Shown: piece after piece, positions 1 through 64,000 of the stretch
Position numbering within the stretch: the stretch's first letter is position 1
Layout of the letters: every line of letters starts with the position of its first letter
From: Candidatus Methanophagaceae archaeon
GTDB lineage: Archaea; Halobacteriota; Syntropharchaeia; Alkanophagales; Methanospirareceae
Direction of reading: 5' to 3'
Assembly (NCBI GenBank): GCA_003194435.1
Contig: PQXC01000011.1
Span: 9,433 to 73,432 of the forward strand
DNA length: 64,000 nt
Made by a program: the position numbers and the translations under genes
The notes under the pieces: model-generated
Databases searched by the model: none
What the model saw: only the letters and a program-made list of their open reading frames with translations
Told to the model about the DNA's origin: nothing

Positions 1-86
1 AGCCGCGAAGCAAGTTGATCAGAGTAATACAGGAGCGCATAAGTGAATTGAAATCGAGAGTAGAAGCGGGGGTTGATGCGTTATGA
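1..86 (+). CDS. 3' end of a gene (probably DUF5752-like), truncated by the window start
   Basis: Frame 3 reads PRSKLIRVIQERISELKSRVEAGVDAL*; its TGA overlaps the next ATG (ATGA at 83-86). Confidence 0.5.
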   Translation, partial: PRSKLIRVIQERISELKSRVEAGVDAL

Positions 87-478
87 CAGCGGGAGAGCAG
101 AAGAAAAGGGTAACGAAAGTGAAAGAGCAGAAGCAAAAGAAAGAGAGGATTGCAGCAGAGATAAATAAGAAGAAAACAGAGCTGTCCAGGCTCGCAAATT
201 CTTTATTCGACCCCGTGGGGAAGAATCCATATTACCTGAACAGGGGCAGCAGTAGCATAGCTATAAAAAACATGGCTGAGTTGAGAGATAATCTCGAGAT
301 GTTCACCAGGGACGAGGCTCTCTGGCTTGCGTCGTGGATAGAGTATCTCGGCGACGAAGAAACCGCAGCGAGAATTAGAGAGACACCAGACGAGTTCGCG
401 GCGATCATCACCGAGCGACATGAGGAACTGCAGGAATTCTTCAGTCCCGGAAATAGACCGATAGATAGAAGAAAATGA
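83..478 (+). CDS. DUF5752-like protein (accompanies alpha-glucan genes)
   Basis: NPYYLNRG..IKNMAEL...WLASWIEYLGDEETAARI pattern; ATGA-coupled to the GT4 gene. Confidence 0.55.
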   Translation: MTAGEQKKRVTKVKEQKQKKERIAAEINKKKTELSRLANSLFDPVGKNPYYLNRGSSSIAIKNMAELRDNLEMFTRDEALWLASWIEYLGDEETAARIRETPDEFAAIITERHEELQEFFSPGNRPIDRRK

Positions 479-1638
479 GAATCGCAATGTTTAGCTGGGA
501 ATCTTTACATTCGATTGCGGTCGGTGGTGTTGCGGCACATGTTACTGAGCTCGCTGCTGCTCTCCAAAGAGCCGGGAATGAAGTACACGTGTTCACGAGG
601 ATGGGGGATGGGCAGCAGCATTACGAGGTGATAGATGGAGTGCATTATCATCGCTGCCCTTTCGACCTGAATCCAAACTTCATAGAAGAGATGAACAATA
701 TGTGCCATTCTTTCGCTTATCATTTCTTCCAGACTGAGAACGTTTCTGGCAGCTTCGATATCGTCCATGGGCATGACTGGATGACCGCGAACGCACTCGG
801 GGAGATAAAGAATGCGAGAGCTAAAAAAATCGTTTTCACACTCCATTCAACCGAATATGGGAGGTGTGGGAATGTATTCTATGAGGGGCAATCGCGAGAT
901 ATAAGGAACCTCGAATGGTACGGCGGATTTCTCGCTGATAAAATAATAGCCACTTCAGAGACGATAAAGAACGAAGCGAAGTGGATATACAACTTCGAGG
1001 ACTGGAAGATAGCGATGATCCCGAACGGTGTTTCACTGAGTAAATTCAATGGCTTTGTGGACCCGTGGAGGGGTGTGAAGAAGAGATTTGGGGCAGGTGT
1101 TTGGGACCCTATGTGTCTGTTTGTAGGCAGGATGACCGTCCAGAAAGGAGCTGATTTGCTGTTAGAAGCTATACCTTCTGTATTGGCTGATTTCCCCGAT
1201 GCTAAGTTCTTCTTCGTCGGCGATGGCTACATGAGAGCTGGTCTGGAACATAGAGCTTGGGAGCTTAACGTGCAGCATGCATGCCGCTTTTTAGGCTATA
1301 TACCAGAAAGCGAGCTTGTGAGCTGCTACAAGGCATGTGATGTGGTCTGCATTCCATCGCGAAACGAACCTTTTGGCATTGTAGCACTGGAGGCATGGGC
1401 AGCAGGCAAGCCAATTGTGGTAACGCACAACGGTTTCGACTACGTCTGGCATGATGTGAATGGGCTGAAGGTATATGACAATCCAGGTTCTATTGCATGG
1501 GGTATAAAGACGATATTTAGCGATTTTGAACGCGGGAGATGGATGGGCTCTAATGGAAGGAAGACCGCGGAGGGGTTCTCATGGGATAATATAGCGAAGA
1601 TGACGATGGGCGTGTACGAGGAGATATCAGGGCGATGA
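475..1638 (+). CDS. GT4 family glycosyltransferase (glycogen synthase-like)
   Basis: WES..GGVAAHV, HGHDW, FVGRM..QKG, PSRNEPFGIVALEAW motifs. Confidence 0.9.
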   Translation: MRIAMFSWESLHSIAVGGVAAHVTELAAALQRAGNEVHVFTRMGDGQQHYEVIDGVHYHRCPFDLNPNFIEEMNNMCHSFAYHFFQTENVSGSFDIVHGHDWMTANALGEIKNARAKKIVFTLHSTEYGRCGNVFYEGQSRDIRNLEWYGGFLADKIIATSETIKNEAKWIYNFEDWKIAMIPNGVSLSKFNGFVDPWRGVKKRFGAGVWDPMCLFVGRMTVQKGADLLLEAIPSVLADFPDAKFFFVGDGYMRAGLEHRAWELNVQHACRFLGYIPESELVSCYKACDVVCIPSRNEPFGIVALEAWAAGKPIVVTHNGFDYVWHDVNGLKVYDNPGSIAWGIKTIFSDFERGRWMGSNGRKTAEGFSWDNIAKMTMGVYEEISGR

Positions 1639-2114
1639 GTAATAAATTGGAATCCCTGGGTAATGCGATAATGGATAAGCGAACATTGATTGCAATAATT
1701 GTGATAGCAATTCTGTGGCGAGCAGGCATAAGTTCGGATGATAAGATAGCGCTATGGGAAAGTGAGTGTTCGGGCATCGCCCTTTTCGTAATGGGCTGGG
1801 CTCTATTTGCTTACATATTTTATATGAGCCGGGGACTGAAGGGATGGTTGGAATTGAACAAGATTTACCGCTGGATTGCCGTTAGTCTGGCAGCTATAAA
1901 CGTTTATGTTATAGTTTACTACGCAATGCGATGGTACAGACTGGCAGGAGTGGGGGGTGTGAGTGAATCTTTGGTGCCCTATGATTTCCTTTTCAGAGAC
2001 ATAAGATACCTTCTGCTGGTGGTGTTTTATTGCGTGGTAATATGGCTGGCGAAGTATCTGAAGAAGGTGTATGGGGATTATACGTTGCTGTTCAAGGAAC
2101 CGTCGAAGGTGTAA
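1635..2114 (+). CDS. membrane protein, about 4 TM helices
   Basis: Four hydrophobic stretches; ATGA overlap with the GT4 stop. Confidence 0.7.
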   Translation: MSNKLESLGNAIMDKRTLIAIIVIAILWRAGISSDDKIALWESECSGIALFVMGWALFAYIFYMSRGLKGWLELNKIYRWIAVSLAAINVYVIVYYAMRWYRLAGVGGVSESLVPYDFLFRDIRYLLLVVFYCVVIWLAKYLKKVYGDYTLLFKEPSKV

Positions 2115-2145
2115 AAACAAAAAACAAAAGGAAAGGAGAAGGAAA

Positions 2146-2556
2146 ATGGGAAAGAGAAAGAATATCACAATAAGTGAGGATTCAAGCGCAGAAGAACTCG
2201 CACCGATAGCAAAAGCAGTGAACGATTTGCTTGTGATACCGGTGACCGCGCGAAGCAAGAACAGGCGAGGTGTGAGAGTGGAGAAGGGTGAAGTGGTTGA
2301 CTTTGATTACACCGGTCCGGTGCTGGAGAGGGTATTGAAAGAGAACAGGGTGATTCGAACAACACCGCTAACAGGCAGATATGCTCGTATACCTGTTATT
2401 GTTGCCCCTATCAGGAACGAAGAGGGAGAGGCAATAGCAGCGCTTGGCGTCGTTGATATTGTAGGAACAGTGGATTTAGGAGCTGTATTTGCCGACTTCC
2501 CACGCGTTCTCGAACAAATCAGGGCACATCCAGAGGCAAATAAACCCAAGGTTTAA
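2146..2556 (+). CDS. DUF2111 domain protein (methanogen/ANME conserved)
   Basis: PVTARS...GVRVEKGEVVDFDYTGPVLERVL...PVIVAPI...IAALGVVD; start moved to ATG 2146 after GGAGAAGG. Confidence 0.75.
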   Translation: MGKRKNITISEDSSAEELAPIAKAVNDLLVIPVTARSKNRRGVRVEKGEVVDFDYTGPVLERVLKENRVIRTTPLTGRYARIPVIVAPIRNEEGEAIAALGVVDIVGTVDLGAVFADFPRVLEQIRAHPEANKPKV

Positions 2557-2650
2557 CTCCGGTTCTTTCTTTCAAAATTTCAAAAAGAAAGCTTTACGAA
2601 AGAAACATTATTCTTTATGCACTATAAATAACTAAATAAGAGAGATAAAG

Positions 2651-3448
2651 ATGGAGATGAAAGTCCGCGACATAATGAGCACGCCTATAGTAACAGAAGA
2701 TGAGGATACACCTGTGATAGATATAGCGAAGGATATGAAAGAGCTGGGGATAGGCAGTGTGGTGATTACCTCAGAAGGCAATCCAGCGGGCATTGGTATC
2801 ATTACCGAGCGGGATATAGCATTAAAGGTTCTGCTAAAAGACAGAAAAGCGAGCGAGGTAAAAGCAAAAGAGATAATGTCCTCGCCTCTGATTACCATTG
2901 AGCCTGATATACCAGTGGAGAAGGCATGTGAGCTCATTGCGGAGAAGCGGATAAAGAGGCTGCCGGTGATTGAAAATGGTATACTCATCGGGATTATCAG
3001 CGTTAGAAACATATTATCACGGATGCCCGAGTGTGTCCGGAGGTTCTATCCCGAGGTGCGGGTGTTAGCCAGTGGATGGACACTTGACAGACTTGAGCGC
3101 GCTTTGAGTGAGGCTGAGAAGTTTTTAATAGCGAACGATGTGGACAGCTACAAGGAGCGGATAAAGGAGGTATATGAAGAGTTGAGGGAACTTATAGGCT
3201 TTTACAGAGATGACAGAGAGCTGAGGGAAGTATATGACAGATTTGAGGAGCTTTATAATCGCATGGAAGAGCCTTTAAGGGGGCAGAGGAAGAGGTTGGA
3301 GACGGTGCTGAGAAAAATGAGGCATATAACATACTGGAGGAAGCAACAGTCAATTTCCAGTTTCGCATCCGGTGTATTCTGGTTCCACGATTATCGGCAT
3401 GGTGTGGGTAAGGAACTTCGTTTGCCGTTCAAAAGAACTCGCCCCTGA
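2651..3448 (+). CDS. CBS-pair protein with C-terminal helical extension
   Basis: KVRDIMS..GIITERDI..EIMSSPLITI..IKRLPV..GIIS; charged helical tail. Confidence 0.85.
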   Translation: MEMKVRDIMSTPIVTEDEDTPVIDIAKDMKELGIGSVVITSEGNPAGIGIITERDIALKVLLKDRKASEVKAKEIMSSPLITIEPDIPVEKACELIAEKRIKRLPVIENGILIGIISVRNILSRMPECVRRFYPEVRVLASGWTLDRLERALSEAEKFLIANDVDSYKERIKEVYEELRELIGFYRDDRELREVYDRFEELYNRMEEPLRGQRKRLETVLRKMRHITYWRKQQSISSFASGVFWFHDYRHGVGKELRLPFKRTRP

Positions 3449-3529
3449 ATGCCTGTATGCGAATGAAAATGAAGAAAATCGAAAGTTTTATTTAGATTGC
3501 AGAGTTAAAGAGAAGGGAGGTGGGAAATA

Positions 3530-3943
3530 ATGGCAATGGAGATGCTGGAAGTTGGAGATATAATGACACCGAAGGTGATAACCGAAGATGAGGACACGCC
3601 TGTGACCCAGATATCGAGGGATATGGAATTGTCGGGTGTGGGGAGTGTGGTAATAACAAGGGATGGCAAGCCTGTGGGTATAATTACCGACCGAGACATA
3701 GCATTAAAGATCACAATGAAGAACAGAATACCCGGTGAGGTGAAGGCAAAAGAGATAATGTCCTCGCCTTTGATTACCGTTGAGATTGATACACCGGTGG
3801 AGAAGGCGTGTGAGATACTGGCTGAGAAGGGTATAAGAAGGCTGCCTGTGCTTGACGGTGAGAAGCTCGTTGGTATTGTTTCTGTTAGAAATATACTAAC
3901 GAGAAATCCTGCATGCGTTACAAAGTTCTATTACCCCGAGTGA
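3530..3943 (+). CDS. stand-alone CBS-pair protein, paralogue of the upstream gene
   Basis: Same CBS motifs; shares DNA stretches such as AAAAGAGATAATGTCCTCGCCT with 2651..3448. Confidence 0.9.
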   Translation: MAMEMLEVGDIMTPKVITEDEDTPVTQISRDMELSGVGSVVITRDGKPVGIITDRDIALKITMKNRIPGEVKAKEIMSSPLITVEIDTPVEKACEILAEKGIRRLPVLDGEKLVGIVSVRNILTRNPACVTKFYYPE

Positions 3944-3967
3944 TTAAAAAATAAACCGTGCTAATTT

Positions 3968-4225
3968 ATGAGAATAAAAGCGAGGATAAACATGAGGGGG
4001 GAGGATGCGTCTCTGGTAGCAGGTGCTTTGATGCCCGACAACGTGAATAATATAAAGACAGAGTTAAAGGAAAAGGACGGGAGTGCAATTGTTCATCTTG
4101 AAGCGTCCAGGATAGGAACGCTAATAGCGACCCTGGATGATTATCTGATGAATGCACGAGTGGCACAGGATATGGTGAAAATAGTAATAACGGAAGGAGA
4201 GAGAAGGAGAGACCTAATTATCTGA
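3968..4225 (+). CDS. pcc1: KEOPS complex subunit Pcc1
   Basis: 85 aa; AL.PDN...I.TL.ATLDDYLMN.RVA motif. Confidence 0.75.
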   Translation: MRIKARINMRGEDASLVAGALMPDNVNNIKTELKEKDGSAIVHLEASRIGTLIATLDDYLMNARVAQDMVKIVITEGERRRDLII

Positions 4226-5350
4226 TTGTACGCTACGCATCAGTTCCTTCGCTGCTTTTGTATCCTCGTATATCCGGTGCACCCATGCATCACCCCAGAA
4301 GAGGTTACAGCTCGTCTCCGCCCTCAATATATGCTCTTCCACTTCTGGAATCCTTCTACCGAGCCGATGATACTCCCTGCTCGTTGCCCACAGCTCTTCT
4401 ATGGCTGCTCGCTGCTTCTCTGTACCCTCCCACTGGCTGAAATCATAACCAGATGTATTTGCTACATTCCACGCACCTGTTCGGACCTCAACATAAGTTG
4501 AGGGTGGATTCTCTTCTACGAACTCACTTATCTTTATCGGGGTGATTGGATAATCTCCCCTTCGCACTTCCTCCATGTAAGGTGCGAAGAAATGTCCCCA
4601 GAATCCCGATGGCTCATGCATCTGTCTGAACCATCCTCCATTCTCACCATCTGACCATGTGGTAAGAAGACAATTCCCTTCACATCGCTCTGTCTTATGC
4701 ATGACTTCTTGCTCAAACCAGCCAGGGTCAAGTCCACTTTCCTGGGCATTACTTATATCCCTGTCTCTCGGGATTATCACTATCTCAGCGGAATTGTACT
4801 CGGCAATATGCGGCTTGTACATTATGTCCTCTCTCCGCATACTCCCGCTCTTTGGCTTCACATGTACGCTATCAACAACAACGTATTTAAAACCTGTATC
4901 CTTCAGCACTGGTATCATCTCCATGCAGAAGCCCATCTCAGGGGGCCAGAAGCCCTGGGCACTCAAGCCAAGTGCTTTCGCCCGTTGCTTCCATCGTTCT
5001 ATCTGTGGTTTCCAATCCTCCATTGGTATCAGAGGGAAGAGGGGATGATAATAACCCATGCCAAGGAATTCAATTCCCCTTGCTGCGGGATATTCCTGCA
5101 TTACCCTCTTCAGGTCCAATATTGCAGAGAAACTTTCTATTATATGTGGGCTGCAGAGCTGCTCCAGCAGTATACCGGAGAAGCCCAGATGGATCCTCGC
5201 TACATCTTCATAGCGCGATACATATCTCAGGGGACGCTCATAGCACAATATTATCTCCTTTGCCTCCCACTCTCTTGTTCGGAGCAACAAATCTATATTC
5301 CCGGGAGGCTGGTGCATGTGCAAACCCAGGGCGTGATATATACGGGGCAT
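4214..5350 (-). CDS. glycoside hydrolase family 57
   Basis: HMHQP, YYHPLFPLIP, GFWPPEMGF (nucleophile Glu), SDGENG, AETSC. Confidence 0.9.
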   Translation of the reverse strand: MPRIYHALGLHMHQPPGNIDLLLRTREWEAKEIILCYERPLRYVSRYEDVARIHLGFSGILLEQLCSPHIIESFSAILDLKRVMQEYPAARGIEFLGMGYYHPLFPLIPMEDWKPQIERWKQRAKALGLSAQGFWPPEMGFCMEMIPVLKDTGFKYVVVDSVHVKPKSGSMRREDIMYKPHIAEYNSAEIVIIPRDRDISNAQESGLDPGWFEQEVMHKTERCEGNCLLTTWSDGENGGWFRQMHEPSGFWGHFFAPYMEEVRRGDYPITPIKISEFVEENPPSTYVEVRTGAWNVANTSGYDFSQWEGTEKQRAAIEELWATSREYHRLGRRIPEVEEHILRAETSCNLFWGDAWVHRIYEDTKAAKELMRSVQSDN

Positions 5351-5351
5351 A

Positions 5352-6260
5352 TCATATCACAAAATACGCGCCCTTTTGATGGGGATATGATAAGATATCT
5401 GTATCTGTGTTTATCTTTAAGTTATCCTCCAGCTCCTTACACCTGTTCCGGATGGTAATCGGAGTTGTACCTGCGACCTTCGCTATATCCTTCTCCGAAA
5501 CCGAGACGCCACTCAAATTCGCAGCAAGATATATCGCTGCTGCTGCGGTGCCAGTTGGTCCCCAACCCTTCGCTGTTCCAGCACTCTCGTTTGCTTTCAG
5601 TATCTCTATCGCTCTCTCCCTTATCGCGTCGCTCAACCCCAGCTCAGAGCAGAATCTGGGTACATACTGCGCGGGATCTGCGGGCGCAAGTTTTATCCCA
5701 AGCCTGCGCACAAGGAATATATATGCGCGCCTTATCTTGCGCAGGGGTACTCGCGAGACCTGCTCAATCTCCTTCAGTGTTCGCGGTACATGATACTGCC
5801 TGCACACAATGTACAACATTGCAGAAGCTAATTCCTCTATACTTCGACCTTTTATCAAATTCTGCTTCGCTGCTCGCCGGTATAACACAGAAGTTGCCTC
5901 TCTGATCTCTGTTGGTAGTTTAAGCGCGCTTGCCATTCTATCTATCTCCCCAAGCGCAAAAGAGAGGATCTTCTCACTGCTATCCATATTTATTATCCCT
6001 CGCAATTTCTTTGTCCGGGTGAGAACTTCTGGCACAGATGTGCTCAAGCCCTTATTATGAATCCTGTAGCTCATAGGAGGACCTGTTCTGACACGCTTTG
6101 ATGCTTGCTCCTCGTCATAGGAACGCCACTCAGGTCCAGGGTCCACAAGATTCTCCGCTATCACTACTCCACAGTCAGCGCAATACACTTCCGCATGCCT
6201 GGGGTCTGTTATCAGGTTCTTGGACCCGCATTCCGGACACTTCTTTATCCTCTCATCCAT
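5352..6260 (-). CDS. tfb: transcription initiation factor IIB (TFB paralogue)
   Basis: CPECG..C.DCG Zn ribbon, GPEWRSY B-reader, two cyclin repeats (KGRSIE, PRTLKEI, TIRNR). Confidence 0.95.
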   Translation of the reverse strand: MDERIKKCPECGSKNLITDPRHAEVYCADCGVVIAENLVDPGPEWRSYDEEQASKRVRTGPPMSYRIHNKGLSTSVPEVLTRTKKLRGIINMDSSEKILSFALGEIDRMASALKLPTEIREATSVLYRRAAKQNLIKGRSIEELASAMLYIVCRQYHVPRTLKEIEQVSRVPLRKIRRAYIFLVRRLGIKLAPADPAQYVPRFCSELGLSDAIRERAIEILKANESAGTAKGWGPTGTAAAAIYLAANLSGVSVSEKDIAKVAGTTPITIRNRCKELEDNLKINTDTDILSYPHQKGAYFVI

Positions 6261-6354
6261 ATCTTAACTAAATATATATTGTTTTTTTAGTACATAAAAC
6301 TTCCCTTCCCTTCTGAAAATATGTCGGGTCGGGGTGCAACAAATACCACTGCTG

Positions 6355-6657
6355 TTATTTGAACCTCTTCTTGAACTCCGAGATCACCTCCTCCACTTTG
6401 TTCGTGATGCGATATTTCCTTATCGCCTTGCCCTTTGACTTCGGTAGCTCCGAGATTTCATATTTACTATCCAGGAACCCATGCTCCTCCAGAGTGAGTA
6501 GATGATAAGAGACAAGCCGTCTTTCCTCACCGAGCGCATTACTTATCTCATTTATGTGCATCTGCTTATCTGCCAGTAGCTCCACAATCCTGAATCTTAT
6601 CGGATGTAAGAGCACATGAATCTCCTTTATCAGCTCATCCTCGATCTTCATCCCCAT
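6355..6657 (-). CDS. ArsR-type winged-helix transcription regulator
   Basis: LHPIRFRIVELL...INEISNAL...VSYHLLTLEEHGFL; start uncertain (6657 or 6684). Confidence 0.8.
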   Translation of the reverse strand: MGMKIEDELIKEIHVLLHPIRFRIVELLADKQMHINEISNALGEERRLVSYHLLTLEEHGFLDSKYEISELPKSKGKAIRKYRITNKVEEVISEFKKRFK

Positions 6658-6815
6658 CTTCGTAACAGCATAGCCCTTCTTCAATTTTATCTTTTTCGGT
6701 TTTTTCTCAATACTTCTCCATAAGGGAAACTATTGTTGCCTCAATGCTAAAAATCTTATAAAGCCAAAAACCAAAAAAATAAAAAATGAGGAGTTTGAGT
6801 TAATTACTCCCTCTA

Positions 6816-7091
6816 TTAGCCTTTTATATACCCCATGGTTACCTTTCTTGCGAATTGTTCCACCATATCAGCACCGCAGTTGGGGCACTTAGCAACGAGT
6901 TTGCCGAGCGTCGCACCGCATACCGGGCATTTGTCAAATACATTCTTCGATTGCATTGCATCCCCCCAAGCCCAACCGCGATGCGATGCCATTATATGTT
7001 CCACTATCTTATCCACCAGCGCATCCTTGTCTGCCGCTGTGAACGTTTGATTGCAGACATAACAAATACCTTCCACCATTTTTACCACCAT
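6816..7091 (-). CDS. small double zinc-binding protein
   Basis: CYVC...H...H followed by CPVCG..CPNCG. Confidence 0.7.
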   Translation of the reverse strand: MVVKMVEGICYVCNQTFTAADKDALVDKIVEHIMASHRGWAWGDAMQSKNVFDKCPVCGATLGKLVAKCPNCGADMVEQFARKVTMGYIKG

Positions 7092-7217
7092 TGTTAGTTT
7101 AGTTTACATACATTTAAATTTTTCCATTTTCTTGAATGTTCCAATTCTGAGAAGCTAAAAATATTCATATATGTTCAAATCTTATGATTTTATTAAATGA
7201 TTGTAATATATAATCTG

Positions 7218-8414
7218 CTATCTATATCTATGCCCTAATCTCTCTGGATTCCTGGCATATACCTCAAATCCGGGTATTATCGCCCTTACTACCGGTATCC
7301 CAATCTCCTTACGCGTCAGATCCACCACGATCACTCGCTTTTCAATCGCTCGCAACCGCTCAAGCGCTATCTTTATATCTCCATCTATTGTATCAGTCGC
7401 CAGGTCGGGTAGCTCGTTCAATTTCACCGCATCCTTATCCTTATCCCTATCCCTATCCTTAGTCTCAAACCAGTGCCTGTTCATTCTTTTTACCGTCTCG
7501 TAATCCACAGGCGTACTGCCACTGCCTTTTACTATTTGCATGAGCCTGGACTGTGCAGCTTCTGTTATCGCTCTTATCGCTGCAATCCTCGGGTCACTGT
7601 GTGTACCTGCGCCATAGACGAGAAGATTCGGGTCCTTCTCAGGGCTATCCAGGGCTAAAGCAACGGTGGGAAATCCGACATCTGTTGGAATATACCAGAA
7701 ATAGGTTCCAATACCCTGAGAATTGAATCTCTCTTTAAGCTCATATATCAAGCCATCATCCTCTTCTATCTCTATTCTTTTACCTGCATCCTTCTTTATC
7801 TCGGCATAACTCAATGCATCTCGCTCTATCACTTCCATTATGCCATGAAAAATCGCCTCCTCCTGGTTGTTACCCGAAGCTATACCATTACTATCACTCC
7901 TGAACAGCCTTCCTCCTCTGGTTGTGGTGTATGGATGGTAAACGGCATTTGCAGGCAGAAGAACTTCCTCCTCCGCCATGAGGTCATAACCCTCACACCA
8001 CTCTATCTTGCTATCGGGAGTCACCTTAGAGAGCGCACTCAATATAAGAGAAGAGGGCTCTACCTTCTTCTCTCTGTTGCCTTCATTATACGATTCAAAG
8101 CGGAATTTAGCACGGTCTTCTTCTTTTATTTCCGCGGAATAACGCTCTATTGCCTCCATAAGCACTGATACCCGCGCCTGGTCCCCCGTTAGACCCTTGC
8201 CCGTGTGAACCGGGGCAGCACCCGCTTCCGTGCCGGGTCTATATGCCAGATATACCGGTATATTGAGTTTATCCCGTCCGGTAATATCCTCTATCCTGCT
8301 TATTCCTACTTTATCGGTCAGCGTTTCTACTCGCCTCAGCGTCTCCACAGGTGTTAATGTGCGGTGTGTATCGAAGAAGTACCTCTTCGGTCTCCGTCTG
8401 AGCTTTATCTGCAT
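7218..8414 (-). CDS. ycaO: YcaO cyclodehydratase/thioamide synthetase, McrA thioglycine (methanogenesis marker 1) type
   Basis: GKG..QARVS.LMEAIERYSAE, SNGIASGN, EVIERDA, GAGTH.DP..A..RAITEAAQSR, GIPVVRAIIPGFE. Confidence 0.9.
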   Translation of the reverse strand: MQIKLRRRPKRYFFDTHRTLTPVETLRRVETLTDKVGISRIEDITGRDKLNIPVYLAYRPGTEAGAAPVHTGKGLTGDQARVSVLMEAIERYSAEIKEEDRAKFRFESYNEGNREKKVEPSSLILSALSKVTPDSKIEWCEGYDLMAEEEVLLPANAVYHPYTTTRGGRLFRSDSNGIASGNNQEEAIFHGIMEVIERDALSYAEIKKDAGKRIEIEEDDGLIYELKERFNSQGIGTYFWYIPTDVGFPTVALALDSPEKDPNLLVYGAGTHSDPRIAAIRAITEAAQSRLMQIVKGSGSTPVDYETVKRMNRHWFETKDRDRDKDKDAVKLNELPDLATDTIDGDIKIALERLRAIEKRVIVVDLTRKEIGIPVVRAIIPGFEVYARNPERLGHRYR

Positions 8415-8475
8415 TTTTCAGCACCTTTTATATATGAATAAAACAATTGGTTAATTTAATATTAGAAAGGAAAAA

Positions 8476-8721
8476 ATGTCAGAAAGAGAAGAGACAGCAG
8501 AGGAGAGAAGCCGAAGATGGATGGAGCGAGAAGCTGCGAAGGCAGATAAAGAGGAAGGTGGGAGAGCGGTGAAGAAGATGCGGTGCGCGAAGTGTGGTAA
8601 GGAAGTGGATGAATATCTGGAGGTAGCCGGGCGTATCCTCTGCCTGGAATGCTATGCAGAGGAGGAAGCAGATGAATTTGGCGCTCTGGAGATGCCCGGG
8701 GAAGGAGGTGGCGCGGGTTAA
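8476..8721 (+). CDS. small acidic zinc-finger protein
   Basis: CAKC...CLEC; purine-rich codon usage; TAATG coupling to the next gene. Confidence 0.6.
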   Translation: MSEREETAEERSRRWMEREAAKADKEEGGRAVKKMRCAKCGKEVDEYLEVAGRILCLECYAEEEADEFGALEMPGEGGGAG

Positions 8722-9023
8722 TGGATAGAAAGAAGTATTCGCTACCAATCCCTCGTGGTGTAACTACCGGGATAGTATTCGAGGCGGCGGAGAAGTTTGG
8801 ACTGGAGGTGGACCAGGAGAAGGCGAATCCAGATGAAGCCTTCGACCCCCGTACTGGCTTTCCCATTCGAGATTTTGTACCACGTATGATACTGATTGGA
8901 GATTCACCCGAGAAGCTATTGGCGGCGAAGGAATACATAGATAAGAAGCATGAGGAATGGATAGAGCATCTGGAGGAATGGCGTACGAGGCGACGTATGC
9001 AGATATTGGGCAAGAGCAAATAA
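8721..9023 (+). CDS. conserved hypothetical protein (methanogen-type small protein)
   Basis: Y.L.IP.G....I.FEAAEKFGLEV pattern; coupled to the upstream gene. Confidence 0.6.
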   Translation: MDRKKYSLPIPRGVTTGIVFEAAEKFGLEVDQEKANPDEAFDPRTGFPIRDFVPRMILIGDSPEKLLAAKEYIDKKHEEWIEHLEEWRTRRRMQILGKSK

Positions 9024-9033
9024 AACTGCTTCG

Positions 9034-9954
9034 TTAATCTTCTAACCCTGATAAAGATAAAGTGCCTGTATAAACCCAATAGTCGAAATATCCATCGCTC
9101 TCTTTGTTCTCTTTTATCTCTCCTTTAAACGTATCCTTCAGTATATCGTCCAGAATCTTCGCCTCCTCCTCGCTTGAAACAGTGAACAGGACTTTCCCTC
9201 CTTCCCTTAGCACCTTTGGCACTTCTCTTAAGACCTTCTCCCAATTGAAGACTTCGTAGGGTGTTAGTTTGCCTACCATAAACCCAAACACGACGTCAAA
9301 TTCACGGCTGAAGAACGAGGAAAGAAGAGAGCAATCAAGTACGATGCTCTTCCTGGGCTCAAGCACACCCTCCTCCAGCCCCCTGCATATCTCACACTTG
9401 TTTATATCCACAGTGATGGGAGAGATGCCCAGTTCGTGCAGCGCTATTGTCGCTTCACCCGCACCACAGCCAATCTCAATTGTATCACCGATAGGGGCAG
9501 GGGCTTCCCCTAAAAACATAATTAGTAGCTTCTTCAGTGCCTCTATCCTCGCACGCGAATAAAAACTCGCCTCCTTTATACCACAATCGCAGAACAATCG
9601 GTTCACCAGGCTGGTGGAATAGAACTCAATCACACCCTCACGAAACGCCCTCCACTTTACCTCCACCTCACGTTCTCTATCACCCCCTATATCGGCTGTA
9701 AGGGCGTTAAATTCCTCTATCTCTCTTCGACCCGCGATGAAATCGGTGAATACAATCCAGAAACCCAACTCCCTGTCATGTATCGCAATACCTATAAGTG
9801 CGCTACTCTCATTGTATATCCGCAATAACTCGTCTACATCTGCTCTTTTCACCTTACGCATGTAATCGAGTGTCTTTGGTATCCACCGCTGTTCTGCGTA
9901 GCTACTCTCCACCAGCATAAAGTCCCCTATCCCCAGTAACTCGTTTAATTGCAT
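9034..9954 (-). CDS. class I SAM-dependent methyltransferase
   Basis: IEIGCGAG motif I, VDIN, FDVVFG, LREGGKVLF. Confidence 0.85.
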   Translation of the reverse strand: MQLNELLGIGDFMLVESSYAEQRWIPKTLDYMRKVKRADVDELLRIYNESSALIGIAIHDRELGFWIVFTDFIAGRREIEEFNALTADIGGDREREVEVKWRAFREGVIEFYSTSLVNRLFCDCGIKEASFYSRARIEALKKLLIMFLGEAPAPIGDTIEIGCGAGEATIALHELGISPITVDINKCEICRGLEEGVLEPRKSIVLDCSLLSSFFSREFDVVFGFMVGKLTPYEVFNWEKVLREVPKVLREGGKVLFTVSSEEEAKILDDILKDTFKGEIKENKESDGYFDYWVYTGTLSLSGLED

Positions 9955-10018
9955 TCTCTAACTAACCTCTACTACCGTCAACCCGTCAACCTTCGGCTAC
10001 CTGAACTCTATTTATGTC

Positions 10019-10645
10019 CTATCCCGCACTGAACTTGCCTTCTTCTATCTCACGTAGACACATCTTCACCTTACTCGTTATCTCATTCAACTTATCCTGT
10101 GGCACGCTCTCATGCCTTACGATTCCACTTACAATCTCTATAACTTTACCTGGCGTCTTACCCTGTTTGTGTCTCGTACTTACCCCTATTGCCTCGAAAT
10201 CACCGTACTCTACGGGACACTGGCAGAGTACAATAGCCGGTATGTTTATCCTCGCCAATACGAACCGGACCTTATAGATGAAATGTTGCTTGACATTGCC
10301 ATGATTCAATAGAGCGAGCTTATGCCGCCCTATTATCTCTATCTCCTTCGGCTCCAGCCCAAATGCGACACCATGCCCACCACCTGAGGGTGCATCTGCG
10401 GGTGTGCCATCACCAGCATTCAGTATTATCTCACCCACATTTATACCCTTATCCCTCAACTCTGTGGTTATTTCACATACCGGCTTTGGAACATGCCTGT
10501 AACCGGGTGACATTGCAATATTTATCACATCGTTCTCCAATGCTTTCGCGAATGTCCCTCGCTGGGCAAAACCTCCACCCAAGCCAAGTCCCTGACCTCT
10601 TCTGCATGCCACCAGCCGGGTCTCTCTACCCACTCCTGCTGCCAT
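10019..10645 (-). CDS. mcrC: methyl-coenzyme M reductase operon protein C
   Basis: GRET..V.CR.G.GLG.GGG.AQRGT, MSPG.RHVPKPVCEIT, LNAG.G.P.DAP, HGNV, CQCPV. Confidence 0.9.
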   Translation of the reverse strand: MAAGVGRETRLVACRRGQGLGLGGGFAQRGTFAKALENDVINIAMSPGYRHVPKPVCEITTELRDKGINVGEIILNAGDGTPADAPSGGGHGVAFGLEPKEIEIIGRHKLALLNHGNVKQHFIYKVRFVLARINIPAIVLCQCPVEYGDFEAIGVSTRHKQGKTPGKVIEIVSGIVRHESVPQDKLNEITSKVKMCLREIEEGKFSAG

Positions 10646-10661
10646 TACCTCTCCCTTACCT

Positions 10662-12263
10662 CTACCTCAAATCTTCTATCTTCACTATCCGTCCATTCTG
10701 CATGTGCGCGATTCTATCGCAGACCATATTGACAAAATCCTGGTCATGAGAGACAATAAGGAACGTCATACCCAGATTCTCACGTGCAGCTCTTATAGAA
10801 TCGGCAACGAACTTCTTCGTTATGGGGTCCATTGTTCCCGTGGGTTCATCAAGTATCGCTATTGCCGGCTCCTTCATCAGTACCTGCGCGATCGCTATCC
10901 TCTGTCTCTCTCCTGCGCTCAACTGAGTATGGTCCTTAGGCAGGATCTCTTCCGCTTCATCTTCTGTGAATCCTACACTCTCAAGTATGAACTTCGCCTT
11001 CATTCGCGCCAGCTCCTCGGGTATCCTGACACCTATACAGCTTGTAAGGTTCTCCAGCACCGTCTTCTCCGGGTACATCGTGTATTCCTGATGCAACATG
11101 GCAACGCGCGTAGCTGCCTGCTCACCTACTCCAGGCGTGGTTGCACCCCATGCAATCCATACCCCGGTCTCCGCAACTCGCCCTACTTCTATCCATTTAT
11201 CTCCTGCCCGTATCTTGACCGAACCCCCTGTTAACGGATCTATCTGCGCTATAATACGAGCCAAACTCGTCTTCCCTGCTCCACTTTTACCCAGAAGTCC
11301 AAATATCTCATTCTCGTATATCGTGAGTGAGACATCGTCTACCGCCTTCACCATCCCGCGCCAGACGGAATAGTAATACTTCTTGCAATGCTCAATCTTT
11401 ATCTTCGGCTCCCCAACTTTCATATACTCCTCGCGCTCTATCTTGCCCACCTGCTTCTCAAAATCCTCTACTATCTGCTTCGAATCGCCGTATTTCACCA
11501 CCTCTCCATGGTCAAGCCATAAAGTTTTCTCGGTTAGCTCTTCAATCACATAAGGCCAGTGAGAGGTGACCACCATTGTCATGCCACCGTGTGTGCTCTC
11601 CTTAAGTGCTTTATGCACCAGTTTCGCAGTCTCGAAATCGAGTGTACCGGTAGGCTCATCAGCTAAGAGTAGCATGGGGTCCAATGCAAGTTGCCTTGCC
11701 AGCACCACTCGCTGCTTCTCACCCCCACTGAGGTTTGCAGCGGGGAAAGTCACACGATGCAGCATCTTCACCGCTTTCAGGAGCTCATATGCACGTCTGA
11801 ACCGCTTCGCAGGGGGGTAATTCCTGCTCTCCAGCGCCTGCAAGACATTGTACATCACTGTATCATCGCTGTATAGTCCAAAAGTCCGTTGCAGCATGAT
11901 AGCAACGCCTTTCTTCACCTTCTTACGCCCCTCTTTGTCCTTCCAGTAATTCACTTCCTTCAACTCCAGCTTCTCATTGCATTTACTGCACGGCTCCCCG
12001 ACTCTGCTCGGTGACGCCACCCAACCGCAAGAAGGGCACATAGCTACCCTGAAGATTATCTCACCAGAAGTGGGTGCATATTCCTCACTGCCACGGAGCA
12101 TATGAAGCAAGACTGACTTCCCTGCTCCGCTCCTTCCGAGCAACCCGAGCGATTCCCCCTCTCTTATCTCCACATTCACATTCTTCAAAGCTTCTTTGCC
12201 GTCGAATGTCTTACAGACATCACGAACTATCACAAACGGCTCCTCTTCTTCTGCTTCACTCAT
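10662..12263 (-). CDS. atwA: MCR system component A2 (ABC-type ATPase), paralogue 2
   Basis: Two ABC domains (GRSGAGKS/LSGGEKQR/DEPTG; GKSGAGKT/DEPTGTMDP) with the Zn insert CPSC..CSKC and TSHWP. Confidence 0.9.
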   Translation of the reverse strand: MSEAEEEEPFVIVRDVCKTFDGKEALKNVNVEIREGESLGLLGRSGAGKSVLLHMLRGSEEYAPTSGEIIFRVAMCPSCGWVASPSRVGEPCSKCNEKLELKEVNYWKDKEGRKKVKKGVAIMLQRTFGLYSDDTVMYNVLQALESRNYPPAKRFRRAYELLKAVKMLHRVTFPAANLSGGEKQRVVLARQLALDPMLLLADEPTGTLDFETAKLVHKALKESTHGGMTMVVTSHWPYVIEELTEKTLWLDHGEVVKYGDSKQIVEDFEKQVGKIEREEYMKVGEPKIKIEHCKKYYYSVWRGMVKAVDDVSLTIYENEIFGLLGKSGAGKTSLARIIAQIDPLTGGSVKIRAGDKWIEVGRVAETGVWIAWGATTPGVGEQAATRVAMLHQEYTMYPEKTVLENLTSCIGVRIPEELARMKAKFILESVGFTEDEAEEILPKDHTQLSAGERQRIAIAQVLMKEPAIAILDEPTGTMDPITKKFVADSIRAARENLGMTFLIVSHDQDFVNMVCDRIAHMQNGRIVKIEDLR

Positions 12264-12287
12264 TTTCCTACTCTTCTTTTCTATCTA

Positions 12288-12310
12288 TAATTTAAATGAA
12301 TAATTTAAAT
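12288..12310 (-). promoter_or_regulatory. tandem TAATTTAAAT motifs (probable TATA elements) upstream of atwA2-mcrC
   Basis: TAATTTAAAT at 12288-12297 and 12301-12310 within a 71-bp intergenic region. Confidence 0.4.
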
Positions 12311-12334
12311 TTGAATATGAGTATAAAAACATAC

Positions 12335-13933
12335 CTAAGCTCTCAAATCCTCTATCTTCGTTATTTTACCCGAATTCATGTATGCTATCCTGTCACATAC
12401 CTTCTTCGCAAAGTCTAAATCGTGTGTTACTATCACGAATGTGATACCAAGGTTCTCCCTTGCCTTCAATATCGTCTCAGCCACGTATTTCTTGGTCACA
12501 GGGTCCATCGTCCCGGTGGGCTCATCAAGCACTGCTATCTCCGGCTCTTTCATCAATACCTGCGCGATAAGTATCCTCTGACGTTCTCCCACGCTCAACT
12601 CGAGATGCGTCTTTGGTAATACCTCATCTATCTCCTCATCGCTAAATCCCACTCCTTTCAGCATGAACCTCACTTTCATCTGTGCAAGCTCCTCTGGCAT
12701 ATCAAGACCTATACCATGCGTAAGGTTCTCCCAGACCGTGAGTCCGGGAATGAGCGAGTATTCCTGGTGCAGTACACCCACAAAATGCGCTCTCCAGTCT
12801 GTTGTACCACCCATAATCTCCCCACCCGGTCCTATAAATGTGTCAACGTCGGCTTTTGATGCCTCTATCCATCTATCACCACTCCGTACCCACGCTCCAC
12901 CGCCTGTACCCGGGTCTAAATGGCTCACAATCCGCATTAAGCTCGTCTTACCCGCTCCACTATGCCCCACTATCCCGAATATCTCATTCTCGTATACGAC
13001 AAAAGAGACGTCATCCACTGCCTTTACCACACCTCGTGATGCGGAATAGTAATACTTCTTCAGGTTCTCCACTCTTATCTTCGGCTCTCCGAACTTCTTG
13101 AACTCGCCTCGCTCTATCTCCCCTACTTCTTTCTCAAAATCGCTCACCACCTGCTCTGTATCACCGTATGAAACGAGCTCACCATTATCAAGCCATGCTG
13201 TCTTCTCCGTCAGCTCTCTAATCACGTAAGGCCAGTGCGAAGTGACGAGTAATGTGGTTCCACCCCTTGTACTATCTATCAATGCGCGGTGTACAACGCG
13301 AGCAGTTTCATGGTCAAGAGTGCCAGTAGGTTCGTCAGCCAGTAGCAGAATGGGTTCCAAGGCTAACTGTCTTGCAAGCACCATCCGCTGCTTCTCTCCA
13401 CCGCTGAGGTCCCTTGTATCAGGGAAGTTAACACGATGCAGCATCTTCACAGCATCCAGTAGCTCATACACCCTCTTCATCCTCTTGCTCTTCGGGTAAC
13501 CCGCCCGGTCAAGTGCCTCCAGTACATTCCACACAACTGACTCATCACTATACAGAGCGAAACTTCGCTGTAACATGATGGCAATTGCGCCCTTCAATAA
13601 TTTCCGCATTCGCTTATCCTTCCAGAAGTTCACTTCCTTCAACTCATACTCCGCCCCGCACTTGTTACACGGAGTGCCAACCTTGCTCGGTCCACTTATC
13701 CATGAACACGAAGGACATATCGCCACCCGATAAATAATCTCGCCACTATCTGGTGCATATTCCTCCGTTCCCCTGAGCATACGCAGTAGCACCGATTTCC
13801 CTGAGCCACTCTTACCAAGAAGCCCTAAAGGCTCCAGCTCCTTTATATCCAGGCTTACATTCTTCAACGCTGGCTTGCCATTGAACTCCTTGCTCACATT
13901 CCTAACTTTAATAAATATCTCGTCCTCCCCCAT
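12335..13933 (-). CDS. atwA: MCR system component A2 (ABC-type ATPase), paralogue 1
   Basis: Same architecture: GKSGSGKS, CPSC..CNKC, IAIMLQR, LSGGEKQR, TSHWP, GHSGAGKT, DEPTGTMDP. Confidence 0.9.
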   Translation of the reverse strand: MGEDEIFIKVRNVSKEFNGKPALKNVSLDIKELEPLGLLGKSGSGKSVLLRMLRGTEEYAPDSGEIIYRVAICPSCSWISGPSKVGTPCNKCGAEYELKEVNFWKDKRMRKLLKGAIAIMLQRSFALYSDESVVWNVLEALDRAGYPKSKRMKRVYELLDAVKMLHRVNFPDTRDLSGGEKQRMVLARQLALEPILLLADEPTGTLDHETARVVHRALIDSTRGGTTLLVTSHWPYVIRELTEKTAWLDNGELVSYGDTEQVVSDFEKEVGEIERGEFKKFGEPKIRVENLKKYYYSASRGVVKAVDDVSFVVYENEIFGIVGHSGAGKTSLMRIVSHLDPGTGGGAWVRSGDRWIEASKADVDTFIGPGGEIMGGTTDWRAHFVGVLHQEYSLIPGLTVWENLTHGIGLDMPEELAQMKVRFMLKGVGFSDEEIDEVLPKTHLELSVGERQRILIAQVLMKEPEIAVLDEPTGTMDPVTKKYVAETILKARENLGITFVIVTHDLDFAKKVCDRIAYMNSGKITKIEDLRA

Positions 13934-14024
13934 CTCCTTTACGCTCTTACACTTTCACTTTTCTGCATCACATCTAAACATCTATTAAGTTGTTCTCCTC
14001 ATTTAAAAAACTTTCTATATTTTT

Positions 14025-14393
14025 TCAGGTTCGCTTCTTGAGCACCATTATATCAGGGCGGGGAGCAGCCTTTGAACCCGCAAATTCGCGCTTGCAACGC
14101 GTACATAGTTGTCTTGCGGTGAGCGTTACGACCTCATCCGAGCCAGGTAATTTCCTCGCATAGATGAACTCAGGCTTCACACCCACTGACCTGCTTATAT
14201 CCTCAAGTATCGCGCTTATCTTATCCCTGAATACCACCACGTCATCGCTCTTCAGTCCTCTCAGATCGGCAGCGAAGCCAGTACAACCACACACCATCCC
14301 GAATACCTTCGCCTCCGGGACGAAGATATTACCTAAGAGTGCTCTCAATTCATCCTCCAGTCTCTTCCTACCCGCGATTATCTCCTCCTTCAT
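14025..14393 (-). CDS. small Cys-containing methanogen protein (DUF5402-like)
   Basis: CGC.G..A..RGL..DDV, ARKLPGS.EV, LCTRC. Confidence 0.6.
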   Translation of the reverse strand: MKEEIIAGRKRLEDELRALLGNIFVPEAKVFGMVCGCTGFAADLRGLKSDDVVVFRDKISAILEDISRSVGVKPEFIYARKLPGSDEVVTLTARQLCTRCKREFAGSKAAPRPDIMVLKKRT

Positions 14394-14422
14394 CGCCTTA
14401 CCTTACCCCTACTCCTCAGCTC

Positions 14423-15442
14423 TCATTTCTTCACGCTCAATACCCTGCTCGTCACTTCATCACAGTATCGGCAGGTATCGCACATCTTATTACAGCTCTT
14501 CCACTGGTTTATACACCCTTCAAGCTTCTTATTATCAATATAAAACATATAACGGAGCTCAGAGGGGCAATCCAGGAGTTCAAGCAGGTTACCCTCGTAT
14601 GACCTCCGCGAATAAGCATCCATACAGGCTGTTATCCACCCCACTGCATTTGCACGCCCTGCTATCTTAAAATCTTCTATCCCTATTCTCTCGTATTCCA
14701 CGATGTCCTCCGGTCTTATCCATGGTGATCGGATGATCTGTGAAGGGTCACGAACCCGTATGGATATACACTTATCGAAATAATAATCACCGAAGGTGTT
14801 CAGTGGCTGTGTACCTGTACCTGCACCTGCACCTGAAGCAGCAGTTATATGTGAGAAGAGGTTGAAGTGTGCATACCGAAACGGGCATTTGTAAAGGCAA
14901 CCCTCGTTCACTATCACCCTGATATCGCAGTTCACCGCTCTCATTATAGCCTCCAGCGTATCGAAATCGCGGTTTATGTTCGTATCCACCGTGATACTAT
15001 CAGCGCCAAGCGCCTCATAGAACTCCGCTCGCTGTGGTGAATCAACATGAGAGACGCAGGATATGACGGTTTCCATCGGGAAATCCCTCAGCAGTTCCAC
15101 TAAATATGGCTCCGCCACCGTGACACCATCCACACCCGCCTTATTCAGTTCCTCAAAATACCATTCAAAGAGCTTGTAGCCCTCAAAAGTGAGGTGATAG
15201 CCACCCAGGCAGGATGGATTCATCACTATATTCATCTTGATGCCATGTTGATGTGCATACTCGGTTTGTTCCCTGATCTCTTCTATAAGTGCGGCATGCA
15301 GTGTCGCTCTCCCGCTACCCATCACCTGCGGTGAGCCTGCCATATAAACTTCATCCACATCTGCTAAATGCTTATCCTCTTTATACTCTATTATCTCCTT
15401 CAATGCTTCGAAATGCCCGGGATGCGGAACTATCAATCTCAT
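14423..15442 (-). CDS. peptidase U32 family Fe-S protein (UbiU/UbiV/TrhP/RlhA-like hydroxylase), paralogue 2
   Basis: GSGR, GVDGVTVAEP, NEGCLYKCPFR, DKC, WIRPEDI, FKIAGR; C-terminal CxxxCxxCxxC. Confidence 0.85.
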   Translation of the reverse strand: MRLIVPHPGHFEALKEIIEYKEDKHLADVDEVYMAGSPQVMGSGRATLHAALIEEIREQTEYAHQHGIKMNIVMNPSCLGGYHLTFEGYKLFEWYFEELNKAGVDGVTVAEPYLVELLRDFPMETVISCVSHVDSPQRAEFYEALGADSITVDTNINRDFDTLEAIMRAVNCDIRVIVNEGCLYKCPFRYAHFNLFSHITAASGAGAGTGTQPLNTFGDYYFDKCISIRVRDPSQIIRSPWIRPEDIVEYERIGIEDFKIAGRANAVGWITACMDAYSRRSYEGNLLELLDCPSELRYMFYIDNKKLEGCINQWKSCNKMCDTCRYCDEVTSRVLSVKK

Positions 15443-15443
15443 T

Positions 15444-16445
15444 TCATTTGATGGTGCTCAATACCTCCGCTGTGAGTTTATCGCAATAGCCACATTCGTG
15501 ACAATGCTTATTGCACTCCTTCCATTGCTCTATACTACCTTCGAGCTTCTTATTGTCAATGTAGAAGACATAACGGAGCATCTGAGGGCAATCCAGGAGT
15601 TCAAGCAGGTTACCATCATACGACCTTCGGGAATATACCCGCATGCAGTTTATTATCCAGTTCACTGCCTTCGTCCTGCCTGAGAGTTTAAAGCTATTTA
15701 TCCCGATAGCCTCGTATTCCTTCAGGTCTTCGGGTCTTATCCATGCTGACCTGATGATCTGCGTCGGGTCTCTCAAGCGGATATTAATGCACTTGTCAAA
15801 ATAGAAATCAGGAGCGAATAGCGGCGTTCTCGGCTGATTCAAGCTACTGAGATGTGATGCGAGATTGTAATGAGAATACCGAAACGGGCATTTGTAAAGG
15901 CAACCTTCGTTCACTATCACCCTGATGTCGCAGTTTACCGCTTTCACCATCGCCTCCAGAGTAGAGAAATGGCGATTTATATTCGTATCCACAGTTATCA
16001 CATCAGCACCGAGTTCCTCAAAGAACCGTGCACGCTGTGGCGCATCCACATAAGATAAACAGGATACAATCGTCTTCATCGGGAATTCACGCAGTAACTC
16101 CACAAGATAAGGCTCCGCAACTATAACACCATCCACACCCGCCTTGTTCAATTCCTCAAAATACCATTCAAACATCTTATAACCCTCAAAAGTCAGATGA
16201 TGCCCACCAGTGCATGGTGAATTCAGAGCGATGTTCATTCTGATGCCATGCTGATGTGCATAGTCAGTTTGTTCCCTGATCTCGTCAATAAGTGGCGCGT
16301 GGAGCACCCCCCTTCCACTGCCCATCACCTCCGGCGAGCCGCCCATATAGACTTCTTCTACTTCATTCAAACCTTCTGACTCTTTAGCCTCTATTATCTC
16401 CTTCAACGCTTCGAAATGTCCGGGATGCGGAACCATCAATCGCAT
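15444..16445 (-). CDS. peptidase U32 family Fe-S protein, paralogue 1
   Basis: Same motifs (NEGCLYKCPFR, WIRPEDL, FKLSGR, CNKHCHECGYC); 1-bp gap to paralogue 2. Confidence 0.85.
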   Translation of the reverse strand: MRLMVPHPGHFEALKEIIEAKESEGLNEVEEVYMGGSPEVMGSGRGVLHAPLIDEIREQTDYAHQHGIRMNIALNSPCTGGHHLTFEGYKMFEWYFEELNKAGVDGVIVAEPYLVELLREFPMKTIVSCLSYVDAPQRARFFEELGADVITVDTNINRHFSTLEAMVKAVNCDIRVIVNEGCLYKCPFRYSHYNLASHLSSLNQPRTPLFAPDFYFDKCINIRLRDPTQIIRSAWIRPEDLKEYEAIGINSFKLSGRTKAVNWIINCMRVYSRRSYDGNLLELLDCPQMLRYVFYIDNKKLEGSIEQWKECNKHCHECGYCDKLTAEVLSTIK

Positions 16446-16493
16446 TTTATAAGGGATAAGTAATAGCAGTATTTAAATTTAGCATAAAAAGAA

Positions 16494-17258
16494 TTAGATA
16501 AGATAAGCATAAGCAATCAAGATGGCGATAATACCACCAAATAACGTTGCCAGGATGTTCACGTGATGCTTATTCAATTTAAATGGATTCCGATCCTCGA
16601 GTGTTGCACCAAGCACGCTATCAGCCAGAGAGCCCATGAACCCTGAGATGAGGCAGATGGTGAATGAAGTCCGTTTATCCATATCCAGATTCAAGGGGAA
16701 GGTGAGCGATACGAGCGAGATTAAAGCAGAGCCGAGCAGTGCAGCACCGATGCCGGGTAGGCTGACACCACCATTAGTCCCCACTGGCACTCGCTTAAGC
16801 GTAGTAATCAATCTCGGTCTACCGTCTGCCTGTCCTATCTCGGTTGAGAAGGTATCAGCGCAGGCGGTGGCGACGGAGCCCGAGAACCCAATTAAGAAGA
16901 TGGCGTTACGCGAGATGGCGAAGGAAATAGCGAAGATTAGTGGCGATAGCCCGTTACCAAGTACGTTATTTATGTCCCGCATACCCCTATTTGATTCAGC
17001 AACGCCAAGTGCAGCTTTCTTCTCATATTTGTATTTCGTGACGAGGTTACCAAACAGGAAGAAAGCAAGTAGCGCGAGCAATCCACAATAACTATATCGC
17101 AATCTGAGCGTTATCAGAATACCAGCGCCAAGTGCGAGAGTGCCGAGGAAAGCAGCGGTGTTTATCTTTCGTCTCACATACGTATATATCACCGCTGAGA
17201 GTGCAACCAGAGCTGTAACTACGTCTATCCACAGATATTCATTGAGCAACATGACCAT
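16494..17258 (-). CDS. DUF92 (TMEM19/VTE6-like) membrane protein
   Basis: R...NVLGNG, A.A.ADTFSTEIG, LITTL..VP.GTNGGVS..G, DSVLGATLE, N.H.VN. Confidence 0.9.
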   Translation of the reverse strand: MVMLLNEYLWIDVVTALVALSAVIYTYVRRKINTAAFLGTLALGAGILITLRLRYSYCGLLALLAFFLFGNLVTKYKYEKKAALGVAESNRGMRDINNVLGNGLSPLIFAISFAISRNAIFLIGFSGSVATACADTFSTEIGQADGRPRLITTLKRVPVGTNGGVSLPGIGAALLGSALISLVSLTFPLNLDMDKRTSFTICLISGFMGSLADSVLGATLEDRNPFKLNKHHVNILATLFGGIIAILIAYAYLI

Positions 17259-17313
17259 AAGATCTGGTATAGAGCTACCATGTATATATCATTTCCCTTT
17301 TTCTACCTCCCGC

Positions 17314-18420
17314 TCACTCATTCTCATCCTTACTCTCGTCATGGAGCATGCAGACGGGATCCTCAGCGAGATAGTCACCGGAAACGGCATAAGCTCGCGA
17401 CCTGCAACCACCACATGTCTCCCTGTATCGGCAGGTTGCACATCTACCCTTCAGCCTTCTCTCACGCAGTGCATTGAAGACATCCGCATTGCGAATTATA
17501 TCCAGGAATTTCGCATCTCTTATATTGCCCGCCGTCACAGGCAGATATGCGCATGGCGCCACATCACCGTCAGGGAAGATATGGAAGCGAGTGATACCGG
17601 CAGTACAGCCTGTGAATTGAGGTTTGTTTCCATCTACAAGCCCCATTGACTGGAGATAAGCCCAATATTGGGGATTGCATATCGGTTTAAGCCATACGCG
17701 GACATCCTTCTGCTGCTCCAGTACGAACTTGAAGAATTTCATATTCTCAGCAGGGGATAAACAGGCATGGGAAATCTCCTTACCCCGACCTACAGCGATT
17801 AGATATATAAGATAGATTCTCCAGAGTCCAATAGAATCGGCAAACTTGATTATCCCCGGTAGCTCCTCGTAGTTATATCTTGTAACCATTGAGAATAGCT
17901 GAACGGCAAGTCCAGCATTCGTGCATGCCTTGAGCCCCCGAATCGTGGCTTTAAATGCACCATCAACACCCCTGAAGAGGTCGTGTGCATGCCCGAGACC
18001 ATCAATACTTATCGCTGCACGTTCCAAACCCGCTCTCACCAACTTCTTTGCCACTTCATCTGTTATCAGCGTTCCATTTGTCGCCATCACCACCTGCATA
18101 TCAAACGAGGCGGCATATTCGATGAGTTCATATATATCAGGACGCAGTAGCGGCTCTCCACCTGTGAATGCGAATTTGACATGTCCAAGTTTCGCCGCTT
18201 CTTCGATCAGTTCAAAGCCTTCCTCCGTACTGAGCTCTCCAGGCGCTTCTTCACTGATTGAACAGTGTTTGCACCGCAGGTTGCATTGCTTTGTAACTGC
18301 CCATACGACCTCACCGGGCGAATAGCTGAAACAGCCGGTTCCTACGGCATCATTTGCAAAAATCTCATCCTTATGCGCTCTTATCCATGATCTTAACTCT
18401 AACTCCTTAGCATTCATCAT
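17314..18420 (-). CDS. radical SAM/SPASM protein, NirJ/AhbC-AhbD-like
   Basis: W..T.QCNLRCKHC, TGGEPL, SPASM CTAG..PC..GNIR..C..C..C.GCRSRAY..GDYLAEDP.C. Confidence 0.85.
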   Translation of the reverse strand: MMNAKELELRSWIRAHKDEIFANDAVGTGCFSYSPGEVVWAVTKQCNLRCKHCSISEEAPGELSTEEGFELIEEAAKLGHVKFAFTGGEPLLRPDIYELIEYAASFDMQVVMATNGTLITDEVAKKLVRAGLERAAISIDGLGHAHDLFRGVDGAFKATIRGLKACTNAGLAVQLFSMVTRYNYEELPGIIKFADSIGLWRIYLIYLIAVGRGKEISHACLSPAENMKFFKFVLEQQKDVRVWLKPICNPQYWAYLQSMGLVDGNKPQFTGCTAGITRFHIFPDGDVAPCAYLPVTAGNIRDAKFLDIIRNADVFNALRERRLKGRCATCRYRETCGGCRSRAYAVSGDYLAEDPVCMLHDESKDENE

Positions 18421-18584
18421 TCCCTCTCTTCTTGAGGGTGGGCATCTCATATAAAATTATCTTTTTGTATTCATATCAGTAGACCAGCGATTATATGTCT
18501 AATCCCTATTGCATTAAGCAACTATACAACAATTCAAAGACAAAAGAGAAATAATAATTCCTTATATGTAATGCAAAACAGTTT

Positions 18585-19061
18585 TTATGTACGATGGTTC
18601 TTTATCATTGCTATCTCCTTTCTCCTCTCCAATACCAGTTCGTATATAGCCACTGCCAGCTTGTGACATTGAACTGCCGGGTCACCTCTCTTTGTAATGT
18701 ACCTGTCAGCGCCTTGCTTTAGAGCCTCTTTTGCTATTCCCGGTCCTCCGGCACCGGTGAAGAGGATAAAGGGTATATTACCAAATTTGTCGTCGCTCCT
18801 GATCATTTCCAGGAACTCTATGCCATTCATCCCTGGCATCTTGTAATCTGCAATCACAACATCAAAAAATTCGTTATTAAGCTTCACCAGCGCTTCATCC
18901 ACTGATGGCACACTGGTGATATCGAGATCGTTATTCGCTTCGCGTTTCAGGAATATCCTCGTTATCTCCAGGTGTGCAGGCTCGTCATCCACATGTAATA
19001 CTCTTATCGGTACTACTCCAGCATTATAATCCTCTATCATTTCTGTCACCTTTGAATACAT
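18585..19061 (-). CDS. stand-alone response regulator receiver protein
   Basis: VLHVDDE, DYKMPGMNG, FTG, GADRYITK. Confidence 0.9.
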   Translation of the reverse strand: MYSKVTEMIEDYNAGVVPIRVLHVDDEPAHLEITRIFLKREANNDLDITSVPSVDEALVKLNNEFFDVVIADYKMPGMNGIEFLEMIRSDDKFGNIPFILFTGAGGPGIAKEALKQGADRYITKRGDPAVQCHKLAVAIYELVLERRKEIAMIKNHRT

Positions 19062-19143
19062 TCCCGGAAATAACTTAAATAGGTTTTTTAATAACCAAAG
19101 ATTTTATAGCTATATTGTCAATTATGAGATCATTGTTTTTAAT

Positions 19144-20646
19144 TCAATTATGCAAAGTTTGAATTCTTCTTTCCACTTCCCGCTCCAGTTCCCTCAGGCA
19201 TAGTTTTACACGTTCCTCCTTAGCTCCCCTTAGCTTATCGTCCCGGTTCAGGTCATCTTCCCTCGCTCGCAGCATTCTCATGACCTCTTTCCTCGCAGGT
19301 CCTCCTGTTACATTGCGTCTGTTTATGTTTGAGACTATATCCAGTGCTTCCTTCACGCTCTCGGGCGTCAAACCCAGCTCGCTAACTCGCTTACCCGTGA
19401 TACGAACGCTGAACTCATCAATTCGATTAAGGTCAGCATCTGCAATATTAGTTTCACCATGCTCATGCCCCTTCTCCTCAGCCATGCTTGCTACAATCCT
19501 GTATGCGGTTCTGAATGGCAGACCGGTCTCTCGTACGATTGTATCTGCCAGCTCAGTTGCGGTAGTGAACCCCACTTTTGCTTCGTATGCCATTCGCTCC
19601 TTCTTCAATTCCAGCTTCGTTACATAGCCCCGCATCACGGCTACCGAAGTCATGGAAATCTCGGTTGCTCGCAGTAGATGGGGCGTGACCTCCTGCAAAT
19701 CCCTATTATACGAATACGGTAATGCCTTGCAGATAGAAAGAATGCTGAGTAAGCACCCATAGACCGAGCCGGCTCTTGCTCTAATGAGTTCTGCATAGTC
19801 GGGATTGCGTTTCTGCGGCATTATTGAACTCCCGGTTGCATATTCCTCAGGCAGAGTAATAAAACCAAATTCCGAACTGCTCCATAGTATTATCTCCTCC
19901 GCAAGCCTGCTCAGGTTCGTCATCAGGTTCGCATAGCATGAAACCGCTTCAATCACGAAGTCCCGCGTTGATACCGCATCCATGGAATTCTCCAGTACGG
20001 AATCAAACCCAAGTAGTTCGGCTGTTCTTTCCCTGTCAATGGGGAATCCAGTGGCAGCAAATGCGGCAGCACCCAAGGGACTCACATTTACACGCTCATA
20101 TACGGCGATGAGCCGTGCGAAGTCGCGAGCGAAAGCATCGGCATGTGCGAGTAAATGATGTGCAAGTGTTGTTGGCTGCGCATGTTGCAGATGCGTATAG
20201 CCCGGCATCACGGTCTCAATATTCTCCGCCGCCCTCTCTATTAATGCTCTTCTCAGTTCGTTCAGTTCTTTCATCAACCGCAATAGTTCCTCTCGGAGTG
20301 CTATTCTTATGCACGTTGCAACCTCGTCATTTCTCGAACGAGCCGTGTGCATCCTTCCTCCCGCATTATCGCCTACTTCTCTCGTCACCCATGATTCTAT
20401 TGCCGTATGGACATCCTCATAATTGGGGAGTTCGCGTTCTATAAAGACCTCCGACCGGAGCTGGAGATTCTGCAGGCTTTTGAGTATTGCTGCTGCTTCT
20501 TCTGCTCTTATTATACCACGCTCCGCCAGCATTACTACATGCGCCTTATCCACAACCAGATCGGCGTGAAATAGCCATCTATCCGCTTCCAGCGAGTGTA
20601 TGTAATCCCCGTCCATCTTCTTTATGTATTTATATACAATACGCAT
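19144..20646 (-). CDS. argH: argininosuccinate lyase
   Basis: HTARSRNDEV, MPGYTHLQHAQP, GSSIMPQKRNPD, YNRDLQE. Confidence 0.97.
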   Translation of the reverse strand: MRIVYKYIKKMDGDYIHSLEADRWLFHADLVVDKAHVVMLAERGIIRAEEAAAILKSLQNLQLRSEVFIERELPNYEDVHTAIESWVTREVGDNAGGRMHTARSRNDEVATCIRIALREELLRLMKELNELRRALIERAAENIETVMPGYTHLQHAQPTTLAHHLLAHADAFARDFARLIAVYERVNVSPLGAAAFAATGFPIDRERTAELLGFDSVLENSMDAVSTRDFVIEAVSCYANLMTNLSRLAEEIILWSSSEFGFITLPEEYATGSSIMPQKRNPDYAELIRARAGSVYGCLLSILSICKALPYSYNRDLQEVTPHLLRATEISMTSVAVMRGYVTKLELKKERMAYEAKVGFTTATELADTIVRETGLPFRTAYRIVASMAEEKGHEHGETNIADADLNRIDEFSVRITGKRVSELGLTPESVKEALDIVSNINRRNVTGGPARKEVMRMLRAREDDLNRDDKLRGAKEERVKLCLRELEREVERRIQTLHN

Positions 20647-20716
20647 TTAAAGGTGAAGCCATAAAACGCAAAAGGATAGAGGAAGTAGTGGTACGGGGAA
20701 AATAAAAATACCCGGG

Positions 20717-22765
20717 ATGCTTTACATACTTGTTTCTTTTGTACCCTGGATTCTTTACTGGGTGTTGTGTGGTATGGGAAGCGTCATTGGCATCTTCACT
20801 CCTCTTGTAATTTCTTTGTTTCTCGTAACCACTCAAATCCGCAAACGGGAATTCAATCTGATGGACCTTACTTCTATTTTTTATTTCAGCATAGCTACGG
20901 CAGGCACATTTATTCTCGGCTTGAATGTATTTGTAAAAAGTAGCGGTTTTCTGGGTTATCTTGTCCTATCTTTCATGGCGCTATCTTCTTTAGCTATCAA
21001 GCAACCCTTCTCCTTACAGGTGGCGAAAAGAGACTATCCAGAAATTTACTGGAAGGACCCATCTTTTTTGGCTATAAACAACTTAATCACAATAGTTTGG
21101 GCAGCCATCTTTGTATCAAATGCAGCCATATTTTTGCTCCTTGCCAGACCTTTCACAATAGCACTCTCAAACATTTTAACCACCTCCGGTATAATTTTCT
21201 CAATTGTTTTCCCTTTGAAGGCACCTGCTTATTTCGCTACAAAGGAATTCAAGAAATATGACTGGAGAGTTGAAGTGAATCCACAAAATCCAAAAGGAGC
21301 GGACGAGTATGATGCTATCATTGTTGGTTCCGGGATAGGAGGTTTAACTTGTGGTGCTTTGCTTTCAAAAAGAGGATATAAAGTTTTAGTGCTGGAGCAA
21401 CATCATCAAGTTGGGGGTTACTGTTCCTCTTTTGAGAGGAGAGGATTTGTATTTAACACTGGCGTAGAGGACGTAAGCGGTTTATGGGAGAGAGGTCCAG
21501 TCACTTATCTTTTGAGAGAACTCGGGCTGGAGAAGGGAGATTTGTTCGTAAGAAACACCACAGGATATATTTTCAGGGGGAGAGAAATAAAAGCAGAGAA
21601 TCTGGAAGAGTTCATAAAACAGCTCTCGGATATGTTCCCGGCTGAAAGAGAAAACATTCCCTCTTTCTTCATAGAAGCTAAAAAAGCTTATGATGAATGT
21701 TATAAAGATACAGAAATTTACGGCACTCCTTTACCTGCCGAACTGATAGTAAAAGTCTTTGGAGAAAGAAAGCTTCTGAATTATCCCAAGGAACATCCAC
21801 ACTTCTACGACTGGATGAACAAAACCTACAAAGAGAAGCTTAATGAATATTTTAAAAACGAAGATTTAAAAGAGTTGCTTTGTGTTCTATTGGGCTACAC
21901 AGGAACAGAGGCGGAGAAAACACCGGCAAGCAGTGCACTTACCACATGCGTTTCTTATTATCTTTACGGTGGTTATTTCCCAAAGGGAGGTGCGCAAAGG
22001 TTTGCAAATAGTTTAAAGGATGCCATTGAAAGCCGGGGTGGCAAAGTCCTGACAGGGTCTAAAGTGGATAAAATATTGGTTGAAGACGGAGAAGTTAGAG
22101 GAGTGAAAGTTGGAGAAGAGATTTTGAAAGCTCCAATAATTGTAGCTAATGCAAACGCCAAAACCACATTCTTAGAGCTTATCGGAGAAGATAAATTAGA
22201 TAAAACGTTTGTTGAGTATATAAAAGGATTAAAAATGTCTCCTTCTTGCTTTATGGTATTCCTGGGTGTTGATATGGATTTATCTGACTATCCAACGCTC
22301 ATTAAGGATCTGGACGGAGATTATGAGATTGTCATCAATTCAAATGCAGATCCAAACCTGGCACCAGAGGGCAACGCCAGCGCCAGCATTACAATATTAA
22401 CGGATGCTAATTATTACGATTTCCCGGAGCGAGGAACGGAGGAGTATTCCAGTAAGAAAGTGAAGATGGCTGAAGCACTGATTCATAAAGTTGAAGAGGT
22501 TATCCCCGGGTTGAGCAGCCACATAATCGTTCGGGATGCAGCAACGCCAAAGACATTTGAGCGGTACACATCAATGCCTGAAGGAGCCCTATATTCCTTC
22601 GATCAATCAATTGGGGTTAAAAGACCATACTTTAAGACACCAATAAAAGGTCTATATTTAGCGAGCGCTTCGACTTTCCCTGGAGGGGGAATAGAAGCTG
22701 TCGTAATCTCAGGAATTATTTGCGCAAATGAGATATGTAACTGGGAGGTAAAAGCGGAATGGTAA
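20717..22765 (+). CDS. phytoene desaturase (CrtI)-like FAD oxidoreductase with N-terminal membrane domain
   Basis: About 170-aa hydrophobic N-terminus, then DAIIVGSGIGGL..VLEQH..GGY, PKGG, ATPKTFERYT, TPIKGLYLASAS.FPGGG. Confidence 0.85.
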   Translation: MLYILVSFVPWILYWVLCGMGSVIGIFTPLVISLFLVTTQIRKREFNLMDLTSIFYFSIATAGTFILGLNVFVKSSGFLGYLVLSFMALSSLAIKQPFSLQVAKRDYPEIYWKDPSFLAINNLITIVWAAIFVSNAAIFLLLARPFTIALSNILTTSGIIFSIVFPLKAPAYFATKEFKKYDWRVEVNPQNPKGADEYDAIIVGSGIGGLTCGALLSKRGYKVLVLEQHHQVGGYCSSFERRGFVFNTGVEDVSGLWERGPVTYLLRELGLEKGDLFVRNTTGYIFRGREIKAENLEEFIKQLSDMFPAERENIPSFFIEAKKAYDECYKDTEIYGTPLPAELIVKVFGERKLLNYPKEHPHFYDWMNKTYKEKLNEYFKNEDLKELLCVLLGYTGTEAEKTPASSALTTCVSYYLYGGYFPKGGAQRFANSLKDAIESRGGKVLTGSKVDKILVEDGEVRGVKVGEEILKAPIIVANANAKTTFLELIGEDKLDKTFVEYIKGLKMSPSCFMVFLGVDMDLSDYPTLIKDLDGDYEIVINSNADPNLAPEGNASASITILTDANYYDFPERGTEEYSSKKVKMAEALIHKVEEVIPGLSSHIIVRDAATPKTFERYTSMPEGALYSFDQSIGVKRPYFKTPIKGLYLASASTFPGGGIEAVVISGIICANEICNWEVKAEW

Positions 22766-22854
22766 TAGAGTTTCGCACTGCGAATTTATTTTAATTAACA
22801 ATACCAAGAATAAGAAGAGTAGGAAGAATAAGATAAGAATAAGGGTGTAATATT

Positions 22855-24192
22855 ATGGAAGAAGAGGTAAAGACGAAGGAAGAAGTATTTGAAGTGATAA
22901 AAAATCAGAATGTGAAATTCGTTGGACTTTGGTTCACCGACATCTTGGGGAGATTGAAGAGCGTTTCTATTCCCGCTTCCGAATTAGAAACCGCCTTTGA
23001 CGAGGGTGTGGGCTTTGACGGCTCCTCGATAAAGGGGTTTGCAAGGATTGATGAAAGCGATATGGTTGCAAAACCTGACCCTGCCACATTTCAGATCATT
23101 CCATGGCGATCAAAAGGGGATGTAGTTGCGAGGATGTTCTGTGATATTCAGAATCCTGACGGTAGTCCTTACGAAGGCGACCCGAGGTATATATTGAAGA
23201 GGAGTCTGGAACGGCTGGAGAGAGAATACGGTTATACCTTTTATGTCGGTCCCGAACTGGAATACTTTTATTTTAAGAATGGGAGAAATCCAGAGGTGCT
23301 GGATGAGGGTGGATACTTCGACTTGACGACACTGGATGCAGGAATCGAGATGCGAAGAGAGACAATCTTAATGCTGGAGGCAATGGGAATAAAAGTGGAG
23401 TACAGCCATCATGAAGTTGCACCTTCGCAGCATGAGATAGACCTCAGATATAGGGATGCGCTCACGATGGCAGACCAGGTAATGACTTATCGAATAGTGG
23501 TAAAGGAGATAGCACGGCAACACGGATGTTATGCCACATTCATGCCAAAACCCATATTCGGTGTGAATGGTTCAGGAATGCACACGCATCAATCCCTATT
23601 TAAAGGAGATAAAAACGCTTTCTTTGACCCGGATGACGAATATCACCTATCTGATGTAGGCAAAGGGTATATCGCAGGATTGCTTAAACACGCACCAGAA
23701 ATAACATCTGTTACCAATCAATGGATAAATTCGTATAAACGGTTGGTCCCGGGATATGAAGCACCCGTGTATATTACATGGGCACGTCGCAACCGCTCTA
23801 CGCTCGTTCGTGTGCCGATGTATAAGCCTAATAAAGAGAAAGCGACACGTGTGGAATTCCGCAGTCCCGACCCTGCATGCAATCCTTACCTGGCGTTTTC
23901 TGTGATGCTCGCAGCAGGCTTAGCAGGGATAAAAAACAGGTATGAGTTGCCGCCACCTACGGAGAAGGATGTTTACCTGATGAGCAATGAGGAAAGGAAG
24001 AGTGAAGGAATAAAAACGCTGCCCGGGAGTTTGATTGAGGCAATTACACTGACAGAGAAGAGTGAACTGGTGAGAGAAGCTTTAGGCGACCATATCTTCA
24101 ACAACTTCATCACCTCCAAGCTCGTGGAATGGAACAGGTATCGTGTGAACGTCACGGAATGGGAGTTGAAGGAGTATTTATCGGTGCTGTGA
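22855..24192 (+). CDS. glnA: glutamine synthetase type I
   Basis: FDGSSI.GF, GPELEYF, HHEVAPSQHE, FMPKP..G.NGSGMH.HQS, EFRSPDPACNPY. Confidence 0.97.
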   Translation: MEEEVKTKEEVFEVIKNQNVKFVGLWFTDILGRLKSVSIPASELETAFDEGVGFDGSSIKGFARIDESDMVAKPDPATFQIIPWRSKGDVVARMFCDIQNPDGSPYEGDPRYILKRSLERLEREYGYTFYVGPELEYFYFKNGRNPEVLDEGGYFDLTTLDAGIEMRRETILMLEAMGIKVEYSHHEVAPSQHEIDLRYRDALTMADQVMTYRIVVKEIARQHGCYATFMPKPIFGVNGSGMHTHQSLFKGDKNAFFDPDDEYHLSDVGKGYIAGLLKHAPEITSVTNQWINSYKRLVPGYEAPVYITWARRNRSTLVRVPMYKPNKEKATRVEFRSPDPACNPYLAFSVMLAAGLAGIKNRYELPPPTEKDVYLMSNEERKSEGIKTLPGSLIEAITLTEKSELVREALGDHIFNNFITSKLVEWNRYRVNVTEWELKEYLSVL

Positions 24193-24293
24193 CTGTGATA
24201 CTGTGATACAGTGACGCTTTTTCTTTTTGCCCAAAAGAAAACGCATTTATTTATATGCCATCATAACAATAACAATCAACAATCAATCATAAC

Positions 24294-24764
24294 ATGGGGC
24301 CGCGCCAGCTTAGCGAGAAGCTAAGCGAAAAGGCAAAGGAGATGGGATATCTACCCGAGGAGTTAGGCGTTGAACTACTGAGCAAGAGTTTAAACGAGGA
24401 ACTGGATCCCGAGGGGCTTGTAGAACACTACCAATTCTTGAGTGAGAAATACCTTGATGAGGCGAGGGAACTATTGAAGAAAGGAGATTTGGTGCAGGCA
24501 TCGGAGAAGTTTTGGGGTGCAACGGCATTAACAATAAAAATGTTGGCGGCAAAGAGAGGTTTGAAGTTAGAGGAGCATGGTAGTTTGTGGGCTTTTGTAA
24601 ATGTGCTTTCCATAAAGAGCGGAGATAAAGATATCATCAGGTTCTTTAATACCGCGAATGCTTTGCATAAAAACTTCTATGAGAATGAAATGCCCAAAGA
24701 GGCAGTAGAGGTATCAGCAGAGGATATTGAGAAGTTAATAGAAAAATTGAGGAGAATCTCGTGA
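24294..24764 (+). CDS. PaREP1 family (HEPN-like) protein
   Basis: GDLVQASEKFWGA...ANALHKNFYE signature. Confidence 0.85.
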   Translation: MGPRQLSEKLSEKAKEMGYLPEELGVELLSKSLNEELDPEGLVEHYQFLSEKYLDEARELLKKGDLVQASEKFWGATALTIKMLAAKRGLKLEEHGSLWAFVNVLSIKSGDKDIIRFFNTANALHKNFYENEMPKEAVEVSAEDIEKLIEKLRRIS

Positions 24765-25031
24765 AACGGGAACAATTACTCGTTACTCGCAATAAATTCA
24801 TTGATGCTTTATGAGTCTGAGTCCATGGGAAATAATTACAGAAATGCCCTACGATGAGCGAAAACCTCTTTTTCTCTACCGGGTAGCCCATCCTACTCAT
24901 CCTTCCGTCTTTTTTATGTCGTTCATAACTTTTATGAAAAATTCTCAAATAGTTTTTTATATTCTCTTCCCCTAAGACAAGGAGGAAATATTAGTTTAGC
25001 GATAAAAAGGAAAAGGAGGAGAAGATAGCTT

Positions 25032-26135
25032 ATGGCAAACGAAAGAAGCTTCCCGATATGCTGCTATTGCGGTGCGTGTGCGGCGTTCATACCAGATTTT
25101 GAGAAGTATAAGGAGGAAGAAGTGGTGTTTGACAAGGGCTGTGGCGGTACGGTGTCAAAAGGCTTCTGTTTCAGCTTCTGTCCGCGCTCATTCGCAGCTT
25201 GCCGTTTATGTGAAGAGGAGTGTCCGAGGAAGGATTATGGCGTATGTGATTTCAGTCCCTGTGCTTCCAGTCCCGAGGGACGAATTCTGGGGCACTATAA
25301 AGAAATAATAAGTGCAAGAGCAACGGAGGAGGGCATAAGAGAGGTGGGGCAGGATGGCAGTGTTATAACAGCAATGCTATGTGAAGCGTTAAGAAGTGGA
25401 TTTATAGATGCCGCCGTTGTCGCTATACGGACAGAAGATTGGAAAGCCGAACCTTTTGTTGCCACCACACCGGAAGAAGTTTTGCGTGGCAGAGGTTCAA
25501 AATTCACTGCCTGCCCTTCTGTCCTGGGCGTATGGGAGGCAATAGACCGCGGGTATGAAAATATCGCAATGGTCGGCACGGGCTGTAATATAGAGGCGGT
25601 GAGGAGACTTCAGGCGTTACGTGACCCTGCTCTGGAGCTGGACCGTGTGAAGGTCTTAATCGGGCTTTTTTGCACCGAGGCTTTCTGGCACCGTGATCTG
25701 GTCATGTTCCTCGCCGAACGTGGGATAGAGATCAAAGAGGTAGAGCGGTTTTATGTTACAAAGGGTAAATTTATGGTGGTTACAAAGGACAAAGAGTACA
25801 GTATTCCAACAAAAGATATGGAATCTTGCGCACGGGATACATGCAGGATATGTGAAGATTTCACCTCACAGCTCGCCGATGTTTCCGCAGGCTCGTCTGG
25901 TTCGCCAGAAGGATACACGTCATTAATAATCCGGACAAAAGCGGGAGAGGAGCTCGTAAGTGTATCAAAAAGGGCAATAGAAACGAAGAAGCTGGATGAT
26001 GCGGGTATAAAAAAAATGGAAAGGCTCGCTTTTAATAAGAAGATGAGGAATTATGGTATGATACTGGACCAGATGGGGATTTGTTCTGCGTGTTTAACCA
26101 ATCCGTATTCTTTTACGTTGCAAGCATCACATTAA
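25032..26135 (+). CDS. FrhB/FdhB-family F420-binding subunit (probable glutamate synthase electron-input subunit)
   Basis: QDGS.ITAML, GSKFT, VGTGC, IGLFCTEAF, C.ICEDFTSQLADVS.G..GSP.G; Cys-rich N-terminus. Confidence 0.85.
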   Translation: MANERSFPICCYCGACAAFIPDFEKYKEEEVVFDKGCGGTVSKGFCFSFCPRSFAACRLCEEECPRKDYGVCDFSPCASSPEGRILGHYKEIISARATEEGIREVGQDGSVITAMLCEALRSGFIDAAVVAIRTEDWKAEPFVATTPEEVLRGRGSKFTACPSVLGVWEAIDRGYENIAMVGTGCNIEAVRRLQALRDPALELDRVKVLIGLFCTEAFWHRDLVMFLAERGIEIKEVERFYVTKGKFMVVTKDKEYSIPTKDMESCARDTCRICEDFTSQLADVSAGSSGSPEGYTSLIIRTKAGEELVSVSKRAIETKKLDDAGIKKMERLAFNKKMRNYGMILDQMGICSACLTNPYSFTLQASH

Positions 26136-26147
26136 GGGGTGATTGAA

Positions 26148-27755
26148 ATGGCAGATATATATGCAAATGCGAGGTCTACCACGGGAACGTCCGTGAGAAG
26201 GAGAGATGTGAATGCACTGAGTGGAATGTGTCCGATATGCGTGAAGGAGTGCACGGTGCTATGCGAAGTTGGTAAGAGCGCGTTCAGGGGACGAGAAGTA
26301 TTATATCCGGAGCCAGAGCAATTTGGATGGAGTACTGCCGCGTCGAACAAGGATTATGGACTCGATTGGTCTGACTTCAATATCCTTTCGCGGTTGCGAG
26401 GCGCGGAAGGGATTGAACCAGAGCCGGATGTCGCTTTGTTCCATAACGTGGATATAGAATCGAAGATAGGGGGTATTCCGTTGAAAATACCGCTGGCAAC
26501 GGGCGCATTCGGGTCCACCGCGGTAGGAGAAAACAACTGGGATGCACTTGCTATCGGCGCCGCACTCTCAGGAGTAATAATAATTATCGGGGAGAACGTT
26601 TGCGGTGTTGATAAAGAGTCGGTATTCACGAACGGGAAAGTGACGCGCTCGCCGGAGATGGAACGGAGGGTGAGACTTTTCAAGGAATACTGGGACGGCA
26701 AATACGGTGATATCGCAGTGCAGACGAATGTGGAAGACCAGAGGTTCGGCGTGGACGAGTATGTATTGTCAAAACTGGAAGTGAACATAATAGAGAGGAA
26801 ATGGGGGCAGGGCGCAAAGGCGATAGGTGGTGAAATACGTGTTTCTTCGCTTGATAGGGCACTGGAACTGAAGAAGAGGGGATATATTGTGCTGCCAGAC
26901 CCGGAAGAGCCTGTGGTTCAAGAAGCGTTCAAAAATGGGTTGTTCAAGACATTTGAGCGGCACAGTCGCGTGGGATTTCCGGAAGAGCGCGATTTCGTGG
27001 AGGATGTCGAATGGCTTCGTAGCATAGGAGCAAAGCATGTAACGATAAAGACCGGTGCTTATCGCCCTGTTGACGTTGCATGGACGATGAAAGTGGCATC
27101 AGAAGCAAAAGTGGATTATATAACGTTTGATGGAGCAGGTGGAGGGACGGGGATGAGTCCGGTGCCGATGATGAATGAGATGAGTACGCCCACCGTGTAT
27201 TTGGAAGCGCAGGTATTGAAGTGTGCGAGGATATTGCTCCGTGAAGGGAAATACGTGCCTGATATAAGCATGGCTGGCGGGTTCGTCAACGAGACACAGA
27301 TATTCAAGGCGATAGCGCTTAGCAATTTCGACGGGAACAATGGCAAAGGACCCTTCGTGAAATCTATCACGATGGCAAGGTCGCCGTTGACGGCAGCGAT
27401 GAAAGCTCTTTATTTCACCGAACTCGCAGAAAAGAACAGGTTACCGAGGGATTTTGCAAATAAATATGGCAACAGCCCGGAAAAGTTCTTTATCGCTGCT
27501 GATGAGATAAAAGGGGAATATGGCGATAGAGTGGGTAAGGAGATACCATGGTCTGCGGTTGGTGTTTACACGTATCTCAGCGAGAGGTTGGGACTGGGTT
27601 TAAAGCAGTTGCTCGCCGGCACTCGCAAGTTCAAACTGGATTTGATAGACCGTGGCGATATTGCGGCACTTAGCAGGCTTGCTTCGGAGGTCACGGGGAT
27701 ACCAATGATGCATGAAATAGAGGCTGAGTTGTTTGAGGAGATACTAACATCTTAA
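26148..27755 (+). CDS. archaeal glutamate synthase FMN-binding subunit
   Basis: SGMCP.C..C..LCEVG, KWGQGAKAIGGE, KTGAYRP, DGAGGGTGMSP. Confidence 0.9.
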   Translation: MADIYANARSTTGTSVRRRDVNALSGMCPICVKECTVLCEVGKSAFRGREVLYPEPEQFGWSTAASNKDYGLDWSDFNILSRLRGAEGIEPEPDVALFHNVDIESKIGGIPLKIPLATGAFGSTAVGENNWDALAIGAALSGVIIIIGENVCGVDKESVFTNGKVTRSPEMERRVRLFKEYWDGKYGDIAVQTNVEDQRFGVDEYVLSKLEVNIIERKWGQGAKAIGGEIRVSSLDRALELKKRGYIVLPDPEEPVVQEAFKNGLFKTFERHSRVGFPEERDFVEDVEWLRSIGAKHVTIKTGAYRPVDVAWTMKVASEAKVDYITFDGAGGGTGMSPVPMMNEMSTPTVYLEAQVLKCARILLREGKYVPDISMAGGFVNETQIFKAIALSNFDGNNGKGPFVKSITMARSPLTAAMKALYFTELAEKNRLPRDFANKYGNSPEKFFIAADEIKGEYGDRVGKEIPWSAVGVYTYLSERLGLGLKQLLAGTRKFKLDLIDRGDIAALSRLASEVTGIPMMHEIEAELFEEILTS

Positions 27756-27765
27756 CATCGTAGTG

Positions 27766-28656
27766 CTAAGGCAAAGGGGGGGTTCTGTCCTCCCCACCCC
27801 TATGGGTGAAGTTTATAATGCTCAAATACAATCTGCTCCACCATATAACGGTTAAAGGTTGAATAATAATAACCGATAGTATCACGCTAATTATACCGCC
27901 GATATGGGGGATAGCGCCTAAAGGCATAACGATTGTAGTTATTACGAGTACAATAAGCCATAACAGGAAGACCGCGACTTTATTGTGCATAAAAGCTACG
28001 AAACCGTTTTTAATACCTTCTATTGCACCGACATCGTCTATAACAACGGAATATCTGGGAAGTGCAAATATTATACTGATGAGCAGGAGATAAACTATCA
28101 TAGCGAGAAAACCCAGTCCAAATAGTGCCAATGCCATAACCGCTTCCTCAGGTGGTAGCTCCGAGAGTGCCCTTAGTTTTGGGAGAATGTATAAGATGCC
28201 GGGGATCAAGAAGACAATACCACCAAGAGAAATCAAACCAATAATAAAGTCAGTGAAGAACAGACTTATGAACTTCCGCTTACCGTATTCGATCATGTGA
28301 TAGAGGCTGGTACGTCCGGTTTCTGTTGCCTCCTTAGCCATACCGATCGCTCCAGCCCGGAAAAAAGCATCTATCAACCCGCATAAAATTACTGTGACGA
28401 TAAAGGCGATAATGATTATGACTATGCTCTGAATGATTTGGGGCTGAAGCTGCGAAATAACATCAGGGGTGATTTCATCGGGTTTTGTAAGGTATGGTAC
28501 CAGCGAAGGAATTGATGCCAGTATGGCACCGCCCATGATTATAATTGCCAGTATGGATGTTAGTATCGAACTAAACACAAAAGGAAGGCAAATGCACAAG
28601 TTCTCCTTCCACGTGTCGAACCCCCTTCTGATTACACTGCCAATGTCTTCTACCAT
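27766..28656 (-). CDS. multi-pass membrane protein of unknown function
   Basis: About 6 TM helices; FF.AGAIGMAKEA..TG.T motif common in Methanomicrobia membrane proteins. Confidence 0.75.
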   Translation of the reverse strand: MVEDIGSVIRRGFDTWKENLCICLPFVFSSILTSILAIIIMGGAILASIPSLVPYLTKPDEITPDVISQLQPQIIQSIVIIIIAFIVTVILCGLIDAFFRAGAIGMAKEATETGRTSLYHMIEYGKRKFISLFFTDFIIGLISLGGIVFLIPGILYILPKLRALSELPPEEAVMALALFGLGFLAMIVYLLLISIIFALPRYSVVIDDVGAIEGIKNGFVAFMHNKVAVFLLWLIVLVITTIVMPLGAIPHIGGIISVILSVIIIQPLTVIWWSRLYLSIINFTHRGGEDRTPPLP

Positions 28657-28976
28657 GTCAGGTCATGTAATGCTAATCTTCACAGTTAAAAAAGCCTTTT
28701 CAATTACTGTCTTGAAAGTAAAACTGAAGTATTGACCACGCAAAAATCTCGATCACTTCTGCTGTTCAATTCACCTTTTGCAACCGAGCCGAACAAAAGG
28801 ACCGCAAGAACATTCTCATCATATTCTAAAAAAGCAAAAACTATTTTAAAACAGACTGAACGCTTCGTATAGCGATGCAAATTCTTTAAAGAGAAAGCAT
28901 CCCTATCAATTTTCCCATTTTGAAGTTATTCCCTGGAGATATGCTGTTGAGGAAAAGCGAATTTTATCTCCAATTT

Positions 28977-30590
28977 TCATCCCTCTTTTCTCCTTCTAAT
29001 CAGATATGCCACTGTCAGCAATCCTGCAATTGCGAATATCGCTTCAAATCCCGGCACACCACCAACTCCCGATTTCTGTACAGTCTCAGCAGCAACAGTC
29101 CCGGTTGAAGCCTGGAATGCACCGCTTACCATTACCTTATCTCCCTCTTGAATGTCTCCCAAACCGCCTTCATAAACAACTGATATCATACCAGTTCCAT
29201 CGTCTAATGCGAATGTATATCCTTTTCCATAAACGGTTTCTATATCACGAATAGTTCCTGATACTACCACAGTTCGCTGGTCATATTTTGTTGCCAGCGC
29301 CTTCAGGTCTATTATTTTAACAGAACCAACACTTGCGTGTTTTGCCAGTTCCAAAGCATCATCAGCCCAGGACCTTGCGTATTCGTAATTTCCTTTGTCT
29401 AAAGCATCTCTTGCATCGTTTAGCTTACTTTCTGCATCGGTTACGTCAGCACCTATGGATTTCGCTTCGTCAATTTCCGATTGTGCTGATTCTATGTAGC
29501 CTGCTGTTTCATAAGCATCATCAGCCATCTTCTGAGCGTTCTGTGCGAGTTCGTAAGCTTCATCGTATTTTTCGAGTTCATAAGAATCTTCTGCTCTGCT
29601 TAAGGCTTGCTCAATTAGAGATGTGTCTACATTCTTGCGTTTTAATGCGTCTATTTTTGTTGAAACGGAATTTATTAACTTTGATGCGGTCTCTTTGGCG
29701 AGGGATACTGAAAGCCAATCTATAATGTTTAACCCCAATTTTTTATTGTCATATTCGTAAAGATTTTTGATTCCGTCGTTGTTTTCATCTATGCTTAATA
29801 AAAACCCAACACTTCCAGCAAAGACTACTTTACCTTTTACATATTCAGTTACTGCAATGAAAGGCGGATTTTCACCTTTCTTATAATATTCGCCCCTGTA
29901 TCCTGTATAGGAATCTTCGTCTCCAGAAATTACAACGTCCACTGAGGGGTCGCTGATAGTTAATGAGCTCGGGAATCCTTTACAATTGGTGATTTCATAT
30001 ACATCTTTTGTTATTGGATGTTCTTTGATGAAAGGTCTGTGAAAAATCGGGCAACCTTCACCTTCTCTACAACCCGGGTAACGATTAGTAGGGTCATATA
30101 TAATATCGTCATTCAGCTTAATTCCAAATTCTTTCCCTATTCGATTAACTTGAGCTTTTTCTATGGAAAGATGAGTGTAATCAACCCAGGACCATCCACA
30201 TCCAAATAAGAAAAGTCCTCCACCATCAGCAACAAATTTCTTTAGCGCTTTTATCTCATCGTCAGTAAGTAATTTAACCCCTTCGTCAAAGGAATATTTT
30301 CCCACAAGTCCGTTTGGTAAAACAAAAATATCATAATCTTTTAATTTATCATACGTGATTGGTCCATCAGTTACTCTATCTACCTGATATCCCTTATTAC
30401 GCAACTCTTTGGCGAAATCAGCCAAGCCGGCATCTATATAGTTATACCAAGACTGATGATGTGATTCATCGAATAAAAATTTTTTATTGGTAGTATCCTC
30501 TGCGCTCACTATCCCAATAACACAACCAACTGACACAGCTCCTAACACCAAACATATTAGCAACATTCCCATCACAGTTTTTCTTTTCAT
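28977..30590 (-). CDS. secreted PGF-CTERM surface protein (DUF4350/GATase-like domain, coiled coil, OB fold)
   Basis: Signal peptide after AAGGAG; FDESH..GY.V..FV..GGGL; C-terminal VPGFEAIFAIAGLLTVAYLIRRRK archaeosortase signal. Confidence 0.85.
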   Translation of the reverse strand: MKRKTVMGMLLICLVLGAVSVGCVIGIVSAEDTTNKKFLFDESHHQSWYNYIDAGLADFAKELRNKGYQVDRVTDGPITYDKLKDYDIFVLPNGLVGKYSFDEGVKLLTDDEIKALKKFVADGGGLFLFGCGWSWVDYTHLSIEKAQVNRIGKEFGIKLNDDIIYDPTNRYPGCREGEGCPIFHRPFIKEHPITKDVYEITNCKGFPSSLTISDPSVDVVISGDEDSYTGYRGEYYKKGENPPFIAVTEYVKGKVVFAGSVGFLLSIDENNDGIKNLYEYDNKKLGLNIIDWLSVSLAKETASKLINSVSTKIDALKRKNVDTSLIEQALSRAEDSYELEKYDEAYELAQNAQKMADDAYETAGYIESAQSEIDEAKSIGADVTDAESKLNDARDALDKGNYEYARSWADDALELAKHASVGSVKIIDLKALATKYDQRTVVVSGTIRDIETVYGKGYTFALDDGTGMISVVYEGGLGDIQEGDKVMVSGAFQASTGTVAAETVQKSGVGGVPGFEAIFAIAGLLTVAYLIRRRKEG

Positions 30591-30626
30591 CTCCTTTTGA
30601 TTTTTGTTTTCGTTCATTTTTATCAC

Positions 30627-30665
30627 AAACCTTTTCTTAGAAAGAAAAGGTTTACCAAAAGAACC
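30627..30665. repeat. palindromic REP-like element
   Basis: Perfect 12-bp stem AAACCTTTTCTT-AGA-AAGAAAAGGTTT (30627-30653) followed by ACCAAAAGAACC; near copy at 53254. Confidence 0.7.
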
Positions 30666-33600
30666 TTATTGCAGGTATCCAGTCATAATAAACCCTCCCA
30701 TTTGCATCCCCAAATGAAGAGCAGTTTATCCTGCCATTTGGTGTGAGTAAGGATGTATTATGATGAATCTGTGGATAAGAGCCCGTTATTATTGTGAATT
30801 TATACTCCTCATCTGCGTACAACTTGAAAGGTTCAGTGAAAGAAAGATTATGCCAATCTCCTCCATAGCCTTCCCATGGTAAAGTCTCGATACCCCATGA
30901 ATCGTTATAAATCCTTGCGTATTCCGTATGACCGCCGGTGCCTGAGCAGGGATAGGTGTAAAGTTTGGACACATTAATCGTTTGATTTGGTGTGATTATG
31001 CCTGTATGGTTTCCCATTATGCTTGGGTATGGATTTTCGCTTGGACCTGTGTCAAAAACATTTTCTGTTGGTGCAAAGTAATTCTCAAAAGGCTTCATCA
31101 GCGGATAATTGTCGTTATCTGAATCTACGGGGTAATATGTATCACCAATTCCATCGTTGTTTTCATCTGTTCCGTTATAATCGCTCCAGTAGTTGCCGAG
31201 ATAGTTCTCGTAAGTTTTTCCTTTATAGGTGTAGGTTATTTTTTCGGTGGAGTTCCAGATGTTGGTTGACCATACAGAATAAACATTATCTGTGTTGTTT
31301 ATGAAGTTGTTAATATATATGACGTTGTTATTGCTTGAAGAGTGCAGGATGATGCCGTATTCGTTGTACAATGCGTTGTTATTTATGATGCTGTTGTTAT
31401 TGGAATCCCCATAGAGGATAATTCCCTCCGTGTTATTCGAGGCGTTATTGTTTGTGATGATATTGTTGGAAGAATCAAATAGAATGCGGATTCCAAACTC
31501 GTTGTTCAAGACATCATTGTTTATAATGCTATTATTTGAAGATTTATCATAGAGGCAAATTCCTTCGTACTCATTATTCGAGGCATCATTGTTTATAATG
31601 CTGTTGTTAGAACAATAAGAGAGGAGACGGATTCCATCAAAACTATTGAAGCTAACGCTATTGTTTATGATACTGTTATTGGAAGAATAAGATAGATGAA
31701 TTCCGTCAAAGTTTTTCGAGACATTATTTTCAATGAGCGTGTTATTGTTTGATAAAGAGGACAAAGATATTCCGTCATTCTTCGAGTTTGTTATGTGATT
31801 ATGATTGAGTATGGTATTGTTTGATGCAACTAAAACAATACCTGCTGAATTGTTAGCCACTTCATTATCAAATAAAATATTGGTATTGCTCCAAAATAAT
31901 CCGAAACCGTCTAATTTGTTTGAATTTGCAGTATTTCGTGTTGCCGTGTTATGGTTACTACCAGCAGTTATTACAATGCCTCGGTATCGATTTAAATTCG
32001 CAGTGTTGAATGTTATCTGAGTATAAGTAGAATTAAATAAATAAAACCCATCTATGTTATTATTTGAAGCATTGTTATTTGATATTATATTATTGTGTGC
32101 ATCTACGAAAGCAATTCCTCGACCATTCATTTTGACTGTATTATTTGCTATTGTATTATAACTACTGTTAGCATGTAAATAAGCGCCATCAGCAGTGTTA
32201 TTTGAAAAAACATTACCTTTCAGGTTATTGCAATGAACATCTGCAAGAGCTATCCCACGATTATTGTTCAACGCAGTATTGTTAATTATTTGATTATAAC
32301 CCGAATTAGCGTGTAAATAGATACCATCCGCAGAGCTATTCAAAAGAATGTTCCCCTTCAGCACATTATTATGGGCATCTGCAAGAGCTATTCCACGATT
32401 ATTTGCTTTAGCTGTATTATTTGTTATTCTATTGTAACTACTATTAGCATGAAGATAAATTCCATTACTATTATTCAATAATGTATTATTTTCTAAAATA
32501 GTATTGCTTGAAGATGATAGAGAAATCCCATTATCGTTGCTTGAGGCAATATTGCCAATTATTCTGTTATTATCGCTATTTGATAAGTAGAGCCCATTAA
32601 CACTGTTAACGATCTTAAAACCATTAATAGTGCAATTATCAGCAGTAACAGTAATGGCATTTCCATTCCCACCTGCATCAACTACTGGATAATCAATTCC
32701 TGTTAAATTAATTGACTTATCCACATCCACATTCTCATTATAAGTCCCAGCGTCCACCGTTATCGTATGCCCATCCTTTGTATCGTAATCATCAATCGCA
32801 GCCTGAATAGATGAGAAGTTCTCGCCTGTGTTTAAGTTATGAACTGGAAGCCCTGTTACTTCATAGAGCGCCACTTCATCCCACCATGCAGTCCCGGTTC
32901 CCGCATTAAAATCGAATAAGAACCAAAGCCAAGTGCAATCTTTGGGCATCGGCGAGAGAGTGAAAGGTTCGCTTTCGTAGTACCACCAATTTTTTGTTCC
33001 ATTGACATAACCTATTTCTTTCACATAACCATCTGCGGGTGTCCAACCAGTATCATCAACATAATCAAGACCAATTACCACACACCCTTCTACATTTTCT
33101 GTTTTAATCCACCCACTTATCTTATATGTTTTCCCTAGTTCTAATTTTCCCGTTACATTCTGATAAAATCTCCCAAGGTTGCTTTTTTCCATTTCAACCC
33201 CTTTTACACAATAACTTCCACTAACAGCGCAAGTGTCCACCGAATAATCCGCAGTTCCTCCCGTTTGATACCAGTATCTCAATCTTTCTTCAAAGTTCGA
33301 ATTTAACAGCAGGTTTTCTATCAACTCTATTTCAACCTCCCCATGAGCAGATTCTGCTGGCGGTGCATCACCTGGATTCTTGGGACAATCTATCCATGCT
33401 TTTAATTTTACCGTACCTGGCGTGCCCATGCCTATACTACTGTTTGCAATCACTTCTGCTTCAAATTCGTTATCAGGACGTATAGGAATATCATTAAGTT
33501 CTGGATGTAGCACATCGTTAATGAAAATATCAACTGTGGAGCCCGTGGTGACCACACCCTTTATATTAAACGCTTCGCCGATTACTACTGTCCGTGGTAT

Positions 33601-36600
33601 ATCAAAGTAAACTTTCTTTTCTCCTTTTACTTTTATCAACCAGACAGAACCAGCGCCGTTAGACCTTGTCAAGCCTGTAATGATATATCCACCATCTAAA
33701 GTATGCTGAATTGAGTAGCCTTCATCCCGGTCCGACCTATCAAAGGTTCTATCCCATACTTTATTTCCGTCTGCATCTGTCTTTATCAGCCATACATCAT
33801 AAAGCCAAACACCATAAGAATACCATGCCCATGTAGTACCTGCAACGATAAATCCTCCATCTAACGTCTGCAGGACTGAGGATCCTGCTGCACCTGCACG
33901 CGCACTATACGGTCCAAAGGTTTTATCCCATACTCTATTTCCATGTGAATCAGTTTTTATTAGCAAGACATAAGGACCCCAACCTCCACTACCTGTGATA
34001 ATAAATCCTTTATCTGATGTCTGCTTGACCGAGTAGCCATAATCCTCCACACTTACTCCAAATGTTTTATTCCATTTTTCGTTTCCATTTTTATCTGTCT
34101 TTATCAGCCAGACATCCCTAAAACCCGCTCCGTAAGACATTGTATAACCCGTAATAATATATCCTCCATCTGATGTTTGCTGGATTGATCGACCACTATC
34201 CTCTTCAGGCCCACCAAAAGTCCTGCTCCACACTTTATTTCCATTAGAATCAGTCTTTATCACCCAGACATCACTAGAACCAGCGCCGTAAGACCCTGTA
34301 GAACCCACAATGATATATCCTCCATCCGAAGTCTGCTGGACTGCGTAACCATAATCGTAATCTGGCCCCCCATAAGTCTTACTCCATTGCTTATTTCCAA
34401 TAGAATCAGACTTTATCAACCAGACATCATAATAACCAGCGCCGTAAGACCATGTAGAACCCGCAATGATATATCCTCCAGTTGATGTCTGCTGAACTGA
34501 TTCGCCCCAATCACGATATGCCCCACCAAATGTCTTGTTCCATTCTTCGTTCCCGTTAGAATCGGTCTTTAATAGCCAGATGTCATTCTTACCAGCGCCG
34601 TAAGAATATGTCTCCCCTGTAATGATAAATCCCCCATCCGATGTCTGTTGGACCGACTTGCCGCTATCATAACTTGACCCACCAAAAGTCTTGTTCCACT
34701 CTTCGGCGGGTAGCGTTGGCGTTGGCGTTGGTTCCAACGAATAAACCTTATTTCTCGCATCAGGATAATTCGCTACGGTATAATACTCAGTCGCCTCCGC
34801 AACCGTTTCCGGCTCGATGCTGAACTCATCCACAGTAGCCAGATAACCCGGCTGCGTATTAATATCAAACCGATTCGCAGCCCATTTCGCAGTATGGTCT
34901 TTGCTATAAAGCGTCAATCCAAAATTCTGGTCGTTCACAAACGAAGCCCAGTATTCAGTAGGATAAAAATACGTATTCGCAGACCCCGGCGACTGTTGGG
35001 GTATGCTGAGTTCAACAACGGTATCGTTTGTCCACGGCTTGCTGCCATTATACGTAATGCACCTGTACAAACTCTTATTAACGTATGCGCAAGGAAACTC
35101 CTGGTCGTAGAACGTATGAACCTCAGTTCCCCAATGTGTCATTCTATAATCCACCTTTACAGCTTCGCCTTCAAGCGAGACCCATTGCTCCACATACACG
35201 TCTGCAAGCTCACCGGTATTCCAATCGCGTGGCTGTGTTTTCGTATAAATCAGATTCGGCTGAGCCGTATAATCCTGAACAGGACTGCCCTTATCTTTTA
35301 TATCTCCACCCTGAACCGGATTCCACGCACTGCTATTGTCATAGAACGCAACCTGAGCAAGCCTGCCTGCATCGTGGTCATCTATCAGATTGAAACCCTG
35401 ATGGCTGATTTCACTTATTGCACCGCCCCAATCCAGATTGACGCCAACTCTGATTATGCCGTTATCTAAATATTTCAGAGTTGGCGGGATATTATAAGCG
35501 AAGAAGAATTTTTGCGTGCCAGGTCGGTAAACGCCAATGTTGGAGTCGCCATCTCCGTTCCAGCTACCGGTGATTGGGATATCGCCGTTATTTCCATAAG
35601 GATAAGGAGTAATATCCGCCTGGCTGCCGGTAAGATTCAAATCGAAATAAAAAGTCGGGTTGTTCCAGTAATCCGGGTCGTATGCACGATAAACACCGAC
35701 ATCGTCATCGCCGTCCCAATCCCAGTCTCCTGTAATTGGAGTATCGCCAGACAGACCAAAAGGAACATCTTTGAACGAAGTTGCAGTAGAACTGCCCAAA
35801 TTGAGCAGATATAAGTAAAATGTGCTGTTAGCAGGATAGTAGCCGCCGATGTCGTCGTCACCGTCCCAATCGCCTGCAACCGGTATATCGTCTGGATAGT
35901 AACCAAAAGGAATTGTTTTGTCCGCTGCACCAACTTCATAAGGCAGGTCTGCCCAGTTTCTCGTTACTAAGTAAAACGTTGATTGCTCAGCGCCATCTTC
36001 TTTCGGGCGGAACACGCCTATCTCGTCATAGCCGTCACCATCCCAATCGCCTATAACTGGTATATCGGTTGTCACACCGAATCTGACTGTTTTCCCGTCA
36101 AATGTGAATTCCGCGGTGCTGGTGTTGTAAATGCCAGGTGTGTCTGTGCCGTTTGCAGTTAAATCTGCGGTGAGTGGGATTAGAACATTTTCTGCTGTTT
36201 TAATATGAATAAACCGATGATGAGTAGTACCCAATTGCCAGTCGGCATGCCATACGCAGGTTGTATGAGCTGCTACCTTGCCACTGCCAAGATAGAGCGC
36301 CACATGGTCCCACCATCCATCTCCGTTCCAATCGTAGTTGATAACATCACCTTTCTCTAATTGATCAATTGAAGTTTTTTGTTCAGCAAAATCATTGTTA
36401 AGTAACCAATCGCCGAGGGCATCTGCACCTGCAATACCATATGGTCCGGTTGGAAAATCTCTACGCACCTCCAATCCGCCACCTTGCTCATTTGGTTCGC
36501 TACCGATGCAACACGATACAAAATGAGCACAATCATAGCCTGTCCAACCCACAATATTCGTTCCCGGTGAAAGTGTAATATATTTTGAGGACGTATTCCA

Positions 36601-37188
36601 AAAATAACCATCACTACAAACTTCATCCCAGTATTTTTGGGCATAATTATACGCTGATTGGCGGCTATATGATGAACTCACAGGTCCAAGTGGCAAAGAC
36701 TGGTCAGCGAAGGATACATGTACAAGCCTGCAATCACTCCATCCAGAAGAGCTAACCCCAAATAAGTACTCCGCTACCGGAGATGAAACATCGATTATCG
36801 ATCTTCCACCATCGCCACATTTCGCTCTGGCATTATCAATTACCCATTGCACTGGTCCCCAATCCTCGATTGACGCGACAATCGCCTTATTATTTGCCTC
36901 TATTAAAACCTTCTTCTTATACCACCATGCCTTACCACCAGGTTGCGAATAGTCCCACCTCATAGCAACATAATACTCTGATACCCTTCCGCCATACGCA
37001 CTAAATGCACCTTCGCCCGGGGGGCAATAGAATGTAGTCAGGTAATTCCATTCAGCAGGCAGTGTATGTCCTTCAAGCTCAGTCGCCACTTGCGCTGAGG
37101 ATACAAGCTCGCCACTTGAAAGAAGAGCCACTGTAAGAGAAAATGCAAAAATCACTACAAACCCCCAAACCTTCACGCTTTTCTTCAT
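30652..37188 (-). CDS. 2178-aa secreted multidomain protein: RlpA-like DPBB, NlpC/P60 (Amidase_6-like), FG-GAP repeats, beta-sandwich, beta-propeller, CBM4/9-like, NosD beta-helix, ANME-1-type C-terminal domain
   Basis: Signal peptide; IEDWGP..IIDVS; [25 protein letters not shown]; GDWDGDG repeats; QTSDGGYII repeats; [17 protein letters not shown]; Asn-rich GI.L..S.NN repeats; [30 protein letters not shown]. Confidence 0.85.
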
Positions 37189-37339
37189 CTTAAATCGCCA
37201 TTCTCAGGTATATGCTTATCAAAGGGTATAATAAACCTTCCGATTTTTTTCACATTCGTCCTCATGAATTTCTGGATGGTCAAAATCATCTTTGTCTTCT
37301 GTGTTCTGTGTAAAAATCAGAATGCGTAAATCCTGCAAT

Positions 37340-37620
37340 CACCCTCCTTAAACGGAGGATTTGCAGATCCCAATATCATTTCTGCTTTCGTTGAAGCATC
37401 GCTTGCATTGTATCACTCATCTTGGCGATCCTCTAAGTACCTTTGGCCCTTCCTTGGTCAATAATGCATGCACTCTGTTCTTTATCGAGGTCCTTAAACG
37501 AACGAGACTTGCCCTATGCCCCACGATCGCGGATTTACCAGGAATCGTACTAAACCATTCTTTTTGCCTTTCTTAACCCTTTTACTTGTGCCTTCTCCGG
37601 TGAGTGGTCATATCCGCTAA
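37340..37620 (-). mobile_element. IS110-family transposase remnant
   Basis: Minus strand 37518-37447 reads HRASLVRLRTSIKNRVHALLTKEG (IS110 coiled-coil segment); no intact ORF; boundaries approximate. Confidence 0.6.
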
Positions 37621-37666
37621 GAAAAGGTTTTTGGCACTTTCAAGTTCTGTACTTTGCAATTTAACC

Positions 37667-38596
37667 TTAACCCACCAGAATTCCGAACTTGTCACACAGT
37701 TCCATTACTAAAGGGCGTTTCTCAAGCGTAATCAGCGCCTTCTGCACTTTCTTCAAGCCCAACTTCTTTATCGCCAATTCCGCTTTGTCATTGAATCTTT
37801 CAATGTCCTCTTCTTCGGCATATGATTTTATCTCAAATATCAGGCTTTCCGTATCTGTTACACATAAATCAATCTCGTAACTTCTCCCTTTTGGTCCTAT
37901 TAAACCCTCATCATCCGTTATCTTCTTTCTCATCATGATGTTCTCCGGCTTCACTTCCCTGCCCAGAGCGATCCTTAAAGTTCCTGCAACCGCATCCTCA
38001 AGACTTCGCCCTGCTCTTCTTTGAAATCCCCCTACCACTATACCAACCCAATCCTTCAAATCTTTAAAGTCTCTGTCCACCTTATCAAATCTATGATACA
38101 CTTCTTCAAAACGCTTATCCATCGCTTCAAATCTGCGATACACCTCCTCGAACCGCTTATCTATCACTTCAAATCTGCGATATACCTCTTCGAACCGCTT
38201 GTCAATCACTTCAAACCTGCGATACACCTCCTCGAACCGTTTATCAATCACTTCAAACCTGCGATATACCTCTTCGAACCGTTTATCAATTGCATCAAAT
38301 CTTTTATCAGCAGCTTCAAATCTCCGATTCATATCCTCACGCATCTCTTCAAAGCGTTTATCAAGAGCTTCAAACCTTTTATCAGCAGCTTCGAATCTGC
38401 GATTCGTATCCTCCCTGAATGCTTTTAATTCCTGCAGTAGCCTTTCAAATCGTTCATCACTCTTCTTCATGTACTCGTAAAACTCGCTCCTTATTACGAA
38501 TTCATCAGATAATATCTTACATATCTCTGTTCTGAGCTCCGGATGCTCTCTCAAAAGCCCCGGTAAACTCTTCACCACTTCTTCCGCTGTTACCAT
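37667..38596 (-). CDS. heptad-repeat coiled-coil protein with C-terminal PD-(D/E)xK nuclease-like domain (DUF3782/DUF1626-like)
   Basis: Long xDKRFEE/YRRFEV heptads, then YEIDLCV...IFEIKS. Confidence 0.8.
   Translation of the reverse strand: MVTAEEVVKSLPGLLREHPELRTEICKILSDEFVIRSEFYEYMKKSDERFERLLQELKAFREDTNRRFEAADKRFEALDKRFEEMREDMNRRFEAADKRFDAIDKRFEEVYRRFEVIDKRFEEVYRRFEVIDKRFEEVYRRFEVIDKRFEEVYRRFEAMDKRFEEVYHRFDKVDRDFKDLKDWVGIVVGGFQRRAGRSLEDAVAGTLRIALGREVKPENIMMRKKITDDEGLIGPKGRSYEIDLCVTDTESLIFEIKSYAEEEDIERFNDKAELAIKKLGLKKVQKALITLEKRPLVMELCDKFGILVG
38078..38287 (-). repeat. five tandem 42-bp coding repeats (DKRFEEVYRRFEVI)
   Basis: aa 104-173 = 5 x 14 aa; looser 21-bp heptad units extend to about 38416. 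Confidence 0.9.
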
Positions 38597-38738
38597 GATT
38601 CCACCCCTTTTAACAAATTACTCAATTTACTTTACTCTACCTTCTTTCTTCCTTATTCCTTACTCTATTAACTATTTATTCCATCGGGGCGTTTAAATAT
38701 TTTTCACTTTCACTTTCACCAACATTCCTATCTCTGGC

Positions 38739-39326
38739 TCAGTGAACACTTTGTGAAGTGAATAAGCTATAATAAAGCCTGTTCAGTTTACTCCTGCCTC
38801 GCTCGAGCATGAAGTTCGCCTTCGATACGATAAAATCCAGGTATGGTTCGCTGCAAAATATCACTCCCTCTTTGCCCACCGGGACATCCATCCTCTCTGT
38901 ACTCATTATCTCCACCATCACTCGTTTCATGGTGATGGACTTTATCCCACTATACTTGAAGCCCGACGCAATTGCAAGGCTCAGTAGTTGCTTCGCTTTC
39001 TCTATGCTCGCGCACGAGACATGCAATATCGGCGATTGGGACATCAGCCATAACTCGCCATCAGCGTCTTTCCACGTTCCCATCGCTTTTAATACCTCAT
39101 CCTTGCTCACTTCCCGATGCCATTTCGCAATGAACTCTGCTTCTTCCTTCGCTCCTATCTCGGGTATGCTTATCAGAACGACCCTGCCGGAGCAGCTACT
39201 CGTTGTGAAGTAGTCATCAAAACCATTTAATAACTCTATCAGCCCCGCTATATCATCATCTGCACCCTCTTTGTCCAATCGCTCAAGCGCCTTCCTCTTC
39301 TCCGTTTCAAATATCCCCATTCCCAT
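38739..39326 (-). CDS. taw3: tRNA wyosine methyltransferase Taw3/TYW3
   Basis: YFTTSSCSGR, KWH, PILHV, SGFKYSGIKS, STERMDVP. Confidence 0.92.
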   Translation of the reverse strand: MGMGIFETEKRKALERLDKEGADDDIAGLIELLNGFDDYFTTSSCSGRVVLISIPEIGAKEEAEFIAKWHREVSKDEVLKAMGTWKDADGELWLMSQSPILHVSCASIEKAKQLLSLAIASGFKYSGIKSITMKRVMVEIMSTERMDVPVGKEGVIFCSEPYLDFIVSKANFMLERGRSKLNRLYYSLFTSQSVH

Positions 39327-39397
39327 GCATACATCCTGAGGTGGGAAAAATCCGGAAGTTATTTATATTACCTCGCACCACTCACATATAAAACAAA

Positions 39398-39676
39398 ATG
39401 TTCGAGATGGTGGATGTATTCCTCGGGGTTGGAATCGCTATCGCATTCACAATACTGATGTGCCTGTATAGGGCGGTGCGTGGACCGGGAGTATTTAATC
39501 AGGTAGCGGCGGTGAATGTGATAGGAACGAAGGTGATTGTGCTCCTTGTTGCCATTGGATATATCTTTGAAAGACCGATGTTCGTGGATATCGCACTTCT
39601 ATATGCTGGCTTGAACTTCGTTGGTACACTGGTTATGGCTAAGTATCTGGAGAGGGGGGAGATATGCTCGGCATAG
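39398..39676 (+). CDS. mnhF: Mrp/Mnh subunit F (MbhB-like)
   Basis: LYRAVRGP..FNQV.A.N.IGT..DIALLYA.LNFVGT..AKYL. Confidence 0.85.
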   Translation: MFEMVDVFLGVGIAIAFTILMCLYRAVRGPGVFNQVAAVNVIGTKVIVLLVAIGYIFERPMFVDIALLYAGLNFVGTLVMAKYLERGEICSA

Positions 39677-39987
39677 GCGTAACAGATATAATATCCATAA
39701 TCTTCATGGCTGGTGGGATATTCTTCATGGTTACAGGAGCAGTGGGATTAATACGATTACCGGATTTTTATACCCGGCTGCACGCAACCGGGAAATGCGA
39801 TACGCTTGGTGAAGTTCTTCTGATCACTGGCTGCATGATATTCCAGGGCTGGTCGTTCGTCAGTGTAAAGCTCCTCTTCCTCATATTCTTTATATTCATG
39901 GCTAATCCCGTGGGCACACATGCGATAATGAAAGCGGCGTATTATACGGGTCTGAAGCCCTGGAAGAAGGGAGAGGAGCGGAGGTGA
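39664..39987 (+). CDS. mnhG: Mrp/Mnh subunit G
   Basis: GLIRLPDFYTRLHA.GK.DTLG, NPVGTHAI.KAAY. Confidence 0.92.
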   Translation: MLGIGVTDIISIIFMAGGIFFMVTGAVGLIRLPDFYTRLHATGKCDTLGEVLLITGCMIFQGWSFVSVKLLFLIFFIFMANPVGTHAIMKAAYYTGLKPWKKGEERR

Positions 39988-39996
39988 TGTGATGAT

Positions 39997-40521
39997 ATGA
40001 TGAAGCGGAGTACAGTTGCCATCTTCATTGTCATGTTCGTCTTCTGGGTGCTCTTATCTGCCTGTATCAATCCACTTAAGGGGCACTATGACCATATTCG
40101 TATCGTTGTGGGTATGATATGTGCGGCAATAGCAACTTCGGTCTCTCGTGACCTCCTGATAACGGGCAAGGAGGACATGACACTGCGTAAGACCCTCCGG
40201 CTACTGCTGTACATACCGTGGGAGCTGTGGCAGATAGTTCTGGCGAACTTCGATGTTGCTTATCGCGTGCTACATCCAAAGATGCCAATAGACCCGCGCA
40301 TAATAGAATTTGATACTACTCTGAGGAGTGATTTCGCACTCACCACATTAGCGAATTCCATTACTCTCACACCGGGTACGATAACGATAGACGTGGAGCC
40401 GGAGCGAGGCAGGTTCCTGGTGCATGCAATCGCGTCGAAAGCCGCAGATGCTCTACTCGTTGACCAAACGATGCAGAAGAAGGTTGCACATGTGTATATG
40501 GAGGAAGGAGGAGGGGAGTGA
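39997..40521 (+). CDS. mnhE: Mrp/Mnh subunit E
   Basis: ANFDVAYRVL.P, LANSITLTPGTITID, VHAI. Confidence 0.92.
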   Translation: MMKRSTVAIFIVMFVFWVLLSACINPLKGHYDHIRIVVGMICAAIATSVSRDLLITGKEDMTLRKTLRLLLYIPWELWQIVLANFDVAYRVLHPKMPIDPRIIEFDTTLRSDFALTTLANSITLTPGTITIDVEPERGRFLVHAIASKAADALLVDQTMQKKVAHVYMEEGGGE

Positions 40522-40527
40522 AGAGAT

Positions 40528-40773
40528 ATGATAATCCCGCTTGATCTCATTGCATTGTTCTTCCTCGTGGTAATTGCGCTCGCAGCGATAACAGTGAGAG
40601 ACCTGTTAGCAGCAATCGTGCTATTAAGTGCTTATAGCTTTATTATCGCCACAGTGTGGGTGGAGATGCATGCAGTGGATGTCGGATTTACCGAAGCCGC
40701 AGTAGGTGCGGGCGCGACTACAGCCTTCCTGATTGCGACACTGGCGCGAACAAGGAGGTGGGAGAAGAGATGA
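40528..40773 (+). CDS. Mrp DUF4040 subunit (MbhD-like)
   Basis: DLLAA..L..YS....W..M.AVDV.FTEAAVGAG. Confidence 0.85.
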   Translation: MIIPLDLIALFFLVVIALAAITVRDLLAAIVLLSAYSFIIATVWVEMHAVDVGFTEAAVGAGATTAFLIATLARTRRWEKR

Positions 40774-41315
40774 AGGCTCTTACAGCTTCTGCATTAATGT
40801 TCGTGATACTCCTGGGCGCTCTATTTATCTATGTTGCGGAGGATATACCAGCATTTGGAGACCCGTATTCACCTGCTAATCGGTGGGTCAACCTCTCCAT
40901 CGGTATAGATGCCCGGAGCCATGTGGTGGAGAGTTTGAACCATGGAGTAGTTCCTGATATATTGGTGCGCGAAATAAAGAATCGTGGATTACCGCTACCT
41001 GAGGGTTATAAGGTAGAGCGAGGAGGAGAAGAAGGCTGGAAAGGCTGGGATATACTGATTCCAAAAGGAGAAATGTTCTATCCGAACCTGGAGAAGTATT
41101 ATTTCATCATGAACGAGGGTAATAGATTGTGGATTTATCGCTATTCGGTTCCGGTGCGGTGGGAAGAGAGATGTGAGGAGGAGATAGGCGTACCGAATAT
41201 GGTGACTGCAGGTCTCGCAGATTATAGGGGTTACGATACACTCGGTGAGACCACAGTCATATTCACCGCTGGCGTTTCTGTTATATTGTTGCTAAGGAGG
41301 CGAGGCAAGTTATAA
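40770..41315 (+). CDS. MbhE-like Mrp subunit with a large insertion
   Basis: FGDP.SPA...PNMVTA.LADYRGYDTLGETTVIF; ATGA-coupled start at 40770. Confidence 0.85.
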   Translation: MKALTASALMFVILLGALFIYVAEDIPAFGDPYSPANRWVNLSIGIDARSHVVESLNHGVVPDILVREIKNRGLPLPEGYKVERGGEEGWKGWDILIPKGEMFYPNLEKYYFIMNEGNRLWIYRYSVPVRWEERCEEEIGVPNMVTAGLADYRGYDTLGETTVIFTAGVSVILLLRRRGKL

Positions 41316-41318
41316 GTT

Positions 41319-41837
41319 ATGAGAGTGAGAGGTAAAGGTAAAGAGCACGGGCAAGAGCAGAAGCACAAGCGTGATGTTATTGTAACCACTATCGCACGGT
41401 TGATGATTCCGTTTATACAGATGTACGCGTTGTATGTGATGGTGGGTACAGAAGGAGCAGGCGGGGGATTTCAGGGCGGTGTGGTATTTGCTGCTTCTTT
41501 CGTGCTCTTCGTCACGGCATTTGGAATCACAAGAGGGCGCAGAAGGTTACCTGAATCGTGGAATGCTGCACTTAGCAGTCTGGGGTTATATTTTTATGCA
41601 GGTATTGGGCTGTTATGCATAATTCTTTCACTTTTCAGTGCTCAATATCTAAATTATGGCGCACTTCCGCTATGGGAGATAATAGGTCGCCCGGAGACGC
41701 GGGGACTGATGATAACATTTGTTGTGGAGGTAGGGATAGCGATAACAGTTATGGCGGTTTTTACATCTATATTCTTCGATCTCGCATGGAAGGGAGAAGA
41801 GGATAAAGAAGATAATAAAGAAGAAGGGGGTGAATAA
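41319..41837 (+). CDS. mnhB: Mrp/Mnh subunit B
   Basis: PFIQMYALYV..G..GAGGGFQGGV, VEVGIAITV. Confidence 0.85.
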   Translation: MRVRGKGKEHGQEQKHKRDVIVTTIARLMIPFIQMYALYVMVGTEGAGGGFQGGVVFAASFVLFVTAFGITRGRRRLPESWNAALSSLGLYFYAGIGLLCIILSLFSAQYLNYGALPLWEIIGRPETRGLMITFVVEVGIAITVMAVFTSIFFDLAWKGEEDKEDNKEEGGE

Positions 41838-41845
41838 AGACAGAG

Positions 41846-42268
41846 ATGCTGGAATGGCTAATTGCGGAGGTATTTGCGAAGTATAATTACTGGGTCTCCA
41901 TCGTGCTGATGCTCATCGGGTTCTATGCAATGATAGCAAAGGACAATTTAATGAAGAAGATCATCGGGTTGAATATATTCCAGACAGCAATTATTCTCTT
42001 CTTTATATCGCTTGGTGATGTCTCAATAGGGGGCTGGGGCGGAGGAGTGACCGAGCCGATAGTGAAAGGAGCACTTCCATGGGAAACAGGGGAAGGAGGG
42101 GCTGTGTATGCGAATCCACTGCCACATGTGCTCATGCTTACAGCGATTGTGGTGGGAGCGGCGACAACTGCTGTTGCACTCGCACTTGTGATAAGGCTAC
42201 ATGAGGAGTACGGAACGATAGAGGAGAGTGAGATAATAGAGAAGGAGCGGGAGAGGGAGCTCCCATAA
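41846..42268 (+). CDS. mnhC: Mrp/Mnh subunit C
   Basis: NLMKKIIGLNI, NPLPHVLMLTAIVVG, YGTIEE. Confidence 0.92.
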   Translation: MLEWLIAEVFAKYNYWVSIVLMLIGFYAMIAKDNLMKKIIGLNIFQTAIILFFISLGDVSIGGWGGGVTEPIVKGALPWETGEGGAVYANPLPHVLMLTAIVVGAATTAVALALVIRLHEEYGTIEESEIIEKERERELP

Positions 42269-42320
42269 CCATCCCATTCCATAACCTGATACCTAATTTT
42301 TGCATGACGGAAGGAGCAGG

Positions 42321-43202
42321 TCACCTCGTCACTCTTCTCGCTCGCATCTTGAAGAAACGTTGTAGTGGTATGTAAAACGGCTCACTCGTATTTACCTGGA
42401 TTATATCCACCCCTATTCGCTTCATACTCGCAAAAAAGGCATCTTGCTTAGCCTTTACCAGTTCGGTATATCTTGCCCGGAATTCCGGGTCAGACGTATC
42501 CACGAGCATTTGTTCACCGGTTTCCTGGTCTTCCAGAAACGCATAGCCTATATCCGGGATTTGGGCTTCTCGCATATCGGTGATATTCACAAGAATCACA
42601 TCGTGCCTGTTCTTGAGCTGTTTAAGCGGGCGCTCAAAATCTGGTGCTAAGAAATCAGAGATGATGAAGACGATACTGCGCTTTTTGATAACGTTATTCA
42701 GGTAAGAGAGTGCGGCTCGAATGTCAGTGTTTCTGTTCTTCGGCTCATAATAAATGAGCTCTCGCAGCAGCTTAAGCATATGCTTCTTACCCTTACCCGG
42801 GGGTATGAAGAGCTCCACTTCACTTGTGAATAAACACAGACCTACACGGTCGTTGTTTCGAAGCGCAGCAAACATCAAAGAAGCGGCGATGTCATACCCA
42901 ATCTCCTTCTTCCTGCGCTCGAATCCAAATTCGTTACTTGAAGAGACGTCAAAAACGATGAACAGTGTCAGGTCTCGCTCTTCAATGAACTCCTTGACGA
43001 AAGGTGCGTTGAATCTCGCTGTAACATTCCAGTCAATCGCTCTTATATCGTCCCCTGGCACATATCCCCGGACTTCTGCGAATTCTATGCCTCGCCCTTT
43101 GAAAACTGAGTGATATTCGCCGGATACAAGCCCCTCAACCAGCCTACTTGTCTTTATTTCTAACTTTTTTACTCGCTTTAATACTTCCTTTACGCGGGGC
43201 AT
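42321..43202 (-). CDS. DUF58 (vWA-like MoxR partner)
   Basis: G.G.EFAEVR.Y.PGDDIR.IDWNVTAR, D.S.S, ISDF; start moved to ATG 43202. Confidence 0.9.
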   Translation of the reverse strand: MPRVKEVLKRVKKLEIKTSRLVEGLVSGEYHSVFKGRGIEFAEVRGYVPGDDIRAIDWNVTARFNAPFVKEFIEERDLTLFIVFDVSSSNEFGFERRKKEIGYDIAASLMFAALRNNDRVGLCLFTSEVELFIPPGKGKKHMLKLLRELIYYEPKNRNTDIRAALSYLNNVIKKRSIVFIISDFLAPDFERPLKQLKNRHDVILVNITDMREAQIPDIGYAFLEDQETGEQMLVDTSDPEFRARYTELVKAKQDAFFASMKRIGVDIIQVNTSEPFYIPLQRFFKMRARRVTR

Positions 43203-43203
43203 C

Positions 43204-44196
43204 TCACGGCGCCTCGACATTCGCAACAATTGCGTCAATAATATGGTCAGAAGTAATCCCCTCAGCATCTGCTTCGTAAGTCAATAAAATTCGATGCCTG
43301 AGTACGTCATGCGCTACCGCTTTAATATCCTCTGGAATGACATAGCCACGTCCATTTAGTAGTGCATGCGCTTTTCCTGTAAGAATCAGCCATAGTGAAG
43401 CTCTTGGCGAAGCCCCATACTCTATCATACCATCGAACTTCTCTCCTAACTCGTAATTACCCGGATGTCGCGTAGCATCAACGAGTTTAGTAACATAATC
43501 CTCTATCTTCTCATCTGCATAAATCCGCTGATTGAACCTCTGTATCTCCGTCACATCTGCTGCAGACAAGACTTTCTCCGGTGTGAGCTCAATTCCACGT
43601 GTATTACGCTGTATTATTATCTTCTCCTCCTCCCGCTTTGGATAATCTATCAGGAGTTTAAAGGTGAACCTGTCGACCTGAGCTTCAGGCAGTTTATATG
43701 TGCCCTCGGTTTCTATCGGATTTTGCGTCGCCAGAACCATGAAGGGTTCATCTAACTTGAATGTTTCTCCCTGTATGCTCACCTGCCTCTCCTGCATGGC
43801 TTCTAACAGCGCGGATTGAACCTTCGGCGGTGCTCTGTTTATCTCATCTGCGAGTACGAAATTAGCGAATATGGGTCCTTTCTGCGTGGTAAAACTCGCC
43901 GTGTGGTGGTCGTATATCTTCGTCCCGATGATGTCCGCGGGCAGCAGGTCAGGCGTAAACTGAATCCTGCGGAAACTCGCGGAAAGAGTCTCTGATAGCG
44001 TCTTCACCATCAATGTCTTTGCCAGTCCAGGGACACCTTCAAGTAGAACATGACCATTGGCAACGAGACAAATCAGCAATTTCTGCAATACGGATTCCTG
44101 ACCAACAATAACTCGTCTGATTTGGTTCAGCACGTCATTTAATCGCTTTGCATATTCCTGTGCCTGTAAATTTAAATGCTCTATCTCTTTGTCCAT
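43204..44196 (-). CDS. moxR: MoxR family AAA+ ATPase
   Basis: LLEGVPGLAKT, RIQFTPDLLP, DEINRAPPKVQSALLE, ATQNPIE, GASPRA. Confidence 0.95.
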   Translation of the reverse strand: MDKEIEHLNLQAQEYAKRLNDVLNQIRRVIVGQESVLQKLLICLVANGHVLLEGVPGLAKTLMVKTLSETLSASFRRIQFTPDLLPADIIGTKIYDHHTASFTTQKGPIFANFVLADEINRAPPKVQSALLEAMQERQVSIQGETFKLDEPFMVLATQNPIETEGTYKLPEAQVDRFTFKLLIDYPKREEEKIIIQRNTRGIELTPEKVLSAADVTEIQRFNQRIYADEKIEDYVTKLVDATRHPGNYELGEKFDGMIEYGASPRASLWLILTGKAHALLNGRGYVIPEDIKAVAHDVLRHRILLTYEADAEGITSDHIIDAIVANVEAP

Positions 44197-44426
44197 TCTT
44201 CTATCGCCACAATTTTGCGCCTGCTATTCGTGCCTGAAACGATTCTTACTCTGGCGTTGAAGTACCGCGACAATAGTTTCACTACTGCTTTATTCGCCTT
44301 CCCTTTTATCGGCGGCTCTTTCACTCGCACTATTAACGGTTTCAGTTCCGCCTCTGCTTCCGGTTCTATTACCGTCTCCTCTTTTGAGTTCGGAATGACT
44401 TTTATTTCTATTTCCTTAGTTCTCAT
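44181..44426 (-). CDS. DUF167/YggU family protein
   Basis: KVIPNSK, V.EPP..GKAN, IVSG..SR.K. Confidence 0.85.
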   Translation of the reverse strand: MRTKEIEIKVIPNSKEETVIEPEAEAELKPLIVRVKEPPIKGKANKAVVKLLSRYFNARVRIVSGTNSRRKIVAIEEWTKR

Positions 44427-44505
44427 TCTGAATATAACAATAACAATATAACATTAGTTAGAATTAGACCATCAGCAGATTTAAAAATATCTCATCTCAT
44501 TTCAC

Positions 44506-45372
44506 TCACTTAGAACCTATTATCATAGTTCCAATGCCCTTATCGGTGAGCAACTCAAGCAGTATAGTGTGGGGTGCTTTACCATCAATTATGTGCGCGG
44601 TGACGCCACGATGAGCGGCTTTCAAGCACGCCTCCACCTTCGGTATCATCCCGCCACCTATGACACCCGCAGCAATAAGCTCTTTTACAAGCTCCGGTGT
44701 CGCCTCCGATATCAAACTGGATGGGTCTGCGGGATTACGTAACAACCCCACGACATCTGTAAGTAATATCAGCTTCTCTGCTCTTATCGCACATGCTATC
44801 TCGGCGGCAACCGAATCGGCATTTACATTCAGGCTGTTCCCTTCCCTGTCCACCGCTATTGGCGATATTACGGGTATATAATTCTGCTCTGCGGTGATAT
44901 CAATTATCTCGGCATTGATCTCCTCTATCTCTCCAACCCATCCGAGGTCTATCTCCTCACCTTCCATACGCTGCTTCGCTTTCTTCCTCGCCACTATCAA
45001 TTTACCGTCATTGCCCGAGAGCCCGATACCCTTACCGCCGTGCTTGCCTATCAGCGATACGATGCGTTCATTAACACTGCCCACAAGCACCATTCGCGCT
45101 ATCTCCAGCGTCTCATCATCGGTGATGCGAAGCCCGCGAAAGAATCTCGGCTTCTTGCCCAGTTTCTCCATCAGTTTCGTTATCTCTGGACCACCGCCAT
45201 GCACAACCACAGGTTTTATCCCGATGAACCTGAGCAGAACGGTATCACGCATGATATTATCCATTATGTGCTCATCCACCAGCGCATGCCCACCGACCTT
45301 TATCACGATTTTAGCGCCATAGAACTTACGAATATAAGGCAAAGCCTCTATCAGAACCTCTTCTCGCTTCAT
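44506..45372 (-). CDS. argB: acetylglutamate kinase
   Basis: EALPYI, VIKVGG, VVHGGGPEI, GLRITD, NVNAD, GGMIPK, GIGT. Confidence 0.97.
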   Translation of the reverse strand: MKREEVLIEALPYIRKFYGAKIVIKVGGHALVDEHIMDNIMRDTVLLRFIGIKPVVVHGGGPEITKLMEKLGKKPRFFRGLRITDDETLEIARMVLVGSVNERIVSLIGKHGGKGIGLSGNDGKLIVARKKAKQRMEGEEIDLGWVGEIEEINAEIIDITAEQNYIPVISPIAVDREGNSLNVNADSVAAEIACAIRAEKLILLTDVVGLLRNPADPSSLISEATPELVKELIAAGVIGGGMIPKVEACLKAAHRGVTAHIIDGKAPHTILLELLTDKGIGTMIIGSK

Positions 45373-45421
45373 CACAAACATCAAACATATATGAATGATG
45401 GAACTATAAAATTATTGAGAG

Positions 45422-46483
45422 ATGAAGGAACTAAAGGAGCTATTGGCGAGATTAGCGGAAGCGAGGGGGATTTCAGGCTATGAAGGTGCGGTAAGAGAGA
45501 TAGTTGAGGAGGAACTGAGAGAGTATGTGGATGAGATAAGGACCGATAAGTTAGGGAATCTGATAGCGAGTAAGAGCGGTAAGAGCCCCTCTGTCATGAT
45601 AGCTGCGCATCTTGACGAGATAGGACTGATGGTGAAGCATATAGAACCAGAGGGCTTTTTGCGATTCTCAACCATTGGCGGCTGGTTCGACCAGACATTG
45701 CTCAATCAGCGTGTGGTGCTGCAACCCCAGCCAGAAGGTGAGGGTGGCGACATCGTATATGGCGTTATAGGCTCGAAACCGCCACACAGAATGAAGAAAG
45801 AGGAGCGTGAGAAGGTGATCAAAGCAGAAGATATGTTCATAGATATTGGTGCGAAGAGCGAAGAGGAAGTATCAAAGCTGGGCATTACTATCGGCACGCC
45901 CGTCATAATTGACAGGCAGTTCACACCGCTCATAAATGACAGAGTCACGTGCAAAGCCTTTGATAATCGGTCTGGTGTGGCTGTTATGATAGAAGCGCTA
46001 CGAAGAGTGAATACCGAGTTCGAGGTATATGCGGTGGGCACGGTGCAGGAAGAGGTGGGGCTGAAGGGGGCACGGACGTCTGCATTTGAACTCAACCCCG
46101 ATGTTGCCATCGCTATTGATACCGATATAGCGGGCGGGCATCCGGGTATAGAGAAGAAAGACACAACTGTGGAACTGGATAAAGGACCTGTGATTACCGT
46201 CTCTGATGCATCGGGACGCGGTATAATAACACCGCCCGCTGTACTGAAATGGCTAAAGGGTACCGCTTCACGATATGATATCCCGTATCAGTTGAGTGTA
46301 TCCGAAGGCGGGACGACCGATGCCACTGCTATCCATCTCACGAGGAGTGGTATACCCACAGGCGTGATTGGTGTGCCCACGAGATATATCCATTCACCCG
46401 TGGAGCTGTTGAGCCTGAAAGACCTGGATAAATGTGCGGAACTCATAGCGAGGGCACTGGAGCACGTGGGTGAATTCTTCTGA
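45422..46483 (+). CDS. M42 family aminopeptidase (TET-like)
   Basis: AAHLDEIG, KAFDNR, VQEEVGL.GA, GGTTDA, RYIHSP. Confidence 0.95.
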   Translation: MKELKELLARLAEARGISGYEGAVREIVEEELREYVDEIRTDKLGNLIASKSGKSPSVMIAAHLDEIGLMVKHIEPEGFLRFSTIGGWFDQTLLNQRVVLQPQPEGEGGDIVYGVIGSKPPHRMKKEEREKVIKAEDMFIDIGAKSEEEVSKLGITIGTPVIIDRQFTPLINDRVTCKAFDNRSGVAVMIEALRRVNTEFEVYAVGTVQEEVGLKGARTSAFELNPDVAIAIDTDIAGGHPGIEKKDTTVELDKGPVITVSDASGRGIITPPAVLKWLKGTASRYDIPYQLSVSEGGTTDATAIHLTRSGIPTGVIGVPTRYIHSPVELLSLKDLDKCAELIARALEHVGEFF

Positions 46484-46492
46484 AGTTCGAAA

Positions 46493-47269
46493 ATGGGAAT
46501 AGAAGAAAAGGAAACGGAAATAAGAGTAAATCTCGGTGGTATAATCCACTTCTCCACAATAGACTGGCGCGGTAAAGCAGCAATGGTGATATTCCTCAGG
46601 CGGTGCCCGTTTCGCTGTATCTACTGCCAGAATTACAACCTCTTAGGGACTGACAATTATGTGGATATGGGAGTGATAGAAGAAGCGATAAGAGATAGCG
46701 AGGTTTTCATTGACGCCGTGGTATTATCGGGTGGCGAACCATTCATGCAACCCGAAGCAATAGCTGCAATATCAAAATACGCACGGCAGAGGTCGCTCTA
46801 TCTTGGAGTGCAGACTAATGGCTACTATCCCGAAGCAATAGAATCTTTGCTTGATACCGACGCTATTGATAAAATCTTCCTCGATATCAAAGCGCCACTG
46901 GGTGGTGCACGCTATGAGGAACTGACAAAAGCGCATGGCGCTTCAGAACGAGTGCGGAAGACATTGGAGATACTCCTCGCGAGAGATGTTGATGCGGAAT
47001 TGATAACAACGGTATTCAAGAATATTGTGGGTGCTGGAGAAGTGAAACAGATAGTAGAAGAGCTTCATGAGATGGGTGCGACATGCTACCCTTATGTAAT
47101 ACAGCAGGGTAGAATCGAGCGTGTACCGCCAGATGCGGGCTTGAGCAAGGCGAACATCTTCAGCTATGAAGAACTTGAGGAACTCGCTTCTCTCGCTTTT
47201 CACACCGCACCACTGAAGGAGGTCAGAATACGAACACGAGAGAGGGGGGAAGAAGTGATTTATAAATAG
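46493..47269 (+). CDS. nrdG: anaerobic ribonucleotide reductase activating (radical SAM) protein
   Basis: STIDWRG..VIF..CPFRC.YCQN, SGGEP, TNGYYP, DIKAP. Confidence 0.8.
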   Translation: MGIEEKETEIRVNLGGIIHFSTIDWRGKAAMVIFLRRCPFRCIYCQNYNLLGTDNYVDMGVIEEAIRDSEVFIDAVVLSGGEPFMQPEAIAAISKYARQRSLYLGVQTNGYYPEAIESLLDTDAIDKIFLDIKAPLGGARYEELTKAHGASERVRKTLEILLARDVDAELITTVFKNIVGAGEVKQIVEELHEMGATCYPYVIQQGRIERVPPDAGLSKANIFSYEELEELASLAFHTAPLKEVRIRTRERGEEVIYK

Positions 47270-47309
47270 AAATAGAAATAGAATAAGGGAATAAGGGTAG
47301 AAATAGGAC

Positions 47310-47669
47310 GTGATAGAGATGGTGAGCGTGTTTTTGGAGGGTATACCGTTGAACTTGCGGATTGCAAAAGCGGTCTGTGAGGACAATCGCGATAGAAATG
47401 CCAGTTATATCTGGTTTGGACTCCAGATAAGGATAAGAGCGAGTGAGAAGCTCGTTTTGAACCGTGCGAGCTTGGAACGCGCAATTGAGCGCGCATTGAC
47501 AGACGATGAATGGTTGAGTGCCGCATGGAACCACACGGGGCGAATAACGAAATTTGAACGAGAAGAGATGATATTTGAGGATTCAGAAGAATCGGAGATG
47601 CTGGATTCATACTGGGACACACGGTTGAGCACGCTGAAAGGGGGATTTTTAAATAATGATGATAAATAA
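47310..47669 (+). CDS. hypothetical protein
   Basis: 119-aa ORF filling the gap in a co-oriented gene run; no motif recognised. Confidence 0.5.
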   Translation: MIEMVSVFLEGIPLNLRIAKAVCEDNRDRNASYIWFGLQIRIRASEKLVLNRASLERAIERALTDDEWLSAAWNHTGRITKFEREEMIFEDSEESEMLDSYWDTRLSTLKGGFLNNDDK

Positions 47670-47675
47670 AGAAGC

Positions 47676-48122
47676 ATGACAAAGATAGAACTCGTTTGCT
47701 GGAAGGATAGAATAGGTGGAGAGATCAAGAGAGAGACAGTAGAAGCATTCAGTTACGGGTTTACTGTGGGACCGCATGGTGAATGGGAGATGGTGATTGC
47801 GAATGAGGACAAAGAAGTGAAGAAGGACAAACTCGTGAATATAAAGATAGAGCAGATAGAAGTGCCTCCAAGGTCAATAGTACTGCCATGCCCAATAATG
47901 CGTCATGCGCTTGGTATTGTTACTTCATTCGCAGCAGTGGGTAAGCCGAAACGAGTTGAAGGCAGGAGACTCCTTGACGAGGCAATCTTTCACCCGATAT
48001 TTGATGGTACAATAAATAAAGGGCAATTACTTGGTGTTGCAAATATATTCTACGCATCTATTGAACGAAGGCTTGTGCGGGGTGCAGCGGAGAGGTGGCT
48101 GCAGGAAAGATACAGGTATTAG
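47676..48122 (+). CDS. DUF22 domain protein
   Basis: WE..IA.ED, I.I..I..P...I..PC...RHALG.V, F.P..DG.I.KG.LLGV.N. Confidence 0.75.
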   Translation: MTKIELVCWKDRIGGEIKRETVEAFSYGFTVGPHGEWEMVIANEDKEVKKDKLVNIKIEQIEVPPRSIVLPCPIMRHALGIVTSFAAVGKPKRVEGRRLLDEAIFHPIFDGTINKGQLLGVANIFYASIERRLVRGAAERWLQERYRY

Positions 48123-48724
48123 CTTTTGTCGGCGCTCCTGCGGCAGGTAAGACCGAAGCGGCATCTGTGGCGCGGGAACTGGGCATTCCGGTAGTGGTGA
48201 TGGGGGATGTAATAAGAGAGGAACTGAAGAGGCGTGGTATCGAATTGAGTGATGCAAATGCGGGTAGAATCGCAACCGAGCTACGACGCAGATACGGCAT
48301 GGATGCGATTGCGAAGAGGTGCATACCGTATATAGAGAGTGCAAGTGAAAGAGCAGGCAGTGAGGTGGTTGTTGTTGATGGTATAAGGGGAATAGCGGAG
48401 GTTGAGGCTTTTAAAGCGCATTTTGGTGCTGATTTCTTGCTTGTTAACATCCATGCACCCCTTTTACTCAGGTATAGCAGGATAAAAAGACGTGGTAGAA
48501 GTGATGACTCTTTAAGTCTCGCTGAGTTCAGAAGACGTGAGGAGCGAGAGATAGGATGGGGTATGGGCGAGGCAATGAAGAAAGCATCAGTGGTCATAAA
48601 GAACGAAGGTTCACTGGCGGATTTTAAGGCACAGATAAGGGAGCTACTGCTGCGCTCACTGAGTAAGCACAACATGAACATGGGTATGAATATGAATAAA
48701 CTTCATGACAGTGCGAAGTCCTGA
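48095..48724 (+). CDS. UPF0200 / dephospho-CoA kinase-like P-loop kinase
   Basis: G.PAAGKT, MGDVIR, VDGIR..AEV, RGRSDD, E..WGMGEA. Confidence 0.85.
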   Translation: MAAGKIQVLAFVGAPAAGKTEAASVARELGIPVVVMGDVIREELKRRGIELSDANAGRIATELRRRYGMDAIAKRCIPYIESASERAGSEVVVVDGIRGIAEVEAFKAHFGADFLLVNIHAPLLLRYSRIKRRGRSDDSLSLAEFRRREEREIGWGMGEAMKKASVVIKNEGSLADFKAQIRELLLRSLSKHNMNMGMNMNKLHDSAKS

Positions 48725-48794
48725 GCTGGTGGTTGCTTTTTTCTTTTTATTTATAAACTTAAAAAGTAATAGCGAGGTAGCGAGGTGATAAGAG

Positions 48795-49721
48795 ATGGGA
48801 AAGAAGACCTTTATAGTGATGTTTGTTCTGCTCGTTGCTTCTATCGTATCAAATGCATACCTCGTGGTTAAGCTTAACCAGCAGCAGGTGAACCCTACAG
48901 AGCTTAGAGAGCATGTGAACCGCCTTGAAGCGGCGAATGCATGGTTGGTTAAGGAGCTTTACCAGACAAATCTCTCGCTGCAGCAGGCGAGGGAGCAGTT
49001 ACAGGTGTACAGAAGTGAGCTTGCTGCATTGAAGGCGCAAATAAACAGAACTACTGCAATAGGAGAAGAAGGTAGTGCCCAGCTCGAAGCTCCCGCAGTG
49101 ATGCGCCGTATCCAATACCACGGTAACTACCCCTTTTACAGTCGTGAGATTGTAGAGAAAGGAACGATGATTAAGGTCTCTGTTGATATAAAGCCCGGGC
49201 ATGGACGTGTACTTGTTGTAACAAAGCCACTAATGGGCGTTGTATTCCAGGATGCGGCAAATACCGCGGTTATTGCCGCTGAGAATTACACCGGTATTGA
49301 CCTCTCGGGAAGTGATGTGATATTCAGTGTAGAAGCGCCATCAAAAGTACCGGAAGTGGATGGACCCAGTGCTGGTGCGCTTATGACAACGCTTATTATT
49401 GCCGCACTGAAGAATATCTCGCTACCTCCCGATATCACTATGACCGGAACAATCAGCTCGAACGGGCATGTTGGTGAGATAGGGGGCGTTATAGAGAAGG
49501 CAAAGGCAGCAAAAGAATCAGGCAAGCGAATTTTTATCCTGCCACGCGAGAACAGTCATCTTATAAGATATGAGGAGGTGAGAGAGCAGTTAGGGCTCAT
49601 AACCATAATCCGAGAGAACCCGGTAGTTGAAGATGCAAAGGAGTACATCGAGAAGAATATAGGTATCCGTGTGGAATATGTGGATTCAATAGATGATATC
49701 ATGAAGATCATCAATGCTTAG
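48795..49721 (+). CDS. membrane-anchored Lon-type (S16) protease domain protein
   Basis: N-terminal TM and coiled coil; VDGPSAGA (Ser), MTGTI...G.IGG..EK..AA (Lys). Confidence 0.9.
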   Translation: MGKKTFIVMFVLLVASIVSNAYLVVKLNQQQVNPTELREHVNRLEAANAWLVKELYQTNLSLQQAREQLQVYRSELAALKAQINRTTAIGEEGSAQLEAPAVMRRIQYHGNYPFYSREIVEKGTMIKVSVDIKPGHGRVLVVTKPLMGVVFQDAANTAVIAAENYTGIDLSGSDVIFSVEAPSKVPEVDGPSAGALMTTLIIAALKNISLPPDITMTGTISSNGHVGEIGGVIEKAKAAKESGKRIFILPRENSHLIRYEEVREQLGLITIIRENPVVEDAKEYIEKNIGIRVEYVDSIDDIMKIINA

Positions 49722-49746
49722 TTTAGCTTAAGGAACTCTTACGGAA

Positions 49747-50529
49747 ATGCAGAATGACGACCTGAATGTAAATATTCTAAAGCTGATAAAACTACCTGAC
49801 TTAATATCCATCTGTAATGCGTTATTAGGCTTCTTAGCCATCCTGCTTGTACTCTCTGGTGGTAGTGAGGCATTAAAGGATGCACTTGTGGTAATTCTAT
49901 CAGCAGCGGTTATTGATGGTCTGGATGGACTGGTAGCGAGGGGGATAGAAAGCTCGCACATGGGCAGATACCTCGATTCGCTCGCTGATATAGTCTCCTT
50001 TGGCACTGCACCCGCCATCCTCGCCTTTATGTTCCTGAACGACCACCTCATGACTGCGGTATGCAGTGCGTATCTGATATGCGGAGGGTTAAGACTCGCG
50101 CGATTCGATGCAATGGCGGGAGCAGGAGCAAGAGCAGCAGGAGCGACCACAGGAGATATGGATGTGGACTTTGAAGGTTTACCAATCACGGGCAGTGCGG
50201 TATTTCTGGCTTCCTTTATGCTGCTTGCGCTCGAACTGCACCTGCACCTTGTAAGCTCATTATTCCTGAGCTTTTTAATGGCTGCTCTATGCATCCTTAT
50301 GACGAGCAGGATAAGATATAGAAACCTTAGAGATATGAGAATAGTGATTCCACTGGGCTGCATCTTCTTCGCTCTGATACTATTCTACGCGTTACATTCC
50401 CCGCTGTTCATTTATCCCACAGCTATCATTACCGCTTTAGCCGCTTTATATATCTGCAGTCCAGCAGCTACCTACCTTAAGGAGATGAGAGGCTCACTCA
50501 CCGAAATATCTTCGGAGCATGAGAAATAG
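49747..50529 (+). CDS. pssA: archaetidylserine synthase (CDP-alcohol phosphatidyltransferase)
   Basis: DGLDGLVAR...G..LDSLADIVSFG.AP, RLARF, FEGLP. Confidence 0.9.
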   Translation: MQNDDLNVNILKLIKLPDLISICNALLGFLAILLVLSGGSEALKDALVVILSAAVIDGLDGLVARGIESSHMGRYLDSLADIVSFGTAPAILAFMFLNDHLMTAVCSAYLICGGLRLARFDAMAGAGARAAGATTGDMDVDFEGLPITGSAVFLASFMLLALELHLHLVSSLFLSFLMAALCILMTSRIRYRNLRDMRIVIPLGCIFFALILFYALHSPLFIYPTAIITALAALYICSPAATYLKEMRGSLTEISSEHEK

Positions 50530-51711
50530 AATAGAGGCGATGAGACTGACGGAACTGCCAAATAGGAATGTCAAGCTGTGCGTGGGCGTTAAAGCCCATA
50601 GAAATCCCGCTATTAAACTTGCCGGTAGAGCAATTATACCTATCAGGGTATGAAAAGTGCCCAGAGCAGTTGCCCTTAAGTCTTCTGTGCAGAGGTCGGA
50701 GACAAAAGCCCGCTGATTACCATCTACTATTGCATACATCACGCCATAAAGCGGAAATAAGACCAAAAATGCGGCGAGTGAATCGGAGAAAGCGAATCCG
50801 AGACATGTTACAGAGAACAGTAGGTAGCCAGAAATAAGCACTTTCCGTTTCCCTATTCGGTCTGACAGCATGCCAAAAGGGATGGCAAGCACGGCATAGA
50901 AGATATTAAAAAAGACATATAAGAGTATAGCAAGAGCTCTTGCTTCCTTCACTGGCATTACGGACGAAAACGCTGTTTCCGCCTTCAATATGAAGAACAT
51001 ATAGGTGAAATTGGCTAATGCGAAGACGGTAGCCACCATAATGAACAACTTAAGCGGTTTGGGCAGTTTTCTCAGGCTTATCTGTAATCTTATATCCTGC
51101 GGTTCTCTTTTCCCTTCTTTTACAAAATAGAGTGGCATTAAGGAAAGAAAAGCGACTATTGCGGCTATAAATATGATATGATTGAAACTGAACGCTAAAA
51201 ACCAATATAATATAAGCGCAGCTATGCCGCCAGAGATTGCACCAGAAGTATCAAGTGCGCGGTGGATACCAAATCCCTTACCTCTCGCTTCGGGCATAGA
51301 ATCCGCGATGATTGCATCTCTTGGCGCTGTTCTCAAGCCTTTACCCACGCGTTCAAAACTGGCGAAGACCAATATGTGCTGCCAGATTGTGGAGAATGCC
51401 AGAAGCAATTTAAAGCATGCGGACGTGAAATAGCCAGAGGATACAAATATTTTACGCCTTCCTATTCTATCAGACCAGTAGCCAGAAAGAACCTTTAATA
51501 TACTCGAGATGCTTTCCTGTAATCCTCCTATTAACCCTACAATACTAATAACCCCTAAAATCAAGCCAGTACCGCCTAAAGCTTTAATGAACAGGGGTAG
51601 AATCGGGATAATCATTTCGCTACTCAAGTCGTTCAGGAAACTGACAACACCCAGTAGAAGTACGTTTGTGCTTACTCCTGCTCCTTTCAGATAGTGGCTA
51701 TGGCTACGCAT
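50494..51711 (-). CDS. MFS transporter
   Basis: SFLND.SSEMI, G.WSDR.GRRK, ER.GKGLR.APRDA, G.LSDR.GKR. Confidence 0.92.
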   Translation of the reverse strand: MRSHSHYLKGAGVSTNVLLLGVVSFLNDLSSEMIIPILPLFIKALGGTGLILGVISIVGLIGGLQESISSILKVLSGYWSDRIGRRKIFVSSGYFTSACFKLLLAFSTIWQHILVFASFERVGKGLRTAPRDAIIADSMPEARGKGFGIHRALDTSGAISGGIAALILYWFLAFSFNHIIFIAAIVAFLSLMPLYFVKEGKREPQDIRLQISLRKLPKPLKLFIMVATVFALANFTYMFFILKAETAFSSVMPVKEARALAILLYVFFNIFYAVLAIPFGMLSDRIGKRKVLISGYLLFSVTCLGFAFSDSLAAFLVLFPLYGVMYAIVDGNQRAFVSDLCTEDLRATALGTFHTLIGIIALPASLIAGFLWALTPTHSLTFLFGSSVSLIASILFLMLRRYFGE

Positions 51712-51786
51712 GTTGTTTCATTAACATAACACATCCAAAGGTTTATATATAGATAAATAGTGTATATTTAATCGGTGATAGAGTAG

Positions 51787-52041
51787 ATGAAGGAGCTTAT
51801 ATCTGCGGTCGTGGTGGTCTCAATATTATTGTTCTCGGTCTCCACAGTCTTTACAGCGGGTGGGAGTGAGATAGAAGAGCTTCAGCGATGGATTCATGAG
51901 CATGGTTTTAAGTATAACGTTGCTGAGAACTGGATTATGAAGTTGCCACCTGTGAATAGGGCAGTTATATGCGGCTACAAACCTTCTCTGCCGCCTGTTA
52001 CGCCTCTTCCGGCAGGTGTTGACTTTCACATCATAGAGTAG
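51787..52041 (+). pseudogene. N-terminal fragment of a secreted protein (C1A protease pro-region-like)
   Basis: Signal peptide plus EIEELQRWI..HG.KY.VAEN; ends in TAG TAG TAA after 84 aa. Confidence 0.4.
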
Positions 52042-52051
52042 TAGTAAATGA

Positions 52052-52516
52052 ATGGAGATTGTAGTACTGAGGTTAGGGCACCGTCCTCAGCGAGATAAGC
52101 GAGTTACTACACATATCGGGCTGGTTGCACGTGCATTGGGAGCGAGTGGTATGCTTCTCACAACGGAGGATAAAACGGTGGAGAGGAGCATAAACGATGT
52201 TACGAAGCGCTGGGGTGGTGATTTCTTTGTGCAGACTGGTGTGAAATGGCGCGAAGCGGTGGCGAGGTGGAAGCGAGAAGGCGGGAAGGTATGTCATCTC
52301 ACGATGTACGGTGAGAACATCCTCGATGTGATTGACGAGATAAGGGGGTGTGCAACAAACAATCGCATATTGGTCATTGTGGGCGCGGAGAAGGTGCCAC
52401 CTGAGGTCTATGAAGTTGCAGACTGGAATATTGCAGTGGATCAAAAGTATCAAAGCGATGGGAGCAGATTATATTTATTTGACGGATATCAACAACTCTC
52501 CTTGTGTTACCGCTAA
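52052..52516 (+). pseudogene. trm56: tRNA (cytidine56-2'-O)-methyltransferase, C-terminally truncated/chimeric
   Basis: LRLGHRP.RDKRVTTH..L.ARA.GA, HLTMYG, VGAEKVP, ADWNIAV; the expected NQPHSEV motif is absent and similarity stops at about 52438. Confidence 0.85.
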
Positions 52517-52814
52517 AAAAGAAGAAACTCATAGTAAATATAAAAACATTGATAATGACAAAATGATCGTTGTAATCAAGGAGATAGAAAGTTGGTATTT
52601 GGCAGGATTAGATAATAAGGTATGTAGACAACTCAAAATAAATAATTTTGCCGATACTGACAATGTTACTAAGGAAAAATTTAATGCCTTGATTCCTAAA
52701 AAGTTTACTTCCAGAATAGATTTTATGTCAGAAATCCTGAAAAAATTCTCTATTGAAATAGCAAAGCAGAAAAATAACTCCTTTCAATACTTTGTAGAGA
52801 AATACGATTGCTAA
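52439..52814 (+). pseudogene. C-terminal fragment of a DUF4276/Toprim-like protein
   Basis: AT-rich; IKSIKAMGADYIYLTD...PC...VV.KEIESWYLAG...NNSFQYF; no N-terminus of its own. Confidence 0.6.
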
Positions 52815-52944
52815 ACTTATGGAGACTTATGGAGATATTGGCAACGTTGCCTAACAGGCAGTCTCCCTATGAAGTGTTGCTAATCTTTGGGAGTGGTAAA
52901 GTTGTCAGTAATTCTTTAACGGTCCAGATATGTCAGTCCAGCAG

Positions 52945-53232
52945 CTATTGCTGGCGTTCCGACTGCCAGTCTGCACGCAGGCTTCTTAAAGGTGGGTGGT
53001 CTATCTCGTTCAGTTCACGCAGCCACCTCAAAATTGTATCCTCTGCTCTGGTGTGCGTTTGCGATAGAAGACCGTCCCAAAGGTCTATGTTGAATGTCCG
53101 CCCGCAGGTCTTGCACTGGTAACACTGGACACCTTTACGAGTCTTACCGCTCTTTTTTATGTTCCGTTGGTGCTCACTCTGGATCTTCCCGAAATCAAGG
53201 TAATTCGGGTTGGGACAAAATTCGCCTGCCAT
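52945..53232 (-). mobile_element. degraded IS1-family transposase (InsA-like Zn ribbon/HTH)
   Basis: FCPNP..G....NI.K.G.T..G.Q.Y.CKTCGRTF; a shifted frame gives TFGTVFYRKRTPEQ; EDTILRWLRE follows an apparent deletion. Confidence 0.7.
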
Positions 53233-53253
53233 CCTACCTTAGTCCGGGTTTAA
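53231..53253 (-). CRISPR. orphan partial CRISPR repeat
   Basis: ATCCTACCTTAGTCCGGGTTTAA = 23 consecutive nt identical to the array repeat, 175 bp from the array. Confidence 0.9.
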
Positions 53254-53428
53254 AAACCTTTTCTTTGAAAGAAAAGCTTTACCATCAAACTTTCTTAAAA
53301 AGAAAGTTTAATCAAAGAACCAGAGCTGTTTTTACTTCGGAAAAAAAGAGAGGCGAGCTTTGTTTTTTTATTCCCTGTCTTGCTATAGGCGGGGAAGGTA
53401 TCGGAAACCCCGAAGGGGGTTTCTGATT
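53254..53428. repeat. 175-bp hairpin-rich insert (REP/MITE-like)
   Basis: Palindromes at 53254-53280, 53287-53309 (AAACTTTCTT-AAA-AAGAAAGTTT) and 53400-53427 (ATCGGAAACCCC-GAAG-GGGGTTTCTGAT). Confidence 0.65.
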
Positions 53429-53889
53429 GTTTCAATCCTACCTTAGTCCGGGTTTAACCATGTTTTTAGTGAAACTTTATATCGAACTAAAAACTTTCAA
53501 TCCTACCTTAGTCCGGGTTTAACACAGTTAGCATGAAATCCGGGTTTAACTATGTACCAGAGCTAAATATCCAGCTACTTGCTACAATCTTTCAATCCTA
53601 CCTTAGTCCGGGTTTAACGGAAAAGAGTTTATATTGATGTGGTCTATTACTATCTTTCAATCCTACCTTAGTCCGGGTTTAACGGAAATACTATGCTGAT
53701 AATAATGTTCCCATTTACTCTACATTCTTTCAATCCTACCTTAGTCCGGGTTTAACATAAACATGTTGGTCATTAAAGAAAACCAGTTCCATCCTTTCAA
53801 TCCTACCTTAGTCCGGGTTTAACTTTTATAGCAGAAGAGGAAAAGCACCTTCCCGCAATCTTTCAATCCTACCTTAGTCCGGGTTTAAC
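53429..53889 (-). CRISPR. CRISPR array, 30-bp repeat GTTAAACCCGGACTAAGGTAGGATTGAAAG (crRNA sense)
   Basis: Full repeats start at 53429 (1 mismatch, trailer), 53494, 53589, 53654, 53727, 53794, 53860; partial repeat at 53539-53550; spacers 35, 15 (truncated), 38, 35, 43, 37, 36 bp; ATTGAAAG 3' handle indicates minus orientation. Confidence 0.97.
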
Positions 53890-54084
53890 AGCCCCCGAAA
53901 TCGCCCCTTTTATGCCTTCGCTACACTCTCCCCGCCGCACTTCACTACCTCCATCTGGGATATACAATAACCCTCTTCATATATAAAGATCCACGACTCT
54001 TTTCTATAAAGGTATTGGAAAAGGGCATCCCAAAGGTCAACGTAAACCTCCCCGAAGCGAAGCGGAGAGTTTGGCTCGGCGGCA
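53890..54084 (-). promoter_or_regulatory. CRISPR leader with candidate TATA box
   Basis: Non-coding region next to the invariant end of the array; TTTATATA on the minus strand at 53980-53987; GC hairpin near 54044-54072 after the cas3 stop. Confidence 0.65.
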
Positions 54085-56217
54085 TCATATTATGTTATTC
54101 GCCTCTTTTCTTACACCGTATGTTTCATCATAAAATACATCTACAATAGGGAAACCCTCCTCTACCGGTATTTTAATCATCCAAATAGGAACAGGAACAG
54201 TATATTCTTTTATTTCAGCAAATATTTCTCTTTTTTGTGTGTATGTCTCTTCTTTTCTCATCTTTTCATATAGTTTCTGGACATAATCCCTATAGATACT
54301 TGGTATAACAAGTCTTGTGAATTCTTCTCTGAATTTAAGGAGTCTCTGAGCGAATTCGTCATCTATACGCCAAGAATATAAGAAATTTGTATTTTCATTC
54401 CAGGTTTCTAATAAGTTGTATATCTCTCTCCGTTTTACTCGTGAGAGTTTAGCTACTTTATCATATTCTTCTATCAATTGAAATTCATTCTCCAGATTAG
54501 CTCCTTCTAAATCTTTCAATAATCCCCATGCATTTGTGATATCGTCTTTCTCGTATGGATACCTCTTTTTGTTTTCTATCTCAGATGGAAAAGTAACCCA
54601 AACATTTATCTCTTCTGTTTTATTCTTATACCTGTTCACTCTGCCAAATCTTTGAACAAGGGCTTCTAAAGGTGCACATTCGGTAACCATAAAATCAAAA
54701 GATATGTCAAGAGAAACCTCTACAACTTGTGTAGCAACCAGAATAAAACTTTTCTTCTCTCTTATCCATCGGTTAATTCTGTCTTCCTTTTCACAACGAT
54801 GTTTGTAAATAAAACGCGAATGTAGCAATTCTATATTTAATTTCAAGTTCAACTCTGATAGTAAATTCTGCAGTTTTTCAAACACTTTTTGCGATTTTTC
54901 AACTGTATTGCATACAATAGCCATTCTAAATGGTTTTCTGCTTGCTCTGTAAATTTCAACAATTTCATCAACAACATCAAGAATGTCCTTTTCTTTAAGT
55001 CTAAACATAACTCTACTTCTATTTCTAAATTCCTCATTCAGCCACAATTTCTCAACTTCCTCTAAGAGGGTTTCAAAGTGTTCTTTAAGTAACGAAGGAA
55101 AAGTTGCAGACATTATACATAATCTCAGGCTGTAACTCTTGGAAAATTTTTCAAGGAAATAGGAAAGGATGTATAGCATATTCTGGGAAAAGGTGTGGAC
55201 TTCATCAAGAATAATCACAGAGTTTCTTAGATGTGGGCGTTTTAAAAAGTATTTTCCAACTTGAAGGAAAGTCAATAACAACTGGTCAAGTGTCGTAATA
55301 ATAACAGGTTTAGCGAAATAGGAAGAGAACATTAATTCTTTAAAGTCGCTCTCTTCTCTTTTTATCGCCTCAACGTCGGCATAATAGAAAAATTCTCCAA
55401 CATTTTCCTTCCCGAAGAAAGTGCAAAGGTCATCATAAAAACTCTTTATTGAAGTGATCGTTGGTAGGACATAGATTATTCTTGAACCTTTGCCTGCAGC
55501 ATACGAAAGCGATGCGGCTGTTTTACCCCATCCTGTGGGAGCTCTTATAAGCAAATGTTCTTTTACTTTGCTCAAACCTAACTGCGTTTGAAGGTCCCTA
55601 TTTCTGGTTTCAAGTCCTTTCTTCTGGATTTTTCTTAATATCCATAGTCTTAAATCTCCAACATTTTTGTTCGGATTGCATATCCTGTAATTTGTCAGAT
55701 TATTTGCTGAAAGTATGTCTGCGATTTTAAAAAGTCCATAAGCGTCAGATAAATCCACTTTAAGGGCTGTATCGAGTTTGGATACATATCTAAATAGATT
55801 CCTTCTCCAGCTTCCTAAATCATCATCAATCCGCTCTTTTTCCTTTTCAGGTGCTTCGTTTCTTATCCGTAGCATATCTCCGTCTTCCATTCTCGTTAGA
55901 GTTCCGTGATGCTTTAGTATAAACAATCCTAAAAGAGGATATTTTTCCAATTCTTCTTTATCCTTATTGTATAGTGTAAGAAATGAAAGAGGGGAATGGG
56001 GAGGATTATTCCTGTTCTTTACATTCCATTCGGCTTTAAGTTTTCCTAAGTCATGATAATAGCAAAGAATCTCAGCGAATTCCTTGTATTCCGTTAAATT
56101 ATAAAATTTGAGAAACTCGTGAGTTAATTTCTTACACTCCTCAATGTGGTTGCCTAATTTCTTTCCTTCGTGCGATTCTTTACTCCAGATTTCCTTTTCT
56201 AAATCTTTCAACATCAT
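54085..56217 (-). CDS. cas3: Cas3 HD nuclease-helicase
   Basis: L.NH, YHDLGK, HSPLS, KHHG, ADILSA (HD domain); APTGWGKT, DEVH, MSAT, CNTV, LHSRF, ATQVVEVSLDI, QRFGRVNR. Confidence 0.97.
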   Translation of the reverse strand: MMLKDLEKEIWSKESHEGKKLGNHIEECKKLTHEFLKFYNLTEYKEFAEILCYYHDLGKLKAEWNVKNRNNPPHSPLSFLTLYNKDKEELEKYPLLGLFILKHHGTLTRMEDGDMLRIRNEAPEKEKERIDDDLGSWRRNLFRYVSKLDTALKVDLSDAYGLFKIADILSANNLTNYRICNPNKNVGDLRLWILRKIQKKGLETRNRDLQTQLGLSKVKEHLLIRAPTGWGKTAASLSYAAGKGSRIIYVLPTITSIKSFYDDLCTFFGKENVGEFFYYADVEAIKREESDFKELMFSSYFAKPVIITTLDQLLLTFLQVGKYFLKRPHLRNSVIILDEVHTFSQNMLYILSYFLEKFSKSYSLRLCIMSATFPSLLKEHFETLLEEVEKLWLNEEFRNRSRVMFRLKEKDILDVVDEIVEIYRASRKPFRMAIVCNTVEKSQKVFEKLQNLLSELNLKLNIELLHSRFIYKHRCEKEDRINRWIREKKSFILVATQVVEVSLDISFDFMVTECAPLEALVQRFGRVNRYKNKTEEINVWVTFPSEIENKKRYPYEKDDITNAWGLLKDLEGANLENEFQLIEEYDKVAKLSRVKRREIYNLLETWNENTNFLYSWRIDDEFAQRLLKFREEFTRLVIPSIYRDYVQKLYEKMRKEETYTQKREIFAEIKEYTVPVPIWMIKIPVEEGFPIVDVFYDETYGVRKEANNII

Positions 56218-56854
56218 CAACACTCCACACAGCCGTTCCATTTACTGTTTTTATCGGCTCTTTTATCTTGAATTCCACTTTAAAGCCTTGATAAAAGAAT
56301 GTGTTTAAGTACAGAACTCTTATTATTTTGCTCCCCTCCGCAATCTGAGAAAAACCAGCAATCATATCTGCTGGAATCATGCCTTTTGCTTCTGTTTTTT
56401 CCATAAATTCAGCTTTGTCTTCGTTTTTTATGTCTCTCAAGAAAGAGTCAGAGATCCCTCCGTAAATATCAAATTCAAAGTCCCTCTTTTCGATTCTCTT
56501 TTTTAATTCCTCAATAAAACTTTCTTTTGCATAAACACCAATCCTATAATGCGGCTCTATCAAAAACTCGAAATCTTCAACTGTTCTTGTGAACATTCTA
56601 TTCCCTTTGTCCCAAGGCATTAGTGTTGCTTTTTCAGTAGCAAGCCCTTTAAAATCGCACAGTTCTGCCCCTACAATAAGATCATTTTCTTTTGCAAATT
56701 TTCCTGATTCTTCTCGTTCAACACCAAAAATTGCACCGAGAATGCCCCAGATAACTGTTGGTGGGGGTAGAAAGTAACTCGATCTGAATTTCTTTGTCTC
56801 ATGCCGCTTAAAATGGGCTGTGAAAAAAGAGATTGAAAATGTATGTGCTTGCAT
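56180..56854 (-). CDS. cas5: type I Cas5 (I-A/I-B-like)
   Basis: AHFKRH..R.SY.LPPPT...GILGAIFG, EFLIEP.Y, YGG.S; start moved to ATG 56854, 5 bp after the cmr3 stop. Confidence 0.88.
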   Translation of the reverse strand: MQAHTFSISFFTAHFKRHETKKFRSSYFLPPPTVIWGILGAIFGVEREESGKFAKENDLIVGAELCDFKGLATEKATLMPWDKGNRMFTRTVEDFEFLIEPHYRIGVYAKESFIEELKKRIEKRDFEFDIYGGISDSFLRDIKNEDKAEFMEKTEAKGMIPADMIAGFSQIAEGSKIIRVLYLNTFFYQGFKVEFKIKEPIKTVNGTAVWSVDDVERFRKGNLE

Positions 56855-56859
56855 GGTAT

Positions 56860-57834
56860 TTACTTTTCGCATTCTTGCAGGTTTAATTCTATACAGCCAT
56901 CCCAATTTAATACGCAATCTACCTTCTCTTGTAACACAGTTCCAGGAGAGAAATAATAAATTGGACTTGAGATAACTTCTCCCGGCCTTGTATGGTTTTT
57001 ATCCTTCTCTCCATTTTTCAACTTTAGAGGGTCATAATATCCTCGTCCAGTAAGTAGCTCTACATCACCTTTGAACTTTATCTTTCTACTGTATCTCAAA
57101 TGGGCAAGTAATGGTTTATTCTCCCTACATTTTATCCTAACCTCACCCTCGCAGTACTCATCATGATTGTTGGATTTCCTTATACAATCCAGCGGAAAGT
57201 TTACTCCATCAACCGAATCAAGTAAAACATGCCCAAAACCATACTTAGACTCACCACCCAAAAACAATTCCGAGATTATGTTGAATCCATCAATAAAAAT
57301 CCCATCAGGCCTTTTTTCTAAATTATGTTGTTCTATTTCTGCACCCCTCTTAATCCAGATACATCCGGCAATCATCACTGGCTTTATATCTCCATTCTCA
57401 TCTCTAAACCTGCTGTTTATAAACTCAATCTCATGCAGGCTCTTATCCTTTGCAGTTCTGGTTTTGTCTTCTATACCTGTGGAAACAATGCTTCCTATAA
57501 ATCTATGCTCAAACTCTGCCTTTGTTATATTTCCGTATTTCACTCCTTCGTCTGTATAGCGGGGAAGATAGATTGTTTTCCCATCATAAAGATAGAAATA
57601 TGAAAACCTGAAATTCTCCATAACTTGCTTACCGATTTCCCTGTAATTGTTTGCCGTAGGATTCTCACATAGATGCTCTGTTACCCTCTTTGTTACAGCG
57701 CCCCACAAGTTTCTTCCGGGAACATAATACCGTGTAGGTGAAACTACAGAACCCTTAAAGGGCATATATCCAATGTGAAGTGGGCTTTTTAACTTAAAGA
57801 CCACATTTATTTTTCCCCACTCATCCTCACTCAT
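56860..57834 (-). CDS. cmr3: type III-C RAMP, Cmr3 (Cas5-group) position
   Basis: LKSPLHIG..TRYYVPG.NLWGA.T, ST.I....TA....LHE.EFI, LGGESKYGFG. Confidence 0.75.
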   Translation of the reverse strand: MSEDEWGKINVVFKLKSPLHIGYMPFKGSVVSPTRYYVPGRNLWGAVTKRVTEHLCENPTANNYREIGKQVMENFRFSYFYLYDGKTIYLPRYTDEGVKYGNITKAEFEHRFIGSIVSTGIEDKTRTAKDKSLHEIEFINSRFRDENGDIKPVMIAGCIWIKRGAEIEQHNLEKRPDGIFIDGFNIISELFLGGESKYGFGHVLLDSVDGVNFPLDCIRKSNNHDEYCEGEVRIKCRENKPLLAHLRYSRKIKFKGDVELLTGRGYYDPLKLKNGEKDKNHTRPGEVISSPIYYFSPGTVLQEKVDCVLNWDGCIELNLQECEK

Positions 57835-58219
57835 TTTTATCCCTCTTTGCCCTTGCATGATACAATGCATAGGTCACTGTCCGCTCAAGAAGTTTCTTCA
57901 TAAAGAGGAGTTTATCTATATCTATCGCAACTTCCCGTAGGTCATTACAAAATCCATCAAAATCTTGGCTAAAAGATTTGTTACTTTTCAAGAAATAATT
58001 GCTCAATTTTACATGTGTGGTTTCATCTTCCTTATTGAAAAGTTCAACCAATTCTTTTCTCACATCTCTTGCATTCTTTTCAAGCCAGAGAAACATTGCA
58101 TAAACGCCATCTTCCTGTAAAACTCCAAGTGCCTTTCTCAGATTGCTTTCAAGATTGGAATCGCTGATTTTGCCTATCTTCTGACCGTATTCCATGCATC
58201 TATAATCAAGATTGAGCAT
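57827..58219 (-). CDS. cmr5: type III-C small subunit Cmr5 (Cas11)
   Basis: NLD..C...G..I, ALGVLQEDGVYA.FL.L, L.F.K.LLERT..YALYHA.A. Confidence 0.8.
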   Translation of the reverse strand: MLNLDYRCMEYGQKIGKISDSNLESNLRKALGVLQEDGVYAMFLWLEKNARDVRKELVELFNKEDETTHVKLSNYFLKSNKSFSQDFDGFCNDLREVAIDIDKLLFMKKLLERTVTYALYHARAKRDKNE

Positions 58220-59159
58220 CTGTCTCACCTCCATTTCCATTGTTATTCCCTAAATCAATCTCCAGTCTTCCAAATCCCCTTGTCCCCATCCCACCTATGC
58301 CAAGATTCCTCAGATAAGGAGAGACAGCACTGATTATTTTATCGACAACATCCGTGTCTATATCTTTTTGTTTTGCCAGAGCCTTATCTACACCAATTTC
58401 AAATCCAAGCACCGCGCCTCTTGGTATCGCTTCATAGGCGAATAAAGCACCCTCTGCTGCTGTTCCCGTCTCTGGGTCTATTCTTACAGATGTCCTTACT
58501 TCAAGGTTGTCATTTACAATATGAGAAAAGAGTTTATCGGAGACAACAACTATCCTTTTTACCCAGTTATCTATCTTTTGTGGTAAAGCAATCTCTTTTC
58601 CATCCTCAGGCTTTTTAACTTCAAGCAACAGCCAGCCAAGATTCAGGTATTCATCAGTGTTTTTCTCTCTAGGATTCAGTTTTCTATCAGTGTCTATCCC
58701 TTTAATTGCATATGCTTCATTGCCTATTTCATCTGGAATCTTTATGTTTTCTCTATTTTTATCTTTTATTTCCCCAAACCAGTACCCAAGCAGTTCTTTT
58801 GTCGTAATCCACACAGTTCCCTGGATTGAGGAAACAGGAAATAGGATTATCTGTCCATCGTAGAACTGCAAGATACCTTTTTCTGTTTTGTTCTCTCCGG
58901 GTTTACTTCCAAATACACTTTCAATATCCACATCTCTGAACTTCTGTTTCTCTTCTTTCTTTTTATCATCCTCTTTTACAATCTCTGCAAATGTCCTTAC
59001 AACACCAGCGATTGAAGTTCCCGGTATCTTCGGCACATCTGTCGCAGGGTCCCTCACAATTGTATTGTCCACCCTTCCCAGTCTATAGCCACCTGCACCG
59101 ATATGTATCGGGTCAAGCGCTCTTGCATACACCCTTTTTGGTTCCAACTTATTATTCAT
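58206..59159 (-). CDS. cmr4: Cmr4 (Cas7-group backbone RAMP)
   Basis: DPIHIGAG...G.VDNTIVRD..T..PKIPGTS..G..R, RTSVRID..TGTA..GALF.YE, GIGGMGTRGFG. Confidence 0.92.
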   Translation of the reverse strand: MNNKLEPKRVYARALDPIHIGAGGYRLGRVDNTIVRDPATDVPKIPGTSIAGVVRTFAEIVKEDDKKKEEKQKFRDVDIESVFGSKPGENKTEKGILQFYDGQIILFPVSSIQGTVWITTKELLGYWFGEIKDKNRENIKIPDEIGNEAYAIKGIDTDRKLNPREKNTDEYLNLGWLLLEVKKPEDGKEIALPQKIDNWVKRIVVVSDKLFSHIVNDNLEVRTSVRIDPETGTAAEGALFAYEAIPRGAVLGFEIGVDKALAKQKDIDTDVVDKIISAVSPYLRNLGIGGMGTRGFGRLEIDLGNNNGNGGETDAQS

Positions 59160-62079
59160 TTTCTTCACCTCTATATTTTGTTACATGCCTGAAAAGAATA
59201 ATCGTATCAAGTAAAAGTCCATTAATAGCAGAGTTTACAAGGAAAAATTTAGTCTCTTCTCTCAAATTATTCCACTTTCTGTCGAAGGCATCTTTTAAAA
59301 TGGCTTCTGCAAACTCCATAAAGACAACTCTCTTACCTCCATCTTCAATATCTCTCCATTCCCTCAATTTTGATGTTAGCATCTCTTCAATAAAGTTTAT
59401 CTGGGATAAAGAAAGATTTTCTGATAAGATGTCCCATAACTCAAGCATCTCTGAGACCTGATAAAAATAGTAAGGCCTTCCGCTAAACAGTTTATAATCC
59501 TCTCCGCCCCTATTTTTGCCCTTGTAATATATGCCATACCTGTCGGTTGTTCCCAAAAGCAACTCAAAATCAAAATATCCTGGATATAAATGGAAAATTT
59601 CCCCCTTAGAAATAGAGGATAAAACATCCAGTGTATATTTTTCACCCGCTTCTACCGTTTTCGTTGGATAAAAACTGTAATACCATCCATATCTATGCCC
59701 ATCTACATTCCACCAGGGATTCATGGGCTCCTGAGTTTTAAATTCATCCCCTTCAAGCATCCTTTTTTCCGCATCAAGGAGAACATAGAGCGGAAACTTT
59801 CTTTTTGCCACCAACAATTTTATGTTCAATGGCAATTTCCCAAGCACCTTCTCAAATCTCTCATTGTAGAGTTTTGTGATTAACTCTGTTATTTTCATTG
59901 AATCTGATGCAGGAACTATCAAGCGAAGGGATAGCGGAGAGCGATTGATTTCAATCAGAGGATAGTATTCTTCTGTTTCTATACTCTTTTCGTCAGGTTT
60001 TATTTTCTCATCAGAATCGGAACTAAATTTTAATAAATTTTTATCCGGCTCGTCTTCCAGTGCGAGGTAGTCAAATCCATTCTTCAAAGCCTCTTTGACC
60101 GCCTCTTCTCCTTTTTTCTTCTTAAACTTGGATTTGTTGTTAAACTTAAACTCGAATTTCTCCAAGGACTCTATCGTATAGAACTCGCCATCCTTATTGT
60201 GAAAAACAAGGAGATTTTGTGGCTTCAAATTATCTATTTTGGGCTTTGAATTATCTGTTTTGAGTATGTAAGTCGTAGTATCTTTCAATTTTTGCTTCAA
60301 ATCACTATTGCTTACGGTAAACCTTACCCTTCTCCATTTATTGCTATAAATCTCATCCCGTATTTTCCTTACAATTAAATCAAAAAATTCCTCTGTCTCC
60401 TTCCATATCCGGTATAAGCGAGCTGGGGATGGGTTCTGGGTGAAGAACCAAGATAGAATATTATTTGCATCATCTTTTATATCGTCTGGAACATTATCTG
60501 CATTTCCATCTTCCATAAAACATTCAAGTAATGTTTTCACTTCTGTTCTCCTTTGATTTTCTGCAATCCACTTTGCAATATTTAAAGCGTCTTCTTCAGG
60601 ATTACCTGTTTGCTTAATACTTCTATCTTTTAAAATATTCTGAGTGGTTTTTTTCTTATACCTCTCTCCATTTTTCCAATCCTCAAAACTCTGGCTATAG
60701 AGTGTTCCGATCATCGTGCCATCAAGCCAGTTATCAAGACAAAAATTCAGAGAAATTAAAGCAACCCTATTGTTTTTATCTGCAATCTCATCAATCCATA
60801 CTGTATTCTGCCTGTTTGAAAGCCATTGCTCAAGTCTTCCCATTCTTCTATCCTCACAAATCTCGCATCTTTCCGCCTTTTCATCCTTCGGTCTTATCCG
60901 GCAAACGGGGCAGATGTCTATTTTTGCGTCTTTCCTTTTATCTCTTATCTTGTTAGCCAATCTCTCAAATTCGGTTTCCATATCAAAATTACTTTCAATA
61001 TCTATCTCTTCCCGTTCTTTTTCTTTATCGTCTTTTTTAACAAACAGAGTTGGGCTTATCTTTGGTATCTTCCTCTTTTCAGATGCAAACTTCAACTCCT
61101 CTGAAATAGTGGTAAGTGTTGCGGATGCCCTACTCAATGTAAAGAACGGCCAGAGTTCATTATTACTTTCCCTGTAAATGATTTCTAAGGCCTTTTCTGC
61201 GCATTCTCTGGCAAGCTCTTTTGATTTGTCATTTAGATTTGGGAAGGTGAAATAAATTCCATTCGTATCCTCATAGATTGTATTTCCGATGGGAGCCGCA
61301 TCTTCAAATTCCTTCTTTAATTCCTTCTTGATATTCTCAATAATCTCTTCCCTCGCCTTGATCTCGGCAATCTTTTTCCCTCTGTTTATAAATTCTATCC
61401 CATCCCAGCAAACACCAGATATTCTCCATTGTGGATTTTCGATATCTATATTTGCTCCACAAACTTTTGCCGCCAGAAGGGATTTAAACAGTGATGCAGT
61501 AGAATATGAATGGTCCCAGAGGGTAACATCGTTTGAGGGTATTCTTGTCTCTCCAAGGGCATGGGAGAAATACACTTCTAAAGTTTTCATAAGAGATTCT
61601 CTAAAACAAGTGGGGCTTATCGTCCCTGAGATATAGCTCTTAAATAATCCGATCAGAATGTCTTCCAGATTCTCAAATCTCTTCTGGAGACATACAAGGT
61701 CTATCTTCTCCTTTTTATATCCAAACGGAGAGGCTATCCAAGTGTCCGCTAAATACTGCTTCTTCCTCACAATACCTTTATCGTCAGCAGAGTCTTTCTT
61801 ATCGCATTTTTCCAAGCATTCTAAAATAAAGCCTTTCGCATCATGATGATATCTAATTAAATCATAAATTGTTTTTCCTTCACCTTCACTACCAATATTT
61901 ATCTTGAGATTTTTAAAATGACCTATGAGTTCACCATTAATAAATTTATCAATCTCTCTCGCATGATGAAGTCCTTTTATATTTTCTACAGATTTGCTTT
62001 TAACAAAATCAAGATGCAATTTTCCAATATCGTGGAGCAATGCACCTATTTCTCCTATTAATATAGCATCTCTATTCAT
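59152..62079 (-). CDS. cas10: Cas10 of type III-C (Csx11-like): HD domain, degenerate Palm
   Basis: EIGALLHDIGK, HH, NDVTLWDHS, Zn finger CPVC..CEIC, NPSPARL.RIW; no GGDD. Confidence 0.88.
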   Translation of the reverse strand: MNRDAILIGEIGALLHDIGKLHLDFVKSKSVENIKGLHHAREIDKFINGELIGHFKNLKINIGSEGEGKTIYDLIRYHHDAKGFILECLEKCDKKDSADDKGIVRKKQYLADTWIASPFGYKKEKIDLVCLQKRFENLEDILIGLFKSYISGTISPTCFRESLMKTLEVYFSHALGETRIPSNDVTLWDHSYSTASLFKSLLAAKVCGANIDIENPQWRISGVCWDGIEFINRGKKIAEIKAREEIIENIKKELKKEFEDAAPIGNTIYEDTNGIYFTFPNLNDKSKELARECAEKALEIIYRESNNELWPFFTLSRASATLTTISEELKFASEKRKIPKISPTLFVKKDDKEKEREEIDIESNFDMETEFERLANKIRDKRKDAKIDICPVCRIRPKDEKAERCEICEDRRMGRLEQWLSNRQNTVWIDEIADKNNRVALISLNFCLDNWLDGTMIGTLYSQSFEDWKNGERYKKKTTQNILKDRSIKQTGNPEEDALNIAKWIAENQRRTEVKTLLECFMEDGNADNVPDDIKDDANNILSWFFTQNPSPARLYRIWKETEEFFDLIVRKIRDEIYSNKWRRVRFTVSNSDLKQKLKDTTTYILKTDNSKPKIDNLKPQNLLVFHNKDGEFYTIESLEKFEFKFNNKSKFKKKKGEEAVKEALKNGFDYLALEDEPDKNLLKFSSDSDEKIKPDEKSIETEEYYPLIEINRSPLSLRLIVPASDSMKITELITKLYNERFEKVLGKLPLNIKLLVAKRKFPLYVLLDAEKRMLEGDEFKTQEPMNPWWNVDGHRYGWYYSFYPTKTVEAGEKYTLDVLSSISKGEIFHLYPGYFDFELLLGTTDRYGIYYKGKNRGGEDYKLFSGRPYYFYQVSEMLELWDILSENLSLSQINFIEEMLTSKLREWRDIEDGGKRVVFMEFAEAILKDAFDRKWNNLREETKFFLVNSAINGLLLDTIILFRHVTKYRGEENE

Positions 62080-62855
62080 TTCAATACACATTTTCCCACC
62101 TCCCCAAGCACGGTTGAAAACACATCTTCAAATTCTGGCAGTGCTTTTAACTGATGTTTCAAAGAGCTTTCCCATGCGCTTTTGAAGTCATTTTTCCTTT
62201 GCTCAAAACCTTTAATATCCATCTCAACATTTTTCCTTCTGAACTTCTCAGGTAATATCTCAAAGACTTTCTTTTTTTCCACTCTATCCCATAGATACCA
62301 GACGTCATAGAGGTCTCGTGGTCTTGTTCTCTGAAAGAGACTCCTTATTTTCTCTGACAGAATCTCTTCAAGGGTGTATACCCTTATTTCAGCCTCCAGA
62401 GTATCGGAATACGGATGAATTATTCTTCTCACACTTAAAGGTAAAAGTATCTTCTCGTTTTCTTCATTTGTTATATCTATCTTTATTTTTGTCCTGCTTT
62501 CTCCACGCTGCATAATCTGAAAGTAAACACTGATCTCAAAGCCATTTTCGTTTTCCTGTGTTTCAATATCATCACTAAAGTTTATCCCGCTTTCCTCCCT
62601 CGCTATCGCAACTGCATTTTTTATCCTATTCGTCAGTTCATCATTCTCTACGCCTTCAAGTAAAGTAAAATCAAGGTCATCAGAGAATCTGTAATCGCCA
62701 ATATATACTTTCCTTATACCAGTTCCACCTTTAAGCAGCAGTGGTAGAGATGATAATGCCTTCAATAGCCAGTTCTGTGCATAGTCTCTTTCAATGGTTG
62801 ACACAGGAACGCCCTGTTCTCTTGCTTTTTCCCTGATCTCATTTTGCGGGATCAT
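62076..62855 (-). CDS. abiEii: AbiEii/AbiGii nucleotidyltransferase toxin (type IV TA)
   Basis: IERDY, LKGGT.I.K.Y...RFSDDLDFT, EI.SEKIR.L.QR..PRDLYD. Confidence 0.92.
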   Translation of the reverse strand: MIPQNEIREKAREQGVPVSTIERDYAQNWLLKALSSLPLLLKGGTGIRKVYIGDYRFSDDLDFTLLEGVENDELTNRIKNAVAIAREESGINFSDDIETQENENGFEISVYFQIMQRGESRTKIKIDITNEENEKILLPLSVRRIIHPYSDTLEAEIRVYTLEEILSEKIRSLFQRTRPRDLYDVWYLWDRVEKKKVFEILPEKFRRKNVEMDIKGFEQRKNDFKSAWESSLKHQLKALPEFEDVFSTVLGEVGKCVLK

Positions 62856-63610
62856 TCAATCCTCCCCATAGTCTTCTCATCCAGATTTATAATCAATCTC
62901 CATTTTGCATTTTTTCTACCCTGTTTCGGCATTGTGGGGTCAAGGTAGAGATAATTTCTGGTTTTTACCTCAGGCAATTTAACATAGATGCCCAGTGTTT
63001 CAGATAGATAACCGAGACGCCTGATAATGCCCGAATTTTCAATTCTCTTCGCATATTCTGAGAGTTTTTCCGTGTTATACTTCCCTCTCTTCAATGCCTT
63101 AGCCACTTCTATTATTCCACCGCAGTATTTCGGCTTATCCAGACAGTCAACAATGGTTTTCTCTCTGTTTGTAATATAGACCTGACTCTCATCTATCCAT
63201 TCCTTCTTCAAACCAAAGAACTTTTTTTCTGCGATTCTGACGATCCGATACTCCACACCGAATATATTCAAATTCTGTTTCTTCTTTCTTGCAGTTGTTT
63301 GAATAAAGACTGTAGTGGGGATTTGCTCTGTCAGGCCGTAATGGTTCAGGGAACTCCAGTAGGCGATTGCATAGGGGTTGATAAGCATTGAGGCAATAAG
63401 AAACTCATGGAGGGTATATTTTCCCTTTTCTGCACCCAGAGGGATAATCATGTATTTTCCTTTCTCAATCCTTTCAATCCATCCTTGCTTTTCAAGGCGG
63501 GAGAGAATGACCTTTGTTACAGAATAATCGGATCCCAGGATATCCTGTGCATCCCTGAAGGTAAAGGTGCTCCCTTTTGATGCCAGTTTGTCAATCACAT
63601 TGATTCTCAT
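62852..63610 (-). CDS. abiEi: AbiEi antitoxin (wHTH plus C-terminal domain)
   Basis: L.RL.K.GWIERI.KGKY, Y.SL..YGLTEQIP, T..EKT.VDCL.KP.YCGGI.EV, RLGYL. Confidence 0.9.
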   Translation of the reverse strand: MRINVIDKLASKGSTFTFRDAQDILGSDYSVTKVILSRLEKQGWIERIEKGKYMIIPLGAEKGKYTLHEFLIASMLINPYAIAYWSSLNHYGLTEQIPTTVFIQTTARKKKQNLNIFGVEYRIVRIAEKKFFGLKKEWIDESQVYITNREKTIVDCLDKPKYCGGIIEVAKALKRGKYNTEKLSEYAKRIENSGIIRRLGYLSETLGIYVKLPEVKTRNYLYLDPTMPKQGRKNAKWRLIINLDEKTMGRIE

Positions 63611-63612
63611 TT

Positions 63613-64000
63613 CTATGCACCATCCTTAACATTATTGTTTACTTTGGTGTATAGCATTGAGAAAATATCCTTTTTATCTTCAGGACAAACAACAACATTA
63701 TCTTCTTTCAATTTCTCAATCACCCCAAAACCAGAGGTCTTCTTAGCAGAGAATCCATAGGTGTAGAACATAAGTTTCAGTGCTTCAACAAGAAATCTAA
63801 GATCCTCTTCAACCTCTTCTCCTTTGAAATCTTTTCCTCCTGGATATGGGACGTAGAGAAGATAAAATTCTCCTTTTGCTCCTCTTTTCATAACTTCAAG
63901 TGATATGGGTGATTTACCTTTTACAGGTGTCCTGGTATCTCTTTTTAGCGGGGTTATTACATCCCTTTCCGGCTTCTCTTTAAAGAATGTCGGGAAAAAG
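63613..64000 (-). CDS. cmr6: Cmr6-type RAMP, 3' part (gene starts beyond the window)
   Basis: Frame open to the window end: FFPTFF...DVITP..R.TRTP..G..PI.LEV...F.LLY...YGFSAKKTSGFG. Confidence 0.75.
   Translation of the reverse strand, partial: FFPTFFKEKPERDVITPLKRDTRTPVKGKSPISLEVMKRGAKGEFYLLYVPYPGGKDFKGEEVEEDLRFLVEALKLMFYTYGFSAKKTSGFGVIEKLKEDNVVVCPEDKKDIFSMLYTKVNNNVKDGA

Follow-up and report, generated by a model that had tools for sequence, protein, structure and literature searches.

Genes and features of the locus

The window, that is, the whole stretch of 64,000 nucleotides analysed here, carries on its minus strand, to which all features described below belong, a tightly packed operon. 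Open reading frames and family searches identify in it a cmr6-like gene, AbiEi, AbiEii, Csx11, Cmr4, a small subunit, a Cmr3-like RAMP, Cas5 and Cas3, followed by a leader and seven repeats. The first-pass annotation had described these genes as a single, tightly coupled minus-strand operon, which is borne out. It had also let the operon begin at cmr6, and this was wrong: the 3' end of cmr1 precedes it, up to the end of the contig. The contig stops 625 nt beyond the window, within cmr1, and its final 84 nt encode the C-terminal 28 residues of Cmr1 (tblastn; 96% to the Cmr1 of locus L012).

The gene in the cmr6 position (from 63613 to beyond the window end, window-equivalent 64542; 309 aa in the contig) encodes a Cas7-family RAMP (PF03787, 1.5e-19), the full open reading frame of which is found in L001. 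It is followed by an AbiEi antitoxin-like gene (62852–63610; PF13338, 3.3e-10, 40.3 bits; PF09407) and an AbiEii nucleotidyltransferase toxin-like gene (62076–62855; PF08843, 5.2e-34, 118.6 bits), the latter overlapping the start of csx11 by 16 nt. An AbiEii nucleotidyltransferase adjoining an AbiEi regulator, with overlapping genes, is the arrangement of an AbiE type IV toxin-antitoxin pair, which is what the sequence predicts here; one public contig joins across it (joint L001 11497 to 13036). Csx11, the Cas10 of subtype III-C (59152–62091), matches TIGR02682 over residues 3–970 with 712.4 bits against a cut-off of 248.95. Aligning 11 Csx11 sequences showed conservation of the HD motif and of four Cys, and of no GGDD-like motif; the lone GGED at residue 862 of the window protein is absent from the others. 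Cmr4, the type III Cas7 backbone (58206–59168), scores 139.3 bits on TIGR02580 (cut-off 87). The III-C small subunit of 137 aa (57827–58240) has no family match and is assigned to the Cas11 position by location only, and it is conserved across all III-C relatives. The Cmr3/Csx10-like RAMP, a type III Cas5 homologue (56860–57870), gives weak RAMP and Csx10 matches, and its position is kept in relatives.

The order cmr1, cmr6, csx11, cmr4, small subunit, cmr3 is thus retained, with cmr1 represented by its last 28 residues only and AbiEi/AbiEii inserted after cmr6; in the relatives L013–L017 and L090–L091 it runs uninterrupted. According to the 2015 classification, the III-C order is reportedly cmr1, cmr6, cas10, cmr4, cmr5, cmr3. 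The Csx11-type Cas10, the inactivated cyclase without GGDD in the Palm domain and the gene order together place the module in subtype III-C. The accessible portions of two sources give the inactivated cyclase as a III-C criterion (PMC12669027, PMC11229360), and those of the second describe III-C as devoid of cyclase sites and as having an HD domain in half of the systems.

The last two genes belong to type I. The ATG of cas5 lies 5 nt after the stop codon of the cmr3-like gene and the cas3 reading frame overlaps the end of cas5, both as the first-pass annotation had it. Cas5 (hereafter Cas5x; 56180–56854, 224 aa from ATG) exceeds the cut-offs of TIGR02593 (34.1 vs 17.8) and PF09704 (29.5 vs 23) and stays under that of Cas5h, TIGR02592 (59.7 bits vs 97). 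A search of PDB sequences with a Cas5x profile gave no match. Its predicted structure (pLDDT 88) has as closest folds the Cas5 subunits of Cascade, namely 8fcj_A (I-B), 4u7u_K (I-E), 8g9s_N (I-C) and 7tr6_P (I-A), and together with the family matches this identifies a Cascade-type Cas5. Cas3 (hereafter Cas3x; 54085–56241) is an HD nuclease fused to a superfamily 2 helicase, as is characteristic of type I (TIGR01587, 257 bits; TIGR01596, 51.3 bits), and its motifs are intact (HD 63, GWGKT 237, DEVH 346, SAT 378). Cas5x was also considered as a Cas5d-like pre-crRNA nuclease that replaces Cas6; this was set aside, complete relatives having cas6 (L058) and this genome having one cas6, on contig C18.

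A leader of about 195 nt (53890–54084), delimited by reading the sequence, extends from cas3 to the first repeat. The CRISPR array (53429–53889) has seven repeats of 30 nt that end in ATTGAAAG, the last one ending in ATTGAAAC. Five spacers are 35–43 nt long, and one 65-nt interval contains a 12-nt repeat fragment. A solitary degenerate repeat copy lies at 53225–53254, about 175 nt past the array. The leader and array of L030 are laid out in the same way, with 21 repeats. An Rfam search of 53000–64000 gave no match at gathering thresholds.

Gene order around cas5x and cas3x in relatives

Cas5x has 91 relatives in Bacteria and Archaea, 88 of them at 57–98% identity, and those with names come from Calescamantes, Thermodesulforhabdus, Micrarchaeota, Thermosphaera and Jordarchaeaceae. 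Among 72,556 plasmid records there was no match to Cas5x, and in IMG/VR viral contigs none of 10 pattern matches was confirmed. For counts of architecture we used 52 hydrothermal metagenome loci carrying cas5x. The cas3x gene follows directly in all 35 that extend beyond cas5x. The gene or module immediately upstream varies: type I cas7 in 14 loci, a III-C cmr3-like gene in 28, a III-B module with Csx1/Csx3 in two and an unclassified HD/RAMP module in five, the remaining three being too short. A junction unique to this assembly, which the first-pass annotation had named as an outcome that would speak against a hybrid, is not what these 28 loci show.

Where no module is inserted (14 loci), cas8 and/or cas11 stand upstream of cas7 in 11, and the other three contigs are too short. 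Where a nested module has a visible left end, type I cas7 lies directly before cmr1 (or the HD subunit) in every case (8/8); cas11 is seen in six of these and cas8 in five, and in the rest the contig starts within or just before cas7. Inspected by eye, L034 has the final 5 nt of cas7 left, and L049 has a cas7-like C-terminus. The gaps at both ends of the nested modules measure 1–5 nt. In loci of the HD/RAMP type, a copy of about 10 nt of the cas7 3' end is found between the last stop codon of the insert and the cas5 ATG, a hint of cassette-like recombination.

Downstream of cas3x, L056 has cas4, cas1b, cas2 and an array, and in the nested locus L059 cas4 is also next in line. In relatives the complete type I scaffold reads cas6, NTase, cas8, cas11, cas7, cas5, cas3, cas4, cas1, cas2, array. 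The Cas7 proteins of relatives score 96–118 bits on TIGR02585 (cut-off 72.75). The scaffold is I-B-like by its Cas7 and Cas1, yet it has a separate small-subunit gene. Its large (423 aa) and small (107 aa) subunits are assigned by position only; a PDB sequence search with a profile of the protein in the Cas8 position gave one chance-level match (E = 0.29).

The inserts have diverged much further than the scaffold. The nested Csx11 lineages all pass TIGR02682 and are mutually 25–31% identical, while in the same loci Cas5x is 71–90% and Cas3x 63–87% identical to the window proteins. In a type I scaffold that has changed far less, one and the same site, the cas7|cas5 junction, is occupied by at least four deeply diverged III-C lineages, a III-B module and another module. 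The scaffold genes themselves are maintained: the window cas5x and cas3x are intact and 98–100% identical to copies from other samples, and dN/dS is 0.02–0.23 in 14 of 15 pairs, the remaining pair being saturated, so that both genes are under purifying selection. In three of the 28 III-C-nested loci (L061, L066, L068) cas5x is frameshifted, either by decay or by assembly error.

Nesting weighed against other readings

We consider it probable, at roughly 75%, that a mobile type I operon has taken up the III-C genes between its cas7 and cas5, to form a composite locus of which the window shows two thirds, at the downstream end, giving two co-expressed systems that share one array and not a fused I/III machine. 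Insertion of a III-C cassette at this place in a type I-A/I-B operon had been one of two readings offered by the first-pass annotation; in relatives it is supported by the eight left ends and the 14 of 52 loci without an insert, while in the window itself the upstream DNA is unassembled. On this nested reading, the scaffold would be a horizontally mobile type I operon, and a complete III-C effector module (cmr1, cmr6, csx11, cmr4, small subunit, cmr3), here itself bearing the AbiEi/AbiEii pair, would occupy precisely the place where 2 nt separate cas7 from cas5. A single transcript would supply two separate crRNA-guided complexes: a Cascade (Cas8-Cas11-Cas7-Cas5) recruiting Cas3 for DNA cutting, and a Csx11 complex binding target RNA, whose action would come from RNA cleavage by Cmr4 and from the Csx11 HD nuclease, without cyclic-oligoadenylate signalling. 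The one array would load both after Cas6 cleavage that leaves an 8-nt ATTGAAAG handle, and cas8-cas11-cas7 would be expected directly upstream of cmr1 in this organism.

The first-pass annotation had stressed that cas7 and cas8 are missing. They are indeed absent from the window, but this is uninformative because the contig breaks inside cmr1, at an assembly edge. Its suggestion to look beyond position 64000 and through the genome gave a mixed outcome. Past the contig end, public hydrothermal-vent runs contain the stretch in question and Logan contigs from two of four runs extend it by about 780–840 nt, too short to pass cmr1. In the 93.5%-complete assembly, where the window's contig ends inside cmr1, family-specific HMMs for cas7, cas8 and cas11 and PF01905 found no match, and cas1 was sought and not found. 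Contig C18, however, carries a second effector module, of the Hmari-type I-B (cas6, cas8b, cas7, cas5b, cas3'', cas3'), without array or adaptation genes.

These findings suit a different account, in which this genome lost the type I head (cas8-cas11-cas7) or never received it and cas5x-cas3x are leftovers, idle or borrowed by the I-B Cascade of C18. It would also fit the window's own III-C lineage, which stands alone, without cas5x-cas3x, in eight genome loci (L012–L017, G021, G202), among them a same-genus (G021) and a same-family (G202) genome; because of these loci, the window could be a secondary recombinant. Seven metagenome loci with this lineage (L030–32, L065, L069, L075, L079) include none that extends past cmr1. 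When the island border was traced via G021, the picture obtained was fragmented. We nevertheless judge such a remnant improbable. The assembly lacks the remainder of cmr1 as well, and the public contigs continue, therefore absence from the assembly says little. Moreover, leftovers would hardly be intact, almost identical elsewhere and under purifying selection, none of the eight relatives with a visible left end has a nested module without cas7 upstream, and C18 has its own cas5b and cas3, Cas5x sharing only 27–32% identity with this Cas5b across about 130 residues.

The second reading of the first-pass annotation was a chimera in which the III-C complex has Cas5 and Cas3 as a DNA-destroying arm. 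Such a true I/III fusion, in which Cas5x would be the adaptor through which the signalling-dead Csx11 complex brings in Cas3x, could draw on the tight coupling of cmr3, cas5x and cas3x (5-nt gap, overlapping reading frames), on the recurrence of their junction with four Csx11 lineages, on the lack of a cyclase and of known effectors in III-C (our Csx11 alignment and the accessible part of PMC11229360) and on another helicase-nuclease in L012 (866 aa, BPTD_3080 restriction enzyme-like) that overlaps the end of cmr3 at the same spot. It is very unlikely and finds no support in our data, since in the un-nested loci cas5x-cas3x belong, as ordinary genes, to a type I operon that has cas8-cas11-cas7 itself, since they also stand behind III-B and HD/RAMP modules, so that they are not tied to signalling-dead complexes in particular, and since the III-C module already has a Cas5 homologue (Cmr3-like), Csx11 retains its own HD nuclease motif and the predicted Cas5x fold is closest to Cascade Cas5.

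Going beyond nesting as such, one may speculate, with considerable doubt, that the cas7|cas5 junction is a dedicated docking site where type III effector modules come, go and replace one another as entire cassettes. The bases for this are the at least four Csx11 lineages, the III-B module with Csx1/Csx3 and the HD/RAMP module, set in a scaffold that is 63–90% identical across Bacteria and Archaea. If true, it would point to selection for co-translation of DNA-targeting and RNA-sensing complexes from one message, possibly also for physical or regulatory cross-talk between them, and to a modular organisation of class 1 CRISPR immunity that has so far gone unrecognised. On current views, composite type I and type III loci provide layered immunity on the basis of a single spacer memory. 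In the present case one operon interleaves both effector gene sets, with frequent exchange of the type III part at a single junction; should this be borne out, such loci could be a natural system for asking why two interference modes are co-expressed and how whole effector modules move, as well as a source of compact thermophilic operons encoding both activities. For annotation they call for caution: where a contig ends at a type III module that has cas5-cas3 behind it, the locus resembles a new hybrid subtype and is not one.

Comparison with known systems

The window resembles subtype I-D, in which Cas10d works with Cas3, in that one operon encodes both a large subunit of the Cas10 family and a Cas3 helicase; it differs in encoding a complete set of type III subunits and in having Csx11 as the large one. 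Signature genes of I-D are Cas10d, Csc2 and Csc1. Among the matches of the window's nine proteins, I-D families are represented only by a weak hit to the I-D Cas3' family TIGR03158 (28.4 bits vs a cut-off of 69.1), which sets the locus apart from this subtype. In loci of the Pyrococcus furiosus type, Cmr, Cst and Csa modules lie side by side and share Cas6 and arrays; they are juxtaposed and not interleaved in one operon.

With subtype III-C (MTH326-like), as it appears in the accessible parts of PMC3973734, PMC11229360 and PMC12669027, the module shares Csx11, the gene order, the absence of a conserved cyclase motif, the HD motif and a small subunit without a detectable family. It departs from it by AbiEi/AbiEii between cmr6 and csx11, by being embedded in a type I operon and by an array 2.4 kb downstream.

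Our literature search turned up no account of type III genes placed between cas7 and cas5, and supplementary tables may list such loci unremarked. The closest parallels are composite loci of I-B and type III with one adaptation module and I-B-type repeats, which are known from the available text of Bernheim et al. (PMC7145637), and an example of adjacent I-B and III-C in that of Shmakov et al. (PMC10120712). As in the composite loci so described, a type I system and a type III effector module here lie in one locus that has one array with I-B-type repeats (ATTGAAAG handle), and the type III module brings along no array, cas6 or adaptation genes. In contrast to the co-location or adjacency that these accounts present, however, the type III module is enclosed here by the genes of the type I effector operon, at the cas7|cas5 junction and with gaps of 1–5 nt, and at least six different modules make use of that one junction.

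Gene order and contig edge

Every gene from window position 54085 to the window end lies on the minus strand, and the genes are closely packed. Family scans, open reading frames and the junctions on this strand confirm the gene order and single operon reported in the first-pass annotation. The row starts with a Cas7-family RAMP in the cmr6 position (309 aa, extending past the window end), followed by AbiEi and AbiEii, Csx11 (TIGR02682, 712 bits; cut-off 249), Cmr4, a 137-aa protein without a family match, and a Cmr3/Csx10-like RAMP recognized by low-scoring family matches. Behind this III-C module come a type I Cas5 (here Cas5x, 224 aa; TIGR02593 and PF09704 above cut-off, Cas5h below it) and a Cas3 (Cas3x, 718 aa, comprising an HD and a helicase part). 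For cas5x the likeliest start is the ATG 5 nt past the stop of the cmr3-like gene, and the cas3x reading frame overlaps the end of cas5x. Csx11 keeps LHDxGK and four cysteines, while GGDD is not conserved; the HD, GWGKT, DEVH and SAT motifs of Cas3x are all intact. About 195 nt beyond cas3x lies an array of seven 30-nt repeats, whose minus-strand repeat end reads ATTGAAAG, with a solitary degenerate copy further on. One array interval (53524-53588) is 65 nt long and contains a 12-nt repeat fragment. One extra repeat copy occurs on another contig of this genome (C11:216175), apart from any detected array.

The AbiEii/AbiEi pair (62065-63602) is polymorphic. A contig from one vent run links cmr6 to csx11 without it, skipping 1538 nt and carrying 31 other letters in between. 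The pair is present in the relatives L012 and L079 and absent from L013-L017, from the same-genus genome G021 and from the same-family genome G202; in L012, AbiEii and Csx11 share a single frame without a stop between them (a 1276-aa ORF).

The lack of cas7 and cas8, emphasized in the earlier reading, is real in so far as neither gene is visible; as evidence of loss it is weak, since the contig, which has 74,057 bases with the window at 9433-73432, ends inside cmr1. The cmr6-like gene starts 83 nt from the contig end, and the terminal bases encode the last 28 residues of a Cmr1 that matches the L012 Cmr1 at 96%, therefore the operon extends into unassembled DNA. The remainder of cmr1 was found nowhere in the genome's own assembly, and public vent-metagenome contigs run about 780-840 nt past the contig end; thus, absence of a gene from this 93.5%-complete assembly proves little. 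Across the cmr1 end and the 5' part of the cmr6-like gene (L001:13754-13998, in a stretch of the same genome), summed contig depth falls several-fold in all four vent runs. From L001 position 13998 the same alternative continuation, resembling the cmr1 end of L079, was present in 4/4 runs. The vent populations seem to contain two or more variants of the operon head.

The type I operon and its inserts

Cas5x has 91 relatives in a large protein collection, 88 of them at 57-98% identity, from sources in both domains (Calescamantes, Thermodesulforhabdus norvegica, Micrarchaeota, Thermosphaera, Jordarchaeaceae). Its AlphaFold model (pLDDT 88) matches best the Cas5 subunits of I-B, I-E, I-C and I-A Cascades. 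An alignment of 31 Cas5x-family sequences yielded 52 metagenome loci, which were compared by tblastn, with proteins of the window and of the loci, and by family scans. In all 35 loci that extend beyond cas5x, cas3x follows. A Cst2/DevR-type Cas7 (TIGR02585 above cut-off) stands immediately upstream of cas5x in 14 of the 52, and genes of 107 and roughly 420 aa, named by position as type I cas11 and cas8, precede cas7 in 11 of these 14, which are all those whose contigs reach that far. One locus (L058) adds cas6 and a nucleotidyltransferase gene upstream of cas8-cas11-cas7, and another (L056) continues from cas3x into cas4, cas1b (TIGR03641, 464 bits), cas2 and an array. Cas5x and Cas3x thus belong to a type I operon as regular components. 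To judge from its Cas7 and Cas1 this operon is I-B-like, yet it has a separate small-subunit gene, and it may be of type I-A or I-B. In 14 pairs, dN/dS of cas5x and cas3x was 0.02-0.23 (one pair was saturated), which indicates purifying selection and thus working genes, not debris, although contrary to this reading cas5x is frameshifted in 3 of the 28 loci with a III-C insert.

What else can stand before cas5x? A III-C cmr3-like gene is found immediately before cas5x in 28 of the 52 loci. Two loci (L049, L073) have a III-B set there (cmr1-6 with csx1 or a 302-aa gene, then csx3), and three are too short to show what precedes cas5x. The remaining five carry an unclassified HD/RAMP set there: a large subunit (about 600 aa), two smaller proteins (215 and 194 aa) and a Csx7-like RAMP. 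An ELHDIGK motif opens the large subunit of L076. This four-gene module is seen at L033:2-3890 and in L070, L074 and L076; its RAMP has about 300 aa, and neither the 215-aa nor the 194-aa protein gave a family match. The stretch from its last stop codon to the cas5x ATG contains about 10 nt that duplicate the cas7 3' end.

Eight loci include the insert's left end, seven with III-C (L038, L039, L050, L051, L059, L061, L071) and one with the HD/RAMP module (L076). In all eight, cas7 directly precedes the insert, in agreement with the proposed nesting between cas7 and cas5; cas11 is also present in six and cas8 in five, the other contigs starting within or just before cas7. No locus with a visible left end combined a type III module and cas5x-cas3x without cas7. 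By eye, L034 starts with the final 5 nt of cas7, and L049 with a peptide ending like the Cas7 C-terminus. The insert junctions are precise. In the un-nested L035 the cas7 stop is followed by 2 nt and the cas5x ATG; in the nested L061 the cmr1 ATG comes after an identical stop and 2-nt spacer, and cas5x begins 1 nt past the cmr3 stop.

Exchange of modules and probable acquisition of the island

The nested III-C large subunits all score above the Csx11 cut-off and form at least four lineages (the window type, L039/L059, L051 and L034/L050) with a mutual identity of only 25-31%, while Cas5x and Cas3x of the same loci are 71-90% and 63-87% identical to those of the window. A Cas5x tree of 34 rows implies at least 12 context changes among 31 labelled rows, with III-C classes being provisional and strong support on only 5/30 inner branches. 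What can safely be said is that different contexts occur together in each of three clades with strong support: the HD/RAMP locus L033 with window-type III-C (support 99), the un-nested L035 with III-C L034/L036 (96), and III-B L049 with III-C L048/L051 (97). In all, six or more distinct modules occupy the cas7-cas5 junction.

A search of the phylum brought up a close Cas5x in this genome alone; 400 others, among them 6 from its own genus and 54 from its own family, gave two distant matches at 33%. The window's Csx11 lineage stands alone in G021 and G202, without cas5x-cas3x and without a type I cas7, and likewise in L012-L017. The III-C genes of G021 share 78-82% DNA identity with those of the window, and the flank beside its module matches contig C28 of our genome at 93-94%. 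G021 has the window's flank up to about window position 52857 (92-94%) but lacks the CRISPR island. This suggests that the island was acquired; the III-C part of it is no simple vertical orthologue.

Elsewhere the genome encodes a Hmari-type I-B effector module (C18, about 159.7-166.7 kb; L029:5757-12722) with cas6, cas8b, cas7, cas5b, cas3'' and cas3', including the sole cas6 found in this genome. The N-terminus of its cas7 is in a different frame. No array was detected in the 20 kb examined, no cas4 or cas2 among the neighbouring ORFs scanned, and no cas1 in the whole genome. A III-A locus is split across C37:1-5000 and C33 at about 9.5-14.1 kb (L009, L010), with csm1 in three ORFs (141, 373 and 302 aa), then csm2-csm4; csm5 and a CARF gene adjoin a group II intron reverse transcriptase and two short arrays. 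A type VII effector set (C4, about 41.4-46.1 kb; L011:7455-12097) has a Cas14 beta-CASP nuclease (NF045584, 1114 bits; cut-off 800) with two RAMP proteins downstream of it.

Two complexes or a chimera

Could the III-C complex have joined with cas5x-cas3x as a I/III hybrid, as had also been proposed? The tight cmr3-cas5x-cas3x coupling is conserved. In L012, whose Csx11 is the closest among the genome-contig relatives (68-85% identity by segment), the gene of another helicase-nuclease overlaps the end of cmr3. However, in relatives the cas5x-cas3x pair has its own Cascade genes and also follows cyclase-associated III-B modules, while the III-C module keeps its own Cas5 homologue and Csx11 its own HD motif. 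We therefore regard a chimera as very improbable, and the claim of a hybrid subtype is unsupported. The L012 gene (L012:9145-11745) encodes an 866-aa protein resembling BPTD_3080-family restriction endonuclease/helicases (NF046055, E = 1.2e-89, below the curated cut-off) and occupies the site that cas5-cas3 hold in the window.

Most likely, two complexes would be made from one message and use one array. A single transcript would encode both, and crRNAs from the array would serve both. Cascade would recruit Cas3x for PAM-dependent DNA degradation; the Csx11 complex would sense transcripts and may act, independently of cyclic-oligoadenylate signalling, via its HD nuclease and Cmr4. This proposed working agrees with the literature on composite I-B plus type III loci and on III-C (PMC7145637, PMC10120712, PMC11229360, PMC12669027, PMC3973734). 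Full-text searches, chiefly of journals without subscription, brought up no description of a type III module at the cas7-cas5 junction inside a type I effector operon. Composite I-B/III-C loci as such are already known (PMC7145637, PMC10120712), and the interleaving described here is more likely a variant of them than a hybrid subtype.
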